Assembly (NCBI GenBank): GCA_963782915.1
Contig: CAWALK010000022.1
Coordinates: 128,001-192,000, forward strand
Source: an uncultured archaeon
GTDB taxonomy: Archaea; Thermoproteota; Bathyarchaeia; Bathyarchaeales; Bathycorpusculaceae
Reading direction: 5' to 3'
Length of the DNA stretch: 64,000 nt
The position numbers and the translations under genes are program-made. Below, in pieces: positions 1 through 64,000 of the stretch. Under the pieces are notes generated by a model that saw only the letters and a program-made list of their open reading frames with translations, was not told where the DNA came from and did no database searches. Numbering within the stretch: position 1 is the stretch's first letter; each line of letters begins with the position of its first letter.

Positions 1-2
1 AG

Positions 3-170
3 AAGGTTAAGCCTCTTATTTTCAAGCCACTGATGACAACTAAAGCTAAAGGCCAAGGGTTAGGCTTGGCTGTTGTTAAACGGCTGGTAGAAGCGTTGGG
101 CGGTCAAATAGCATTCGAAAGCCAAGAAGGTAAAGGCACAACATTTACTATCAAGCTTCCGATCCAGTAA
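3..170 (+). CDS. C-terminal end of a sensor histidine kinase (HATPase_c), partial at window edge
   Basis: Manual translation [55 protein letters not shown] contains the F/G2 boxes. Confidence 0.9.
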
Positions 171-205
171 GGTCTTGAACAGCTAAAATTATTTTTGGCA
201 GTGGA

Positions 206-334
206 GCTTGTGGTTTATTGTACAACCAACCTGCAACCTGATTTGGACGCTGAAGCTAAAATGCAATCGCCAGCAAACTCTGCTGGTTGTTGTTGTGTAT
301 AGGCGGTTTTCGCCAACAACACACTATAAAAAAA
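206..334 (-). repeat. Dispersed intergenic repeat copy
   Basis: Reverse complement aligns by eye with 7401-7530 and 51551-51620; exact CCTATACACAACAAC shared with 51582-51596. Confidence 0.7.
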
Positions 335-447
335 CAGAAAACTCCAAATCGATCAGATTGGGAGGTCGCTTGGGTAACCTTACCTGACTTTAGCTTGCCT
401 TTTTGGTGCCTATAAATAGAGGGGGGATAGGTTACAGAGAGAGCAAA

Positions 448-2802
448 CTATTTTTTGATTTTCAACAGAACATAATGCCCCATCCGGTATAGCAAGCTGC
501 CTATTGCAAGCGCGAAAGCGGGCATAGCGGGCAAAATGTACCAGAACAGTTTGGTTTGGGCAAAAGTAAACAATCCCAAAACGATAACCATCCAGCCAAC
601 CAAGCAAGGTATCAGCACGCGACCGCTTAGATACGATGTTATAGATGCAGAATGCAGCCGCAAAAGGCAACAGCACCGCCCAAACCGTTTCATTGGTTAA
701 CAAATGCTCGAAATAGTACAGGTAACTTTCGCTGTGCCCCTCCAATGGAGTTATGACTCGGTTGACGTTTGAGTATACAAAGAAGCAATCCCAGAAATCT
801 TTAGAAACCGACAACATATAGGCCACGTATGGACCAAAGATGGCTGCCGCGACTCCCCAAGAGAGCGCAAACCGCTTAGAAAAAGCAAACTTGCCACGCC
901 TTGTAAACAGCAGATACACAAGCATTATAGCTGGAATCAGCAGGGCTTCAAGCTGCTTAGTCATCAAAGCCAAACCAAAAAAAACCCCGCTAAACGCAGC
1001 GTATTTTATGGCATCTTTTGTTTTGTCTTCGCTAAGCAACAGAAAATAGATGCTTGCCAACATAAAGAAAACAAGCGGAACATCAGTCATCATATGCGTC
1101 GCATACTGATAAAACGTCACAAAGGTTCCAAGAACAAACACCGAAACCAAACCAACTTTAGCGTTGAAAAGTTTCTTGCCCAAAAAGAAAACCATAACCA
1201 ACGATAAAGCACCAAAAAGCGGCATCCAAACTCTCGCCGCAAAATTAGACACACCCAGTACTTGGTAGGAAACTGAAGTTAACCACATGAGCAGCGGCGG
1301 TTTTCCCACCCAAAACGCGGGTTCCCCACCTACCCATGGTGTAAAGTAATCGCCGCTTTTAACAATGTGATAGGAGATTTGGGTGTAGGTTTTTTCGTCC
1401 GCAGCCCAGAGTGGTGACCCATTGAGGCTTAGGAGGTAGATGGCTGAGAATGCCAGAATCATGGCGGCGCAAACTAAGTTGAGGTGGGCTGAAAACCATG
1501 ACTCGACCGTGCTAGCGCCTGTGATTTGCGGGGTGATTTGCTTGTTTCTTCTTGAGGTGTAGAAGTGGCGTATGATTACAAAAACAACCAACCCCCAAGC
1601 AATACAGAATAGAATATCAAAAATTATTGTGCTCCAAAAAATCGGTGCAGACGCCTCTATTGGCTCCACCGAAGAATCGCTAAGCCTAAAGGCGTAGAGG
1701 TGATGGTCATGGGACCCAAAATACAGAGTATCGCCCACGATGCTAGGGGAAGAATCAATTATGCCGTCTGCTTGGTAACTCCATTTCTCTTGGCCCGTGT
1801 AAGCGTCGAGGCAGTAGAGGTGATAGTCCTGGGAGCCAACGAATAGGTTGCCGTTGGCGATTGCTGGGGACGACCATACCCAGTAGCCAGTTTGGGTCTG
1901 CCAAAGTTTTGATCCGTCGGTGGCGTTTAGGCAGTATATGCTGCCGTCATCGGAGCCTATGTAGATTCGCCCATAAGCTGTGGCGGCTGAGGAACTGACT
2001 GTGTCCTGAGTTCTGGTAAGTCCAAGTTCGAATGCCTGTGGAAGCGTTTACGCATGTGATCCAGCCGTCGTATGCGCCGATGTAGATGAAGCCATTATCG
2101 ATGCAGGGGGAATTGAGGTTGCTGCCAGTATATTCCCGCCATATTTTTTCGCCTGTGGTTGCGTTTAGGGCGTATAGGTGGTAGTCGTCGCAGGCAACAT
2201 ACACTATGCCGTTAACTACCGCTGGAGAGGAATCCACACGAGACTCCGTTGGATAAGTCCAGAGAATATCGCCATTTGAAGCATTAAAGCAGAAAATGTC
2301 ATGGGATCCAGAACCGATAAACACCCTATCATCGACCACTGCTGGAGAAGAAAAGAATTTGCCGCCCGCATTCGTCCCCCAAGCAGGTACACCGCTGGAT
2401 AGGTTAATGCAGTATACCCAGCCATCGTATGAACCCACGTAAACATATCCGTTGTATATTGCGGGTGAAGAGTCCACTTCATGGAGGGTTTGCAGGGACC
2501 ACACGTACTTGCCTGTTGATGCGTTGAGGCAGTAGATGTAGCAGTCCTTGCAGCCAAACACTACTAAGCCCTCGGAGATTGCGGGGGATGACAAAACTGA
2601 TGCGCTTGTTGGAAATTCCCAGAGTGGCTGTGCTGAGTTGGCCGTGCTGTTGCTGGCGGTGTAGCCGCTGTGGCTTAAGTCATGGCGAAACATGGGCCAA
2701 TCGGCGCTGGAGGTAACGTCTGCGGCAGAAGCCACCGATAGTGCCGACGAAAGTGGCAATCAGTAACATTAGACTGCTTAGAAGTAACTGTGCCTTCTTC
2801 AT
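448..2802 (-). CDS. PQQ/BamB-like beta-propeller repeat protein fused to an ArnT/PMT-like (GT-C) glycosyltransferase; several frameshifts
   Basis: Signal-like N-terminus from ATG 2802, WPMFRHD and SSPA...GS.D..Y.C.NA.TG..W repeats continuing across frames; last blade lies in ORF 410..1738, followed by DE, KPPL and TK GT-C motifs; C-terminus in ORF 448..693. Confidence 0.8.
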
Positions 2803-2924
2803 TGCCCACCCTTTACAAGCAATCCAGTGTTAATTGAATGCATATTAAGCTGACGGAACCCAAACAGCTTAAGATGGGAATCTCCGAAAAAGAAAATCGA
2901 TAAGAAAATTGAGAAGAGAGAAAA

Positions 2925-3593
2925 TTAGTCTCTGCTTGAGAGAACCAAAATATAGTCTGCTGTGTCAGCGCACATGTCTGCCGCTTGCTCAATGAACTCG
3001 ATTAAGTCATCGAAAATAACCATGGCTCCACAGTTCATTTCTACACCATACTTGACGAATAAGCCCTTAGCTTTAAGGTACTCATCGTCGATGGCATGTT
3101 CGATGTCGCCGACTTTTTTTGCTTCCCGTATGGCTTCGTTGGGTGCCGAAGAGATTTTCTCTATGCTACCGCGCAATGTTTGGGCGGTTTCAACGAGTTT
3201 TGTAGTCATGAAGACTGTTTTATCGGAGAGCTCTTTTGGAATATCGGTATCAATTAGCATTTCGAGGCATCTTGCAGCATCTTTTGTGTGGTCTGCTAAG
3301 GTGTCTAATCGTTTGACGAGGTGCAGGAGGTCTTCTCTGTAATCTGAGACCAGTGCGGCGCCTTTGGATAACTCCATGAAGGTGTCTGTTCGGAGTTGGT
3401 CAACTTCCTCTTCGGCTTTGTAGAGGTTTTCGATGTATTTTTTGGCGTCTTTGAAGTTTTTTTCAGAGAAGCATTTGGTTGCTTTCTGTAGCCAAGTTAC
3501 CGTATCGAATGCTTTAGTTATTTGTTCATGGGCTAGTTCTAAGCCTCTTGTTTTGCGGCGTTGTTCGAACCAGTCGTAACTCTTTTTTTCCAC
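2925..3593 (-). CDS. DUF47/PhoU-like phosphate transport regulator
   Basis: EEEVDQLR, REDLLHLVKRLD and EQAADMCADTAD helical repeat motifs. Confidence 0.85.
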   Translation of the reverse strand: MEKKSYDWFEQRRKTRGLELAHEQITKAFDTVTWLQKATKCFSEKNFKDAKKYIENLYKAEEEVDQLRTDTFMELSKGAALVSDYREDLLHLVKRLDTLADHTKDAARCLEMLIDTDIPKELSDKTVFMTTKLVETAQTLRGSIEKISSAPNEAIREAKKVGDIEHAIDDEYLKAKGLFVKYGVEMNCGAMVIFDDLIEFIEQAADMCADTADYILVLSSRD

Positions 3594-3986
3594 CTATACC
3601 ATCTCCGATTACTAATCAACTATTCTAGCTTGTAGATATAACCCTTCCTTTAGCACCACATTCACGCGTGTTTACTGGATAAGTTGTGTTCGTTTAGTTT
3701 TGGGTTGAGTTATTTTTTATCTGATGCAAACATCTATGGCTAACAGCCAATCTTTTAAGTCGGCATTCGTAACCTTGGCTTGCTTTTTAATTGCTTTCTG
3801 TTTCAACATTTCCCCTCATCCATTTGCTCATATGTGGTCATAGTACCATGCGTCTTCTTTTTTTGCCCTTTGTTTCGTGGGTTTTCTGTTTTGCATGGCA
3901 CTGCACGCATGAAAGCAATACCCTTAGGTGCCCTATTTAGAATGCCCACATAATCTATAGAGACCACAATACTCTATAGTTCACAA

Positions 3987-4907
3987 TTAGGCGTATAAAA
4001 CAGCTTTAGCTAATGCAACTTTATCCTCGAGGGATTTCATCACTGTATTAGTCACTGTTACGCCTATGCCGAGTTTTTCAATCCTTTCTTTCAATACATC
4101 ATCTTTGGTATCGATGACCATTGCGTCGAGGAAATCAGCATAAAGCTGGGCTACCCCAAACGCGGAAACTTCAACGCCTAAACCGCGAAGCATCTTATCC
4201 GCCGGACCCTTAATCGTAGCGCCAGCCACAATGGGACTAACAGCAACCACCTTCGCCTTAGTTTGCTGCAAAGCAGACCGTACTCCAGCGATGGAGAGAA
4301 TAGTGCCGACACTAACAATGGGGTTGCTTGGGCAAACAATCACTAATTCTGCATCCGAAATGGCTTCTAAAACGCCAGGCGAAGGCTTTGCTGAGGCTTG
4401 ACCGACGAATTCAACTCCTAAGAACTCGTCTCTAAATTGACGCTTAACAAAGTATTCCTCAAAATGGATTGAGCCATTGGGCGTGTTGATTCTTGTTTCG
4501 AATCGGTCGTTGCTCATGGGAAGAATTTTTACTTTTAGCCCTAAACTGTTGCTAACTTCAGCTGCAATTTGTGAAAATAAGGCGCCCTGTTTGAGTCGGT
4601 TAGTTCTGTAAATATGGGTGGCTAAGTCTTTGTCGCCGAGGTTGAACCACGTGTCTGCGCCAAGACTCTTGAGCATAGTGAGGCACTGAAAGGTATCGTC
4701 TTTGATTCCCCAGCCTTTCGCTTCATCCACAATGCCTGCTAATGTGTAAGTTACGATGTCCACGTCAGGGGAAATATAGAGCCCGAAGAGTTCTATGTCG
4801 TCGCCCGTGTTAACGATGACTGAGAGGTCTTCTTGGTTAACTATCTGAGTTAAGCCTGTTAAGAATCTGGCTGCGCCCACTCCGCCAGCTAATGCAGTTA
4901 TCTTCAA
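3987..4907 (-). CDS. cofD: 2-phospho-L-lactate transferase (F420 biosynthesis)
   Basis: LAGGVGAARF, NTGDD, SPDVD, WFNLGDKD, HFEEYFV, PSNP, KGPADK motifs. Confidence 0.95.
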   Translation of the reverse strand: MKITALAGGVGAARFLTGLTQIVNQEDLSVIVNTGDDIELFGLYISPDVDIVTYTLAGIVDEAKGWGIKDDTFQCLTMLKSLGADTWFNLGDKDLATHIYRTNRLKQGALFSQIAAEVSNSLGLKVKILPMSNDRFETRINTPNGSIHFEEYFVKRQFRDEFLGVEFVGQASAKPSPGVLEAISDAELVIVCPSNPIVSVGTILSIAGVRSALQQTKAKVVAVSPIVAGATIKGPADKMLRGLGVEVSAFGVAQLYADFLDAMVIDTKDDVLKERIEKLGIGVTVTNTVMKSLEDKVALAKAVLYA

Positions 4908-5013
4908 AACATGCGCTCTCCCAAATGAGTCATAAAGAACCGCAAGTAAGCTAGATAGAGGTAATTAAAAACTTTTTACAATAAAGGAAAATAAAGGATA
5001 AGATGGTTTTGGT

Positions 5014-5679
5014 TTATTGTGCTGGAGCTTCAGCTTCTTCGTCTTCTTCTGACTCAGGCTCTGCTGCGGGGGCTGGGGCTTCTTTTGGCAGTACTGCTGG
5101 GGCTGCGAGTAGTTTGGATTTGCGTATACCGACGTGTCGTAGTGGTGCAACGAGTTTAGCTTGGTTGTAGATGTCTGAAGCGATTTTGCCAAGAACCATT
5201 TCTTGTACGAATTGGTCAAGTGTTAATGCGGCAGCTTTGTCTCTGATGATTTTCTCCATCATGTCACGGATGATTTTTTCCTGTGAAGTCTTTATGCGTG
5301 AGAGAGTCAGTGCTGAGACGGAAATGCGTAGTTTGAAGCCGTCTTTGGTGTTTAGGTTGAATAATCCATCGACTTTTGTTGTTCTTCTGCGCACTAAGCT
5401 TCTTAGGAAATCACGAGAATATTCGTGTCCCTTGAAGAGGGTCCTAGCGCTTTTTCCTTCGATGTGGTGGATTTGGAAGAACATTTTCAAGTAATGATGT
5501 GAAAAGTCACCTGTTATGTCATAGAGTGTTGCTTCTACGACTCTACCGATTAACATTTGTTCTTCTTGGGCTGGAATAGAACCTAGCTCTATGTTGCCGA
5601 AGAATGACGGCGCAACTACCATATACCATGTTTTACTGCGCCATTTATCGCGAACGTGCTTTGTTGATTTAGCGGACAA
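5014..5679 (-). CDS. rps3ae: 30S ribosomal protein S3Ae (eS1)
   Basis: RDKWRSKTWY..APSFFG, GRVVEATLYDITGD. Confidence 0.97.
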   Translation of the reverse strand: MSAKSTKHVRDKWRSKTWYMVVAPSFFGNIELGSIPAQEEQMLIGRVVEATLYDITGDFSHHYLKMFFQIHHIEGKSARTLFKGHEYSRDFLRSLVRRRTTKVDGLFNLNTKDGFKLRISVSALTLSRIKTSQEKIIRDMMEKIIRDKAAALTLDQFVQEMVLGKIASDIYNQAKLVAPLRHVGIRKSKLLAAPAVLPKEAPAPAAEPESEEDEEAEAPAQ

Positions 5680-5730
5680 AGTTATTTCTCCGAACCGTTG
5701 CAGAACATTCTCATAGATATATTAAAACTT

Positions 5731-7020
5731 TTAGAGTTTTCTGCTTATTTTCTCTCTATTACCCATGTACTTTCTAAGCACTTCAGGTATATTTATCGTT
5801 CCATCCTCATTCTGGTTGTTCTCTAGAATAGCAACTATGGTTCTGCCTGTGGCGATGGCGGTTGAATTGAGCGTGTGAACTGGACCTACTGGTGGCGCAC
5901 CCTCTTTTAGGCGGTAACGTACACCTAAGCGTCTTGCTTGGTAGTCGGTGCAGTTGCTGCATGAAACCACTTCGCGGTAGTCGCCCTGCGCGGGCATCCA
6001 AGCTTCAATGTCATATTTTTTGGCCGCTACTGTGCCGATGTCGCCTGTACAGACGTTAACGATGCGGTATGCTAAGCCAAGTTTCTGGTATATGTTCTCG
6101 GCGTTGGCGAGGAGTTCTTCGTGGAGTTTTGGGGAGTCTTCGGGTTTGCAGAATATGAATTGTTCGATCTTGTTGAATTGGTGGGTGCGGAAGATGCCGC
6201 GGGTGTCTTTGCCATGTGCGCCTGCTTCTTTGCGGAAACAGGTACTTACTCCGGCGAGTTTGACGGGCATGTCGTCGAGTTTTAGGACTTCGTTCCAGTA
6301 CATGGCTGCTAATGGGTGCTCTGAGGTGGCGATCATGTAGAGGTCTTCGTCTTGGATTTTGTATAGTACCTCTTCGAAGTCAGCTAGTGCTGTTACTCCC
6401 TCGTATGCCTCGCGTTTCATCATGTACGGTGGAACGACTGGTGTGTAGCCTTTCTGTTGGAGTTCATCGAGAGCAAAGTGCATTAAAGCCATGTCGAGCA
6501 TGGCCACATCGTTTTTGAGGTAGAAGAATCTGGCTCCGGCTATTCTGCCGGCTCGTTCCATGTCAATTTGATCTAGTGCAAGCGCTAAATCAATGTGGTT
6601 TTTGACTGTGAATGTGAATTGTGGGATATTGCCCCATTTTTTTACTGTTACGTTTTCGCTTGAATCTTTTCCAACTGGAACTGAATCTTCAAGCAAATTA
6701 GGCAAATTCAGGAGATAAGTTTTGATTTTGGCTTCTTGTTCAACAACCTGCTTTTCCATAACGGTGACTTTCACATCGATTTCCTGTGCTTTAGCGAATT
6801 CGCCGTTGGCTTCTTTGCAGGCTTTTTTGAGTTTAGCGATTTCAATGGTGACTTGTTTTCGGTCATGGCGTAGGTCGTTTAGTTTTGTGTTGTTCAATCG
6901 CCATTCCTTGTCTAGTGCGATGAGGTCATCGAGCATTTTTAGGCATTCTGGGTTGTTTCGTTTTGATAGGTTGGTTTTGACGAGTTCTGGGTTTTCGCGG
7001 ATAAGCTTGATGTCTAACAT
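5731..7020 (-). CDS. serS: Serine--tRNA ligase
   Basis: MLDIKLIR, ATSEHP, FRKEAG, HQFNKIEQF, EVVSCSNCTDYQARR, HTLNST. Confidence 0.97.
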   Translation of the reverse strand: MLDIKLIRENPELVKTNLSKRNNPECLKMLDDLIALDKEWRLNNTKLNDLRHDRKQVTIEIAKLKKACKEANGEFAKAQEIDVKVTVMEKQVVEQEAKIKTYLLNLPNLLEDSVPVGKDSSENVTVKKWGNIPQFTFTVKNHIDLALALDQIDMERAGRIAGARFFYLKNDVAMLDMALMHFALDELQQKGYTPVVPPYMMKREAYEGVTALADFEEVLYKIQDEDLYMIATSEHPLAAMYWNEVLKLDDMPVKLAGVSTCFRKEAGAHGKDTRGIFRTHQFNKIEQFIFCKPEDSPKLHEELLANAENIYQKLGLAYRIVNVCTGDIGTVAAKKYDIEAWMPAQGDYREVVSCSNCTDYQARRLGVRYRLKEGAPPVGPVHTLNSTAIATGRTIVAILENNQNEDGTINIPEVLRKYMGNREKISRKL

Positions 7021-7163
7021 TATGGGTCACAGGACTAATTCTGTAACTAAGATAAAGTGGTATTTAACTTTACCAGCCTAAATAGCGGTGAGTGTGAAAC
7101 GGTTTAAGGTAAAAAGCAACTAAACGACCCTTTTGCTATAATGAGAAGGGTTAGATTCTTGAG

Positions 7164-7530
7164 TTTTTTTCTAATAGAAGATAATGGCATTACCTCCCTT
7201 ACTCATCATCTTCCTGTGGGCTCGGCTGATGACTGCTTTTTGGGTTCTGCGCTTGGTGGCGATTGCAGGGTAGTTGAGGCAATTTCTACAAGTATTTCGG
7301 TTAACAACCAGGCAATTTAATGTTCAAGCTTGGGAGAACCTACCTACCTCAAAGCTAGACCCCCTCCCCTATCAGTAGATCAAAATTTGTTGAGCGATTG
7401 GTTTTTTTATATTAGTTGTTGCCGACTACCCCTCTTATTTCAACAACAACCAGTGGCTTGTGTAGGAGGTTGTGTTTTGGTATCGGATTGCGGGACACGT
7501 TGCAGGCTAGTTGTGGAGACTTCCGCAAGC
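7164..7530 (+). repeat. Two tandem copies of the dispersed intergenic repeat separated by a C-rich motif
   Basis: 7164-7293 aligns to the reverse complement of 24058-24183 (about 75-80% by hand count); 7401-7530 aligns to rc 206-334 and to 42835-42937. Confidence 0.8.
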
Positions 7531-7640
7531 AGAAGGATTCCATGTCCCGCACGATTTGCTGCTGAAGCAGCCAGCGTTTTGTCTTAGAGTAATAGTTAAT
7601 AATGCAACTTTGATTACTTTCTATTGAGGCTTTTTATTTT

Positions 7641-9134
7641 TTGATAACTGCTCAGACATGCCCCTCACTTTCTAGCTACAGCAACTCCGGTGAAGAGACT
7701 ATCGTGCTTGTTTATCCGGGAAAATTTAGGGCACCTGACCCACAAGTTCCCTTAGCAATTTTGCATATCGCCGCCTCGCTACAGCAGGAAGGTTTCAAGG
7801 TACAACTTTTAGATATGCGGTTAAACGATTACCGCCGTTTTGTGGTAGGCAATCCTCTTTTTGTGGGCATCAGCTGCATGAGTGGCTTACAAATCAAATA
7901 TGCCCTAGAATTTGCCAAACAAGTACGACAGCAAAATCCGTCAGTACCTCTGGTTTGGGGTGGTGTTCATCCGACACTGCTACCGGAACAAACCATCTGC
8001 AATGACTTAGTTGATATCGTAGTTCGTGGTGAAGGGGAATTAATCATCAAGGACCTCGCCAACGCATTATCCCAGAATCAACCCCTTGAAGATGTATCGG
8101 GGATAACCTACAAAATTAATGATGCCATCAAAAACAATCCAGATGGAAAAGTCATAGACCTCGACGAAATACCCATACATTTGCCCTATGAACTCCTTGA
8201 CATGAACAAATATCCCTCATATAGATCCGGACGCTTCCACATCCAAACAAGCCGCGGCTGCCCGCACCGATGCGGCTTCTGCTACAACACCATTTTCAAT
8301 AAAAACCGCTGGAGAGCCAAATCTGCGAAAAGAGTCATCGACGAAATACAACACATCACCAGCAAATACCCCCACATAAAAATCATCGACCCAATCGACG
8401 ACAACGTCTTTGTCGACGAATACCGCGTTGAACAAATCTGCAAAGGACTCATTGACAAGAAACTTGGCGTTCAATGGCGTGCAAACTGCCGATTCGATTA
8501 CCTAGCAAACTATGACAAAGACTTCCTTGAACTACTCGAAAAGTCCGGCTGCGTCGAACTCGATTTCGGCGGAGAATCAGGTTCGGATCGCATTCAACAA
8601 TTAATCACCAAAGATGTAAGCAGGGAAGAAATGCTGCAGTCAGTTGAAAATCTAAGACAGTACGCTCCCTCAATTGAGCCGTATGTTTCTTGGATGAGCG
8701 GGTTACCTGGAGAAACTGATGAGGATTTGGCGAATACTTTTGATTTAATGGATAGAATGAGAGAAGTAAACCCGAAAACGCAGCATTACGGCATCTTTGT
8801 TTACACACCGTTTCCAAGCCCAGTCATGGAGTGTTTGCCCGCGGAATTTGCGGCGCCGCAAACACTTGAAGAATGGGGTAACATCCACGTCTTTCATTTC
8901 GATCCGCCATGGCATACTCCCCAGTACACTGCCAAGTTGCACACCATTTCAGCGGTTACAAGAATCGCGTTCTATCCCGAATCAAGAATAAAGGAACGGG
9001 ATTTAGCCTTCAAATTTGCCTATAAAATAATGAATAGGTTAGCGCGGTACCGCTGGAGTCATAGAAACTTTAGTTTTCCAATTGAACTAAAGATTGCTGA
9101 TGCAGTGGCTAGGCGCTTTAAGGGTTTTCTTTAG
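7641..9134 (+). CDS. B12-binding radical SAM protein (start uncertain)
   Basis: N-terminal cobalamin-binding domain (WGGVHPT, VRGEGE) and CPHRCGFC motif. Confidence 0.9.
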   Translation: MITAQTCPSLSSYSNSGEETIVLVYPGKFRAPDPQVPLAILHIAASLQQEGFKVQLLDMRLNDYRRFVVGNPLFVGISCMSGLQIKYALEFAKQVRQQNPSVPLVWGGVHPTLLPEQTICNDLVDIVVRGEGELIIKDLANALSQNQPLEDVSGITYKINDAIKNNPDGKVIDLDEIPIHLPYELLDMNKYPSYRSGRFHIQTSRGCPHRCGFCYNTIFNKNRWRAKSAKRVIDEIQHITSKYPHIKIIDPIDDNVFVDEYRVEQICKGLIDKKLGVQWRANCRFDYLANYDKDFLELLEKSGCVELDFGGESGSDRIQQLITKDVSREEMLQSVENLRQYAPSIEPYVSWMSGLPGETDEDLANTFDLMDRMREVNPKTQHYGIFVYTPFPSPVMECLPAEFAAPQTLEEWGNIHVFHFDPPWHTPQYTAKLHTISAVTRIAFYPESRIKERDLAFKFAYKIMNRLARYRWSHRNFSFPIELKIADAVARRFKGFL

Positions 9135-9562
9135 CGGCTGTAGTCTCTGCCTTCTGGTTTTGTGCTTGGCGGTTTTACTCCGGCTTCAGGAATTTGCGGT
9201 AGCGGGATTGGCGGCGGAATGTTGAGTGAACGTGATATCAGAACTGACTCGATAAAGACCACATTGGATATGGATTGAATGATTATCTGTGCTGGAGGCT
9301 TCTTTTGCTCGTAGTCTTTGAGAACTTTGTCGACTTCTTCTTTGTCACCGACTACGTAAGCGTTGCCTTTGAGGCTCATCTGTGCAATAGACGGATTATA
9401 AACAATAGATAAAACAAATGGCACCTCTAAGGATTCATCCTGCTTCTTCTCCATACCCACCACGTTAATGTTCGTGTTTATTTGGATGGGCGGAATCGGT
9501 TTGCGGACATCCCAGAAACGTTCCGCAGAGATGCTTGATACAACTACGTTTACTCTAAGCAT
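9131..9562 (-). CDS. Hypothetical protein, possibly SecB-like fold
   Basis: Beta-rich N-half, helical C-half ending PPPIPLP; last gene of the ribosomal cluster. Confidence 0.6.
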   Translation of the reverse strand: MLRVNVVVSSISAERFWDVRKPIPPIQINTNINVVGMEKKQDESLEVPFVLSIVYNPSIAQMSLKGNAYVVGDKEEVDKVLKDYEQKKPPAQIIIQSISNVVFIESVLISRSLNIPPPIPLPQIPEAGVKPPSTKPEGRDYSR

Positions 9563-9607
9563 TATAGGTCAAAAAAGAAATAGTGCGGAGGGAGGATTTA
9601 AAACTGT

Positions 9608-9886
9608 TTATTTCTGTTTGAAGCGAGTCAGACCGCAATGACCGCAAGTGTATCTAGCATGATGGTCTGCCATGAAGTAGCCTGGACCACAGCGCTCACA
9701 AGTTGGGCGTGCACGAGAGAGTTTTTCGCCTTCAACTTTGTACATGGCTTTAACGCCTTTTTCTTCTTTATGTTTCTTTTCGCGTTTGCCTTTCTCTGCT
9801 TTCTTTGCTGCTGGCGCTGCTGATTCTGCGGCTGCTGGCTTAGCTTCTTCTTTCTTTGGTGCTCCTTTTGCTGGTGCGGGTGCCAT
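9608..9886 (-). CDS. rps27ae: 30S ribosomal protein S27ae (eS31) with N-terminal low-complexity extension
   Basis: CERCGPGYFMADH..RYTCGHCG zinc finger; follows rps24e. Confidence 0.95.
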   Translation of the reverse strand: MAPAPAKGAPKKEEAKPAAAESAAPAAKKAEKGKREKKHKEEKGVKAMYKVEGEKLSRARPTCERCGPGYFMADHHARYTCGHCGLTRFKQK

Positions 9887-10191
9887 TATGCAGTCGCCTC
9901 TTCCTTAGGTTTTGGGTTATTTCTTAATTGGATGTATTCAGGTTCAACTAGTTTAGCTTGAGCAACGGATTTGTAAACGTTAGCAACTCCCTGTGTGATG
10001 CTAGTTCCAGTCTTAGTTCTCATTTGTTTAATGAAAACAACTTCGTCGCCGATTTTCATTTCGATGGCAACGGCTTTCCTAGCTTCCAACCGCTGTGGAG
10101 TTTTCTCTTTTGGACCCTGAACGATAGTGAAACCTACTTCTGTCCGTTTCAGAAGAGGATTCTCCTTGGTTGATTCTATTTTGACTTGCAT
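9886..10191 (-). CDS. rps24e: 30S ribosomal protein S24e
   Basis: ENPLLKRTEV, TPQR, EPEYIQLRN; conserved context. Confidence 0.93.
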   Translation of the reverse strand: MQVKIESTKENPLLKRTEVGFTIVQGPKEKTPQRLEARKAVAIEMKIGDEVVFIKQMRTKTGTSITQGVANVYKSVAQAKLVEPEYIQLRNNPKPKEEATA

Positions 10192-10235
10192 TAATGTTCA
10201 CTTAAGGCGTAAGTTCATACAATAATCTTCCTTAT

Positions 10236-10764
10236 TTAGGTTTTCGACGTATTCATCTCGTTTAGGAACTTTTTCACCTGAGCTTTCTTTTCTTGGGACG
10301 CTTTTACGACTACAATGCCCACGTGAGGCTGTCCGTAGACGATAAATGAGTTTTCTGGCGCATACAAAACCGCTATTAGCGTAAGCAAGTCTTCCTCGCC
10401 CTCAACCACAATATGCGTGTGCTTATTTGTCTCTAACGCAGTCTTGATGGCGGAGATTGCTTCGTCTGTTATGGTTCCTTGAGGATTCGCTACATACACC
10501 GTTTTTTCCACAGGCGCCTGTTTTGGCATAGGTTGGTCTCTGAGCGAAATGTAATCGATTACTGTAAGCTGCGGGTGAATGTTGAATGTCGTGCATGTTT
10601 TGGGACACTACGTCGCCGACTGAGATCACTCGCGGAGGCTTTTCTTTGGGCAGCATTTCTTTGAGTTTAGCCATAGTTTCTTGAACGGTGCCCTCAATTA
10701 AGGTTCCAAATGGCTCTTTAAGAAAAACCCGTAGCCTCGGCGTTAGAGTGTATTCTATTTTCAT
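10236..10764 (-). CDS. GTP-dependent dephospho-CoA kinase (DUF359); frameshifted
   Basis: LKEPFG, ISVGDVVS, NPQGTIT, VEGEEDLL, YGQP motifs split over two ORFs; canonical position between spt4 and rps24e. Confidence 0.88.
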
Positions 10765-10831
10765 CAGTTGAACCTTACAAAATAGAAGATAGCTGGTAGT
10801 TAAGAAGCTACCGAGAAAACGCTAAAAGCGT

Positions 10832-11017
10832 TTAGCGGACTTTGAGCGCGTATCTGCCTTTGTCTCTAATGTTCATGGCTTTGGCGATGGCTGAATGCTC
10901 TGGGTCAAACATGACCACTAAGCCGCTGTAGTCTTCGCTAAAGCTTGTGGATTTGCATTTTGGGCAAACGTTCTCTTTTGTAATAAAATGGCAGTTAGTG
11001 CATGCTTTCTCGCTCAT
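10832..11017 (-). CDS. spt4: Transcription elongation factor Spt4 (RpoE2)
   Basis: ACTNCH..CPKC, DPEHSAIAK, GRYALKVR. Confidence 0.95.
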   Translation of the reverse strand: MSEKACTNCHFITKENVCPKCKSTSFSEDYSGLVVMFDPEHSAIAKAMNIRDKGRYALKVR

Positions 11018-11030
11018 TTACAATTTCTCC

Positions 11031-11618
11031 TTATGCTTCTTTGGCTGGAACTGGAGCCTCAGGTTTCTTTTCTTCCCTGCCTTGATCTATCTTTAACCAG
11101 TCAAGTTTGCCAAGGAAGGGTTGTCTTGCTGTGACGCCGATTTTGCCTGAGCTGCCTGCTCTTCCTAATGAGACTGCTGTGATTCTGACGCGGACTTGGT
11201 CGCCTGAGGCTAATTTGCGTTTTGATTCTTTGCCTAATAGGACGCCTTGTTTTTCGTCGTAGCTAATGTAGTCGTCCATTAATTGTGAGACGTGGAGTAA
11301 TGCGTCGACTGGTCCGATGCGGACGAATGCGCCGAAGTCAGCGATTTCAACTACGTCGCCTTCAACGACTTCTTGTATGATTGGATAGAATGTTAGTAAC
11401 GAAAAGTTTACTTTATGGAAGGTTGCGCCGTCGCCTGGAATGATTTTGCCGATTGGGCTAACCTGTATACCAGTAACTGCTATAACATAACCTAATTCTT
11501 CATCCACTATGCCCTCGTACTTTTGTTTAACCTGCTCGCGCCCAACTTTCTCAAGTGGGTTACCGAAGGTCTCGGGCGGGATGCGAATAGTATCTTGAAG
11601 AGTAATCAGTTTGAACAT
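11031..11618 (-). CDS. rpoE1: RNA polymerase subunit Rpo7 (E')
   Basis: IRIPP, IIPGDGA, S1 domain FGAFVRIGPVDALLHVSQ, RQPFLGK. Confidence 0.97.
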   Translation of the reverse strand: MFKLITLQDTIRIPPETFGNPLEKVGREQVKQKYEGIVDEELGYVIAVTGIQVSPIGKIIPGDGATFHKVNFSLLTFYPIIQEVVEGDVVEIADFGAFVRIGPVDALLHVSQLMDDYISYDEKQGVLLGKESKRKLASGDQVRVRITAVSLGRAGSSGKIGVTARQPFLGKLDWLKIDQGREEKKPEAPVPAKEA

Positions 11619-12041
11619 CTACGATATCAACCCGTCAATGTCTAGACGTGATTTTTGTCTCAGATAAATCACTGGCACACTTATATCTCTTAGCCTCCTC
11701 TTAAGAACTCTGTCATTTGTAAATACAGGCGCGTTCCAGTTTTTCGCAATCCGAACAATAGCATCGTCTGTTTGCTCTTTTCTATCTTCAACCATGACAA
11801 GTCGGCATTTCTCCGCTAGCCGCAACGCAAAACTAGCTTGCCGCCGAGTTTTAGGTTCATCTCCCGCAGCTAACACTTCCAGTTCATGCTTAACAGCTGA
11901 TAGCAGAATGTACTCTATGTTGCGGTTTAGCAGGCGTCTGAGTTCCTCGAAGATATCCATCTTGAATTCCAAGGGAACAAACAGAGCGTTTGAATCCAAA
12001 ATAACTTTAAGTGGTTCAGTTTTTCTCGGTGAAGCCGTCAC
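11619..12041 (-). CDS. PIN-domain nuclease (Fcf1/Utp24-like)
   Basis: VILDSNAL, TDDAIV, VFTNDRVLK; conserved position upstream of rpoE. Confidence 0.88.
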   Translation of the reverse strand: MTASPRKTEPLKVILDSNALFVPLEFKMDIFEELRRLLNRNIEYILLSAVKHELEVLAAGDEPKTRRQASFALRLAEKCRLVMVEDRKEQTDDAIVRIAKNWNAPVFTNDRVLKRRLRDISVPVIYLRQKSRLDIDGLIS

Positions 12042-12163
12042 GTCGTGTGGTTCCTACTTCTTAGACGAGGTTCTGTAGGCATAAAGCTTTTGCCGCAGCC
12101 TCCTTTAGTACTACTTTAAATATTAAGAATTAATGAATTGGGTCACAATCAGGTGAAAGATGA

Positions 12164-12590
12164 GTGCTTCACGAAAAGTCATGTGGCGCTGTTATATACA
12201 TTAATAATCAGGAAAAAACAAGGTACCTGCTTTTGAATTATGCGGCTGGACACTGGGATTTTGTGAAAGGCAACGTTGAACAGGGCGAAACCGAAAGACA
12301 AACCGTTACGCGGGAGCTACAAGAGGAAACCGCTATAACAGATGCTCAATTCATAGATACCTTCCGAGAATCAATCAATTACTTCTACCGCAGGCAAGGC
12401 TTAACCATTAACAAAGAAGTTGTCTTCTTCATAATCGAATCCCAAACAGAAAAAGTCGAATTATCCTTCGAACACATCGGCTTTATTTGGCTAGATTACC
12501 AGCATGCCATGGAAAAATTAACTTTTAAAAATGCTAAAGATGTGCTCATCAAAGCACATGATTACCTACATAAAGAAGGGCTTAGTGAAA
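12164..12590 (+). CDS. NUDIX hydrolase, bis(5'-nucleosyl)-tetraphosphatase-like (3' end uncertain)
   Basis: SCGAV, HWDFVKGNVEQGETERQTVTRELQEET Nudix box, LSFEH; the ORF as called runs on into eIF2gamma. Confidence 0.85.
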
Positions 12591-12592
12591 GA

Positions 12593-13840
12593 CTAAGCTT
12601 TTATTATTCCGTATCCGATGAGTCTCCATCGGGCAGTTATTTTTCTGCTAATTGCAACTCTTGCGCCTGGCATTGCACAGATGGGTCGTGTCAGTTTTAC
12701 TTTTATGAGGTTCGGTTTGATGTTGATGACTTTGCCTACGTTGACTGCAGCGCCAATGTGAAGAAGCAATGCTTCGTCTGGATTGATTTTTTCGACTTTC
12801 AAGAGTTCTTTGGTTCCGACCGCGCGTTCTAGCACGTGTGTTTCCATGGTGATTTCTGTCACGGTTGGGGGTAGCTGACCTGTTTTTCCTACGATGCTGC
12901 CTGTTAAGCCGTCTGCTTTTGAGTATGATGGGTCAAGCAGTGTTCCGACTCCGACGAGTCCGCCGCTTGTAGCTTCTTGCACATCTGCTCCTGCCTGTAA
13001 ACTGACGATTTCGCTGATTAAGGGATCGTAGACTGTTTTGCCTTCCCTCTCAACTTGAACGCCTGGGCGAATTTCGATTTCTTCGCCTACTGCAAATTTG
13101 CCCTGTGCAATGGTGCCTCCGATGATGCCGCCTTCTAACCCATCGATGGATGTTCCTGGTTTGTTAATGTCAAAGGAGCGGATTACATACATTAATGGTG
13201 AAAGGTTAGGGTCACGTACGGGTGTTGGGATGATGGTTTGTATTGCTTCTAGGAGGACGTCGATGTTTATGTTCCTCTGAGCTGAAATTGGGATGATGGG
13301 TGCATTCTCTGCTACGGTGCCCTTCACGAATGCTTTGATTTCTTTGTAGCTTTCAAGCGCCCGTTTATTGTCCACGATGTCGATTTTGTTCTGTACGATA
13401 ATCATGTTTTTGATGCCGCTGACTTCTGCTGCTGCAAGGTGCTCACGTGTCTGTGGCTGCGGGCAGGGTTCATCAGCTGCGATAACCAAGATTGCGCCGT
13501 CCATGATGGCTGCGCCGGAGAGCATAGTTGCCATTAAGGCTTCATGACCAGGTGCATCGACAAAGCTGATTGCTCGCACGAATTCTGCTTCAGAGTTGCA
13601 GTTTTCACAGAATGGGTGAATGGTAAAGTTTTTGGGGGGTGGACACTTGGGGCATTTGTAGATGGGCATGTCTGCGTAGCCTAGTTTGATGGTGATGCCG
13701 CGTTTAAGTTCTTCACTGTGACGTGAAGCCCAAGTACCAGTCAATGCTTGAACAAGGGTAGTTTTTCCATGGTCAACGTGCCCTATAGTGCCGATGTTGA
13801 CTTCTGGCTGTTTCGGTAGAGCCTTAGTAGCGTTACTCAT
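12593..13840 (-). CDS. eif2g: Translation initiation factor 2 gamma subunit
   Basis: GHVDHGKT, RGITIKLGYA, DAPGHE, QNKID, RWRLIGYG. Confidence 0.97.
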   Translation of the reverse strand: MSNATKALPKQPEVNIGTIGHVDHGKTTLVQALTGTWASRHSEELKRGITIKLGYADMPIYKCPKCPPPKNFTIHPFCENCNSEAEFVRAISFVDAPGHEALMATMLSGAAIMDGAILVIAADEPCPQPQTREHLAAAEVSGIKNMIIVQNKIDIVDNKRALESYKEIKAFVKGTVAENAPIIPISAQRNINIDVLLEAIQTIIPTPVRDPNLSPLMYVIRSFDINKPGTSIDGLEGGIIGGTIAQGKFAVGEEIEIRPGVQVEREGKTVYDPLISEIVSLQAGADVQEATSGGLVGVGTLLDPSYSKADGLTGSIVGKTGQLPPTVTEITMETHVLERAVGTKELLKVEKINPDEALLLHIGAAVNVGKVINIKPNLIKVKLTRPICAMPGARVAISRKITARWRLIGYGIIKA

Positions 13841-13938
13841 AATATTCTTCTTCTCGTCAATAAATTACTGGAATGAATAAAAGGAATTAAATATGAAGTT
13901 TATAAGGTTTAAGCATGCAGTAAGCAAAAAAATTAAGC

Positions 13939-14334
13939 TTATTGCGCTGCTTGCTCTGGCTTCGCCGCTGGCGCTGCCGCTTGAGCGGGTCTTTCAACAA
14001 TTTTCATGTTGATTTGAGCAATTTCGTCAGTGATAATGTCGCCGCGTACGGTTTTGCGTCTGCGTTCACCCTTTTTATGGGGTTTGAAACCTGCTCCACC
14101 GCTGAGAACAACTGCTCGGCGTACACCACCGTGAACATTTGACCTCATTGGGACGCCGTCTTTGTCAGATCCGCCTAATAATTGCACTTTGTGTGCTGGT
14201 AAATCGACTACTGCGCCGTCTAGTGTTTCGCCCAGTTTTCTTCCGATAAAGGGGCTTGCGCGTGCTTCTTCAAGCTCGACTACTTTGGATGTTCCCGCTT
14301 GTGGGTCGGAAACTATGACCTTAAATTTTGCCAT
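13939..14334 (-). CDS. rps6e: 30S ribosomal protein S6e
   Basis: MAKFKVIVSDP, GGSDKDGVPM, GERRRKTVRG. Confidence 0.96.
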   Translation of the reverse strand: MAKFKVIVSDPQAGTSKVVELEEARASPFIGRKLGETLDGAVVDLPAHKVQLLGGSDKDGVPMRSNVHGGVRRAVVLSGGAGFKPHKKGERRRKTVRGDIITDEIAQINMKIVERPAQAAAPAAKPEQAAQ

Positions 14335-14644
14335 TGATGAATATCTCCAGCGCATATGAAGTTGAAAATCTCTCTATTAAGGATTTAGCCCAAAAAGGAT
14401 TTTAATCATCTTTTTGAGGTTTTACGAATCGCTTGATGAATATAGTGATTAAAGCAAATCTGCCCTTAATAAGTAAACCCCCATATACGCTGCAATAGCC
14501 AAACGTTTTACCGCTAAACTGCATCAATTTCACATAAAATAGCTTACTTATGTAATGAAGAAAGCTACAGTTAGCTATTTTAGAGAAAATGCTCACTTTC
14601 TGAGGGATAAGGTTTTAATTTTACCTCTAAGTCGTTTTGTTCGC

Positions 14645-15920
14645 ATGTGGCGGCTTGGGTTCTTCTTCCACGATATGGCGTTCGGATTACTGACAGTATT
14701 CATACCGCTATACGTGGTAACTTTTCAAGATACCAGCATACTTGGTGGACCGCTACTTGCCCTTGGAGTAATGACTTCAATCGCCATATTCTGCTCAATC
14801 CCAGCATCGTTTCTTCTGGGGATACATCTGCGATAAAACGCGGAATTACAAAATTTTCATATTGCTATCTTTCGCTTCAATCGCCGTCATACTTTTCCTT
14901 ATGACATTACCTTTAGCCCAAAACCTGCTAGTCTTCGTGGGTCTATACATCGCAATGCAGATGCTCCATGTAGCCCATGAATCACCCAAAAATGTGCTTG
15001 TAACCGAAAATTACAGTCGCTGTGATTGGGAACGATCCTTTGGATTCTATGAAGGGCTCACTGAAATCGGTTTTATTATCGGCTTAGGAGCAGGGCTGGT
15101 CCTGTTTGCATCTGCTCTAGGTTTCTCTACCTTAGCAAATTATTCATTTTACCTCTGTAGCGCCTTGAACGTGGTCGCCTTTGTTTTAGCCGTGCTTTTG
15201 ATTGCTGATCCCTTGATGATTTTTGAAAGACGATTAGTAGGCATAGAGCGAACTCTTGATTTTAGCCATCGCGGTTTTGAAGGTTCAGGTAAACTTATGG
15301 ATGGATTGCATTGGAAGGGCTCACTTAAACAGGACAGTTTCATAGGGTTTGCTTGCGCCATCGTTTTGTTCTCTTTGGCAACCAGTCTGTTTTTCACGCC
15401 ATTGCCAATTTACCTAAAACATGTGTTTGGCGGACAGGAACAATACGTGTATTTAGCATACATCCTAAACTCGGTCGGTGCAACAGTGGGTTACTTCCTA
15501 ATTCGAAGCAGAGCCCATAGTACTGATATAAGAAAACAAATGCCTCGCTTCATATTTCTACGAAGCATACTTGTTTTCGCCTTAGTTGGCGTAGTTATGT
15601 TCGCTATTGCACCAACCATACTGACGTGTGTTCTTCTTGTCTGCTTAGGATTCGTATACGCCTTGTATTACATTATGATGCTTTCTCTTTCTATGGAAAT
15701 CATACCTGAGGGAAAAGCAGGATTATTCGATGGAATGGTAGGTTTAGGTGCGGCAGTCGGTGCATTTCTCGGACCCTACCTTGCCAACAAGTTTAGTTAT
15801 CTGCCTGGGGAGACCGTGTATGTTCCAATTTTCGTAATTACTGCTGTGCTCTTTTTGGTTGCTTTCATAGCGAATAAAAGTCAGACAGATAAAAAATTAA
15901 AAAGAAAAAATAAAAATTAA
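14645..15920 (+). CDS. MFS transporter; frameshift near 14815-14860
   Basis: About 12 hydrophobic segments over ORFs 14555..14836 and 14862..15920. Confidence 0.8.
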
Positions 15921-15948
15921 GCGAGCGTTTTGCCGCTCGTAGTTTGGT

Positions 15949-17388
15949 TTATTCTGTGTGGACTCTGTATAAGTCGACGTCTTCACGCATGCTTGGTGTC
16001 AATTCAAGGAAGTCTCGAACTGAACGTTCAATGTCTTTGCTTTGTGTTACGTATCTGCCTACGATGAGTATGTCTGCGCCTTGGTCTAGTGCTTCTTTGG
16101 CTGTTTCTGGGACGATGCCGCCTGCAACTGCGATTAGGAATTTCTTGTTGGGGAATGCTTGGCGTATGATTTTTATGCGTTCTAATCCGCTGGATCTGCC
16201 TGTTTCTTGGTCGATGCCTCTGTGTAGGATGACGATGTCTGGGAAATCTTTGATTGACTTCAATTTGGCAAGAACGTCTTCTACGTTTAGCATGTCGATG
16301 ACTGCGTAGATTCCTAAGCGTTTAGCTTCCTGTACTGTTGCGTCCAATGTTTCTGCTGGTGCTAAGCCTGCTGCAACAACTGCGTCTGCGGTGTCTTCGT
16401 ATGCGATGTCTACTTCAACTTTGCCAACGTCAAGTGTTTTTAGGTCTGCTATCATGAATTTGTCTTTGGCTAATTCGCGTAGTTCGTTGATGCCTTTTGT
16501 GCCGTAGCGTTTGATGAATGGTGTGCCGACTTCAAGGATGATTCTGTCGCTTCCTGGTAGTGCTTCGATGACTTTCTTTGCGCCTTCCATTGATGGTGCG
16601 TCAAGTGCGATTTGTAGGTATGGTGGTCTCCATAGGCGTGGAACTTTGAAGCCCATGATTGGGTGTTTTGCACGGTCTTTGTCGAAGTTGATTTTTTCCA
16701 GTGTTGGGTACTTCTTAAGTGCACGTGATAGCGCCATTTTGGTTGCGCCATAGTTGTATTGGTAGATTTTGCGGTAATCTGTTGCTTTTGGGTGAATGAA
16801 AACACTGACAACGATGACCCATTCGTCAAGTTTGCTTGCTGGGATGATGCCTTCTTCTGCGGAGTCAGCGATGGCTTTGGCTACTGCAGCTTGTGCTGGA
16901 CCGAAGATTTTGCCTGTGTCTTCCATGTTTTTAACGGTGACTTTTGGTACGATGAGTGTGTGTGGTTTAGGTGGCAAGTTGGGGCGGATGACTGCGAGTA
17001 GTGGTGTGTGTCCTGCTGATAAGCTTGTCATGCCGTTAGCGAATGCTTGGCCGACTGGACCGTTTTTGTCGCCTACCATGAGGTCGATGTGTGCAACTTC
17101 GTTTCCTTCTCCCAGAAGGGATTCACCGATTAAGTATGCTGGGCCACTGTATTCGTCTGCGTCGTCACTGGCTGTCGGTACTTTGTCAACGATTTCTTTG
17201 AAATCGACATTGAATTCCTTTAGCCATGAATAAAGTGTGTCTCTGTGAATGTCCATTTCTTTGGCTGTTCCGATGATTGTCGGTTTTGTCGGCTTACCTT
17301 TAGAGCCAACCTCTTTTTTTGCTGCTTCTGTTAGCAATTTAACAAATTCGTCGCGTGTTTCTGGCTTTTTAACCTCTGCTCCCGACAT
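15949..17388 (-). CDS. fae-hps: Bifunctional formaldehyde-activating enzyme / 3-hexulose-6-phosphate synthase with extra N-terminal HTH
   Basis: Fae motifs GEGNEVAHIDL, GHTPLLAVIRPNL, FGPAQAAVAKA, YNYGATK; Hps motifs LQIALD, EVGTP, DLKTLD, VAGG. Confidence 0.93.
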   Translation of the reverse strand: MSGAEVKKPETRDEFVKLLTEAAKKEVGSKGKPTKPTIIGTAKEMDIHRDTLYSWLKEFNVDFKEIVDKVPTASDDADEYSGPAYLIGESLLGEGNEVAHIDLMVGDKNGPVGQAFANGMTSLSAGHTPLLAVIRPNLPPKPHTLIVPKVTVKNMEDTGKIFGPAQAAVAKAIADSAEEGIIPASKLDEWVIVVSVFIHPKATDYRKIYQYNYGATKMALSRALKKYPTLEKINFDKDRAKHPIMGFKVPRLWRPPYLQIALDAPSMEGAKKVIEALPGSDRIILEVGTPFIKRYGTKGINELRELAKDKFMIADLKTLDVGKVEVDIAYEDTADAVVAAGLAPAETLDATVQEAKRLGIYAVIDMLNVEDVLAKLKSIKDFPDIVILHRGIDQETGRSSGLERIKIIRQAFPNKKFLIAVAGGIVPETAKEALDQGADILIVGRYVTQSKDIERSVRDFLELTPSMREDVDLYRVHTE

Positions 17389-17592
17389 GTATTAAACCTC
17401 AAGGCTGTTTGTATTTCATGTTCTATATAAAAATGTCGGAGTAACTAGGGTAGATTCTGGAATATGCCTGTTGCTTTAGCGGTTAATTGTCGTTTCCCAT
17501 TTGTTTCTTGGAGGCGCGGTGTCTTGGGTGCTTTTCTGTAAATCTTTATATCCCCACAACTGCATTGAATGCTAATTCACCGAGGAACCTAA

Positions 17593-17814
17593 ATGTCTTG
17601 GACTGACTGGTCACTACTGGCTGTTTTCATTTCCGGTTTTCTGCTTTTCCTATACGGCGCCAACACTTACAACTCAGTTGTCGGTTACAGTGGCATTTAC
17701 CTCTTCATCGGTTCCATCGCAGCATACATCATAATTTACCTTTACAAAGAACTTAAAAAGAGAGATAACTGTGAGGTTCCAGCCCCATCTCCAGTTCAGC
17801 CTCAAAATCCGTAG
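17593..17814 (+). CDS. Small two-TM membrane protein
   Basis: GAGG RBS, two hydrophobic stretches, basic tail. Confidence 0.7.
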   Translation: MSWTDWSLLAVFISGFLLFLYGANTYNSVVGYSGIYLFIGSIAAYIIIYLYKELKKRDNCEVPAPSPVQPQNP

Positions 17815-19324
17815 ATGCGGCTGTACTTCTGGTTTAGGTACTGCAGAAAGGGTGTTGAATCCAGATTTGTTCCTGTTGCATGTTTGATTAGTTCTTCTGG
17901 GTCATAGAGGTCGCCTTTGCTGTGGATGTTTTCTTTGAGCCAAAGGTTGACTTCTCCAAGTTCGCCGTTTGCGACTTGGCTGCGCCAGTTTGGCAAGGTT
18001 TTAGTTATGGCTGACAGAATTTGTCCATCGTAAATGTTGCCTAATGCATAGCTTGGGAAGTAACCGTAGAGTCCGCTTGCCCAATGGGTATCCTGCATTA
18101 CCCCTTCTGAGTCATTTTGAATTTCCACGCCGAGGTAATCAGAGTATTTCTGGTTCCATGCTTGGGGGAGTTCGTCGATTTTGATTTTGCCGGCGAATAA
18201 GTCTCGTTCCAACTCGAAGCGTATGATAATGTGTATGCTGTAGGTGACTTCGTCTGCTTCGATGCGGATTTTTGAGCGTTCAATTTTATTTATGGTTTGT
18301 ATGAAAGAGGTTAGGTCGAGTTTTGAGAGGCTTGGCGCCGCTTGTTTTACTTTGGGTAAAAAGTTTGCCCAGAATTCGTTGGAGCGGCCGATTATGTTTT
18401 CGTAGAAGCGGGATTGGGATTCGTGGATGCCGAAGCTGCATGGGCTGCCTACTGGTTGATACTGCCATTCTGACTTGAGGTTTTGTTCATAGATGGCGTG
18501 TCCAGATTCATGGAGGACTGAGAAGATTGAGCTTGCAAAGTTGTTTGGGTGGTAATGTGTGGTTATGCGGACGTCGTCGTAGTAGCCTGTGGTGAAGGGA
18601 TGTTCGGTTTCGTCTACTCTTCCCGCAGCATTGGGTGAGGCGGTGTCGTAGCCGAGTGTTTGGGTGATGAGTTGGGTGATTTTGCGTTGTTCCTCCACTG
18701 GCACAGGTCCATCGAGGAGTTTGCGAGGTGGCTGGGTTTGGCTGTTTTCTATTTTGGCTATAAGTGGCTTGAGCCCTGCTAGCAGCCCATTGAAGGTTTT
18801 TGTGATGGTTTCAGCGGACATTTGGGGTTCAAAGCCGTCGATTAAGGCTTCGTAAGGTGTCTTGGTTTCTTTAACTTTCATGAGAATTTCGGCTGCTTCC
18901 ATGCTGAGGTTAAAGAGCTTCTGCAAATCCGATTTGTAGAGGTTGAAGTCTTTTTTTGCCTTGGCTTTTTTCCATGTGTTAACGGTTATGGCTTCCTGCA
19001 TCGCCAAGTCGCCAACAAGCTTCTCGGGCAACGCGGTTTGTTCTTTGTAGCTTTTGTTTATGAGGTAGATGTTGCGTTTCTCCACTTGCCCCATAGCTTG
19101 GATAGTTTGGGCTGGTTTGGATGGAGCCGAGGAGTTTGCCTATTTCTGGGTCTGTGCCCAATTTGTGGTGGATGCGGCTAAGCAGCGCCAGCTGTTCGCT
19201 GCGTTGCTCTACCGCTTTGGGCGGCATCATGGTTTCCATATCCCAGTGGATGATGCCTTGAGCGGTCCCAGAGCACGATGGTATCTTTGGATTTTGATAA
19301 AAGTTCCTTGTAAGCTGAATTCAT
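17802..19324 (-). CDS. Carboxypeptidase M32 (Taq family); frameshifts in 5' part
   Basis: WDMETMMP, HPF, HESGHAIYEQ, HESQSRF, IRIEADE, QDTHW, YFPSYALG. Confidence 0.92.
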
Positions 19325-19554
19325 TGTTAGTTGTCAATGGGTGATTCTTCCTATGGTTTTCAATGTTGGGGGTCTTTATTTACTGTTAGGTATTCAGGTT
19401 CTGTTTAGCGCTTGCAAAAACATTGACCCTAAATAAGCTAAACCATTGATAGCATCAAGCGTTAACTTTATAGTTATACTAAGAAGTTAGTCTTGTTTGC
19501 ACAAGTTTTTATCTTACAGTAAAGTGCCGTTTAATAGAGGAATAAGTGTTTTAA

Positions 19555-20265
19555 ACACTCCCAGTTTAGAATCAAGCAAGACTTAGCTGGCAATAATAGG
19601 CTCAATATTACTAATAATCGGCGGTTTAGTTCCGGTAGTAGGGCATCGTAGGAATAATTCTGTTATCATTCTGTTTAGATGGCAATCAAAGGATTCTCTA
19701 CATACTACCAAGACACCTCCGCATGCCGTATGGGACGCAATGTTTACGGCATCGCAATAATCGCTACATAATTCGCTGGCTATTGCAGGCTCAGTAGCAA
19801 CCAATGTCGTTAGCAACGTGGCAACTGGTTAGCCATCGAGCCATAATCGGCTTCGGAGTTGTCATTTTCATCGCAGCTCTTAGTCGTCGCGTTTCATATT
19901 CTATTTACTCATGCCTATCGACTACGCAAAATTCCTCAGACCTTTCAGCAGACAGATCTGGCGAACAAAGCTTCCAGAACCGCAGGAACTTTGCTTTGTG
20001 GGGCGCAATACTGACAATAGTTTTCGTAGGCTTAATATTGATATTCATCGCTTGGATAATCGCGACAATCGGCGTTCTTCTCAATGAGAACCACCAGGGC
20101 AACAGCTATCAGCATACAACCTTATGGCTAGCACTCCACCAACACCAACCGCAGGTGTCCCACCAGATAAGCGGCGAACAAGGTACTGCCCCAACTGCGG
20201 CTCAACCCGTAGACGCCACCGCCACCTTCTGCCCACACTGCGGAAAACAGCTACCGCCAGCCTAA
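19555..20265 (+). CDS. DUF996-like membrane protein with C-terminal zinc ribbon; heavily frameshifted (boundaries approximate)
   Basis: LESSK..AGIIGSILLIIG-like start, WGAILTIVFVGLILIFIAWII, RYCPNCG and FCPHCG pieces in different frames. Confidence 0.65.
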
Positions 20266-20354
20266 ACCTTCCTTTTTTTTTTTGTTGCTGTCTCTTGGCA
20301 ATCACACAGCTTTATGAATGTAGCAAACGGGCTTTATTTTGAAGTGTAAACCTT

Positions 20355-20543
20355 ATGCAAAAAACACCAGTTTCTTCAACCCATTCAGCTTTACCTAAAG
20401 CACCCCCTGTTCCAGAAGAGCCACTTGAAAATATGCCCAAAAGTGAGCTTGTCTGTGAAATATGCGGAAAAACTTTCAAATCCCATACCCAACTCGACAG
20501 GCATAAAACAACAGAACATGAAGTGCCTGAACAAAGAGATTAA
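20355..20543 (+). CDS. Small C2H2 zinc finger protein
   Basis: CEICGKTFKSHTQLDRHKTTEH. Confidence 0.8.
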   Translation: MQKTPVSSTHSALPKAPPVPEEPLENMPKSELVCEICGKTFKSHTQLDRHKTTEHEVPEQRD

Positions 20544-20555
20544 GGTTAGTTGAAG

Positions 20556-20630
20556 TGCTCCGGCCGGGATTTGGACCCGGGTCGCCGACTCGAAAGGCCG
20601 GCATACTTGACCGGACTATACTACCGGAGC
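20556..20630 (-). tRNA. tRNA-Glu(UUC), no intron, CCA not encoded
   Basis: GCTCCGG acceptor stem pairs with CCGGAGC; anticodon arm CCGGC-CTTTCGA-GTCGG; T arm CCGGG-TCCAAAT-CCCGG. Confidence 0.95.
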
Positions 20631-20700
20631 ACAATTGCTAGAAGCATCAAGCAAAATACAAACTCCTTCGAATAAACCTTACCCTTCCAGAAGCGCAGTT

Positions 20701-21222
20701 TTAGCTGTCAAGCTTCTTCTGTTTGCCCTTTTTGGGTGTAAAGAGAAAGCCAGTTATCTGCTCGACGAGTTTGGATTGGTTCTTATTGGATTCTTCGAGT
20801 GTTGCAACGCGTTTTTCTATGTCGTTTGAGATTATTTTGCCTTCGATGCGGTTGGCGCTGCGGAACATGAGCATCATCTTGAAAACTTCGTCGATTGCTT
20901 TTTCCTGTTCATCGGCGGAGGCTGGTTTGATGCCGGAGACGACTGAGAGCAAGTCAACGTAGTGTTCTTTGATTTTTAGTTCCGCATTCACTGAAGGATC
21001 AGTTGGAAATGCGATGCTAAGCGGCGTTTTTTTGGCTAATTCAGCGGCTGTTGGGAAGCGGATGACTATGTCGCCACGTATCCATGAAGATACGAATTCG
21101 TTGACGAATTTGTGCACGTCTTCTTTGGAGTAGATTAGTGAGGGTTCGTCTTGTGTTTCAGGCTTACGTTTGATTCTTACGCTGATAATTTTTTTGTCAT
21201 CTGCATTAGCTGAATTCGACAT
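20701..21222 (-). CDS. Hypothetical protein with C-terminal coiled coil
   Basis: 173-aa ORF with ATG and purine-rich RBS-like sequence; no family recognised. Confidence 0.7.
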   Translation of the reverse strand: MSNSANADDKKIISVRIKRKPETQDEPSLIYSKEDVHKFVNEFVSSWIRGDIVIRFPTAAELAKKTPLSIAFPTDPSVNAELKIKEHYVDLLSVVSGIKPASADEQEKAIDEVFKMMLMFRSANRIEGKIISNDIEKRVATLEESNKNQSKLVEQITGFLFTPKKGKQKKLDS

Positions 21223-21304
21223 TTTGTTCCCTTCCCACGCACTCTTCTGTTCTATTTATTCTCCTTAGCAATGACTAGTATATAAGAAACTGCATGCTGT
21301 GAGA

Positions 21305-22594
21305 CTAAAAAGAGATTTTTGCGGATGATGGAATCTGGCCGAGTACTTTTGATGTGGCTTTTTCGACTTTGGCGCGGTCTGTCTGATCGGTGTATACGCG
21401 CAGGATATTCATGAAGCCTTTGAGGGTTTCAAAGATTTTTGAGCTCTCGCTTAATCGCTGAAGTTTCTTTTCCCCCGCGGGGCTTCGGATGAAAACTGGA
21501 ATCTCCGTTGACTCCATCAACACAGCATGATGATAGGGTACTGATGGAACAGTTGGTACATCAATTATAACTGCCTCTATCCCGACGCCTGCTTCTTTGG
21601 CGATTTCACCCCGAATTTGATTGCGATAGGATTCCTGCCCAAACAAATTCGATATCATATCATCTTTTTGGTAGAAGGTGCGTTCGTAGGCGCATTTGAG
21701 CATTCGCCGATTTTCCAAGTTATTGATGATTTTATTTGAGGCTTCGCATTTTTTGAGTGCCGCCCAGACAGTGTAATCGTCGAGCGCCAAATATTCTTCG
21801 GGGGTTTTGAATGCGGTTAAGCCGAGTTCCTCGTTGGCTTTATCCATGGCCGATGCGAGCATGATTTGTGCGGCTCGTCCGACACGGTGGAAATAGATGC
21901 TCTTGAATGATTCGATGCGGGCGATTACGAAGGCTTCAAGCGCGGACAGTGCGCCCAGTTCAACTGCTAAGTTTTCGCCTAAAAGATCAAGGGCGTGTAT
22001 GAGACGGTAAACGTCGATGAAGCCGTATTCGGCGCCTGTATGGTAAGTGTCTCGGACGATGAAGTCCTGTTTATCAACGTCTACTGCGCTGCTAATGATT
22101 TGGTCGAGAAATGCGCGGTCTTTTTTATGCAGCTTCCCAACTGCTAGCCCAGCTACTTCTTGGGGGTTGTAGCCCATTTTGGATAGTTTGTCGGCGACTT
22201 CGCTTTTTTCGATAAGCCACGAAGTGATGTCCTCATGAGTTTTCCCTAAGTCTTTTATGAGTAGGTGCTCGAAGACGTGTGAGAATGGGCCATGCCCACA
22301 GTCGTGGAGCAGAGCGGCGATGCGGCACATGTCCACTTCTTCCCCGCTTACGACGCGAGAAATGTTTGGGTTCACTAGAACTTGTCCTGAGAGAAACATT
22401 ACGCCTAAGCTGTGTTCGAAGCGGGTGTGGTTGGCGCCTGGATAAACGTATTCGGAGCCAGCTAGTTGGCGCAGTCTGCGTTCTCGTTGCATGGGGTAAG
22501 TGTCGATTATGGTTTTTTCTTCTTCCGTAATGTACACGTAGCCGTGTACGGGATCTTTGATTTCTCCCCAGTAAGCTTTAGCCACAAGCGTCAC
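21305..22594 (-). CDS. HD-domain phosphohydrolase (dNTP triphosphohydrolase/SAMHD1-like)
   Basis: DPVHG, YPGANHTRFEHSLG, LLHDCGHGPFSH, DVDKQDFIVRD. Confidence 0.92.
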   Translation of the reverse strand: MTLVAKAYWGEIKDPVHGYVYITEEEKTIIDTYPMQRERRLRQLAGSEYVYPGANHTRFEHSLGVMFLSGQVLVNPNISRVVSGEEVDMCRIAALLHDCGHGPFSHVFEHLLIKDLGKTHEDITSWLIEKSEVADKLSKMGYNPQEVAGLAVGKLHKKDRAFLDQIISSAVDVDKQDFIVRDTYHTGAEYGFIDVYRLIHALDLLGENLAVELGALSALEAFVIARIESFKSIYFHRVGRAAQIMLASAMDKANEELGLTAFKTPEEYLALDDYTVWAALKKCEASNKIINNLENRRMLKCAYERTFYQKDDMISNLFGQESYRNQIRGEIAKEAGVGIEAVIIDVPTVPSVPYHHAVLMESTEIPVFIRSPAGEKKLQRLSESSKIFETLKGFMNILRVYTDQTDRAKVEKATSKVLGQIPSSAKISF

Positions 22595-22664
22595 CTCAGT
22601 TGGTAGGTTATTATTTATGTATCTCCCTATAATGTGTAACGCTAAGCATCAGGGTGAAGCAAAT

Positions 22665-23273
22665 ATGGGTAAAAAGGGCATTTTCCTGGTTATCGAGGGT
22701 TTAGATGGGAGCGGAAAAACCACTCAGGCAACGCTTTTAGCTGAGAAATTCTTTCGGGCATACAACGTTTTGCTTACTGCGGAGCCCAGCAGAGGCAAAA
22801 TCGGCTCGTTTATCCGTGAAAGCTGCCTCTATGAGCAGGAACGTTTGCCCACTGAAGCTGAAGCGCTGCTTTTTGCCGCTGACCGCATTGAGCATATGCA
22901 AACTGAACTCAAACCAGCCTTAGACGAGGGCAGACTGGTTATCTGCGACCGCTACATTTACTCGTCATTGGCTTATCAGGGCAGCGCAGGCTTAAGTTTA
23001 GACTGGATAAAAACCATCAACGCCCGAGCTTTGCAGCCAGACATATGCATCTTTATCGATGTGCCGCCTGAGAAGGTGATTGAGCGACTGCAACGCAAAA
23101 AGTCTGTAATGGAGACGCTTGAAACCCAGCAGAAAGTGCGCGAAGTCTACATGAAATACGTCGAGAAAGGCGAGTTGGTTCGGGTTGATGGCGATAAGGA
23201 GAAAGAGCAGGTTGCCGAGGACCTCTACAAAACCGTTTCTGGCTTGATTGAAGCAGCCCAAAAATTCGTCTAA
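22665..23273 (+). CDS. tmk: Thymidylate kinase
   Basis: IEGLDGSGKTTQ, LLFAADR, CDRYIYSSLAYQG. Confidence 0.96.
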   Translation: MGKKGIFLVIEGLDGSGKTTQATLLAEKFFRAYNVLLTAEPSRGKIGSFIRESCLYEQERLPTEAEALLFAADRIEHMQTELKPALDEGRLVICDRYIYSSLAYQGSAGLSLDWIKTINARALQPDICIFIDVPPEKVIERLQRKKSVMETLETQQKVREVYMKYVEKGELVRVDGDKEKEQVAEDLYKTVSGLIEAAQKFV

Positions 23274-23297
23274 GCAGCCCAAGTTGTTCTTCTTTTT

Positions 23298-23433
23298 TTA
23301 TGGGGGCAGGGGGTCAATCACAACGCAACAAACCGTTTCTATGATACTTACGGTTTAACTTGCGGTTTGCTACGCAACCAGCCCACAACACAAGCCCAGG
23401 CATAAGAAAGCAGTCGTTGGTTGTTTGAACAAG
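23298..23433 (-). repeat. Degenerate dispersed repeat copy ending in C-rich motif
   Basis: rc GTTGTGGGCTGGTTGCGTAGCAAACCGCAAG resembles GTTGCAGGTTGGTTGTACAATAAACCACAAG of the 206-334 copy; followed by ACCCCCTGCCCCCATA. Confidence 0.55.
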
Positions 23434-23489
23434 TTATGACGCGCATTAAGTAATGTCCCTGAATATGGCAGGTTAGCTCAGGTTGTTTA

Positions 23490-23948
23490 ATGTTGAATAC
23501 AAAGGGATTAACAATAATCGCCGTGTTGCTCGTGGCGTCTGCGGTTGGTACTATACTTTTGGCAGGTTACGTTAACTCAACTGACCCAACTGCACATGAA
23601 CAGGCACCCGTATTGTTTATCAAAGATCTAAGCTTGATAAATAACACTGAAAGCCTCAACGGCTCCTTTGCACTAGTAAGCGCAGATGGCCGTGCTATAG
23701 AAGTAAACGAATTCCGCATTAACCGCATTACTCTAGACAAAGTTTCAGGCTTAACTGTATACGTTAATGGGACATCGATTAACTATTTGGCACCCTCACT
23801 CTTAGAGCTCAAACCAGGCGATACTATGGATGTAAACCTGATAATCCCCAATGAGAACAACTCTGACCTTTTGAGCGCACTAAAGTCTAATCATTTTGAA
23901 ATACAGGTATGCACACCGCAGGCTCTATTCTGGGGAGAACTCAAATAG
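23490..23948 (+). CDS. Hypothetical secreted or membrane-anchored protein
   Basis: N-terminal hydrophobic segment, beta-rich body with several N-X-S/T sequons. Confidence 0.7.
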   Translation: MLNTKGLTIIAVLLVASAVGTILLAGYVNSTDPTAHEQAPVLFIKDLSLINNTESLNGSFALVSADGRAIEVNEFRINRITLDKVSGLTVYVNGTSINYLAPSLLELKPGDTMDVNLIIPNENNSDLLSALKSNHFEIQVCTPQALFWGELK

Positions 23949-24057
23949 GAGTTACTTGTTTTAGCGGTTTTTTCCTGCAAAAAATTAATACATCTTTACT
24001 CGAAAAGCATTTTCAGAACAACCATAAACATCAAAACAGGCCTTCACAGCAGAAGCA

Positions 24058-24480
24058 ACTTGTAGAAATCGCCTCAATACCCTGCAACCCAAACCAGACG
24101 CTGACACAAAAATGCAGCTGCAGCAAGACTCACAGGAAGAAGATGAGTGAGGGAGGTCATGCCATTATCTACTACTAGAAAAACCAAACCCACACTTTTC
24201 CAACACCGACCAAACCAACTAATCATTTTCCGGCTGAAAACAACTGCATAACAAAACCACCATAGAACCCAACAAACCCCTAGCCGAACGAACAAGAAAT
24301 ATTGACACCCATACAATCCACCAAGCACCCAACTAGGCAATTGTGGAGCCTATAAATAAGGGAGGGGGTAGGTTGTGTAGAGCAAAAGACCTCTGTTTTC
24401 ATTTGATTAAGCTAATTAAACAAGACCATTAGGTGGTTGTGTATAGGAACTTTTTGGCGACAACAACTAGAGTAAAAACT
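24058..24480 (-). repeat. Cluster of dispersed repeat pieces (full copy 24058-24183, C-rich motif 24345-24375, partial copy 24425-24480)
   Basis: Hand alignment to 7164-7293; GCCTATAAATA motif shared with 408-430 and rc 28055-28075. Confidence 0.78.
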
Positions 24481-24542
24481 TAACAGTATACAGAAGCATC
24501 AACAAAAAATAATAAAAAACGAAAAATAAGAAAAGGGTTGGT

Positions 24543-24935
24543 TTATTTTAGAGGCACATACATCGAAGATCGTGAAGCACCGATACCTGGAGTACCATGT
24601 CTAACTGGTTTGTTAGTTATGGCGAACTCGCCGAGGTAGTGGCCGATCATTTCTGCCTTTATATCTAGGGCTACGAATTCTTTGCCGTTGTGTACGCTGA
24701 TTTTTGCGCCTACCATTTCTGGGAGGATGATTAAGTCGCGTACGTGGGTTTTGATTCCGAGGTTGCCTGCTTCTTTGGCTGTGCGTAGTTTTTCGAGCAG
24801 TATGCGTTGTTCGGCTGTGAGTCCGCGTTGTAGACTTCGGCGTTGTCGTGATGGAAGCATATTGATGAATTCGTCCATAGACATAGCTGAAAGACTTTCA
24901 AGGCTGTGTCCACGGTAACTAAATTCTTTGGGCAT
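24543..24935 (-). CDS. rps19p: 30S ribosomal protein S19 (uS19)
   Basis: [42 protein letters not shown]. Confidence 0.97.
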
Positions 24936-24963
24936 TTTTCATTCTCCTAATTTATGTTATATT

Positions 24964-25707
24964 TTAACCTCTAATTGCTCGTTTCTTCTTTTGACCTGGA
25001 CCCCTTGCAGCGATTAAGCCGACTTTCTGTCCTGGAGGAGCACCGTGACTTGTTGTTGTGCATCTGCGAGAGCTACGTTTGCTGGATCCGAATGGGTGAC
25101 AAGCTGGAACCATTTTGCGACCGCTAACTCTTGGGTACTTGTGGCCTTTGGCTTTCATCCAGTGGAACATGGAGCCTGCTTTAAGGAACGGTTTATCGAT
25201 GCGTCCTGAAGCGGAGATTACACCGACGGTTGCTAAGCAGTAATCGTCAACATAGCGGGTTCTTCCGGAAGGCAATCTGATCATGGTGCCTTGTGGAGTG
25301 TGACCTACTACGGTTGCGTATGCGCCGGATGAACGGGCCATTTTGCCTCCGTCGCCTGGGCGGAGTTCAAGGTCACAGACTAAGGTTCCTTCAGGCATCT
25401 TACCGAGTGGTATGATGTTGCCGATTTCAGCTGGAGCTTTACCACCATAGGTGATTTCTTGTCCAGTGAAAACGCCTTCAGGAGTAATGCTGTAAACGGA
25501 TAGGCCGTTGTCGAATTCGATGAGTGAGAGTGGTGAACCGCGTCCTGGATCATGCACTAAATCAATTATAGTGCCCATGAGTTCTGCTTCAAAGGATTCT
25601 TTTGGTGTAATAGGTGGATATTTTGCTGGAGCTACACGTTTGTGAGTTGAGGCACGCCAGTTTTGACCGCCGCGACCTCTTCTTTGTACACGAATACGTT
25701 TTCCCAT
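24964..25707 (-). CDS. rpl2p: 50S ribosomal protein L2 (uL2)
   Basis: MGKRIRVQRRGRG, HDPGR, PGDGGKMARSSG, APPGQKVGLIAAR. Confidence 0.96.
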   Translation of the reverse strand: MGKRIRVQRRGRGGQNWRASTHKRVAPAKYPPITPKESFEAELMGTIIDLVHDPGRGSPLSLIEFDNGLSVYSITPEGVFTGQEITYGGKAPAEIGNIIPLGKMPEGTLVCDLELRPGDGGKMARSSGAYATVVGHTPQGTMIRLPSGRTRYVDDYCLATVGVISASGRIDKPFLKAGSMFHWMKAKGHKYPRVSGRKMVPACHPFGSSKRSSRRCTTTSHGAPPGQKVGLIAARGPGQKKKRAIRG

Positions 25708-25727
25708 AAGTCAAGCCTTCTTTAATT

Positions 25728-25988
25728 TTAGAGGATTCCTAGTTTAATTGCTACATCGGAAGCGCGGTATTCTGGTTTTAGTTTCACGAATGCCTTCTTT
25801 ACGCCTTGTGGAGTAACCAGTACGTTTACTCTGGCAACTTTAACTTCGTACATTGTTTCTACTGCGCGTTTAATGTCTGCTTTGCCGGCTTTGAGGTTAA
25901 CGATGAAGATTAGTTTGTTGTCTTTTTCAACCATGACACTGGCGGATTCTGTCATCAGTGGGTAGGTGATAATTACGTCTGGTTTCAT
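25728..25988 (-). CDS. rpl23p: 50S ribosomal protein L23 (uL23)
   Basis: PLMTE, NKLIFIV, GVKKAFVKL. Confidence 0.96.
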   Translation of the reverse strand: MKPDVIITYPLMTESASVMVEKDNKLIFIVNLKAGKADIKRAVETMYEVKVARVNVLVTPQGVKKAFVKLKPEYRASDVAIKLGIL

Positions 25989-26770
25989 TGTGGACTTTCT
26001 CCGTACATTGTGGATAGTTTTTCGATTGCACCGTTGGTCCAGACTGTTAATCGGCCTGGGTGTGTTCCGGGTGCTAGCATTTCGGTGTTTAAGTTGGTTA
26101 CTGTGGTTATTTCGACGCCGGGTAGGTTGCTGGCTGCGTTTACGAGGGTTTTTCCGTCTACGACGACGATGAGTGGTCCGACGGCTTGCTTCATTTTTCT
26201 GCCTCTGTGTTTGCCTTTGCCTGCGCGTACGTTGCGGCTGTCGCGTACTCTTGTGAATTCTGCGTCGAAGCCCAACTTTGAGAATGCTTCTTCGACTTCT
26301 TTTGCTTTGGTTAAGCTTTCGAATGCGTTGTCAACTACTAAGGGTAAGCCTAAGACGTCGGCGATTCTGTGTCCGCGTCCTGCAACAAAAGTTTTTTCGG
26401 CTGTTGCTGCGATAGCGGAAGTTAATGCCAATTTGGCTTCTTTTTTAGGTATGTTTTTGACTATGATTTTTTCGGCGCGTGGTGGATGTGGTTGTCTGCC
26501 TTTGACGGTGCTTGGAGCGAATGCTGCTCTGCCGGCGCCTTTCATGCGGGGAACTCTTGCTTGGGCGCTGCCAGTTCCGCGTGATTCTGCGGTGGTTTTC
26601 TTTCCAGCCATTGGGTCTCGGCCTTGTGGCTGGATACTGTTGGATTGTATTGCTAAGACTGCACGTTTGATTACGTCGGGTCTTATGGGTGTATCAAAGA
26701 CAGCCGGAAGATTGATTTTTCCGGTTGCTTTGCCCTGTAAGTCAAAGATTTCTGCTGTTTTCTGTGCCAT
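25985..26770 (-). CDS. rpl4p: 50S ribosomal protein L4 (uL4)
   Basis: IRPDVIKRAV, TTAESRGTG, VRAGKGKHRGR, LAPGTHPGRLTVWT. Confidence 0.96.
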   Translation of the reverse strand: MAQKTAEIFDLQGKATGKINLPAVFDTPIRPDVIKRAVLAIQSNSIQPQGRDPMAGKKTTAESRGTGSAQARVPRMKGAGRAAFAPSTVKGRQPHPPRAEKIIVKNIPKKEAKLALTSAIAATAEKTFVAGRGHRIADVLGLPLVVDNAFESLTKAKEVEEAFSKLGFDAEFTRVRDSRNVRAGKGKHRGRKMKQAVGPLIVVVDGKTLVNAASNLPGVEITTVTNLNTEMLAPGTHPGRLTVWTNGAIEKLSTMYGESPQ

Positions 26771-26781
26771 TTTTATTCAAC

Positions 26782-27795
26782 CTATTTTCCCTGAGGGGAC
26801 TCCAGTGAGATATATGTTACTTGTGGTGGTGCTTCCGGCGTTTCTGTTGGTGGACGTGCTGGAACTCGCAGGTGTATCTGGCGTTTTTCTGTGCCGGGTA
26901 TGCTGCCTGAGATGAGCATGTATGGTCCGTTGACTTCGCCGTATCGGACGTATCCGCCTTTTACGGTGACTTCTTTGCCGTCTTTTCCGATTTTCATGAT
27001 GCGTTTGTTAAATTCGATTCTTTGGTGGTAACCTGTTTGGCCTGCTCTTGGGATGCTGTACATGAGGTGGTGGGGGTTCCATGGACCGAGGGTGGCGATG
27101 CCGCGTTTGGTTTTTCTGCCTTTGTGTTGCAGTTTGGTTACGTGCCAACGTTTAACTGGGCCTTGGAAGCCTTTGCCGACTGTGATGCCGGCGATGTCGA
27201 TGAATTGTCCGTCTTTGAAGACTTCTTCGGGTGTTACTGTTTTGCCGAGGAGTTGTTTGGCGTATTCGAATTGTTGTGGGATGGTTCCGCCGCCGATTTG
27301 GATTTCGCAGGTTTCGGGTTTTTTCTTTGAGAGGCTGGTTAATGTTGGTTGGGTGGCGATGATAACGCTGACGATTGCTGCTTGTTCTAGGCTTGCTTGA
27401 ACTTTTTCTAGCATAGCCTCCGTGTTGAAGGTCTCCGGCAAAACCAGTAAACGGTCAAGGCTGGCTGGTGGTTCTTTCATCCAGGCTTCCGTTAGGTTTT
27501 GTAGACCGTACGGTGTTTTAGTGTATGTTCTTATGCCACATATTATGATAGGTGGCGTTTCGAGGATAGTTGCGGCTCGCATGACTTCTTTACCGAAGTT
27601 TGGTGAACGTTTCCGGTCTTCGATTGTAAAGATGTAGGTCATGCCTGCTTTGTAGGAAGTGAATCCTAAAAGTTTAGGTGAATCTGACTCTATCTTTGGC
27701 CAATATCGAATTCGTGCAGTTGGAGATTTAGCACGATGCCTAGGTAAATAAGCTAGTGAACCATGTTTTGGAGCATGAGTTTTACGATGTCCCAT
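26782..27795 (-). CDS. rpl3p: 50S ribosomal protein L3 (uL3)
   Basis: PKHGSLAYLPR, YKAGMT, GKGFQGPVKRW, GYHQRIEFNK. Confidence 0.96.
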   Translation of the reverse strand: MGHRKTHAPKHGSLAYLPRHRAKSPTARIRYWPKIESDSPKLLGFTSYKAGMTYIFTIEDRKRSPNFGKEVMRAATILETPPIIICGIRTYTKTPYGLQNLTEAWMKEPPASLDRLLVLPETFNTEAMLEKVQASLEQAAIVSVIIATQPTLTSLSKKKPETCEIQIGGGTIPQQFEYAKQLLGKTVTPEEVFKDGQFIDIAGITVGKGFQGPVKRWHVTKLQHKGRKTKRGIATLGPWNPHHLMYSIPRAGQTGYHQRIEFNKRIMKIGKDGKEVTVKGGYVRYGEVNGPYMLISGSIPGTEKRQIHLRVPARPPTETPEAPPQVTYISLESPQGK

Positions 27796-28049
27796 AGTAC
27801 TTCCGCTTCGCGCCTTTAGCAAATAGTGAAAGGGGTTATAAATGTTGCCATTTAAAACGCAAAAGTAACGTATAGCTGCATAGAAAACAAATTAGCAGCT
27901 ATCACATGCACCTATATATGTAAAGCGTTTGTAGTGGTAAGCTATCGTTTGCAACACTATACCATAGCAGAGGTTGCTTATGATTATTTCGATACCAAAA
28001 CAAATGTAGCCTACGACAAGCAAAAAAACGAACAAAGATGTATTTTTTT

Positions 28050-28250
28050 TCTCTATCCCCCTTATTTATAGGCTCAACAAGTGCTCAAATAGGAAAGAGA
28101 AGCACCAGCATTCATTGAAGACCACTGTCTGGTTGTAGGCGTTTGCTAGCTATGCAACGGGTTTTTCTAGGCAGTTGTGCCGAGCATCTATCAAACATTA
28201 AGCCGCCTCGATTTGTTGCTCTCAGGGACCTCCCCTCCCCTTATATGAAG
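28050..28250 (+). repeat. C-rich motifs flanking a weak dispersed repeat copy
   Basis: CTATCCCCCTTATTTATAGGCTC at 28053-28075 and ACCTCCCCTCCCCTTATAT at 28228-28246. Confidence 0.55.
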
Positions 28251-28356
28251 AAAGAAGCGCGGTGGTTCTGTATACGGAAGCATCTCCCAAACACACAATT
28301 TTTTTTCTTTAACCTTTAATTAGCCCGCCTAACTCCAAATTTCTCAGTGAACGTTT

Positions 28357-28644
28357 ATGCATATAGCTGAATTCCAAGAAATGATGAAGCGCCTCTACGG
28401 CGACCGTGACAAGGCACGCGGAGTGGACGGCACTTACAATTGGCTTCTCGAAGAAGTCGCCGAGTTGGGTCAAGAGCTCAAGGGCAGTGACCGTGTTGCC
28501 ACGGAGAAAGAATTTGCCGACGTCATCGCGTGGCTAGCATCGCTTGCCAACATTATGGGCATTGACTTGGAAAAAGCTGCACTTGCAAAATATCCTGACA
28601 AATGCCCTAAATGCCAAGCCGCGCCCTGCCAATGCATACTCTAG
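28357..28644 (+). CDS. MazG-like nucleotide pyrophosphohydrolase
   Basis: WLLEEVAEL, EFADVIAWLASLAN, C-terminal CPKC..PCQC. Confidence 0.9.
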   Translation: MHIAEFQEMMKRLYGDRDKARGVDGTYNWLLEEVAELGQELKGSDRVATEKEFADVIAWLASLANIMGIDLEKAALAKYPDKCPKCQAAPCQCIL

Positions 28645-28901
28645 TTTAGGCGTTTTTGGCCCAGACCCGTCGGCAACCAAACGTAGCGGCGGTCGCCATG
28701 GCGCTCCACGGTTCCTTCACTTTTCAGAAGCCTCAGATGATACATTACAACGTTGTAGGTTAGCTTGGATTCCTTGGCGATTTTGGCTGCGCCCAACCCC
28801 TGAGCATCGAGCAGCAACAGAATTTTGGTTCTGGCCGACAGCCCGCATCGTACGTTGCGGATGCTTTTGAGGTAAGCGTTGGGATGCCAAGTTTGCTTAA
28901 T
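28641..28901 (-). CDS. Small winged-helix (ArsR-like) protein, not in ORF track; probable ATT start
   Basis: Manual translation IKQTWHPNAYLKSIRNVRCGLSARTKILLLLDAQGLGAAKIAKESKLTYNVVMYHLRLLKSEGTVERHGDRRYVWLPTGLGQKRLN*; GGTGG upstream. Confidence 0.8.
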   Translation of the reverse strand: MKQTWHPNAYLKSIRNVRCGLSARTKILLLLDAQGLGAAKIAKESKLTYNVVMYHLRLLKSEGTVERHGDRRYVWLPTGLGQKRLN

Positions 28902-28951
28902 GCTACGCCACCGAGTACAGCAAAATGCGGTTATCCTTGAAAAGCTTTAGT

Positions 28952-31900
28952 CTATCCGAAGTCGAAAAGCTTCGCCTGTTTGGGTTTCTTGTTATCGAAC
29001 ATCAGGGTGATTTCTTCTTTGATGAGGTCCATGCGTTGCGTGTAGTACTTGGGCAAACCGTACTTGTCGACTAGTTCCTGTGCTGCGACAAGGTATTTTT
29101 CGATGCCGCCGCGGTAGACTGTGAGGGTTAATGCTCCGCCGCAGAAGGGGCATTTGCCTATGAGCGGTAGTCGGCGGAATTTTTTGTTGCATGATTTGCA
29201 GCGGAAACCCTGTGTGGAGAACGCGCGCATGTTGCCTGCGATGTCACGCATGAAATGTGTGTTGAGAACTTTTAGAGCTACGCGGCGTGCGTCTACGGCA
29301 TCGATTTTTTCGCCTAAATCCAGTTGCATGTGGAGTTTTTCGATCATGGATTTGAATTCTTTGTAGCTGCTGTTGGCGTTGCCCAAGTTGATGTTGGTGC
29401 AGGGCGTGGTGAATTGGAAGCCCTCGTACTGCCCCTCTGTGCCTAAGCGGTGGCTGATGACATCCATAAACGCGCTTACAGGTCGGGATTCTCCTTTGTC
29501 CCAGGTTTTGCGGTAGAACTCGAGGGGGTAGGTTTGGCTGACGTCGAAGTCGTGGGCTTGGCGCTGTACCTCTTTGGTGTTGCAGAAGGGGATGAGCAGG
29601 ATGGGGGCATCCATGATTCCGCCGATTTGGCTTGGCAGAAACACTTTAGAGAAATTGATGAGGGTGTCGAGTCCCAGCATGATGGCGTCTTCGTCGCCGT
29701 CGCAGTCCCGACGTTTCGCTGAGTGCCAAACGGGATGTGCATAGATTAGGTTGCGGTCGGTGTAGCCTACGATTCTGCCCAATATGCAGGCGCATGTGTG
29801 GGGCGCTAACCCAAAGATGAGGTGCCCAACTAAGTCTTCGGGTTTCTTGACGTTGTAGTATGGGGGCAGCTTGTAGACGCGGGTTAGGAGGTCGTCGATG
29901 AAAGCGGCGATTTGGATAAAGTATACTCCGGCGCTAACGGGGATGACGACGTCTTGGATTTTTAGTTCGCACACTTGATTAGGATCAGTCAGGGGCAAAC
30001 CGTGCGTGTCGGCTTGGTAGCCCATTTGATGCATTTTTTCGATGGACACACCGATTTCGGCAGGGGTGATGTGGGTTAGGGGGGCGTTGGTTCCGTCAAA
30101 GCGTATGGTGCCATCTTTGTAGGTGGATACGCCGTGCTTTGCGCGTAGGATGCCTTTTTCGATCATTTCAGGGGTTTTGTCAAGGTTGGTTAAGCCTTTG
30201 ACGCCTCGGAGCATCTTTGGAGGTTGGCAGCCAAGGTTGGCGCTGGCAGTTGCTACCAAGTCTTTGAAGTTGAGCGGTTGACGCTGGTACATGACGGCGT
30301 CGGCTTTGCATGTGCCGCAGTAGTTGTCTTTTAGGGGTCGGCGGCATCGGGGGCAACTCTTCTCCTGAACAGTTGGTATACCGCAAGCGTCGCATCTGAT
30401 TTTCATAGTGTAGGATTTGCAGTCGGGGCATTTGCGTTTGACCATATCCACGAATACAGGGCCTTTTTTGGCTGCTTCACAGAGGTCGCGGTGGGACCCG
30501 CCTGCTAGGCTAACTGGGAAGAGTACGTGTACCATGGGGCGCATTTCGCGGTGTTTGGCTTTTTCGGGTCTGCCCATGCGTCCTCCGACATAAGTTGGGG
30601 CTTTATCTTTAACCTGCACACCACAGAGTAGGCTCAGCAGTTCCAGAACGGTAGTTGCCTGCAGAGTTTCAGTGAATTTTGGCGTACCATAACCCAGAGT
30701 GAAAGCCAATGCAGCCGCATCCTCACCCACCAGTATAGCCTTGCCTTCTACGATTTTGTGAGGAAGAAAAATCCTACGCAACAACTTCACCGCATCATCG
30801 TCTGCTGGCCCCTTTATTCTGGTTGTAACGCCCTCTTCCACGCTAACCTCGCAAGTCGCTAACCATTTTTTCAAAACCTCAACCTCTGGAACCGTAGTTA
30901 GGCTAGTCCAGAAAAGCGTACAATTAGGCGCTAACGGCACACACAAACTTTGACTAATAGCTGCTGCTTCTTTAGTGGTTGGCTTGTTTTTGAATGGGTC
31001 ATACATGAAACCCTCAAGCGCCTCAGAGGAAACTTGGCACGCTTCCGCAGCTAGTTTGCAGTCACTCCCATACTTTGCTAAGATGGCGTTTTGGAGGTCT
31101 TTTGCCCACCATTCCTCAACGTAGCCAGAAGGCGGCAACGTCTTGTTGCTGTAGAGAAAATCGCCAAAGTCAATCAGCATGTCGCCTAAGAATAGGATTC
31201 TTTGTACTTTGCCTTTAACTTCAGGATAGTTTTCAAGTGATACTCGAACTACAGAGTTGTCTTTGAGCATGACAACGGGTTTTTCGATGCTGTCCACGGG
31301 TAATGTGACGCCGCCTTTGCCTGGCAACTCAAGACGCATTTGTGTGCCTGCGGCTAGGAAACTTTCCACTACAAACATGGTGGCGGGGTGGATTCCGACG
31401 GCTGAGAGGCCGGTGTTGCGGGAGCGGCCATATCGGAGTCTGAAGCCGCCTTTGGTTGAGGGGAAAGCAAAGATGGGGCGACCCGCGATGACATCGTCCA
31501 TGAAGCCGCCTGATTTCTTCTCAGACTTCTTCTTGAAATTCTTTAGCCAATCCCAACCTTGAAAACCGATTTTATCTATGATGACGTAGACTTTTTGGGC
31601 GCGGCCGACGATGCCGTCGTTGATGACTCTGAGTGCGCCGCCGCGGACACGGTTTGTTTCTACCCGTTCCAAGTTACGATAAGAAGAAACTTCGACGGGG
31701 TCGGATTCGGTGCCTGTGCATTCAACGGGAACCAAGTTGAGTGCCTTGCGCAGTTCCTCATCGGGAATGTGATATTGGAAACGGCCAACCGAACGTTCAT
31801 AGAGTCTGAGCTCTTCCACAAAGCGAGAGACTTCTTCTTCGGTGGGTCTGTAAACGTCTAATCCTAGTTCACGGCGCACGTAGTCTCCGACGACTAGCGT

Positions 31901-32386
31901 TAAGGCTTGGTCTGTTCCACCGGCAGAGCGAATTGGGCCAGCGAAGTAAATTCCGAGATAACGGGTTTGGTCAGCGTTCTTTTTTATTTTGACTTGGGCA
32001 ATGCCTTGGATTGGCGCTGCAGTTAAGCCTTCAGTAAAGATTGCCAGTGCAGTTCGAATCGCCTGCTCAGCCAAATGCTCAGGCTCTTTTTCTTCGTCGG
32101 TTTGAGCGAATTTGCCTTGAGCGATTTCTTTAGCGGCGTAGAAGGCGATTTCTTCGCGAGGCATCGTCTTGCTAAGTTCTCGGATGCTTAATGCGACGCC
32201 TTTGGGACCGACTAGACCCTCGACTAAGTCTGCGATGTCCTGTGCGATGAGACATTCGGTTTTGATGGCTGGGTCTAAACCTTTGGATCTGGCGCTGTCG
32301 CTGATGTCATAGAGGCGCTTAAGTTCAGCTTCCATTGTTTCAACGTAGTTGCGGTATCCTTTGCTAATGCCACTGGTAATGTTCAA
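28952..32386 (-). CDS. polC: DNA polymerase D large subunit DP2
   Basis: YFAGPIRSAGGT, GFRLRYGRSR, RMGRPEKAK, KRRDCDGDED, Zn fingers, C-terminal PIP-like QAKLFDF. Confidence 0.97.
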   Translation of the reverse strand: MNITSGISKGYRNYVETMEAELKRLYDISDSARSKGLDPAIKTECLIAQDIADLVEGLVGPKGVALSIRELSKTMPREEIAFYAAKEIAQGKFAQTDEEKEPEHLAEQAIRTALAIFTEGLTAAPIQGIAQVKIKKNADQTRYLGIYFAGPIRSAGGTDQALTLVVGDYVRRELGLDVYRPTEEEVSRFVEELRLYERSVGRFQYHIPDEELRKALNLVPVECTGTESDPVEVSSYRNLERVETNRVRGGALRVINDGIVGRAQKVYVIIDKIGFQGWDWLKNFKKKSEKKSGGFMDDVIAGRPIFAFPSTKGGFRLRYGRSRNTGLSAVGIHPATMFVVESFLAAGTQMRLELPGKGGVTLPVDSIEKPVVMLKDNSVVRVSLENYPEVKGKVQRILFLGDMLIDFGDFLYSNKTLPPSGYVEEWWAKDLQNAILAKYGSDCKLAAEACQVSSEALEGFMYDPFKNKPTTKEAAAISQSLCVPLAPNCTLFWTSLTTVPEVEVLKKWLATCEVSVEEGVTTRIKGPADDDAVKLLRRIFLPHKIVEGKAILVGEDAAALAFTLGYGTPKFTETLQATTVLELLSLLCGVQVKDKAPTYVGGRMGRPEKAKHREMRPMVHVLFPVSLAGGSHRDLCEAAKKGPVFVDMVKRKCPDCKSYTMKIRCDACGIPTVQEKSCPRCRRPLKDNYCGTCKADAVMYQRQPLNFKDLVATASANLGCQPPKMLRGVKGLTNLDKTPEMIEKGILRAKHGVSTYKDGTIRFDGTNAPLTHITPAEIGVSIEKMHQMGYQADTHGLPLTDPNQVCELKIQDVVIPVSAGVYFIQIAAFIDDLLTRVYKLPPYYNVKKPEDLVGHLIFGLAPHTCACILGRIVGYTDRNLIYAHPVWHSAKRRDCDGDEDAIMLGLDTLINFSKVFLPSQIGGIMDAPILLIPFCNTKEVQRQAHDFDVSQTYPLEFYRKTWDKGESRPVSAFMDVISHRLGTEGQYEGFQFTTPCTNINLGNANSSYKEFKSMIEKLHMQLDLGEKIDAVDARRVALKVLNTHFMRDIAGNMRAFSTQGFRCKSCNKKFRRLPLIGKCPFCGGALTLTVYRGGIEKYLVAAQELVDKYGLPKYYTQRMDLIKEEITLMFDNKKPKQAKLFDFG

Positions 32387-32465
32387 AGCGACAGCTCACA
32401 GCCAAGATATGCGCTGATGGGTATTTTGGGCTTTCTAAAACAAAACAAAAAGAAGCTTGGAACAG

Positions 32466-33215
32466 CTATGCTTTGCGTTTGATGGCTGTGATTATCTGTG
32501 ATATGCGTTCGTTGGCGTCACTGGATTCTGTGAGGTTACCTGTGACGATGATGTCTGCTCCTGCGGAAGCTGCGGCTATGGCTTGTTCTTTGGTTTTTAT
32601 ACCGCCGCCGACGATAAGGGGAACATCGATTGCTTGTTTAACTGCTTGAATCATTTCTGGAGGTACAGGATTTGTTGCACCTGAGCCGCCTTCAAGATAG
32701 ATGAAGCGCATGCCGAGGTATTGGCCTGCCAATGCGTGGCTAGCTGCAAGATCGGGATTGCTGTAGGGAACTGCGACTGCTTTACCTACTTTGCCGGCCA
32801 TTCCGCCGTCTCCAACGATTACGTAGGCCATTGAAATTGGTTCTATTTTGAATTTTTTTATGTAGGGGGCTCCCTTGATTTGGGCGCCCATGAGAAAATA
32901 GGGGTCGGCTGAGTTTAGCATGGACATGAACCAGATGGCGTCGGCGTGGCTGCTTATGCCGTTGTGGTTGCCCGGAAAAAGAATAGTCGGAATATCAACA
33001 ACGGATTTTATTGCGCTGACTACATCGTCGAGTTGTTTTTGAGAAGCAACAGTTGAGCCACCAATCATTATGGCGGCTGTTCCGCTGTTTTTGGAGCTCT
33101 CAGCAATTTTTGCAGCGGCTTCAGGGGTTACTTTCTCTGGGTCGATAAGCGTCATATGGATTGAGCCGTCGGCTTTGATTTTATTCAGCAAGTACCGTTC
33201 AATGGGCCCAACCAT
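32466..33215 (-). CDS. Geranylgeranylglyceryl phosphate synthase
   Basis: HMTLIDPEK, IMIGGS, ILFPG, YLEGGSGA, VGGGIK. Confidence 0.93.
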   Translation of the reverse strand: MVGPIERYLLNKIKADGSIHMTLIDPEKVTPEAAAKIAESSKNSGTAAIMIGGSTVASQKQLDDVVSAIKSVVDIPTILFPGNHNGISSHADAIWFMSMLNSADPYFLMGAQIKGAPYIKKFKIEPISMAYVIVGDGGMAGKVGKAVAVPYSNPDLAASHALAGQYLGMRFIYLEGGSGATNPVPPEMIQAVKQAIDVPLIVGGGIKTKEQAIAAASAGADIIVTGNLTESSDANERISQIITAIKRKA

Positions 33216-33230
33216 TCAGTTATCCTTCAG

Positions 33231-33500
33231 CTACTCTTCTTTGGCCTTAGTTATCGGAGTTCTTTTTTGGTTACCGTAAACTCTGTCTGTTAACATGCAG
33301 TAGACATCTACTTCGCCCTGTGCCTGTTTGACTGTGAATTCTTCTTTCAAACCGCAGCTGCTGCATTGTGCGATGGATCGTCCGCCTTCGTCTCGGAAAA
33401 TTTCTACGCGGACGGTTTCTTTACCGCATCTAGGGCAAGAGAAGAATTTCGGTAAACGTTTCTTTGGAATATGAACTACTTTTTTCCTTCTTCGCCCCAT
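33231..33500 (-). CDS. elf1: Transcription elongation factor Elf1-like zinc ribbon
   Basis: MGRRRKK, FSCPRCG, CSSCG, VDVYC. Confidence 0.9.
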   Translation of the reverse strand: MGRRRKKVVHIPKKRLPKFFSCPRCGKETVRVEIFRDEGGRSIAQCSSCGLKEEFTVKQAQGEVDVYCMLTDRVYGNQKRTPITKAKEE

Positions 33501-33598
33501 ACAAATATCCTTCTACATGGTTTGGATGTGTTCATTAATATTTATGCTTGTGCTTAAATACTTGCCTACTATCCATCACTGTGAGGCTGCGTAGAACC

Positions 33599-34441
33599 TT
33601 GAAGTTAACGCCCGCTGTACTGGACATTGATTTTGCTGAAGCTCAAACAAGGATTTGCCGATTTATCAAAGAATATGTTGAAAACGCCGGAGCCAAAGGC
33701 ATCGTACTTGGATTATCCGGTGGAGTGGACAGCGCAACCGTAGCTGCCCTATCGAGCCTTGCCATTGGAGGAGACAACGTTGTTGCACTACTCATGCCTG
33801 AACAGGAGACGTTTAAGCAAAAAGACGTCGACGACGCCAAAACCATCGCCGACCTGTTCCATCTGCAAACCGTCAACTGTGATATGACCGAAGTGCTGGA
33901 CGGATTCTACAAAAGCATCCCAGCATTCAGCAAGACCGATCGGCTTTGCAAGGGAAATATCAAAGCCCGAACCCGTATGATCTTTCTCTACTATTATGCG
34001 AACAACCAAAATCGCATAGTCGCCGGTACCTCAGACAAATCCGAAACTTACATGGGGTACTTTACTAAATGGGGCGACGCAGCAGCAGACATAACCCCAA
34101 TCATTGACCTGTACAAAACCCAGGTACGTCGGCTAGCCATGCATCTTGGGATTCCAAAGGAACTTGCACTAAAACCCTCTACACCCGCACTTTGGCCCAA
34201 CCAGCTAGCTGAATCGGAACTTGAAATCAAATATGAAACCCTCGACTTGATCCTATATGGCTTGGAACGATTCATGAAACCAGAGGAAATCGCCGAGCAA
34301 CTCAGCATAGACCAAGCCATCGTAGATAAGGTTCAAGCAAGAATACTGTTAAACGAGCATAAACGGCGTATGCCAATGGCCCCTAAGCTTGGGTTCCGAA
34401 CTCCGGGAAACGATTTTAGGCTCCCAAGACACACATACTAA
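33599..34441 (+). CDS. nadE: NAD+ synthetase (synthetase domain only)
   Basis: GLSGGVDS, NIKARTRM, GYFTKWGD, DLYKTQV, HKRR. Confidence 0.95.
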   Translation: MKLTPAVLDIDFAEAQTRICRFIKEYVENAGAKGIVLGLSGGVDSATVAALSSLAIGGDNVVALLMPEQETFKQKDVDDAKTIADLFHLQTVNCDMTEVLDGFYKSIPAFSKTDRLCKGNIKARTRMIFLYYYANNQNRIVAGTSDKSETYMGYFTKWGDAAADITPIIDLYKTQVRRLAMHLGIPKELALKPSTPALWPNQLAESELEIKYETLDLILYGLERFMKPEEIAEQLSIDQAIVDKVQARILLNEHKRRMPMAPKLGFRTPGNDFRLPRHTY

Positions 34442-34454
34442 AAGTGAAACTGCC

Positions 34455-35288
34455 ATGAAATCTAAAATCAAGCTTGCCCTCTGCCAAATAGCGGCTAAAA
34501 GAGAAAACAAAGCTGCCAACTTGGAGAAAATAGAAGAGTTGACCCTCAAAGCTAAGCAGGAGGGAGCTGATTTAGCGATTTTTCCGGAAATGTGTCTCAC
34601 AGGATATGTGCTGCTCGATCAAGTTTATGGTTTAGCCGAACTCATCCCGGGCCCAAGTATCGCCAAAGTGGAAGCTTTAGCCAAGAAAACAGGCATGCAT
34701 ATCATCTTTGGGATGCCCGAACTCAGCGAAAAGACACAAGCCACCGTCTACAACACCGCCGTATTGGTCGGCCCTAAAGGTTTCATCGGCAAATACCGCA
34801 AAATGTATCTCCCAACACACAGCGTATTCGAAGAAAAACGCTATTTCCGTCCCGGGTATGAACCAGCAGCCTTCCAAACAGAGCTAGGCAGCATCGGGTT
34901 AACGATTTGCTATGACGTTTTCTTCCCAGAAGTGTTTAGGCTACCAAGATTGATGGGTGCACAACTCATAATTTGCATTTCTGCCTCACCAGCGGTGCGC
35001 AGAGGCTACTTTGAGATCCTAACGGCGGCTCGAGCCTTGGAAAACACGGCTTATTTAGCGTATGTGAACCTTGCTGGGGTAGAGGATGGGCTGCAGTTTT
35101 GGGGTGGAAGCCGCCTTGTTGGCCCAACAGGGGACGTTTTAGCTAAAGCGAGGTATGATGATGAGGATTTTGTCGTCTGCGAAGTCGATTTTAGCGATTT
35201 GAGGACCGCTGAAACGTTTATTCCTACGTTGCGGGACCTTAGACCCGAGCTTTATGACCAGCTCAAGCGGCTTTCTGAACAAATTTAG
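34455..35288 (+). CDS. Carbon-nitrogen hydrolase (nitrilase family)
   Basis: Catalytic triad motifs FPE, YRK, ICYD. Confidence 0.92.
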   Translation: MKSKIKLALCQIAAKRENKAANLEKIEELTLKAKQEGADLAIFPEMCLTGYVLLDQVYGLAELIPGPSIAKVEALAKKTGMHIIFGMPELSEKTQATVYNTAVLVGPKGFIGKYRKMYLPTHSVFEEKRYFRPGYEPAAFQTELGSIGLTICYDVFFPEVFRLPRLMGAQLIICISASPAVRRGYFEILTAARALENTAYLAYVNLAGVEDGLQFWGGSRLVGPTGDVLAKARYDDEDFVVCEVDFSDLRTAETFIPTLRDLRPELYDQLKRLSEQI

Positions 35289-35292
35289 CACC

Positions 35293-35421
35293 TCACAGTG
35301 TAATCTCCATGTTGGAGAAGGTATCACAGGTGCATCACAGGGCGTGATATCAAGTGATTTAGGGCTAAAATCACGCTTTTTTGGTGACATCACGGTGTTT
35401 CTTCATGCGGTCACATGTGAG
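35293..35421. repeat. Array of 10 TCAC/GTGA boxes (mostly ATCAC)
   Basis: Cores at 35293, 35324, 35335, 35344, 35354, 35371, 35384, 35390, 35411, 35417. Confidence 0.8.
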
Positions 35422-35765
35422 ATGCGCTTGTAAAAGTGTGTTTTAATGCTAGATCAGCAGGTTAGAACTGTGTGCTATTTCGTTAAGAATGTAAAAATTC
35501 GGCGGGTAACAGGTTTGGGGTGTTTGCAAAAGTGCATTTTTTATGTAAAGTTCCGGCACCTTGGACGAAAAAATTACCGAGATTATAGCCTTTATTATGT
35601 TAACTGTACCAAAATACCACCTAATCATCAAACTGTCCCATATTTGGGCTTTGTTTGAGTTTATAGCGTTGATTTGCCTGCATTAATACAGTGGTTTTGG
35701 GGTTCAGAGGGGGGTCTAAAGGATAAAAACTCGGGTTAGTATACAAATCCGTATTCATTTGGACT

Positions 35766-36263
35766 ATGGAGGATAGAGGAGATTTGAAGCTAAAAGACGG
35801 TGTAACAGCATGGTTAAACGGGGCTCTAAACGACCCCATTGTACAAATACTGGCTAAAAATAGCCACTTAACTAAAACACAACTGGAAACTCTACTAATA
35901 AACGTTTTAAGCGAAAATATAGCAGGCAAACAGCTAAAGTACGATGAAAAAGCAGCATTAAGGCTAACAAGGGCTAAAATAAGCCGAGGATCGTTTAATA
36001 GGACGTTAAAACAGTCTAATGAAAACGTCATTAAATCCATCTACACAGTGCTACTTTTAGGTTATTTGGGTGTTTTTGAGACCACAACTCTCGACCCGTA
36101 CCTCGAGATAGCCAATAAACTCCACGAATATGTCGAGGCTCACCAGGATATGCCCAACAAAGAAGAGGAACTAAAAGACCACCTAAAAGTCATAGAAATC
36201 ATCAGAAATGAGCTTGAAACGAGCCTAAAACGGCTTTCTAGCCCATCAGAAGAGCTCCTGTGA
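35766..36263 (+). CDS. Hypothetical protein with Tfx/sigma70-region-4-like HTH
   Basis: LTKTQLETLL...YDEKAALR..ISRGSFNRTLKQSNENVIKS resembles the Tfx-type HTH pattern. Confidence 0.7.
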   Translation: MEDRGDLKLKDGVTAWLNGALNDPIVQILAKNSHLTKTQLETLLINVLSENIAGKQLKYDEKAALRLTRAKISRGSFNRTLKQSNENVIKSIYTVLLLGYLGVFETTTLDPYLEIANKLHEYVEAHQDMPNKEEELKDHLKVIEIIRNELETSLKRLSSPSEELL

Positions 36264-36606
36264 CGTCACAAATCACAGTTTTTCCCATCATTTTTTGTTC
36301 ATTTTCAGGAAGTAAATCACACATCACACATACCCAATATTCAAGGGTTTTTTTGTAAAATAAGCCTAAACTGAACAGTCTCTTAACCCATGAATAAGCA
36401 TCAAGATAAGCCATTATACGTGTTCTGTGATGTGTGACGTCATAGTTAACATGGAAAGATGTCACCGATAACCTTAAATTTCCATGGAGAATACTGTGAT
36501 GTGTGATGCAACCGCTAAAATCACGTGAAATCACGGTAATCACAAGAGAATCACGGTAGCGTCACGATTAAATCACAGGGGAAGAACATCACGGTTGACC
36601 TCACAG
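36259..36606. repeat. Array of 19 TCAC/GTGA boxes, partly phased at 9-11 bp
   Basis: Palindrome TGTGACGTCACA at 36259; TGTGATGTGTGA three times (one inverted); TCAC at 36521, 36531, 36540, 36551, 36562, 36573. Confidence 0.88.
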
Positions 36607-37430
36607 TAGTAATCTTTGGCGTATTATTGGCAGTAACAGCGGTAGCATCGTATGAATACTACCGCCAAATACGCAGGGTCCACAGTGAATTCGAGGCAAC
36701 TCATTTGCAATATGAAAAAAGCCGCCAAGAATACGAGAAAGCCAAAGATTTCATCGAAGATATAGTGCTAAGTTTCGACCGTGAACTAAAACGGGAATCA
36801 GGCAAATTTGACACTATGGTGTCCAAAGTGGAAGCCAGCTACAGCACAGCAGATGCTAGCTACCGAAAAGCCGAAAAAATAGAAAACAAGATTGAGCCAC
36901 TGGAAACTCAGCTTGTCGCCCTTAACCAATCACATCAAGAGATGTCACAGTCTGTCACAGAGAACTTGGCAGAAAATACGCAAAACAACACCAACCTCAA
37001 AAATGAAGTAAACTCTGAATTGTCCAGTTTAGAAGCAAAACTCCAAGACCTAATAGCTACACAGGAAACAATCAAAAACAGAATCACAGGCTTCGAAGAG
37101 CAAATCCAGAAACTATCCGTTGCACCTCCACCACAGGAAACCAGAACTGAAATGGTGCTGCCGGTTGTACCCATCAGACGGGACAAAGCCTTAGCAGCCC
37201 TAACTGACACAGAAATCGCAGTACTGGAAATGCTATCTAAGGAGGGTGCGAAGACTGCTCCGGAAATTAAAGAGAGAGTGCATCTCAGTAGAGAGCACAC
37301 GGCTCGGTTGATGAAGAAGATCTATGAGGAAGGTTATGTGGAGAGGGAAGCGGGGAAGATTCCTTTCCGTTATACGATTAAGAAGGAAATGGAAGCTTTG
37401 CTGCAGAAAGCTGAACCTCCAACAACATAG
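36588..37430 (+). CDS. Membrane-anchored coiled-coil protein with C-terminal winged helix; probable ATC start
   Basis: In-frame extension ITVDLTVVIFGVLLAVTAVASYEYYRQIRR gives one TM helix; long heptad-rich region; LTDTEIAVLEML...APEIKERVHLSREHTARLMKKIYEEGYVER wHTH. Confidence 0.82.
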   Translation: MTVDLTVVIFGVLLAVTAVASYEYYRQIRRVHSEFEATHLQYEKSRQEYEKAKDFIEDIVLSFDRELKRESGKFDTMVSKVEASYSTADASYRKAEKIENKIEPLETQLVALNQSHQEMSQSVTENLAENTQNNTNLKNEVNSELSSLEAKLQDLIATQETIKNRITGFEEQIQKLSVAPPPQETRTEMVLPVVPIRRDKALAALTDTEIAVLEMLSKEGAKTAPEIKERVHLSREHTARLMKKIYEEGYVEREAGKIPFRYTIKKEMEALLQKAEPPTT

Positions 37431-37472
37431 TAAAAAATTTCATTTTTTCTTGATTCACAAGCTGGGCTGTAG

Positions 37473-37520
37473 TGTGAAGTACTGTGAACGGATTGTGAAC
37501 CTTTGTGAAGGGCGTGTGAA
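37473..37520 (+). repeat. Five direct TGTGAA repeats spaced 10, 11, 10, 11 bp
   Basis: TGTGAA at 37473, 37483, 37494, 37504, 37515. Confidence 0.92.
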
Positions 37521-37955
37521 CTACTTTATTATACGTTGTTTAATTGCCTGTGGAATGTTTGGAGCAGTCTTATACTTCAGGCTGTTTGAAGTGCCAGTCC
37601 TCATCAGCATACCTTTTGCAGCCATTCTTGAGAGGTAAGTGGATACTGTGCTTAAGCTAACTGGCTCTTTGAGTTCCTGCTCATAGATTGATTGAATATC
37701 TTTAGAAGAGAACCAAATCAATGGAAAGTTCTTTTGGATAACTGCTTGGACTTTCTCAAAACGGGACAAAGACTTGTCATTAGGCATGGCTGGGCTATTG
37801 GTTACTGTTGGATTTTCACCTGGTGCGCCGCCTAGCAATTCAACAAGATCAAGTAGCCGCAGAGCTTTATCGCGGGTCACTTGACCCTCGAATGCAATGG
37901 TGTATCGATTACCATCGCTATCGAACAGCTCTACGCGCATTTTACGAGCCGGCAC
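37521..37955 (-). CDS. Small protein with N-terminal beta/alpha domain, linker and C-terminal winged helix
   Basis: FSSKDIQSIYEQELKEPVSLSTVSTYLSRMAAKGMLMRTG wHTH signature; GTG start after AGGTG. Confidence 0.8.
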   Translation of the reverse strand: MPARKMRVELFDSDGNRYTIAFEGQVTRDKALRLLDLVELLGGAPGENPTVTNSPAMPNDKSLSRFEKVQAVIQKNFPLIWFSSKDIQSIYEQELKEPVSLSTVSTYLSRMAAKGMLMRTGTSNSLKYKTAPNIPQAIKQRIIK

Positions 37956-38148
37956 TTAGTTACACCTAGGTTGTTCACAACCTTAGGACTTCACACCTTA
38001 TAACTGTGATGGTGAAGCAGGGCAATAAAATACGCTTGATTTATGCTTCTTATTGCTTATTGACTGTTATTTGGATTGTTTCTGGTATTACCAGCTTCAC
38101 AGAAAAGTGAACGGTTAAAAACATTATCTTTACGGGTTGGATTGGGTT

Positions 38149-38733
38149 TTCCAGTAGAAGTCAAGGGGTGCCTCATTCACTGTTAACAGACAGAATTAGG
38201 GTAATTTCCAGAGAAAGGGGCTTGTTAAAGCAGCAGATTTATTGTTATTTCACAGGTATTCACAGTTTTGTGAATGTGAAGTGAAGGCAAACTTGGCAGA
38301 AAAAATTGCTTGGAGACCCTTTGTCTAAGTTCCAAGTTGGCCATGACTTGTAAAGGAAGCTAATCGGTGATTTTCGGTTGTTTTCCCATGGATTTAGCGC
38401 TTGACAGACACCCCTATGTTTCCTCTCGAGGATTTTGGGGCAAAAAAGAAGTCTGGAGGGGCTGAAAAAAGATATTCAGAAGTTCTGTTTAATTTCTTGG
38501 ATAGTAATCATTAATATATATAATTACAATTTACCACTCAGAGTATATTATTATATATAGTTATTATATGGGTGTTAGTTATAGCGACTTTTTTCTCCAG
38601 TAGAAACCTTGGGGTGCGTGTATCTTTGGTTTGCTTGGTTGTTATCGCTTGTTTTTATCTTCTTTTAGGATAGTTGTTGTTCTAAACCAGTTTTTTGTAG
38701 TGTATCCTTTATCTGTTCCACACGAAATAACGG
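38149..38733. other. Probable replication origin (oriC) with ORB elements and AT-rich unwinding element
   Basis: TTCCAGTAGAAGTCAAGGGG 38149-38168; TTCCAGAGAAAGGGG 38206-38220; inverted ORB 38409-38430; AT-rich ~38490-38570; CTCCAGTAGAAACCTTGGGG 38595-38614; mini-ORB 38715-38733; directly upstream of cdc6. Confidence 0.88.
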
Positions 38734-38764
38734 TTGTACCTCTGTAGAAGAGGGCGTGGGCAAA

Positions 38765-40001
38765 ATGGGAAATTCAAGCGTATTAGATGATGTATTCGAT
38801 AATTTCGTTAAATGGGGCAAAGCTCTTCAAAGACAGAGAAGTCCTAAGGCATGATTACCTTCCGGAACGGCTTCCCCACAGAGAAGACCAAATACGACTT
38901 TTGGGTGCCACGGTAGCTCCAGTTCTAAGGGATGCCCGATGCTCAAACATTTTCATTTACGGTAAAACTGGAACAGGAAAAACAGCAGTCGCAAAATATG
39001 TCCTCAGCCACTTGGAATCAAAAGCTAAAGAATACGGTGCCCAAGTAAAATTCTGCTACATAAACTGCCGCATGACTGGCTCCGAATACCGTGTTTTCGC
39101 TGCCCTTAGCCAAAGTTTAGGTTTAACAATTCCCTTCACCGGTTTATCCGTCGGCGAAGTCTTTGACAGATTCCGCTCTGGACTAGACCAATCCCACATA
39201 ATCTTCATAATAGTTCTCGATGAAGTCGACGCCTTAATCAAAGACAAAGGCGACGCCTTCATGTATGAATTAACCAGAATAAACGAGACGCTAAGCAAAA
39301 GCAAGGTCTCTATCATTGGCATATCCAACGATTTGCGCCTAAAAGAATTCCTTGATCCCAGAGTCTTCAGTTCGCTTAGCGAAGAAGAATTAGTCTTCAG
39401 ACCCTATGACGCCGCTGAGCTGCGGAATATTTTGCTTGAACGCTCAAAAATCGCATTCCAAGACGGCGTACTATCCGATTCAGCCTTAAGCATTTCTTCC
39501 GCGTTGGCAGCAGCTGAGCATGGCGATGCGAGACGCGCATTAGACCTGCTGCGAGTAGCTGGCGAGGTTGCTGAACGTATAGGCGCAAAAACCATCACAG
39601 AAGAACATGTTCGTCAAGCTGAAAAACACATCGAACATAACCGAGTTATAGAAGCCCTCAAAAACTTGACCCTGCACTCAAAACTGGTGTTGCTAAGTGT
39701 TTATCATCTCAACAAGCCAAGTGCAACCACAGGCGAAATCTATGATATCTACAATGAATTGTGCGGGGAAATGGGCGCTGGACTCTTAACCCAACGAAGA
39801 CTGGGCACACTAGTCAACGAACTTGACTCTATGGGGCTTGTGAACGCGAGAGTCGTAAGCATGGGCAGATATGGCAGAACCAAAAAGATTCGACTTGAAA
39901 TTGCCCGAGGAATAATCCGAGACGTCTTCGGCACCGACAACCGCTTCAGCCAACTTCTCGAGTACTCACCTAAAACTACGCATAAACACTCTGAAAGCTA
40001 A
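38765..40001 (+). CDS. cdc6: Orc1/Cdc6 replication initiator; apparent +1 error near 38810
   Basis: YGKTGTGKT Walker A, LDEVD Walker B, GDARRALDLLR, GRYGRT wing; ATG 38765 gives MGNSSVLDDVFDNFV in an adjacent frame. Confidence 0.96.
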
Positions 40002-40006
40002 GGCTG

Positions 40007-41623
40007 CTACATAAAATCGAGCACAACTGTCTCCATCGTCTGCAGGTTCACAACGGGCACTTTACCTGGCGTGGGAACCAACCCTAATTTTTCCATGTAA
40101 TCCGTTTGTTCTTGCCAGCCGCCTGAATTTACTACGAGGACCCCGCGGTAGTTGCAGTAGCCTAAGACGTGGATGTGTCCTGCATGGAAGATGTCGGGGA
40201 CTTTGTCGACTACGAGGTAATCTCTGTTTTCTGGAGATAACATTGTTTTTCCGCCATAGAGAGGTGCTAAATGGCGGCTTTGCATGAGTAGGCGCATGGA
40301 TTTCTCTGGGTGACTGTGGTCCATGCCTGGAATGACTGAGACTATGTCGTCTAAGCTTCTGCCATGGTACATGAGGACTTCAACGCCATGTATGCTGAGT
40401 AGGCAGGGGCTGCCGACGGAGTGGATGTTTGGTTTGTCCCTGATTGCGGTTAGGTACCCTTCTGGGATGGCTGGTTGAGGCAGGGATTTGCGTGCTGCAT
40501 CATGGTTTCCAGGCGAGAGAACAATTTCAATGTATTTTGGAACCTTCTCGAGGTATTTGATAGCAAAGTCGTACTGCTTATGCACATCGCGAATTGTAAG
40601 TTCCAACTGTTGCCCAGGATAGATTCCAACACCATCCACGATGTCTCCTGCGACTAAGAGGTATTTTACTCGTCCAGCGATTTCCCGCATTTCAGGTGAT
40701 CCATATTTTCCCCGTAGCCACATTATGAAGCGTTTGAAAGCTTCCTTGGTGAACTTGGTGCTGCCAATATGGATGTCCGAAGTCAGGACAGCGTAGACGG
40801 GTTCCTGTGCCCGCTGGGGTGTCTTTCTGCCTACTTCGGGAAAAATTATGTCCTCAGCCATCAGCAGATTCGTTCTTGTTTTAATGACCGCTGCACAGAA
40901 GACGGTGTCTGGGAGAAGCTGCAGTGCTTTTCTTTTTACCTCTTCAGGAGCTTTCTGCGGAATAAGTATAGTTGCGTTCCCATTAAGGTCTTCAACTGAG
41001 AGTATGGTGTTGTTTTTGGAGTCCCGCTTCTCGGTTAGCATGCAGATGATTTTCATTTTTGTTTTCGGCTGAGACTTTAGCGCTTCAGCGATGGGTGTAG
41101 CTGCCCTAACATCCATTCTTGAACGCAGCAATTTCTCTATGCGTTTGAAGCGGTCTTGGAAGAGCCCCACGTATTCGTCGAGGGTGCCGTTGGAGGTGAG
41201 TTTGCCTGTGGCGTCCTCGAGGATTTTGAGGTCTGAGGGTATGTCTTTGGCGTATGGGTAGAAGTAGCCTGCTTCGTCGGTGGCGTTTATGGTTGGGGCG
41301 GAGTAGTTTTCGGTTTGTTGCTGGGGTGTATATGTTTGGGTGTGTTCTGGGATTGCTTTAGCGTTGGCTTGCTCTTGTTGTGCGATGGCTTTCTGCATCT
41401 CTGCAACCGCTAATTGATGAATAACTGCTACTAGTTTGTCTCGGTCGATAAACATGGGTTTATCATCTAGCGAGGCTAGCTGCAATAGCGCCATGTTTAT
41501 GACGGCTTCGGGGTCCATGGTGTCTGCGTTTTGGATGAGGAACTCAAAGGCTTCGCTGTTAAGCTGATAGCCTGCAGCCATTGTTGCTTCAATTGCTCTT
41601 TGGAGTCTCTCTTGTGTACTCAT
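40007..41623 (-). CDS. polB: DNA polymerase D small (exonuclease) subunit DP1
   Basis: SDIHIGS, AGDIVDG, PGNHDA, YHG, HAGHIH calcineurin-like motifs. Confidence 0.95.
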   Translation of the reverse strand: MSTQERLQRAIEATMAAGYQLNSEAFEFLIQNADTMDPEAVINMALLQLASLDDKPMFIDRDKLVAVIHQLAVAEMQKAIAQQEQANAKAIPEHTQTYTPQQQTENYSAPTINATDEAGYFYPYAKDIPSDLKILEDATGKLTSNGTLDEYVGLFQDRFKRIEKLLRSRMDVRAATPIAEALKSQPKTKMKIICMLTEKRDSKNNTILSVEDLNGNATILIPQKAPEEVKRKALQLLPDTVFCAAVIKTRTNLLMAEDIIFPEVGRKTPQRAQEPVYAVLTSDIHIGSTKFTKEAFKRFIMWLRGKYGSPEMREIAGRVKYLLVAGDIVDGVGIYPGQQLELTIRDVHKQYDFAIKYLEKVPKYIEIVLSPGNHDAARKSLPQPAIPEGYLTAIRDKPNIHSVGSPCLLSIHGVEVLMYHGRSLDDIVSVIPGMDHSHPEKSMRLLMQSRHLAPLYGGKTMLSPENRDYLVVDKVPDIFHAGHIHVLGYCNYRGVLVVNSGGWQEQTDYMEKLGLVPTPGKVPVVNLQTMETVVLDFM

Positions 41624-41826
41624 CCAGTTTTCTGCCCATGATTAGTGCTATCTATAATGGTTAGGAGGTATTGCTTTTGGCTTATTTACTGTTTCTCGTT
41701 TGGCTAAGAAGTTCTCAAGTAAGCGTACTGATTGGCGTTTATCGTTTTATTGTATCGAACTTTCGATTTAATTTATATATTCAGGGTCTCGTTTAGATGT
41801 GTTATAACTCCCTGAGGCGATATAGA

Positions 41827-42798
41827 ATGGGTGAAACTCGAAGGATTCAGCAAACACCGACAGGGACTTTCTTTGTCTGTTTACTGAAAGATTGGGCATT
41901 GGCAAATGACCTCAAGAAAGGTGCAGAGGTCAAATTAGAAGTAACAAGTGACGGTAAACTGCTTATCGACGCAAAAAGTGAGGTTGAACAACAACCCAAA
42001 GAAGCTTGCCTAAAAGTAGGACCCTACTTGAGCCGCGAAATCGTCGGCCGCTACCTGCTTGGCTATGACATAATTAAAGTGGAAGCAAAAGACCGCATCG
42101 ACTCAACTGTTCGAAACATCATTAAATCAACAGCGAACTCGCTAGCTGGATTAATGATAGTTGAAGAAACCACCTCCATGATGACCCTGCAGTGCCTAAT
42201 GCAGCAACCCTTTACCTCACCAGAAAAGATTCTGCAGCGAAACCAAGCGAGTACCATCCGAATGATCCGCGACGCAGTCAGTTCCTTTGTTGCTTCAGAC
42301 ATGGATTTAGCTAAAAACGTTATCGAACGAGACGTTGAGAACAACAAATTCTATTTCTTGCTCGTGCGAATTCTGCGTACTATACTTCAAAATCCCCGAC
42401 TCAGCGAAAAACTCTCTATCGCCCCCATCGAATGCTTAGACTACCGCTTAATTGCAGGATTCATCGAAGGCATCGGCGATGCATGTGTTCAAATGGCGCA
42501 TAATTCGCTGGAACTTGACGGCACAAAGCTGTCTGAGGAACTGCGTAAACTGTTGCTGGAGTTGCAGTCCACCTGCTGTGAAGCTAACGAAAGTGCATTC
42601 AAATCTTTCCTAAGCAAGGACATCTCGTTAGCCGAAAATGTGCGTAATTTGAGGGCAAAGGTTGATGATAACTGCTCGAGGATTGAGGTTGCCGCGAAGG
42701 ATTCCTCGGTGGATTTGATGCCGCAGATTTTGGCGGCGGTGTCTTTTCTACGCCAGATTTATGAGCGTAGTGTGGACATGGCTGACCTTGTTGTCTAA
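41827..42798 (+). CDS. AbrB-PhoU phosphate uptake regulator
   Basis: ETRRIQQT..TFFVCL..DW AbrB-like N-terminus, YLLGYDII, two PhoU-like helical bundles. Confidence 0.88.
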   Translation: MGETRRIQQTPTGTFFVCLLKDWALANDLKKGAEVKLEVTSDGKLLIDAKSEVEQQPKEACLKVGPYLSREIVGRYLLGYDIIKVEAKDRIDSTVRNIIKSTANSLAGLMIVEETTSMMTLQCLMQQPFTSPEKILQRNQASTIRMIRDAVSSFVASDMDLAKNVIERDVENNKFYFLLVRILRTILQNPRLSEKLSIAPIECLDYRLIAGFIEGIGDACVQMAHNSLELDGTKLSEELRKLLLELQSTCCEANESAFKSFLSKDISLAENVRNLRAKVDDNCSRIEVAAKDSSVDLMPQILAAVSFLRQIYERSVDMADLVV

Positions 42799-42806
42799 CC
42801 GCGTCA

Positions 42807-43000
42807 TTTTTCAATCTTAGAAGATTTTTCTGACACCCCCTTGTTTCATCTTCTACCAACGGGCTTTACAGGCGATTGTGTTTTGTATTCAGCGTTTGCG
42901 AGGCGTTGCAGTTGGTTGCATTTTGATTCTGCAAGCAGTTCGAATCTGAACTATGGAGGACCTACCTCCTCAGAGGTACCTCCCCCTCCCTTATATAAAG
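42807..43000 (+). repeat. Dispersed repeat copy with terminal C-rich motif
   Basis: Collinear with 7164-7375, including GGAGGACCTACCT..CCCCCTCCCTTATA versus GGAGAACCTACCT..CCCCCTCCCCTAT. Confidence 0.7.
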
Positions 43001-43077
43001 CGCCAAATGTAGATTCAACCACTATTTGCCTGCTAAAGGGTTAAATCTACAATTACCCATTCTCAACGGGGAACCGT

Positions 43078-43698
43078 ATGTCAATAACAACCGACAAAAT
43101 CGCAAACGCACTATACCTCTCAGGATGCCTAAGGTTTGGCAGCTTCAAAATCAAGTCAGGCGCAATCAGCCCCTACTACATAGACATGGCACGCGTCCTC
43201 TCTGCGCCAAAACAGCTGGATGTCATCGCTGAGGTGGCAGCAGAAAAAATCAAGCAAATCTCAGCTTCCGATCCTATTGACAAGTTGGCTTCAATCGAAC
43301 TCAAAGGCGCCCTAATCGTACCCAGCATCGGCATCAAAACCGACATGCCCTGCATCATCGTGCGCAAAGAAGAGAAAGCCTACGGCGTCACAGGCAGAAT
43401 CGCGGGCGCAGACGTAACCAAAGGCGACAACGTGCTCTTTTTCGACGACGTAATCAGCGAGGGCTTATCAAAAATCGAAGGCATAAAACCCTTAGTAGAA
43501 CTCGGCGCCAAAGTCAAACATATGCTCGTCGTAGTCAACCGTGAACATGGTGGAAAAGAAAACCTTGAAAAACTCGGTTACCAAGTGCACGCGCTAGCAA
43601 AAATCACCGACATAGTCAACTCACTATACGCCAACAAGCACATCTCAAAAGAAGAAGCCGACAAAGTTCTCGACTACGTCAAACACTTCAAAGCTTAA
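43078..43698 (+). CDS. pyrE: Orotate phosphoribosyltransferase
   Basis: FGSFKIKSGAISPYYIDM, RKEEKAYG, FFDDVISEG PRPP motif. Confidence 0.92.
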   Translation: MSITTDKIANALYLSGCLRFGSFKIKSGAISPYYIDMARVLSAPKQLDVIAEVAAEKIKQISASDPIDKLASIELKGALIVPSIGIKTDMPCIIVRKEEKAYGVTGRIAGADVTKGDNVLFFDDVISEGLSKIEGIKPLVELGAKVKHMLVVVNREHGGKENLEKLGYQVHALAKITDIVNSLYANKHISKEEADKVLDYVKHFKA

Positions 43699-43927
43699 CG
43701 ACTATACCAATCGACAACTCTTTCAGTAGCGTTTTTTGAATAACCGCTACTTTTAAGCGCCTTTTTCAAATTCAACCTATCACTAGCTGGCAATACAATC
43801 CCAAAACTTCTCCGACGCGTAAAATATAAAGTTAACCACACCCCCAAAAAACCGCAGCCCATACTTTTTACCCTTAACTTTATTGGCATCCACCCGCACA
43901 GAATACTCCAAAAGGATGCGCCAAAAA

Positions 43928-44932
43928 ATGCAAACCAACCCCATAGTAGAGGCAATGCTAAACCCACAAACCTACCCTGAAGAAACAGGAAAAATAGAAC
44001 TCATCCAAACACACATCTCATTCGTCTTCCTGACAAATAATTTCGTTTACAAAGTTAAGAAACCCGTGAATTTTGGGTTCCTGGATTTCTCCACACTCGA
44101 TAAGAGGCATGCCTTCTGCGAAAAAGAGCTCCAACTAAACAGACGCCTCTGCCCAGAAATCTACCTCGAAGTAGTACCCATAAACAAATCCAAATCCCTC
44201 AAGATCAAGGGCAGCGGAGAAACCTTTGAGTACGCCCTAAAAATGAAGCGCCTACCCCAAGAACGCATAATGACCCAGCTCCTCCAAGAGGGCAAAGTAG
44301 ACAAAAAAACAATAGATGAACTCGCCGCCATAGTTGCCAAATTCCACTCAGAAGCACAAACCAACGCTGAAATAAGCGAATTCGGCGGGCTCAAGATCGT
44401 GAAGACTAACTGGGACGAAAACTTTGCCCAAACAACCAAGTACATCGGCCAAAGCATCTCCAAATCCGATTACGATTTCATGCAAAACAAAATCAACGGC
44501 TTCATGGACAAAAACAAAGCCCTCTTCGATAGCCGCATCGCAGACAAACGGGTCCGCGACTGCCATGGCGACTTACATTCAGGCAACATCTTCATAACCG
44601 ATAAAATCTGCATATTCGACGCCATAGAATTCAACGACCGCTTCCGATACAGCGACGTAGCCGCCGACGTAGCCTTCCTAGCCATGGACCTCGACTACCA
44701 AAACAGAACTGACCTAGCCGACTACTTCATCGCACAATACATCGCCTACTCCAAGGATGCCCAGCTGAAAAAACTGCTGCCCTTCTACAAGTGCTACCGT
44801 GCCTACGTGCGGGGCAAAGTCATCAGCTTCAGACTCGACGACGCCAACATTAATGCAGAAGAAAAAGCCGCCGCCATAAAAGAAGCCAAAGCATACTTCC
44901 AGCTAGCCGCTGAGTATGCAAAAAACCTCTAA
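43928..44932 (+). CDS. Aminoglycoside-phosphotransferase-like kinase (COG2187-type, stand-alone)
   Basis: QTHISFVFL, YKVKKPVNFGFLDFS, CHGDLH, FDAIEFNDRFR, YRAYVRGKV. Confidence 0.88.
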   Translation: MQTNPIVEAMLNPQTYPEETGKIELIQTHISFVFLTNNFVYKVKKPVNFGFLDFSTLDKRHAFCEKELQLNRRLCPEIYLEVVPINKSKSLKIKGSGETFEYALKMKRLPQERIMTQLLQEGKVDKKTIDELAAIVAKFHSEAQTNAEISEFGGLKIVKTNWDENFAQTTKYIGQSISKSDYDFMQNKINGFMDKNKALFDSRIADKRVRDCHGDLHSGNIFITDKICIFDAIEFNDRFRYSDVAADVAFLAMDLDYQNRTDLADYFIAQYIAYSKDAQLKKLLPFYKCYRAYVRGKVISFRLDDANINAEEKAAAIKEAKAYFQLAAEYAKNL

Positions 44933-44936
44933 TTCC

Positions 44937-45806
44937 TTATTTTTTAAATTGGTCTGCAACCCAGTTGGGTACGTCAACGGTGCCCATTACGACTGGTTTT
45001 TGGTGGCAGTCGCTGCCGCCTGTCATGATTAAGCCGTTCTCTTTTGCAAACGCGACATAGTGGTTTGTTGTTTGTGGATTGTGTCTTGAGTGCCAGCATT
45101 CTACGCCGTCGATGTATGGTAGCATGGAGTCTTTGATTATTTGTGTCTGCTCAGGCAATGCTTTGGTTAATCCTGCTAGCGATGTTCCATGAGGATCGTC
45201 TGGGTGCGCTATCACTAGTTTTCCGCCTGCTGACCTGATGAGTTTCGAGGCTTCTTCGAGATACAGCGGATATTTTGGTACATCACATTTGACGAGGTAT
45301 TTGTCGAAGGCTTCCTGTCGGCTAGCCACAATGCCTTTCTTAACCAGATAATCTGCGATGTGGGGTCTGCCCAAGGTGCCATCCACGCTCTCTTCGATTT
45401 TGTGCAGATCATCTTTTGTCAGAGCTGCGATGTTTTCTTTTACGAATTCAGCGTTTAGGTTATCAAGGATTTTAGCTGCCCGCTCCTCTCGGTAATGCGC
45501 CATCAAAGCAAGCTTGCTCTTGAGCGCCTCATTGTCGGGGTTGAATTGGTAACCCAAAAAATCCAGCGAAACAGCTTTGCCTTCCTTGTATTTGGGATGG
45601 GAAAAAGTGACGTTTAACTCAACACCTGTCAGGTAGCTGATATCTGCTTTAGCAGCTTCCTCGGTGGCTCGGGTTTGGCACGTGATGGAGTCATGGTCGC
45701 TAATTGCTAAAAAATTGATATTTCGGGTTTTGGCTTCCCGAACGATTTCTGAAACGGTGTATTTGCCGTCGGACGCGCTGGAGTGGATATGTAAATCAAT
45801 GGTCAT
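44937..45806 (-). CDS. PHP-domain phosphoesterase (TrpH/YciV-like)
   Basis: DLHIHSSASDG, SDHD, GVE, GRPHIA, AHP, GGSDCH. Confidence 0.92.
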   Translation of the reverse strand: MTIDLHIHSSASDGKYTVSEIVREAKTRNINFLAISDHDSITCQTRATEEAAKADISYLTGVELNVTFSHPKYKEGKAVSLDFLGYQFNPDNEALKSKLALMAHYREERAAKILDNLNAEFVKENIAALTKDDLHKIEESVDGTLGRPHIADYLVKKGIVASRQEAFDKYLVKCDVPKYPLYLEEASKLIRSAGGKLVIAHPDDPHGTSLAGLTKALPEQTQIIKDSMLPYIDGVECWHSRHNPQTTNHYVAFAKENGLIMTGGSDCHQKPVVMGTVDVPNWVADQFKK

Positions 45807-45819
45807 GGGGAAGTGTTCG

Positions 45820-46425
45820 TTACCTCTTTTCTTCTCCGATTATGAACCATTGGTCCATTTCGTTGTGGCAGGTGTCGACTGTTAAGTGGGTGATTTTGAG
45901 GTTGGGGTATTTTTTCTTGATGGCGTCTATGTCTACGGCTTCGAATTTGTTTTTGTTAGCTAAGTACGCTTCCTCTGTTAGGGCGTTGGATTCATATTTT
46001 TCTTTGGTTCGCTTCATTATTCTAGCAATAGAGACTTCTTGGGGGCAACTGGTTTGCAAGATGACAAAGGTCATGTTGTTTTTTGCCGCAATTTCTGCCG
46101 CACGTTCACGAAGACCTTGCGCAACAAAGGTTGCATCCAAAATCATGCCGCCACTACTCTTCGCTGCTAATTCGTCTGCTCGCCTGAACACTTCATCATA
46201 GACAGACATTCGCTTGTTCATGTTTCCAGCGACTTTAGCATCAAAAATATCCTCGTTCTTTAAGACTTCTAGTCTGATTAAGTCGCTGCGGAGGATAGGA
46301 TAACCCTTGATTTTAGCGATTTCTTCGGCGGTTTCGGTTTTGTAACTTGCCGGTAACCCGCATGTGATAAGGAGAGTTCTTGGTTCCAGTTTCTTTTCGA
46401 CAAAAGAGGCAAAAGCTTCTTTCAT
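45820..46425 (-). CDS. P-loop kinase (AAA_33/COG0645-like)
   Basis: CGLPASYKT P-loop variant, RSDLIR, ILDATF. Confidence 0.85.
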   Translation of the reverse strand: MKEAFASFVEKKLEPRTLLITCGLPASYKTETAEEIAKIKGYPILRSDLIRLEVLKNEDIFDAKVAGNMNKRMSVYDEVFRRADELAAKSSGGMILDATFVAQGLRERAAEIAAKNNMTFVILQTSCPQEVSIARIMKRTKEKYESNALTEEAYLANKNKFEAVDIDAIKKKYPNLKITHLTVDTCHNEMDQWFIIGEEKR

Positions 46426-46581
46426 TATTGGTACACCCTGAGTATAGTTAGCTTGGATGATGTGTGATTTAACTTTTTCCAGCTAAAACCGCTCTCTACC
46501 ACACTTTACACCTTAGTGAAAGAGAGGTAAATCTCTAAATAGGGAAAGTACACACAATTCGATAAAAGAAGGAATCAAGTC

Positions 46582-47840
46582 ATGGAAGACTTCCAAGTTA
46601 AAGATAAAAGTCTTGCACCGCAAGGCCACTTACAGATTGAATGGGCAGCCAAACACATGCCCGTTCTAAACATCATAAAAACCCGCTTCGAAAAAGAACA
46701 ACCACTCAAAGGCCAAACCCTCGCCGCATGCCTCCACGTAACCAAAGAAACAGCAGTACTCATCAAAGTACTCATCGCCGGAGGCGCAAAAGTCGCAGTA
46801 TGCGGTTCAAACCCACTCTCAACCCAAGACGACGTCGCCGCAGCCCTAGCAGACAGCGGAGTGCACGTTTATGCTTGGAGAGGCCAAAACACAGAGGACT
46901 ACTACAAATGCATGGAAAACGTCCTCGCATACAAACCAACAATCACTATGGATGACGGCGCAGACGTCGTGGGCATGATTCACAGCAAACGCCCAGACCT
47001 AATCAAAGACATCAAAGGCGGAACAGAAGAAACCACCACAGGCGTCGTCCGCTTAAAAGCCATGGAAAAAGATGGCAGCCTCAAATACCCAATCGTAGCA
47101 GTAAACGAAGCACTTACCAAATACCTCTTTGATAACCGCTACGGAACAGGCCAAAGCACCATCGACGGCATCCTACGCGCAACCTCGGTGCTACTTAGCA
47201 GGCAAAAACTTTGTTGTCGGCGGATACGGCTGGTGCAGCAGAGGCATCGCCATGCGCGCACAAGGCTTAGGCGCAAACGTCATAGTAACAGAAGTCCAAC
47301 CCACCCGCGCTCTAGAAGCAGTCATGAACGGCTTACGCGTCATGACCATGGCTGAAGCAGCCCCAATCGGCGACATCTTCGTAACAGCCACAGGCGACAT
47401 AAGCGTCATACGCAAAGAACACCTAGAAAAAATGAAGGACGGCGCCATAATGTGCAACAGCGGCCACTTCAACGTCGAAATCAACATCCCCGACTTAGAA
47501 TCAATCAGCAAAGCCAAACGCACAATGCGCCCCAACATGGAAGAATACACAACCAAAGACAACAGACACCTCTACCTACTAGGCGAAGGCAGACTAGTCA
47601 ACCTAGCCGCAGCAGAAGGCCACCCATCAGAAGTCATGGACATGTCATTTGCCAACCAAGCACTCTGCGCAGAATTCGTCGCAAAATCACGCCAAACTAG
47701 ACACCAAAGTCTACAATGTACCAAAAGACATCGACGAGAAAATCGCTGAACTAAAACTAAAAAGCATGGGCATCACGATCGATGAGTTGACAGCTGAACA
47801 GAAAAAGTATCTTTCCACATGGGAAATGGGAACAACCTAA
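46582..47840 (+). CDS. ahcY: Adenosylhomocysteinase; two frameshifts
   Basis: [63 protein letters not shown] over three ORFs. Confidence 0.95.
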
Positions 47841-47920
47841 TCACCCTTCCCTTGGAAACCATGACAAACTTTAAATTGATTAACCGAATACATGGCTACT
47901 AAAGTTAGGTGAATCACTAA

Positions 47921-48273
47921 ATGGTTAGCAAAGATCAAGGAATAGGTGGAGCAATACTCGCAGTCTGCGTTATCGTAGCAATAGGCTACCTCGTAACATT
48001 ATTCGTATCCACAGTTGGCTCGTCACATATCGGGCTACATCAGACAGCACAGCAAACGTTCAATTCTGGGTCATCGCAGTACCAGTCTTCATAGCTTTCG
48101 TCGCAATCCTCTTCATAGGTGCATGGATCGGATGGACAATGGCAACAACACCCCCTCCAAAACCAATCGAAGAAATCACAACTGAAATCGAAGACAAAAA
48201 AGAAGAGCCTAAAGTAGAGCAAGCAGCGGCACCTGAAACTGCCACCGAAGAAAAAGCTAAGAAAAAGAAATAA
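47921..48273 (+). CDS. Small two-TM archaeal membrane protein; frameshifted, not in ORF track
   Basis: MVSKDQGIGGAILAVCVIVAIGYLV... then QFWVIAVPVFIAFVAILFIGAWIGWTMATTPPPKPIEE...KKKK*; AGGTGA RBS. Confidence 0.78.
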
Positions 48274-48371
48274 ATTCTTTTCTTTTTTAATTTTAAAATC
48301 TTCTCTTTAATTTTTCTCTATCTCAATTCGTCTGACGCCATTAGTCTGCCATTTACGTTTGAAATTAAGAA

Positions 48372-48738
48372 TCAGAAGTCACGCATTTTTCTAAGCATGC
48401 AATCAACTATGTTCTTGCATACAAGGCAGTTATCGGGAATTTCCTTTTGCGTTCGCTCACTTAGGTAGCCTAGATGAAACTGGCAAGCTGCAGGTTTCTC
48501 ATTGACTCTTGGGTGAACCCTGTTTGCTCTCGGCCTCCGATGGCTTCTGCGGTGCCTGAGGTAGCTGGCACGGTTTTTCTTGACTTTGAAGCTCGGGCAT
48601 TTCTATTTTACTTAAGCAGAAAGGACAAGCGAAATAGGGCTCAGAAGGGTTTTCTTGAAGGTTCAGTGTCTTAAGGGGCGCTGTAAATGATTTTTTACAA
48701 GAAATATTTGGGCATGTGAAAGTTTTCTTTTCCCCCAT
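48372..48738 (-). CDS. Small protein with two Cys-rich domains; frameshifted
   Basis: N-terminal CPNISC...CPFC; other frame gives CQFHLGYLSERTQKEIPDNCLVCKNIVDCML*. Confidence 0.75.
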
Positions 48739-48816
48739 TACAGCACCACTAAGCTTACCAATTAACCCATAGAAAGGGTGTGGGCGCTTATAGTGTTGCC
48801 GAATTCAAAATAAGAA

Positions 48817-50019
48817 TTAAGCCCCTTCAACACTGCAGCTTTCGCTGGGAGACGCAAGCGTCTTTAGTGCATTTGCTCCCTCAGCATATCCGCTTGCAAC
48901 CAGCACGTCGCCGACTGCAATTTTGGAATCCGCACGGGGCCGCAAGCACTTATCCTCACGTTTTATAACTAAAACCCACATGCCTGTCTCATCATGCACC
49001 CGCGCCTCCTTGAGCGTCTTGCCCACCAAGGATGAATCCGCTGAAACACAAGCTTGCGTAACAGTTTCCTCCGCCTCCTTAATCGTCAACTTTAGAATCG
49101 GATGCGGCTCGACTCCGCGCAGTACCACCTCTGCCATTTCTGCTGCTGCATCAGCAATTTTTTCTGTTGCAACACCCAAACGGATTAACCCCAGAAAACC
49201 TGAGGCTTCCTCTTTGGGAAAATCACTCGTTAGAGCGAGTAACTCAAAATCAGTGTGCATCTGATCCATGCGTTCCTCAAGCCGCTCAACTTCTTCAGCT
49301 AATTCTTTACTGTTGAGCAACAGCGCAGAGTACGCTAAATCAATCATCAATTCGGAAGTATCTTTTAATTCGACGAATCTTGAAACGATCTCTTCAAACT
49401 TTGCACGTTTCTCTGGTGCTAAGGTTGAAAGTTTGCCTTCGGCTAAATCCTTGAATTCCTCAATCCCCGACGGTGCGCCACGAGTGATTAGAATATCACC
49501 TTGGAAAACGCGTTCTTTCTTGTTGGGGTTTAGTATCCAATCGTGGTTTCTGCGGATGGCGATGATATCTACGCCCATGGATGCGGCTAAGTCGAGTTCG
49601 CCGATTTGTTTTTTGATGAGTGACGAGTTGGGTTTGACTGTGACTTTCATTAGGCGCTCTTCAACTTTCTCAAAAATTTCGCCAACGATTGGGTGGATGC
49701 CGATGTTGCGGGTTACGATGCCTGCGATGTCTGCTGCTGCATCGCTGATTTTGTCAGTAGAAGCTGCTACCGTTGAGACGCCGATTAGTTGTTCTGCATC
49801 TTTGGGGTCACGTGCAGCAACCATAATCTCCATATCCAGCAGGTATGCGAGGTTGTCGACTCTGCTTTCTAATGCCAGCACATCTTCGGCTAGGTCCTTA
49901 TCGTTGTATAAAGCAGCGGAGTATGCAAGGTCAATCATTAATTCTGAGAGATTCTTCATCTCGAGTAAAAGCTGCCGAACTGGGATGGGTTTATACTCTA
50001 TTTTTTCAAATTGAGGCAA
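48817..50019 (-). CDS. Duplicated PhoU + TrkA-C (RCK_C) protein
   Basis: Two copies of K..SELMIDLAYSA...KI.DAAA followed by RCK_C domains. Confidence 0.88.
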   Translation of the reverse strand: MPQFEKIEYKPIPVRQLLLEMKNLSELMIDLAYSAALYNDKDLAEDVLALESRVDNLAYLLDMEIMVAARDPKDAEQLIGVSTVAASTDKISDAAADIAGIVTRNIGIHPIVGEIFEKVEERLMKVTVKPNSSLIKKQIGELDLAASMGVDIIAIRRNHDWILNPNKKERVFQGDILITRGAPSGIEEFKDLAEGKLSTLAPEKRAKFEEIVSRFVELKDTSELMIDLAYSALLLNSKELAEEVERLEERMDQMHTDFELLALTSDFPKEEASGFLGLIRLGVATEKIADAAAEMAEVVLRGVEPHPILKLTIKEAEETVTQACVSADSSLVGKTLKEARVHDETGMWVLVIKREDKCLRPRADSKIAVGDVLVASGYAEGANALKTLASPSESCSVEGA

Positions 50020-50071
50020 AGTGAAAAGAGCGCTCCATACTATTACTTGTTTTTTGATTATTTTAATTTGC

Positions 50072-51241
50072 TTATAATCCAACAATTAGGAGCAAAGTTA
50101 GAAACAACGCAACGGTTGTCAACGCATCCGCCAATGAGCTTCCGACAGGTATCACAAAGTTGTCGGGATCTAAACCTCGCTTAAATGTCAAAATCGAGAT
50201 GCCGTAGGATACAAGAACAATAAGCGTGAAGGCAATCACGTTAGAAATCAAAAGTATAACTAACAAACTGGTGAGTCCTGCTACTGTGAGGACACCATCG
50301 ATTGCCAACGCCAACACACCCACCACTACAAACAGCATAACCGTAGCTGCCCACGCGCTAAAAATATTCTTCGCATGATTCTTTATCGACGAGAAAGATG
50401 GCGCGAGAACTCCCAAGGTAAGTTTAACGGTGGCGGCGGAACTAACGACTAATCCTGCGTCGCCCATCATATCAATCATTGCTGGGTAGACTGTGTAGAT
50501 TTCTCTGCGGCCATCAACTAAGCTGCTTATGCTTTTGAGTAAAGTCCCAGTTATGTTAACCATGACGGCGACCAGAAGCATGGTTGGCAGTGATTCTTTG
50601 ATGATTCTGCGGAACTCTGCTGTTCGAATGTTTAGCGGCAGAATAAACAGTACCAAGAAGACGTTGATGAGGCCAAACAGGATTATGATGCCCTGACCGA
50701 CTATGCCCGAGAAGTACAGATGCAAGACGCCTATGTAGAGAAAAGTGATTATGATGTTTGCGACTGTTGAAATGGCTGGGTAAACGATTGTGTCGGGGTC
50801 TAAGCTTCTCTTGAAGGAGACGAATGTAAATTGAACTGTTATTAATGTGATCAGCAGCCCCAAAGAGAGCGTAGCAACCATAACTGTTAGGATAGCTGGG
50901 AAATCGGCGATTGTAGTTCCCCAAAACAGGATTCCAAACGGAATGGAGATAATGCTGATTGTAGCGCTGGTTGCTAAAGTTATGACAACCATGGCTCCGA
51001 TGAGTTTGTAAAAGCTTTTTGTGTTTCCAAAAAACTTTGGGTAAACAGTGCCTAAATATAGCGCCGTACTCAAGCGTCCAGTAAGCAATCCCGTGATAAC
51101 GGCTTTTACGCTGATAACTGCTGGGTACAATGCTAGCGCCCACGGCGAAAGCTGAAAAATCCCAAGTTGCAGTGCAATCACGAAGCCAGCGATTAAGCTG
51201 CCCACGTCAAAGAGGCATGCTAGCGTGGTCTCTTTAAACAT
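50072..51241 (-). CDS. MgtE/SLC41-type divalent cation transporter with duplicated membrane domain
   Basis: GRLSTAL, LDPDTIV and GLDPDNFVIP..SSLAD motifs; about 10 TM segments. Confidence 0.88.
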   Translation of the reverse strand: MFKETTLACLFDVGSLIAGFVIALQLGIFQLSPWALALYPAVISVKAVITGLLTGRLSTALYLGTVYPKFFGNTKSFYKLIGAMVVITLATSATISIISIPFGILFWGTTIADFPAILTVMVATLSLGLLITLITVQFTFVSFKRSLDPDTIVYPAISTVANIIITFLYIGVLHLYFSGIVGQGIIILFGLINVFLVLFILPLNIRTAEFRRIIKESLPTMLLVAVMVNITGTLLKSISSLVDGRREIYTVYPAMIDMMGDAGLVVSSAATVKLTLGVLAPSFSSIKNHAKNIFSAWAATVMLFVVVGVLALAIDGVLTVAGLTSLLVILLISNVIAFTLIVLVSYGISILTFKRGLDPDNFVIPVGSSLADALTTVALFLTLLLIVGL

Positions 51242-51550
51242 TCCAAAGAAACTTTGAGAGATCCCCGCATGTGCTATAACCGCCGCCTCCTAATTCATGT
51301 TTTAGTCTAAAACCTCGCAGGTTCCTTTTTTGCGATTAAGTATAGTTGACGCTATCGCGGCTATAGAATTTTGGGTCCTGTGGACGTTCTCCATATTAAT
51401 CGCCTCTAATTGTTTGGCTGTCCACAGTCACTTATGCGCTGTGCGGGCTGCCAAAGCCTCATTTACTGCCAGATAAAGTTCCTGAAGAGACAGCTAAATC
51501 TTAAAAAGGTTCTGCACAGCATCTGCTGCTGGTTACCTTGAGCTTTATGG

Positions 51551-51620
51551 GTTTTCTATAGTTTGTTGTAGTGAAAAATCCCCTATACACAACAACCACG
51601 GGTTTGTGTGGCTGCTTGCC
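51551..51620 (+). repeat. Partial dispersed repeat copy
   Basis: TTTTCTATAGTTTGTTG..AAAAATCCCCTATACACAACAACC matches rc 206-334. Confidence 0.65.
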
Positions 51621-51628
51621 TCTAATTT

Positions 51629-52399
51629 TTAAATCACTTGGAACGCTATTTCTATCAGGCTTATGGTAACGGCAATTAGGCATGCGCCGAAGATGTTCCT
51701 TGTTTTCCAAGTCACGAAAAGCATGGCGGCGAACGTGAGTGCGCTGCATATCTGCCATGGCAACGAATTAGACATATAGCTCTGATAAGCCAGCCACGCG
51801 ATAACCGCGAGCAGCAGGGTGTTTTCTTTTCCGACATATCGATTGAAGAGGATGCCCACGAAGAACACGGTTTGCAGCACAACCGAGACTACGCTGACAA
51901 GAACAATCCAAAGGACCATGCCTCCTTGGGTGTATCCCTGGACCCATTGCTGATGAAACATGGCATTTGTCGCCAAAAAGAGTGCGGCGGCAAAGACTAA
52001 TCCAGCGGCGCTGTAAGCAATTGTCTTTTTCCAGTTGCTAATTCTGAAACCCAACTCGTTAACTGTGATGTGCCTATTCAATGCCAGTATTGCCAGGATT
52101 GGAACAACCGTGTAGGCTACGACGTTTGTTAATGCATAGTTGAGGGTTAAGTTGTTATCGAAGAGTGGGCGCTCGGGTAAAGAGATGGCAAACACTTGCT
52201 GTATTATGATGCCGTGGAACGTCTGGAAGACAAAGCCCAGGAGAAAGACTAGTAGTGTCAACTCGAACAGCTTGGTTTGCTTATGTCTTAGTTTTAGGAT
52301 AGCTGCGATTCCGAAAACAATTAGGGAAACTGCGAGGGTGGTGGCGTTTATTCCGATTGGTCCAAAATACATTGGTCGGGCGTAGATTGGGATGCTCAT
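51629..52399 (-). CDS. Multi-pass membrane protein, CPBP/Abi-like but degenerate
   Basis: ELGFR, VLQTVFFVGILFNRY, WKTRNIFG patterns of the CPBP fold. Confidence 0.6.
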   Translation of the reverse strand: MSIPIYARPMYFGPIGINATTLAVSLIVFGIAAILKLRHKQTKLFELTLLVFLLGFVFQTFHGIIIQQVFAISLPERPLFDNNLTLNYALTNVVAYTVVPILAILALNRHITVNELGFRISNWKKTIAYSAAGLVFAAALFLATNAMFHQQWVQGYTQGGMVLWIVLVSVVSVVLQTVFFVGILFNRYVGKENTLLLAVIAWLAYQSYMSNSLPWQICSALTFAAMLFVTWKTRNIFGACLIAVTISLIEIAFQVI

Positions 52400-52511
52400 G
52401 TGCGGTCGGTAGGCCCTTGGTAGTTTGGGGAGATATGCTTTGAGGTACAGTTGTTTACGTGAGCCAGCGGGGTTTTGTAGGCTCGGTTGATGCTTCTGTA
52501 TTCGACTTTCT

Positions 52512-52615
52512 GTTTTTAGTTTAAGAAGAAATAACAGTTGCCCTTACTCATCATCTAGCAGCGGATTTTGGGGGCGTTGCGTTTTTGCGTGTGCGTTTGG
52601 TCGGGGTTGAAGCTT
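52512..52615 (+). repeat. Dispersed repeat copy
   Basis: Exact CCCTTACTCATCATCT (52541-52556) shared with 7196-7211; similar downstream TTTTTG..TGCG.TTGGT. Confidence 0.65.
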
Positions 52616-52622
52616 CAAGAGA

Positions 52623-54695
52623 TTATTGCTTGGTTTTCGGCTGGTAAACGCACCATGGGTCCTCAGTCAAGTAATCCTTTTGTTGCTCCGCTGGCACATG
52701 GAGATCGCCGCAGTAGTCGATGAAGTCGCTTGAGAGGCCATAGGCGCGGGCTCTGCAGCCGCCGCATAGCGTCTTATATTCGCATGCGCCGCATTTTCCC
52801 TTAAGAGTGTCTAGATTGCGTAGGTTTTTGAATACCTCTGAGTTGAACCAGATATCTTTGAAGCTTTGCTCGCGGATGTTGCCTAACTTGATTGGCAGGT
52901 ATGGGCAGGGGGTTACGTCGCCGTTGGGGTAGATGCGGCAGTAGTGCATTCCAGCGAGGCAACCGCGAACCCATTGCCTCATGTCTAAACCCATGCCTTG
53001 TGCGATTCGCATGAACTGCGGGGCGCAAGAGGGTTTAACGTTTAGTCTATGCTTGTGGACTTTGGCAAACGTGTTAGTTATCATTTCCTCGTATTTCTCT
53101 GGCGAAATGTCGGTTAATTTGACACCGCGCCCTGTTGGTACAAGGAAGAATAGGTGGAAGTTTTCGACGCCTATGGATTCGGCGAGTGTCATGATGTCGT
53201 CTATTTGGTTGTAGTTGTCATGTGTGAGGGTGGTGTTAACTTGTACTAGGATACCGTTGTTTCGTAGTGCTTTGCAGGCGTTTACTGCTTTATCCCATGC
53301 GCCCGTTACTCCTCTGAATTCATCATGCTGCGCTGGAATGCTTGAATCTATACTGATTGAGACAGTAGCGATGCCTGCTGCTTTAAGTTTCTTGGCCATA
53401 TCCTCGTCGATTAAGTAGCCGTTGCTTCCCAACCCTATCTTCAATCCTTTCTTTGAGCCGTACTCGATGAGCTCGAAAATGTCTTGCCGCAGTAGTGGTT
53501 CGCCGCCGCTAAGGATAAGCAATGGGCTGCTGACCTGGTGGATTTGGTCAATTACATTTTTTGCTTCTTTGGTGGTTAATTCGTCGTCGAGTTTCTTGTC
53601 TGTAGCGTTGATGTAGCAGTGGCTGCATTTCATATTGCATTCGCGGGTCACGTTATAGGACATGACTAGTGGAACAAACCGCTCTTGTGACTTGGCTTCT
53701 GGTGAATAAGCCATTTTTAGGTAGTATTCACATACGCCGTCTTTAGCCATGAGTTTAGGCTGCCACAGGGTGAATGGGAAGGGGAGGACTGTGTCGAGCA
53801 TGGCTTTGGCGTGTGCAAAGCAGAAGTGGTTACAGAAGAGAGCGGATACTTTGGAGTCGATGCCGTATTTTTCTTGGGCATAGTGGTGGCCGCCATGGAT
53901 GGGGCAGTTGAGGAACTCCATTTTGCCGTCGAGTGTTGATCCATCCATCGCCATGTTGATGAAGTGGTCTGCCAGCATGACCGATTGGAGTTTTTCCCGG
54001 CGCATCCCGACTTTAAGCGTTACGTCGAGAGCGATGTTAACGGTTTTTTGGCCAAAATCATCTTTGACTTTTACCATTGCCGCTTCAACTGTTTCGTAAC
54101 CCATGGTTTTCACGAGTTCACTCAAAACGAGGAGGCCTTTGATTGTCTCGTATTCTTGAGTAAACCTCATTAAAACAACTTGTTGTGCCCAATCGTCAAA
54201 CAGCTTCTCCAGCGCTTGGGCTGCTTTGGGGTCTTTGTTTGTTAGCTGGGTTTCGATATTCTTTTGGGTTTGTTTTAACTTGGTGAATAATGCGATTTTT
54301 TCTTCGCTGTTTAAGTGTTTAGTTTCGGCTATAACATCCGCGTCATAGCTTAGTTGCATGGTGCCTTTGGTTAATTCCTTGGCATCAGCGTAGAATTCGC
54401 CATAAATATTGTTTAGTCCTGAGGTGACGTTGGGTAAAGGAACGTTTAGTTCGTCGAGTAGGACTTGGGTTTCGGACTCCATTTTGGTAACCATAGCCAT
54501 ATGGTAGAGCAAGGAACCTGCCATGCCGGGGTCGGCCTGTTTGCCCATTACGCCGGCGAAGATTTGACCGCTTAGTTTTTTGGCTGTATCAAAATCTTGT
54601 TTTTCAATAGCGCATAAAGCTTGGTCAAGTTTAGCTTTGCGTTCAGTTAGAAGTTGTGCCCATTTATGGCAGTGCCTAACATCAAAGTTGGTCAT
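52623..54695 (-). CDS. Radical SAM/SPASM protein (AhbC/AhbD/NirJ-like) with ~340-aa N-terminal extension
   Basis: CNMKCSHC, SGGEPL, HDEFRG, GCLAG..C.I.P.GDVTPC, KCGACEY..CGGCRARA, EDPWC. Confidence 0.9.
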   Translation of the reverse strand: MTNFDVRHCHKWAQLLTERKAKLDQALCAIEKQDFDTAKKLSGQIFAGVMGKQADPGMAGSLLYHMAMVTKMESETQVLLDELNVPLPNVTSGLNNIYGEFYADAKELTKGTMQLSYDADVIAETKHLNSEEKIALFTKLKQTQKNIETQLTNKDPKAAQALEKLFDDWAQQVVLMRFTQEYETIKGLLVLSELVKTMGYETVEAAMVKVKDDFGQKTVNIALDVTLKVGMRREKLQSVMLADHFINMAMDGSTLDGKMEFLNCPIHGGHHYAQEKYGIDSKVSALFCNHFCFAHAKAMLDTVLPFPFTLWQPKLMAKDGVCEYYLKMAYSPEAKSQERFVPLVMSYNVTRECNMKCSHCYINATDKKLDDELTTKEAKNVIDQIHQVSSPLLILSGGEPLLRQDIFELIEYGSKKGLKIGLGSNGYLIDEDMAKKLKAAGIATVSISIDSSIPAQHDEFRGVTGAWDKAVNACKALRNNGILVQVNTTLTHDNYNQIDDIMTLAESIGVENFHLFFLVPTGRGVKLTDISPEKYEEMITNTFAKVHKHRLNVKPSCAPQFMRIAQGMGLDMRQWVRGCLAGMHYCRIYPNGDVTPCPYLPIKLGNIREQSFKDIWFNSEVFKNLRNLDTLKGKCGACEYKTLCGGCRARAYGLSSDFIDYCGDLHVPAEQQKDYLTEDPWCVYQPKTKQ

Positions 54696-54842
54696 GCGTC
54701 CACACCCTTAAAGCATAAGGATTGACACTTGACCCTAAAAAAGGCTAGCAATGAATTGTTGCTTACCATCGATGCATCTTGCATGTTTACGTTGACCCAA
54801 TAAACTAATTAGGCGCCATTGGGAACATAGCCAACTAGAAGG

Positions 54843-55163
54843 GTGTACCGTTTGGATTTAGACGCAAACATGATTAACTTAATTCTGGCTTTAGTCGGTT
54901 TCCTAATAATGTTCGGATATCTCGGCGGCATAGGTATCAACAAGCCTCGTGGAATGAGCATGAAAACCTGGTGCATGGGCTATTTAGGCATCGCAATCGT
55001 TTTCGATGTGTTAGCCGTTGTCGGTATGGCTTTTGGTTATATGTGGTTAACCTATTTGCTTGTTGGTCTGGCTGCAGGTGCATCCACTGGGCTGGCATTT
55101 CATGTTGCGCATCATATTAGTGAGGAAAACGAGCACGAGCATAACCCAATGATGGGAATGTAA
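54843..55163 (+). CDS. Small three-TM membrane protein with His-rich C-terminus
   Basis: Three hydrophobic helices; FHVAHHISEENEHEH. Confidence 0.75.
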   Translation: MYRLDLDANMINLILALVGFLIMFGYLGGIGINKPRGMSMKTWCMGYLGIAIVFDVLAVVGMAFGYMWLTYLLVGLAAGASTGLAFHVAHHISEENEHEHNPMMGM

Positions 55164-55169
55164 CTCGCT

Positions 55170-56417
55170 TTACCCTTTTTTAGACTCCAACAATTCATTA
55201 AACAGTATCAAGTAATCCCTCAGCTGGCTTACGATCAAAAAGTTTTCGCGCACATGCTCACGCCCACTGACACCCATCTGCTTCGCCATCTCTCTATTCT
55301 TCAATAAACACAGCGTTCTCTCAGCCGCTTGCTCAACAGTATCCACCAAAAACCCGTTGACTCCATCAATTATTTGCAGGGGGATTCCGCCGACTTTGCG
55401 GCCGACGACAGGCACGCCTTTCCATAGCGCTTCAGCTACCGTTAAGCCGAAGCCTTCACGTGTGGACATTTGAAGCACTACCTGCGAGGCACGCTGTAAC
55501 GCGTTTACTTCATGGTCTTTGACACCTTTCAAATCCGTTAGCAAATGCACGTCTGGATCTTCACCAGCGTGTCGGGCACTCTTTTCCAAATACAGCCATC
55601 CTTCGGGATCATCCGCCGCCATACCCGCAATAAGCAGCAACTGTGCTGTTGGAAACTGCTTCTTAACTATACGATATACGTCGATTGCTCCCGAGGGGTC
55701 TTTCCATGGGTCAAAACGTCCCACTTGAGTTATGATTGGCTGGTCAGGTTTTATTTCGAAACGTTGCAGTACATCCATTACTTCTTGGTCTGTTAATTCG
55801 CGGTTCTTTTCGCTGAGCGGATTGATTGATGGGGGTCGGATTGTTAGTGTTGGTACGGTTAAGCTTGGAACTACGTACTGTTTTGCGGTGAATATTGCTG
55901 CGTCATAGCGGCTAATGTAGGATTCAAGGAACTCCCAAACGGTTAAGTTAGGTGTGGATAAGTCGACGTGGCATCGCCAAATCCATTTGTTGTTCTTGTT
56001 TGGATAGAATTGAATTAGCGCGGCTGGTTGGGCATCATGGATCATGACGATGTCTGTGTCGAGGATTGAGAGTTCACTGTTCATCTTGTTGTATTCGAGG
56101 TAGAGGCGTTCTTCCTCTTTGGACAGCGGGGCATTCATGCCTTGGAGGGCGTTGTGGATTTTTTTTGTAACTGTAAAAAAATCGAAACCACCTTTGATTA
56201 CTTCCCAATGCACATCCAAACCCGCATCCTTCATCAATGGTACTAAGCTGTGGAGGATTTCTGCTACCCCACCGCCGAAAGCTGTGGAATTCACATGAGT
56301 AACCGATTTACCCTTCAACTTATTGCCAAGTTCACGCACGACCTCAATTTGGCCCTCTTTGACTATGCCCTCAAAATCTTTAAGCTCAATTTTCTTATTC
56401 AACTCAACACTCAACAT
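55170..56417 (-). CDS. treT: Trehalose synthase (glycosyl-transferring, GT4)
   Basis: HVNSTAFGGGVAEIL, TKKIHNALQG, WRCHVD, RFDPWKD, DDPEG, EGFGLTVAEALWK. Confidence 0.92.
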   Translation of the reverse strand: MLSVELNKKIELKDFEGIVKEGQIEVVRELGNKLKGKSVTHVNSTAFGGGVAEILHSLVPLMKDAGLDVHWEVIKGGFDFFTVTKKIHNALQGMNAPLSKEEERLYLEYNKMNSELSILDTDIVMIHDAQPAALIQFYPNKNNKWIWRCHVDLSTPNLTVWEFLESYISRYDAAIFTAKQYVVPSLTVPTLTIRPPSINPLSEKNRELTDQEVMDVLQRFEIKPDQPIITQVGRFDPWKDPSGAIDVYRIVKKQFPTAQLLLIAGMAADDPEGWLYLEKSARHAGEDPDVHLLTDLKGVKDHEVNALQRASQVVLQMSTREGFGLTVAEALWKGVPVVGRKVGGIPLQIIDGVNGFLVDTVEQAAERTLCLLKNREMAKQMGVSGREHVRENFLIVSQLRDYLILFNELLESKKG

Positions 56418-56595
56418 AACAAAAAACCCCAAAAACAAAAAACAGTTATCCGCAAAAGGTTGGGACAAAGTATTATTTAGTTCGTCTGCAATAATAAATG
56501 TTGACGTTGTTGGAGTTTTAACGGTAAAATCCTAAGCTAACCGCTTTTCTGAACCTGCTATCTAATAATAACGTTAGAATCCGACACTAATTGGT

Positions 56596-58452
56596 ATGAG
56601 GAATTCTTGTTTGCATGTTGGTGCTGATTTTCAAGATGGAAGTTGTCGTTTTGTAGTGTGGGCTCCCCACTATAACCACCTCACATTGTTGCTCACGAAG
56701 GATGATCAGCATATTCCAATGGATAAAGCAGGTGGAGGTTACTGGACGCATACCGCTGAAGGTTTTGAATCCGACACCACATATATGTTCGAGCTGGAGG
56801 GCAAAGATGTTAAGCCTGATCCAGCCTCGCATTTTCAGCCCGATGGCGTTTTTGGTGGTTCACAGGTAATTGATCACGACACGTTCCGTTGGAAGGACCG
56901 TGATTGGTCGGGATTAGCCATTAAAGACCTGATTATTTATGAGTTGCATGTCGGAGCCTTTACGCCCGAGGGCACCTTTAAAGCAGTTATTCCGCGAATT
57001 AAGGACCTTCAAGAGTTAGGTATCAACGCGGTTGAATTGATGCCCATCACCCAATTCTCGGGAAAACGCAATTGGGGATACGACGGCGTGTTTCCATTTG
57101 CCGTTCAGAACAGCTACGGCACACCAGACGACCTAAAAGCTCTTGTAAACGAATGCCACCAGCACGGCGTTGCTTTGTTTGCAGATTTCGTCTTCAACCA
57201 TCTCGGTCCCGAAGGCAACTGCCTAAACAATTTCGGTCCCTACTTCCCCGATACAAAGATGGGCCTCTGGGGAGCCAACATAAACCTCGATGGACCACAA
57301 AACGATGGCGTACGAAACTACTTTTTGGAAAACACGCTGCACTGGTTTAGCCACTACCACCTAGACGGCATACGGTTAGACGCGGTGCTATCAATGCATG
57401 ACAGTAGCCCTCAACATTTTCTATCTGAACTCAACGAGAAAGTTCATTCCTACGCAGAAGGTGCGGGCAGAAAAATGCATCTTATAGCTGAAACAGGTTT
57501 CAATGTCCCCAACATTTTAGCCCCCATAAGTACTGGTGGCTGTGGCTTTGAAGCACAATGGCTGGACGATTTTCAACACGCAGTCTTTGCGCTGTTAACA
57601 GGCGAGCGAGAAGGTTACTACGGCAATTATGGCAGCATCCAAGACCTAATCGAAGCCTTAACTGACGGATATGTCTATGTGGGTGACGAAGCCGCCTACA
57701 AGCGTAATAGCCCAAGTGAATCCTATAGTTGGGTTGGCGCAGACAAACTCATCGTTTTCTCCCAAAACCATGACCAAGTAGGCAACCGCCTCTTAGGCGA
57801 CCGCTTAACAACAATAGCTGGTTTTGAAGCAGCCAAATTGGCAGCTGGCATAGTACTGCTATCACCCTACGTTCCTCTGCTGTTTATGGGTGAAGAGTAC
57901 GGGGAGACTGCGCCGTTTCTATTCTTCGCCGACTACCAAAGCAAGGAATTAGCCGATGCCGTCCGCGTCGGTCGCAAGCGGGAGTTTGCAAATTTTCATT
58001 GGCAAGGCGAAGTGCCTGACCCGTTGAGTTCGGCGACGTTTGAGAAGTCAAAGCTCAACTGGCAACAGCGCACTTCAGGGCAAGGACAAAAAATTGCGGC
58101 ATACTACCATGCCTTAATTAAGCTAAGAAAAAAATATCCGATCTTCCAAGCCCAAGTCGATAGGCAAATAAAAAATGTCTCAAACCAAGGAAGTGTACTG
58201 TTTATTCAAAAACAAAACCGAAACACCGAATCCGCCATAATCGCCAACACTCAAAACCAACCAGCTACCTACGATTTTCCGTTCGACAACGGCACCTACA
58301 CCAAGGTTCTCGATTCAGCGGATTTCGTTTTTAACGGGGGAGGTCCGACGCTTCCAACACTAGCCGCCAAAGGCGACGAGCATATGATTAGTGCATTCAA
58401 TCTGGCAGTTTATATGAAAACGCCTCATCAGGGTGTGGAGCCTATTGGCTGA
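56596..58452 (+). CDS. treZ: Malto-oligosyltrehalose trehalohydrolase
   Basis: DPASHFQPDGV, YELHVG, NWGYDGV, NHLGPEGN, DGIRLDAV, QNHDQVGNR, LFMGEEYGE. Confidence 0.94.
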   Translation: MRNSCLHVGADFQDGSCRFVVWAPHYNHLTLLLTKDDQHIPMDKAGGGYWTHTAEGFESDTTYMFELEGKDVKPDPASHFQPDGVFGGSQVIDHDTFRWKDRDWSGLAIKDLIIYELHVGAFTPEGTFKAVIPRIKDLQELGINAVELMPITQFSGKRNWGYDGVFPFAVQNSYGTPDDLKALVNECHQHGVALFADFVFNHLGPEGNCLNNFGPYFPDTKMGLWGANINLDGPQNDGVRNYFLENTLHWFSHYHLDGIRLDAVLSMHDSSPQHFLSELNEKVHSYAEGAGRKMHLIAETGFNVPNILAPISTGGCGFEAQWLDDFQHAVFALLTGEREGYYGNYGSIQDLIEALTDGYVYVGDEAAYKRNSPSESYSWVGADKLIVFSQNHDQVGNRLLGDRLTTIAGFEAAKLAAGIVLLSPYVPLLFMGEEYGETAPFLFFADYQSKELADAVRVGRKREFANFHWQGEVPDPLSSATFEKSKLNWQQRTSGQGQKIAAYYHALIKLRKKYPIFQAQVDRQIKNVSNQGSVLFIQKQNRNTESAIIANTQNQPATYDFPFDNGTYTKVLDSADFVFNGGGPTLPTLAAKGDEHMISAFNLAVYMKTPHQGVEPIG

Positions 58453-60880
58453 ACGATTCATCTGCATACACGGCCACTTCTACCAGCCCCCCCGCGAAAA
58501 CCCATGGTTAGAAGAAGTAGAATTCCAAGAATCCGCCCAACCCTACCATGACTGGAACGAACGCGTAACCGCCGAATGCTACGCCCCAAATGTCGTCTCA
58601 CGCGTTATGGATTCAGATTGGCGCATAATCGGATTAATCAACAACTACACACGAATAAGCTTCAACTTCGGACCCACCCTTCTCTATTGGTTGGACAAAC
58701 ATAAGCCGAAAGTCTATGAGTCTATTCTAAGCGCCGATAAAGAGAGCATGAACAATTTTTCGGGGCACGGTTCAGCAATTGCTCAAGTTTACAATCATAT
58801 GATTATGCCGTTGGCTAATCGTCGGGATAAGGAAACGCAGGTGAAGTGGGCGATAAAAGATTTTGAGGTACGGTTCGGCAGGTTTCCTGAGGGTATGTGG
58901 CTGCCTGAAACGGCGGTAGATACGGAGTCACTTGAGGTTTTAGCAGAAAACGGAATAAAATTCACTATCCTTTCCCCTCATCAAGCGTTAAAGATGCGAA
59001 AGTTAGGCGAGGAAGAATGGGCTGATGTTTCTGTGAGCAAAATTGATCCAAGACGTAGCTACAAATGCAACTTGCCCTCTGGAAAGAGTATTAGTTTGTT
59101 CTTTTTTGATAGGCGAACTGCTAGCGACATTGCTTTTGGTAACCTGCTTGAGAATGGCGAAGCCTTTGCAAAGCGGCTTATCGAGTCGCTTAACGGCGAA
59201 AAAGACGAGGTCTTTATCGAGAGTGTGGCAAGCGACGGCGAACTCTACGGTCACCATCACCCACACGGCGATATGACGCTAGCATACTGCATCTACTATA
59301 TCGTCGCCAACGACACTGCCAAACTCACCAATTACGCCGAATACTTGGAAAAGCATCCACCGCAGCATGAGGTGCAAATTGCAGAGAACACTTCCTGGAG
59401 CTGCATACATGGCATAGAACGCTGGCGAAGCGACTGCGGCGACAACATGGGCCATGAAGGCTGGAAACAGGCTTGGCGCAAACCGCTAAGAGAAGCCATG
59501 GATTGGCTACGAGAAACCCTTGCACCTCATTTCGAAACAGACGCGGGACAATACCTCAATGACCCCTGGAATGCACGCAACGATTACAATACTGTAATTT
59601 TGGATCGCTCAAAAGAAAACATAGATGCCTTCCTATCAAGACACTCCAAAAAAGAACTAACCATAGAAGAAAAACGCCGAGTAATCAAACTACTCGAGAT
59701 GCAACGCCATGCTATGCTCATGTATACTAGTTGCGGCTGGTTCTTCGACGAAATCTCAGGCATCGAAACCGTGCAGGTAATGATGTATGCAGCACGAGCT
59801 ATACAACTAGCCGAGGAACTATTCGACATAGAACTCGAAAGCCAATACATCAAAATGCTAGAGCAAGCTCCAAGCAACATACCCGAATTCCAGAATGGCG
59901 CAAAAATCTACAACATATTCGTAAAACCCTCAGTCGTTGACTTCACCAAAATAAGTGCCCAGAACACAATCCGTGAACTCTTCGCCAAAAACAATCACTC
60001 AACTCCAACAACATCAAAGATACCCAACTGCTGTTTTAAAACAACCCCTGACATCATCGAAAAGTGGGATGACGGAAAATTCCGTTTCATCGTAAACCGC
60101 TCAACAATTTTTTCTTCCATCACCCTTGACGAACAAACCTTTAGTTGTGCAGCCATTTGGCTAGGCGACCACAATGTGACCTGCGGAGCCAGATTTGACA
60201 TGCAAAAGAAAGCTTTTCAATCAATGCGCAACAAACTTGTCGGATGCTTTGAGAAGGGGCAGATAAACGAAATAATTGTGGGGTTATCGCGATATTTTGG
60301 TAAAAATAATTATTCCCTCAAGGACCTTTTCAAAGATGACCAACGCTTTGTTCTCGATTACATCGTTGCTGATGGATTGAAGAAAGCTAAGGACCTCTAT
60401 GACATAGTTTACCATGATAATTCAGCGATGCTGCGTTTTATGAAAGAGAATCGTGTTCCATCTCCTAAACCGTTGCTGTCGGCGGCTGAAATAGTGCTTA
60501 ACATGGAGATAGAGCAACTGCTTTTAGCAGAAACCACTGATTTAGAGAGCCTTCATAAACTCATCAACGACTCTAAGCATCTCTCCGTAACGCTTGATTC
60601 TACCCTTATAGGCTTTCAAGCTAGCGAAAAAATAGCTGAGGAATTCAACAAGTTAGCTCAGGCACCAGAAAACCTTGAAATATTAAACAATATAACGGCT
60701 TTAATCCGCACGGTACGCGAGTTACCAGTGCAGCTTAATCTTTGGCAATCCCAAAACGTAGCCTTCAAAATAGCCCAAAATCAATACCAAACCATTAAAC
60801 AAAACATCGATGAATCTTCGCTAGCATGGGTTTCAGCGTTTGCAAAGTTATGTGACTTAATAGGGATACGGCTGGTGTGA
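58445..60880 (+). CDS. GH57 family glycoside hydrolase with DUF3536
   Basis: HGHFYQPPRENPW, GMWLPETAVD, DGELYGHH, SWSCIHGIERW, MYTSCGWFFDE. Confidence 0.92.
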   Translation: MAERFICIHGHFYQPPRENPWLEEVEFQESAQPYHDWNERVTAECYAPNVVSRVMDSDWRIIGLINNYTRISFNFGPTLLYWLDKHKPKVYESILSADKESMNNFSGHGSAIAQVYNHMIMPLANRRDKETQVKWAIKDFEVRFGRFPEGMWLPETAVDTESLEVLAENGIKFTILSPHQALKMRKLGEEEWADVSVSKIDPRRSYKCNLPSGKSISLFFFDRRTASDIAFGNLLENGEAFAKRLIESLNGEKDEVFIESVASDGELYGHHHPHGDMTLAYCIYYIVANDTAKLTNYAEYLEKHPPQHEVQIAENTSWSCIHGIERWRSDCGDNMGHEGWKQAWRKPLREAMDWLRETLAPHFETDAGQYLNDPWNARNDYNTVILDRSKENIDAFLSRHSKKELTIEEKRRVIKLLEMQRHAMLMYTSCGWFFDEISGIETVQVMMYAARAIQLAEELFDIELESQYIKMLEQAPSNIPEFQNGAKIYNIFVKPSVVDFTKISAQNTIRELFAKNNHSTPTTSKIPNCCFKTTPDIIEKWDDGKFRFIVNRSTIFSSITLDEQTFSCAAIWLGDHNVTCGARFDMQKKAFQSMRNKLVGCFEKGQINEIIVGLSRYFGKNNYSLKDLFKDDQRFVLDYIVADGLKKAKDLYDIVYHDNSAMLRFMKENRVPSPKPLLSAAEIVLNMEIEQLLLAETTDLESLHKLINDSKHLSVTLDSTLIGFQASEKIAEEFNKLAQAPENLEILNNITALIRTVRELPVQLNLWQSQNVAFKIAQNQYQTIKQNIDESSLAWVSAFAKLCDLIGIRLV

Positions 60881-63424
60881 CCTTGAAGGTGCCTATTGCA
60901 ACTTACCGCGTGCAACTGAATACGAACTTTACTTTTAGCGACCTTAAAGCTGTGTTGCCTTACCTGAGCCAATTGGGGATATCCAACGTTTATGCTTCGC
61001 CGATTTTTCAAGCAAAAAAAGGCAGTCTGCACGGCTACGATGTAACCGACCCGAATATAATCAGCGAGGAGTTGGGCGGTAAAGCAGGCTTCGATGACCT
61101 TATGAAAGAGGTTTCAGCCTATGGTTTGGGTTGGCTACAGGATATTGTACCAAATCACGCCTCGTATTCGTTAGAGAACAGGCGGATATGCGATGTATTA
61201 GCGAAAGGTGCTGATTCAGAGTATGCCTGCCTTTTTGATATTGACTTTGGCTATCCATCAGCCAAACTGTACGGTAAACTGCTAGCGCCTTTCCTGCTTA
61301 ATCCATACATGCGGAGTTTAAAACAGGGACAAATAACCCTCACCCATAACGATGATTTCAAAATAAAATTTAGCGATCTCGAGTTTCCAATTAACGCTCC
61401 AACTGCACAGCACTTAGAACTAAACGGCCCCGTACAGCAAACCCTTGAGAAATTCAACACCGACCCCCGATTCCTAAATGCATTACTCGCCAGACAATAC
61501 TACCGCCTTGCCCACTGGAAAGTTGCACTCAAACACATCAACTACCGCCGCTTTTTCGACGTTATCGACCTCATCGGCGTCCGTATGGAAAATCCTACGG
61601 CTTTCGAATGGGCCCACGGCTTAATTTTTGAGTTAGTCGCTTCGGGAGCATTTTCTGGGTTAAGGGTTGATCACATCGATGGTCTCTATGAACCTAAAGA
61701 GTACCTAAAAAAGTTGCGTGAACGCTGCCCTGATACTTATATGGTTGTAGAAAAAATATTATCTGATAAGGAGCAGTTGCCTGATGAGTGGCAGGTTGAA
61801 GGCACAACTGGCTATGACTTCACAGATTCTGTTAACAAATTATTCGTTAAAAGTTCTGCTCAACCAGAAATCGATGCCCTCTACAGGAACTTCACAGGCA
61901 ACAACCAGGCTTTCAGCGACCTCTTTACGAAGCAAAGAAAGCTGTAATCGAAGCCTCCTTTATGGGTGAAGTAGAGAACCTATCTCGACTGTTTAGCACC
62001 ACTTTGCAGAATCTGGGCTATAATGTAGCGTTTGAGCGTGACACTGTTGAAAGGGCTGTGGTGGAATTACTGGCTAACTTCCCAGTGTACCGAGCATACC
62101 TCGACGAGCAACATCAAGATGATACCTCTTTTAGGGTGGCGCTTGGGCTAGCCGAACAGCATAACCCGCAGCTAGCAGACGAATTCAAAGCATTAGAGTA
62201 TCTGCTAAGGGAAGCAAAAAACTCGCCTGAAGCATTAGCGGCGGTTATGCGTTTCCAGCAGTTCACAGGTGCCGTCATGGCTAAGGGCTTCGAAGACACC
62301 GCACTATATCGCTATACACGAATGCTTCGCTTAACGAGGTCGGTCAAGCCCGCCCAATTTGGTCTTTCTGTGCAGGAATTCCATGACTTTAACCGTGTGC
62401 GGCAGCAAAAGTGGCCTCTAACACTCAACGCCACAAGCACGCATGATACTAAGCGCGGGGAAGATGTGCGGGCAAGATTAAATGTGTTAAGTGAAATCCC
62501 CGATGAGTTCCGCGATAGCATTACAGTTTGGGCACAAGTTAACGCTGCCAAAAAAAGGCAAGTCAATGGCGTGGTTGCTCCTGATGGTAACGAGGAATAT
62601 TATCTCTATCAAACGCTCCTCGGCGCTTATCCATGGGGCAGTGGTGATGCAGAATTTGCACAGCGAATTAAACTGCATATGGTAAAGGCGCTGCGGGAAG
62701 CCAAAGTTCATACCAGTTGGCTCTCGCCCAACCTGCAATACGAAGAGGCAGTTACAACTTTTGTCTCAGAAATCCTTAAGCCAAAGCTTCTTGGACCGAT
62801 TTTTGCCCTTTCAAAAAAAAGTCGCCTTCTACGGCTGCTTCAATTCCCTTGCACAAACCATACTCAAAGCCACTTGCCCAGGCATCCCCGACTTCTATCA
62901 GGGAACCGAGCTTTGGGACCTGAACCTTGTTGACCCCGACAACCGTCAACCCATAAACTTCCAATTAAGGCAGGAAAATGCTAGCAGAAATCATCGAGTT
63001 AAAGCCAGCTAAAGCGCCAGAGCTTCTCCAGACTCCCGCCGATGGCCGAGTTAAGCTCTATGTAATTTACAAGATCCTCCAGTTACGGAGGAAATCGCGG
63101 GCGCTGTTTGAACAAGGTGACTACATCCCGTTAGCCGTGAAGGGTACGTATGCTGAGCATGTGGTTGCTTTCTGCAGAAAAAAAGAAAATGCCTACGCTA
63201 TCACAGTTGCCCTGCGTTTCCCAACAGCCTTGCATAATATCAATGAGAAAGGCAGCATCGTTGATTGGTCAGATACCTACATTAGCCTACCCGAGGGAAC
63301 ACCGACAAGATGGAACGAAACCTTCACCGATAGAACTATCATTTCATGCTGTGGACGATTGCCCCTTCGAGAAGTTCTAACTCAATTTCCAGTTGCACTG
63401 CTAACAAGTGATTTAAATGCTTAA
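60877..63424 (+). CDS. treY: Malto-oligosyltrehalose synthase; at least three frameshifts
   Basis: ATYRVQ, HGYDV, DIVPNH, NYRRFFD, RVDHIDGL, KGFEDT, STHDTKRGEDVRAR, PDFYQGTE, LVDPDNR over four ORFs. Confidence 0.93.
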
Positions 63425-64000
63425 CCGCCAAAGAGCCAGCGGCATACTGCTCCATATTACTTCGTTGCCCTCAGCTTTTGGAATGGGATTCAGGACCAGA
63501 AAGCTACCGCTTTGCAGATTTGCTGGCTGCCTATAAGCAGCACTACTGGAGCATCCTGCCGCTTTCTCCTACACGCCTTGAAGATGGGAATTCACCGTAT
63601 CAAACCAGCACCGCTTTTGCAGGAAATCCAATGCTGATTAGCTCCGAGTTACTCTTCGAAGATGGGTTTCTACCAAAGGCGAGCGTGAAAACCTCAGAGA
63701 AGCCTTCTGATAGTGTTGACTTTAAAATTGTTTATCCAATAAAGGAAGCCTTCATCCAAAAAGCATACGCTGCTTCAAAAGAACTGGGCTCCAAGCATTA
63801 GAGTTTAAAGCTTTCTGCGACCAAAACGAAAGTGGCTAAACGATTATGCCCTCTATGTTGTGCTCAGGAAAAAAGCAGGAAGCCTTGGCGGAGTGGCTCC
63901 CTTCCCTGCGGCAGCGAGACAAAAAGCGCTTGCAAGAAAGCAGCAATTGCTAGCTCAAGATTGAGGAAACCAAGTTTGTGCAATACCTCTTCTTTAGCCA
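63417..64000 (+). CDS. malQ: 4-alpha-glucanotransferase (GH77), 5' part, frameshifted, truncated by window end
   Basis: RASGILLHITSLPS, WSILPLSP, SPYQ..AFAGNP, WLNDYALY. Confidence 0.9.

Follow-up and report, generated by a model that had tools for sequence, protein, structure and literature searches.

Which protein is encoded beside the presumed replication origin of an uncultured Bathyarchaeia archaeon, where does its translation begin, and what might it do there? The gene, here called TM-wHTH, occurs once in the 3.28-Mb assembly GCA_963782915.1. All coordinates refer to the window, a stretch of 64,000 nt covering positions 128,001-192,000 of the forward strand of contig CAWALK010000022.1 (Table 1). 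ORF callers place the gene at 36627-37430, as a protein of 267 aa starting with TTG. An initial annotation had extended the frame upstream, and our translation of 36588-37427 gave an identical reading, ITVDLTVVIFGVLLAVTAVASYEYYRQIRR.... A literature search found no publication on the family and no paper on Bathyarchaeia origins, and three metatranscriptome runs contained almost none of the sampled sequence words.

Table 1. Features of the TM-wHTH locus in window coordinates
Feature	Position	Strand	Details
Second array, ATCAC[AG]	35293..35420		Upstream of orf165
ATCAC-N5-GTGAT	35334-35348		In orf165 array; sole copy in genome
orf165	35766..36263	+	Conserved upstream neighbor, all-helical
TCAC[AG] array, ~20 boxes	36259..36605	both	Upstream of and into TM-wHTH
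Palindrome TGTGACGTCACA	36259-36270		In TM-wHTH array
Eight same-strand boxes	36521-36601		Spacing 9-16 nt
Purine-rich Shine-Dalgarno-like AGGGGAAG	36577..36584	+	GGGG ends 9 nt before ACG
ATCACG box containing start codon	36588..36593	+	ATC of the initial annotation at 36588-36590
Proposed initiation codon ACG	36591..36593	+	Homologous-position codon counts
TM-wHTH, revised coding sequence	36591..37430	+	279 aa, ACG start, TAG stop
Transmembrane helix LTVVIFGVLLAVTAVASY	36600..36653	+	KD19 2.42; codon-position entropy
Cytoplasmic heptad-periodic helix (coiled-coil stalk)	36654..37115	+	AlphaFold2, periodicity
Pro-rich disordered linker	37116..37181	+	pLDDT <50 over residues 176-197
MarR/TrmB-type winged helix-turn-helix (wHTH)	37182..37406	+	Pfam, AlphaFold2, Foldseek
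Recognition helix SREHTARLMKK	~37290-37331	+	Within wHTH
Six TTCACA boxes between convergent 3' ends	37455..37520	5 on minus	Those five spaced 10/11/10/11 nt
144-aa conserved neighbor	37521..37955	-	Weak, sub-threshold wHTH signal (Penicillinase_R, E 6e-4)
Putative oriC	37956..38786		ORB-like repeats, AT-rich stretch, TTCACA boxes
TTCACA boxes on oriC side, upstream of 144-aa gene	37975-38285		Second box type
ORB-like 25-mers	38147-38171 and 38593-38617		Either side of AT-rich stretch
AT-rich stretch in putative oriC	about 38500-38570
Orc1/Cdc6 initiator gene	38787..40001	+	Cdc6_C E 1e-23, Cdc6_lid E 3e-23

The location beside oriC claimed in the initial annotation is borne out by the nearby Orc1/Cdc6 gene and two ORB-like 25-mers, and a cumulative GC-skew maximum at ~40-44 kb fits an origin around 38 kb only loosely. 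The gene order orf165, TM-wHTH, second wHTH gene, oriC, orc1 is kept class-wide in Bathyarchaeia: among 160 loci, orf165 was found in 157 and Orc1 in 145, and some loci lacking Orc1 end short of the expected orc1 position (e.g., L067 and L073). The same grouping occurs in six of eight regions from other classes, and in Nitrosopumilaceae the order from orf165 to orc1 is seen again, along with both the boxes and the membrane helix. Ten named genes at 32466-41623 include those for PcrB, an Elf1-like protein, NAD synthase, a CN hydrolase, and a polymerase B-subunit. Since the whole block is syntenic in Bathyarchaeia, including the unrelated housekeeping genes for NAD synthase, CN hydrolase, and PcrB, nearness to oriC within this class could be inherited gene order.

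The full transmembrane helix and trailing positive residues described earlier were seen again. The best 19-residue Kyte-Doolittle window (KD19) scores 2.42 at residues 1-19, against 0.68 for the best window outside residues 1-40. Across 160 Bathyarchaeia loci, the helix is conserved and shows coding selection. Its frame is open and conserved in all 80 close loci, with neither stops nor frameshifts, and the entropy of its 19 codons by codon position is 19.0/9.4/24.7 bits, compared with a flat 28.9/29.8/29.9 further upstream. Distant Bathyarchaeia and Nitrosopumilaceae relatives encode the helix behind an ATG. The open frame, the coding pattern, and these relatives argue against an untranslated helix and a soluble coiled-coil wHTH protein starting at TTG 36627, an option that we hardly credit, even though this TTG is the first canonical start codon and the annotation of the public protein clusters P0002 and P0003 agrees with it. 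The TTG is not conserved at its position; no ATG, GTG, or TTG able to retain the helix exists in 55 of 74 analyzed sequences, and 18 of the 74 have no such codon at all before the YEYY motif.

The helix is followed by positive residues, which places the rod and the wHTH in the cytoplasm by prediction. By the positive-inside rule, TM-wHTH would be a single-pass protein with about three residues outside and the remainder in the cytoplasm, in agreement with the earlier remark that there is essentially no external domain. The N-terminal helix expected in homologs is kept across Bathyarchaeia and Nitrosopumilaceae but is absent in two of eight remote homologs (L179 and L180, from other lineages). 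Because both retain the upstream boxes, anchoring is dispensable for the core function of the family.

In the window, no in-frame ATG, GTG, or TTG separates TTG 36627 from the stop codon upstream of it. At the homologous start position, 81 close sequences carry ACG (66), ATG (8), TTG (6), or GTG (1), and more distant Bathyarchaeia have canonical codons at the same place, with proteins beginning M-[VI]-[DE]-helix. According to these comparative counts, translation most likely starts at ACG 36591, which replaces the ATC at 36588 proposed at first and lies one codon later. Exact Shine-Dalgarno matches of at least 4 nt within 20 nt upstream were found at 49 of the 66 ACG loci versus 512 of 1620 random positions; the general anti-Shine-Dalgarno sequence was assumed, as a motif expected close to the 3' end of 16S rRNA had no match in the assembly. 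In relatives starting with ATG, a Shine-Dalgarno-like motif lies 8-9 nt upstream, in line with the ACG spacing, and relative L076 has the motif of the window 8 nt before its ATG.

Initiation at ATC 36588 or another near-cognate codon, which would alter the protein by one residue, appears very unlikely. Of the 65 ACG loci scored, 56 do have ATC or ATT before the ACG, and in the window GGGG ends 6 nt before the ATC. However, the preceding codon is AGC, AGT, GAC, ACC, or GTC in the other nine, neither canonical nor of the AUH type; ATG, GTG, or TTG substitutes at the ACG position and never at the ATC position; and the motif spacing in the ATG-start relatives is that of ACG. In L037, a stop codon immediately precedes the ATC. 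The proposal that the start codon lies inside an ATCAC box thus stands as to the overlap, which is real and conserved (57 of the 73 sequences scored have ATC directly before the codon at the start position), but not as to the codon, which is likelier ACG than ATC. Membership of the DNA box could partly account for the invariance of the ACG. We considered TAAATCAC as a TATA box for a leaderless transcript that begins with the ACG and rejected it, as it lies only ~20 nt upstream with the Shine-Dalgarno-like motif in between. ACG starts occur in eukaryotes and viruses, and the AUU of Escherichia coli infC is a conserved weak start codon; for archaea, our literature search turned up no paper on ACG starts. 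TM-wHTH resembles these cases in that a near-cognate start codon is retained by selection at a regulatory gene, and differs in being archaeal, in using ACG, and in the embedding of this codon in an operator-type DNA box.

Behind the membrane helix, we found the roughly 150 heptad-rich residues, Pro linker, and terminal wHTH of the initial annotation. Hydrophobic periodicity at 3.5 residues over residues 28-176, a feature expected of a parallel dimeric coiled coil, has a power of 1.52, compared with 0.19 ± 0.18 for shuffled sequences, of which 1 in 2000 reached this value. AlphaFold2 predicted one unbroken helix at residues 2-176, mostly with pLDDT >90, disorder at 177-197, and a winged helix at 199-273 (helices 207-219, 224-231, and 235-248; strands 251-254/261-264), after which ~7 residues remain before the C terminus. 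Residues 205-264 exceed the Pfam gathering cut-offs of MarR (PF01047, 29.4 versus 24.6 bits) and TrmB (PF01978, 27.3 versus 25.6 bits), and HTH_27 scored 24.0 bits versus a cut-off of 22.2. The predicted architecture of membrane helix, heptad stalk, Pro-rich linker, and winged helix is thereby supported. If straight, the stalk would measure roughly 23 nm (arithmetic from ~150 residues); its length falls to ~110 residues in distant Bathyarchaeia and ~40-60 in Nitrosopumilaceae. The stalk would mediate dimerization; a two-copy prediction of the full protein (single fold) scored 0.17 against a mark of 0.42, a value that speaks neither way on pairing. In profile searches against PDB sequences, the full protein gave compositional coiled-coil matches only (chemoreceptors and tropomyosin), and a query with just the wHTH found MarR proteins weakly (best E 0.002).

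Structurally, the wHTH superposes on the MarR proteins 3bj6, 2a61, and 3bpx at 1.6-2.8 Å over 72-83 columns (Foldseek E ~4-7e-4), with 1.7 Å over 72 columns for 3bj6. Canonical MarR proteins have ~140 aa, and their dimer and ligand pocket are built from helices on either side of the wHTH. The part shared with TM-wHTH is the ~75-residue wHTH core only, flanked here by the disordered linker and the C terminus; a long stalk and the flexible linker take the place of the MarR flanking helices. ToxR/CadC-type regulators consist of an N-terminal cytoplasmic DNA-binding domain, a transmembrane helix, and an external sensor domain; in TM-wHTH this order is reversed, with the helix first and the wHTH last, and only ~3 residues are external. 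The TrmB-family regulators TrmBL1/Tgr recognize TATCAC-N5-GTGATA, the Thermococcales glycolytic motif (TGM) (PMC4158304). TM-wHTH passes the Pfam TrmB threshold, and the core of its boxes, ATCAC, equals a TGM half-site. TrmB regulators have a C-terminal sugar/effector-binding domain (PMC4158304), whereas Pfam finds none in TM-wHTH, whose wHTH is itself C-terminal, behind the membrane helix and stalk. Furthermore, in contrast to a regulon spread, the sites here are mixed-orientation, ~11-bp-phased arrays at one locus.

In the whole 3.28-Mb assembly, 200-bp windows with at least nine TCAC/GTGA occur only at 35201-35500 and 36251-36700 (maximum 13, mean 1.05 per 200-bp window). Arrays are present at the corresponding positions of 79-80 loci, with 2.3-3.7 boxes per 50 bp versus a mean of 0.40, and 11 nt is the commonest same-strand spacing in these loci. 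In 62 Nitrosopumilaceae loci, the TM-wHTH gene is again found with upstream ATCACA arrays (2.8-5.5 boxes per 100 bp). Every member of the TM-wHTH family has the recognition helix REHT[AS]R. We infer from these sequence patterns that TM-wHTH binds the TCAC[AG] boxes. A TGM-like palindrome was rejected as the core site, as no more than 22 of the 80 close loci have one. The assignment of the boxes to TM-wHTH draws on the invariant recognition helix, the co-occurrence with arrays, and the TATCAC-N5-GTGATA site of the TrmB family.

The arrays might also belong to orf165, the 144-aa wHTH protein, or Orc1/Cdc6, with TM-wHTH as a regulated target or binding elsewhere or nonspecifically. We judge this improbable, although several observations are in its favor. 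Conservation of orf165 and the 144-aa protein equals or exceeds that of TM-wHTH (75-98% identity in close loci versus 48-94%), and their genes co-occur with the arrays in both classes; TTCACA, the second type of box, is found on the oriC side of the 144-aa gene, upstream of it. L180, considered as a case of boxes with TM-wHTH alone, has no detectable homolog of orf165 or the 144-aa protein, but a different HTH-like ORF is again found upstream. However, orf165 belongs to none of the Pfam or NCBIfam families and its fold matches were uninformative (best Foldseek E 0.66; VIA-align matched a C-terminal helical hairpin only, at Z ~8 or below), the wHTH of TM-wHTH is the sole domain of the locus above a Pfam DNA-binding threshold, and its recognition helix is invariant wherever boxes occur.

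With TM-wHTH as the presumed binder, our leading interpretation, held tentatively and at somewhat below even chances, is a membrane-stalked wHTH protein, started at ACG, that binds the boxes, limits its own synthesis, and keeps DNA near the origin at the membrane. Winged helices paired through the stalk, each on its flexible linker, would bind the ~11-bp-phased TCAC[AG] boxes in the TM-wHTH promoter and in the orf165 promoter. This binding would keep TM-wHTH synthesis low, helped by the weak ACG codon, and the membrane-fixed protein would hold origin-proximal DNA at the membrane. Tethering would follow from the predicted membrane anchoring of the protein, all of whose sites lie at 1-3 kb from oriC. 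The DNA-to-membrane tether regulated by the array binder, as proposed in the initial annotation, is consistent with the data.

Plain autoregulation also accounts for the boxes, because they sit in promoter regions. A purely local transcription factor that represses itself and orf165, with a regulatory anchor (for example, for proteolytic release, membrane-state sensing, or limited diffusion) and no origin positioning, is a somewhat unlikely yet substantial alternative. It agrees with boxes over the promoter, leader, and start of TM-wHTH and upstream of orf165, with the MarR/TrmB regulator type of the wHTH, with remote homologs that have boxes and no membrane helix, and with the unconserved stalk length. 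Against it stand the lack of a sensor domain and of all but a few external residues, the restriction of the sites to one genomic locus beside oriC, and the adjoining of the gene trio to orc1 in two classes whose other surrounding gene order differs.

The tethering interpretation has parallels in known origin anchors and centromere binders. RicO of Staphylococcus aureus carries its DNA-binding domain at the N terminus and an amphipathic helix at the C terminus, and its bridging of origin and membrane was shown experimentally (bioRxiv 10.64898/2026.03.06.710092). As described there, RicO joins a reader of an origin-proximal motif to a membrane element, a principle only proposed for TM-wHTH (bioRxiv 10.64898/2026.03.06.710092). 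Compared by description, RicO is bacterial and uses an amphipathic helix, whereas TM-wHTH has a transmembrane helix as its anchor and a presumed function. The combination of membrane element and DNA-binding domain, as in RicO and RacA, another origin-membrane anchor, is present in TM-wHTH by prediction (KD19 2.42, wHTH). Site-specific binding near the origin has indirect support in the confinement of the box arrays to the 3 kb next to oriC. ParR-parC and TubR-tubC are centromere-binder/iteron-array systems, which the phased short repeats, possibly coated by a small DNA-binding protein, resemble. The centromere-binding wHTH protein AspA of pNOB8 (PDB 5k5q/4rs8) was matched by Foldseek at E ~8e-4 and 25% identity, no better than generic MarR matches, and no gene for a ParA/ParM/TubZ-type partition NTPase or an adaptor was found among the named genes at 32466-41623. 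A bolder version, which we consider unlikely, is that TM-wHTH forms the DNA-binding arm of an undescribed origin-membrane attachment system of Bathyarchaeia and ammonia-oxidizing Nitrososphaeria. Made in cis at a very low level from an operator-buried ACG, it would coat phased TCAC arrays found only beside oriC and anchor the freshly replicated origin region in the membrane. If true, this anchoring would serve positioning, segregation, or control of re-initiation.

Whatever the function, the 5' ends of public gene calls for the TM-wHTH family are incorrect: some calls are truncated inside the membrane helix and others run on through the translated box array. TM-wHTH also adds a well-controlled comparative case of ACG initiation in an archaeal class, with a start codon that the overlapping operator box apparently helps to keep in place. 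To our knowledge, the mode of chromosome positioning and segregation in Bathyarchaeia and ammonia-oxidizing archaea is not known, and TM-wHTH together with its private DNA sites 1-3 kb from oriC is a concrete, testable candidate for this role. Nitrosopumilaceae include cultured members and carry homologs with canonical starts, so ChIP-seq, fractionation, and imaging are feasible.

The main gene is called at 36627-37430 on the plus strand, with a TTG start and 267 amino acids in the ORF listing. In frame upstream of this TTG, a stop codon is followed by SQENHGSVTIKSQGKN-ITVDLTVVIFGVLLAVTAVASYEYYRQIRR, a stretch without ATG, GTG or TTG; re-translation of the same frame showed that the initial annotation, which proposed a start at ATC 36588, had read this sequence exactly. 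A word-indexed search retrieved 2654 relatives of the protein, and a genome scan located 534 stretches with relatives, the best 80 loci of which form the close set. The window is of archaeal origin. With the exception of a few oddly labelled bins, records of the close relatives are titled Bathyarchaeota or Bathyarchaeia. The translated N terminus, (I/S)TVD(L/F)-hydrophobic helix-YEYYRQIR, is conserved and open in all 80 close loci. Across the 19 codons past the proposed start, summed entropy was 19.0, 9.4 and 24.7 bits at codon positions 1, 2 and 3, while an equal-length upstream control was flat at 28.9, 29.8 and 29.9 bits (64 loci in register). Such a codon-position pattern marks a translated hydrophobic segment. 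A canonical start able to retain the helix was absent in 55 of the 74 analysed sequences, and 18 of the 74 had none before the YEYY motif; in these 18, the next in-frame Met of the alignment comes only past a nearly invariant EYEKAKDFxEDIVLSFDRELKRE block. It follows that the helix requires a non-canonical start.

Both 5' ends given to this family in public records are gene-calling artefacts. The public proteins P0002 and P0003 begin within the helix ('MAVTAVAS...'), and others, including P0004 and P0009, extend upstream as 'MCDATVK...KSQGEN'. These upstream pseudo-residues are translated DNA boxes (KS[QR] from AAATCAC[AG]G, IT from ATCAC and NH from AATCAC) and differ among relatives by indels and stops. 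The conserved 'MCDAT(V/A)K' pseudo-peptide at 36499-36528 likewise results from translating a box array (GTGATGTGTGATGCAAC); its frame in the window does not match that of the gene, and it meets a TGA after 9 codons, and gene callers carry some relatives through it (P0004, P0009, P0013 and P0045).

In a DNA alignment of the 80 close loci plus the window, the position of codon 36591-36593 is occupied by ACG in 66 of 81 sequences, by ATG in 8, by TTG in 6 and by GTG in 1. The preceding codon is ATC in 57 of the 73 scored sequences and otherwise AGC, ATT, AGT, GAC, ACC, GTC, AAG, AAA or a stop; among the 65 scored ACG loci there are 9 where it could not serve as an AUH-type start. A TAA lies immediately 5' of the ATC in L037, as does a TAG 5' of the ATG that occupies the ACG position in L079. 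Upstream of the ACG stands a Shine-Dalgarno-like run (GGGG, GAGG, GGAGG or GGTGA), and within 20 nt, 49 of 66 ACG loci match the Shine-Dalgarno complement exactly over 4 nt or more, compared with 512 of 1620 random positions. The L076 sequence AATCACAGGGGAAGAAAAA-ATG-GTA-GAC aligns with AATCACAGGGGAAGAACATC-ACG-GTT-GAC of the window, so the spacing fits ACG. Among 80 more distant Bathyarchaeia loci (L081 to L160; 30-52% identity), N termini mostly read M-[VI]-[DE]-helix. An automatic count placed ATG, GTG or TTG 0-6 codons ahead of the helix in 72 of them; by eye, seven of the other eight have a canonical codon at the helix start or just inside, and the eighth, L135, is cut by the locus end. 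Two distant loci carry other codons where a relative has its start (AGG in L101 for ATG in L099; CTG in L106 for TTG in L155), each with a canonical codon a few codons away.

From these comparisons, the translated helix upstream of the TTG stands as initially annotated, and the start is better placed at ACG 36591 than at ATC 36588, which shortens the protein by one codon. We therefore conclude from the alignments that the main gene spans 36591-37430 and encodes 279 amino acids, and infer initiation at ACG. This codon doubles as the 3' half of an ATCACG box. Because ATG variants destroy the TCAC core, we hypothesize that an operator-type box may keep ACG in place instead of ATG.

The best 19-residue hydrophobicity window of the protein (2.42) covers its first 19 residues, and the maximum past residue 40 is 0.68. 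The helix is bounded by Asp on its N-terminal side and RQIRR on its C-terminal side, so that under the positive-inside rule of membrane topology the remainder of the protein is predicted to be cytoplasmic. AlphaFold2, using a 40-row alignment, modelled a single helix at residues 2-176 (pLDDT mostly >90), disorder at residues 177-197 and a winged helix at 199-273, with a mean pLDDT of 83.5. A hydrophobic period of 3.5 residues in residues 28-176 scored 1.52 versus 0.19 ± 0.18 after shuffling, a value reached by 1 of 2000 shuffles. The winged helix-turn-helix (wHTH) clears the Pfam cut-offs for MarR and TrmB and superposes on MarR-family structures at 1.6-2.8 Å across 72-83 columns; AspA, an archaeal plasmid centromere binder, is among equally weak structural matches.

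Boxes of the consensus [AG]TCAC[AG] are concentrated around this gene. TCAC/GTGA occurs at 5.2 per kb in the 3.28-Mb assembly (25 contigs, 93.5% complete), and at least 9 boxes were found in only six 200-bp windows genome-wide (50-bp steps; maximum, 13), all within 35201-35500 or 36251-36700. A second ATCAC array lies upstream of the neighbouring gene orf165. The same places in the 80 close loci hold 2.3-3.7 boxes per 50 bp versus a mean of 0.40, with 11 nt (113 cases) and 7 nt (89 cases) as the commonest same-strand spacings and GTGA-N2-TCAC (161 cases) as the commonest inverted arrangement. The TTCACA array between the convergent gene ends is not at a promoter position; such a 3' array is not general, with at least 3 boxes in 15 of 80 close loci and none in 37.

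Coordinates of genes and sequence elements around the main gene
Feature	Position	Details
orf165	35766-36263 (+)	upstream neighbour
12-bp palindrome TGTGACGTCACA	36259	
Eight same-strand boxes	36521-36601	spacings 10, 9, 11, 11, 11, 16, 12 nt
Six TTCACA boxes	37455-37520	between convergent gene ends; five minus-strand, spaced 10, 11, 10, 11 nt
144-aa wHTH gene	37521-37955 (-)	
TTCACA boxes	37975-38285	oriC side, upstream of 144-aa gene; flavour differs from ATCAC[AG]
ORB-like 25-mers	38147-38171, 38593-38617	direct, 80% alike, 446 bp apart
AT-rich stretch	38500-38570	flanked by ORB-like 25-mers, just 5' of orc1

The close loci share one gene order (orf165, main gene, 144-aa wHTH gene on the minus strand, spacer, orc1): of the 80, 79 have orf165, 77 the 144-aa gene and 74 Orc1; the respective numbers for the 80 distant loci are 78, 74 and 71. 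Neighbours named by Pfam include a PcrB family protein, an Elf1-like zinc ribbon, NAD synthase, CN hydrolase, Orc1/Cdc6 and a polymerase B-subunit. Some genomes (L007, L052, L062, L066, L068, L080 and many of L081-L160) carry an insert of ~1.3-3.3 kb between the main and 144-aa genes that is absent in the window; in some loci it measures ~2.6-3.3 kb. The 831-bp spacer before orc1 holds both ORB-like repeats, which together with the AT-rich stretch we take to be marks of oriC from general archaeal origin anatomy; GC skew agrees only loosely with an origin at this spacer. Shorter ORB look-alikes occur near 38207 and, in the opposite orientation, near 38449. The orf165 product, 75-98% identical in close loci and 36-39% in other-class genomes, is predicted to be all-helical (pLDDT 81.8, pTM 0.69); it falls into no Pfam or NCBIfam family, and structure comparison gave no informative match. 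The 144-aa protein gives a weak, sub-threshold Penicillinase_R-type wHTH signal and is kept beside oriC in Bathyarchaeia and Nitrosopumilaceae-type genomes.

When 301 genomes of the phylum were searched with a profile, 207 gave a match, among them 40 of 44 in the same class and 43 of 43 in one family. Six of eight regions examined from other-class genomes encode the polymerase subunit and Orc1 as well as the 144-aa homologue and a helix-wHTH protein of 189-261 aa, whose N-terminal helix (19-residue hydropathy, KD19, 2.33-2.58) is followed by a helical stretch, short or long, and by a wHTH with the same REH[TI][SA]R helix. A hydrophobic helix is missing from the remote homologues L179 and L180 (KD19 0.38 and 0.87), which nevertheless carry 10 and 7 boxes upstream. 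Relatives of one other-class protein belong to Nitrosopumilus, Nitrosarchaeum and other Nitrosopumilaceae, for which 80 loci (L181-L260) were kept of 111 stretches encoding a relative. The membrane helix is present in all 79 scored loci, and the 300 bp upstream of the gene in the 62 fully flanked loci hold 2.8-5.5 TCAC/GTGA per 100 bp, with mostly <1 elsewhere. A second peak, at 3.9 per 100 bp, falls within the coding sequence at +400 to +500 and may reflect either conserved-peptide codons or real internal sites. The component domain families are ordinary; in the literature, supplements aside, we found no description of this domain combination, of how it is conserved across classes beside oriC, of its private box arrays or of its ACG start inside an operator box.

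Most likely, the stalk holds the winged helices in pairs and 20-residue linkers leave them mobile, so that they could reach half-sites in either orientation and would bind the TCAC[AG] boxes. They are the most likely box binder because the recognition helix does not vary anywhere in the family, even where overall identity falls to 23%, because the boxes accompany the gene into a second class and because TrmB-family proteins read TATCAC half-sites, as passages of PMC4158304 describe. Binding by a different protein, orf165 or the 144-aa product, carries the second-most weight among the alternatives. If the main protein does bind across its own promoter, leader and start, it would repress its own gene, and given a weak ACG start as well, each cell is predicted to contain very few copies of it. 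The foremost alternative to what may follow is autoregulation in which tethering plays no part. Because the protein would be fixed in the membrane and its only sites adjoin oriC, box binding by the main protein would place origin-proximal DNA at the membrane, as is reported from experiments for the bacterial protein RicO (bioRxiv 10.64898/2026.03.06.710092).
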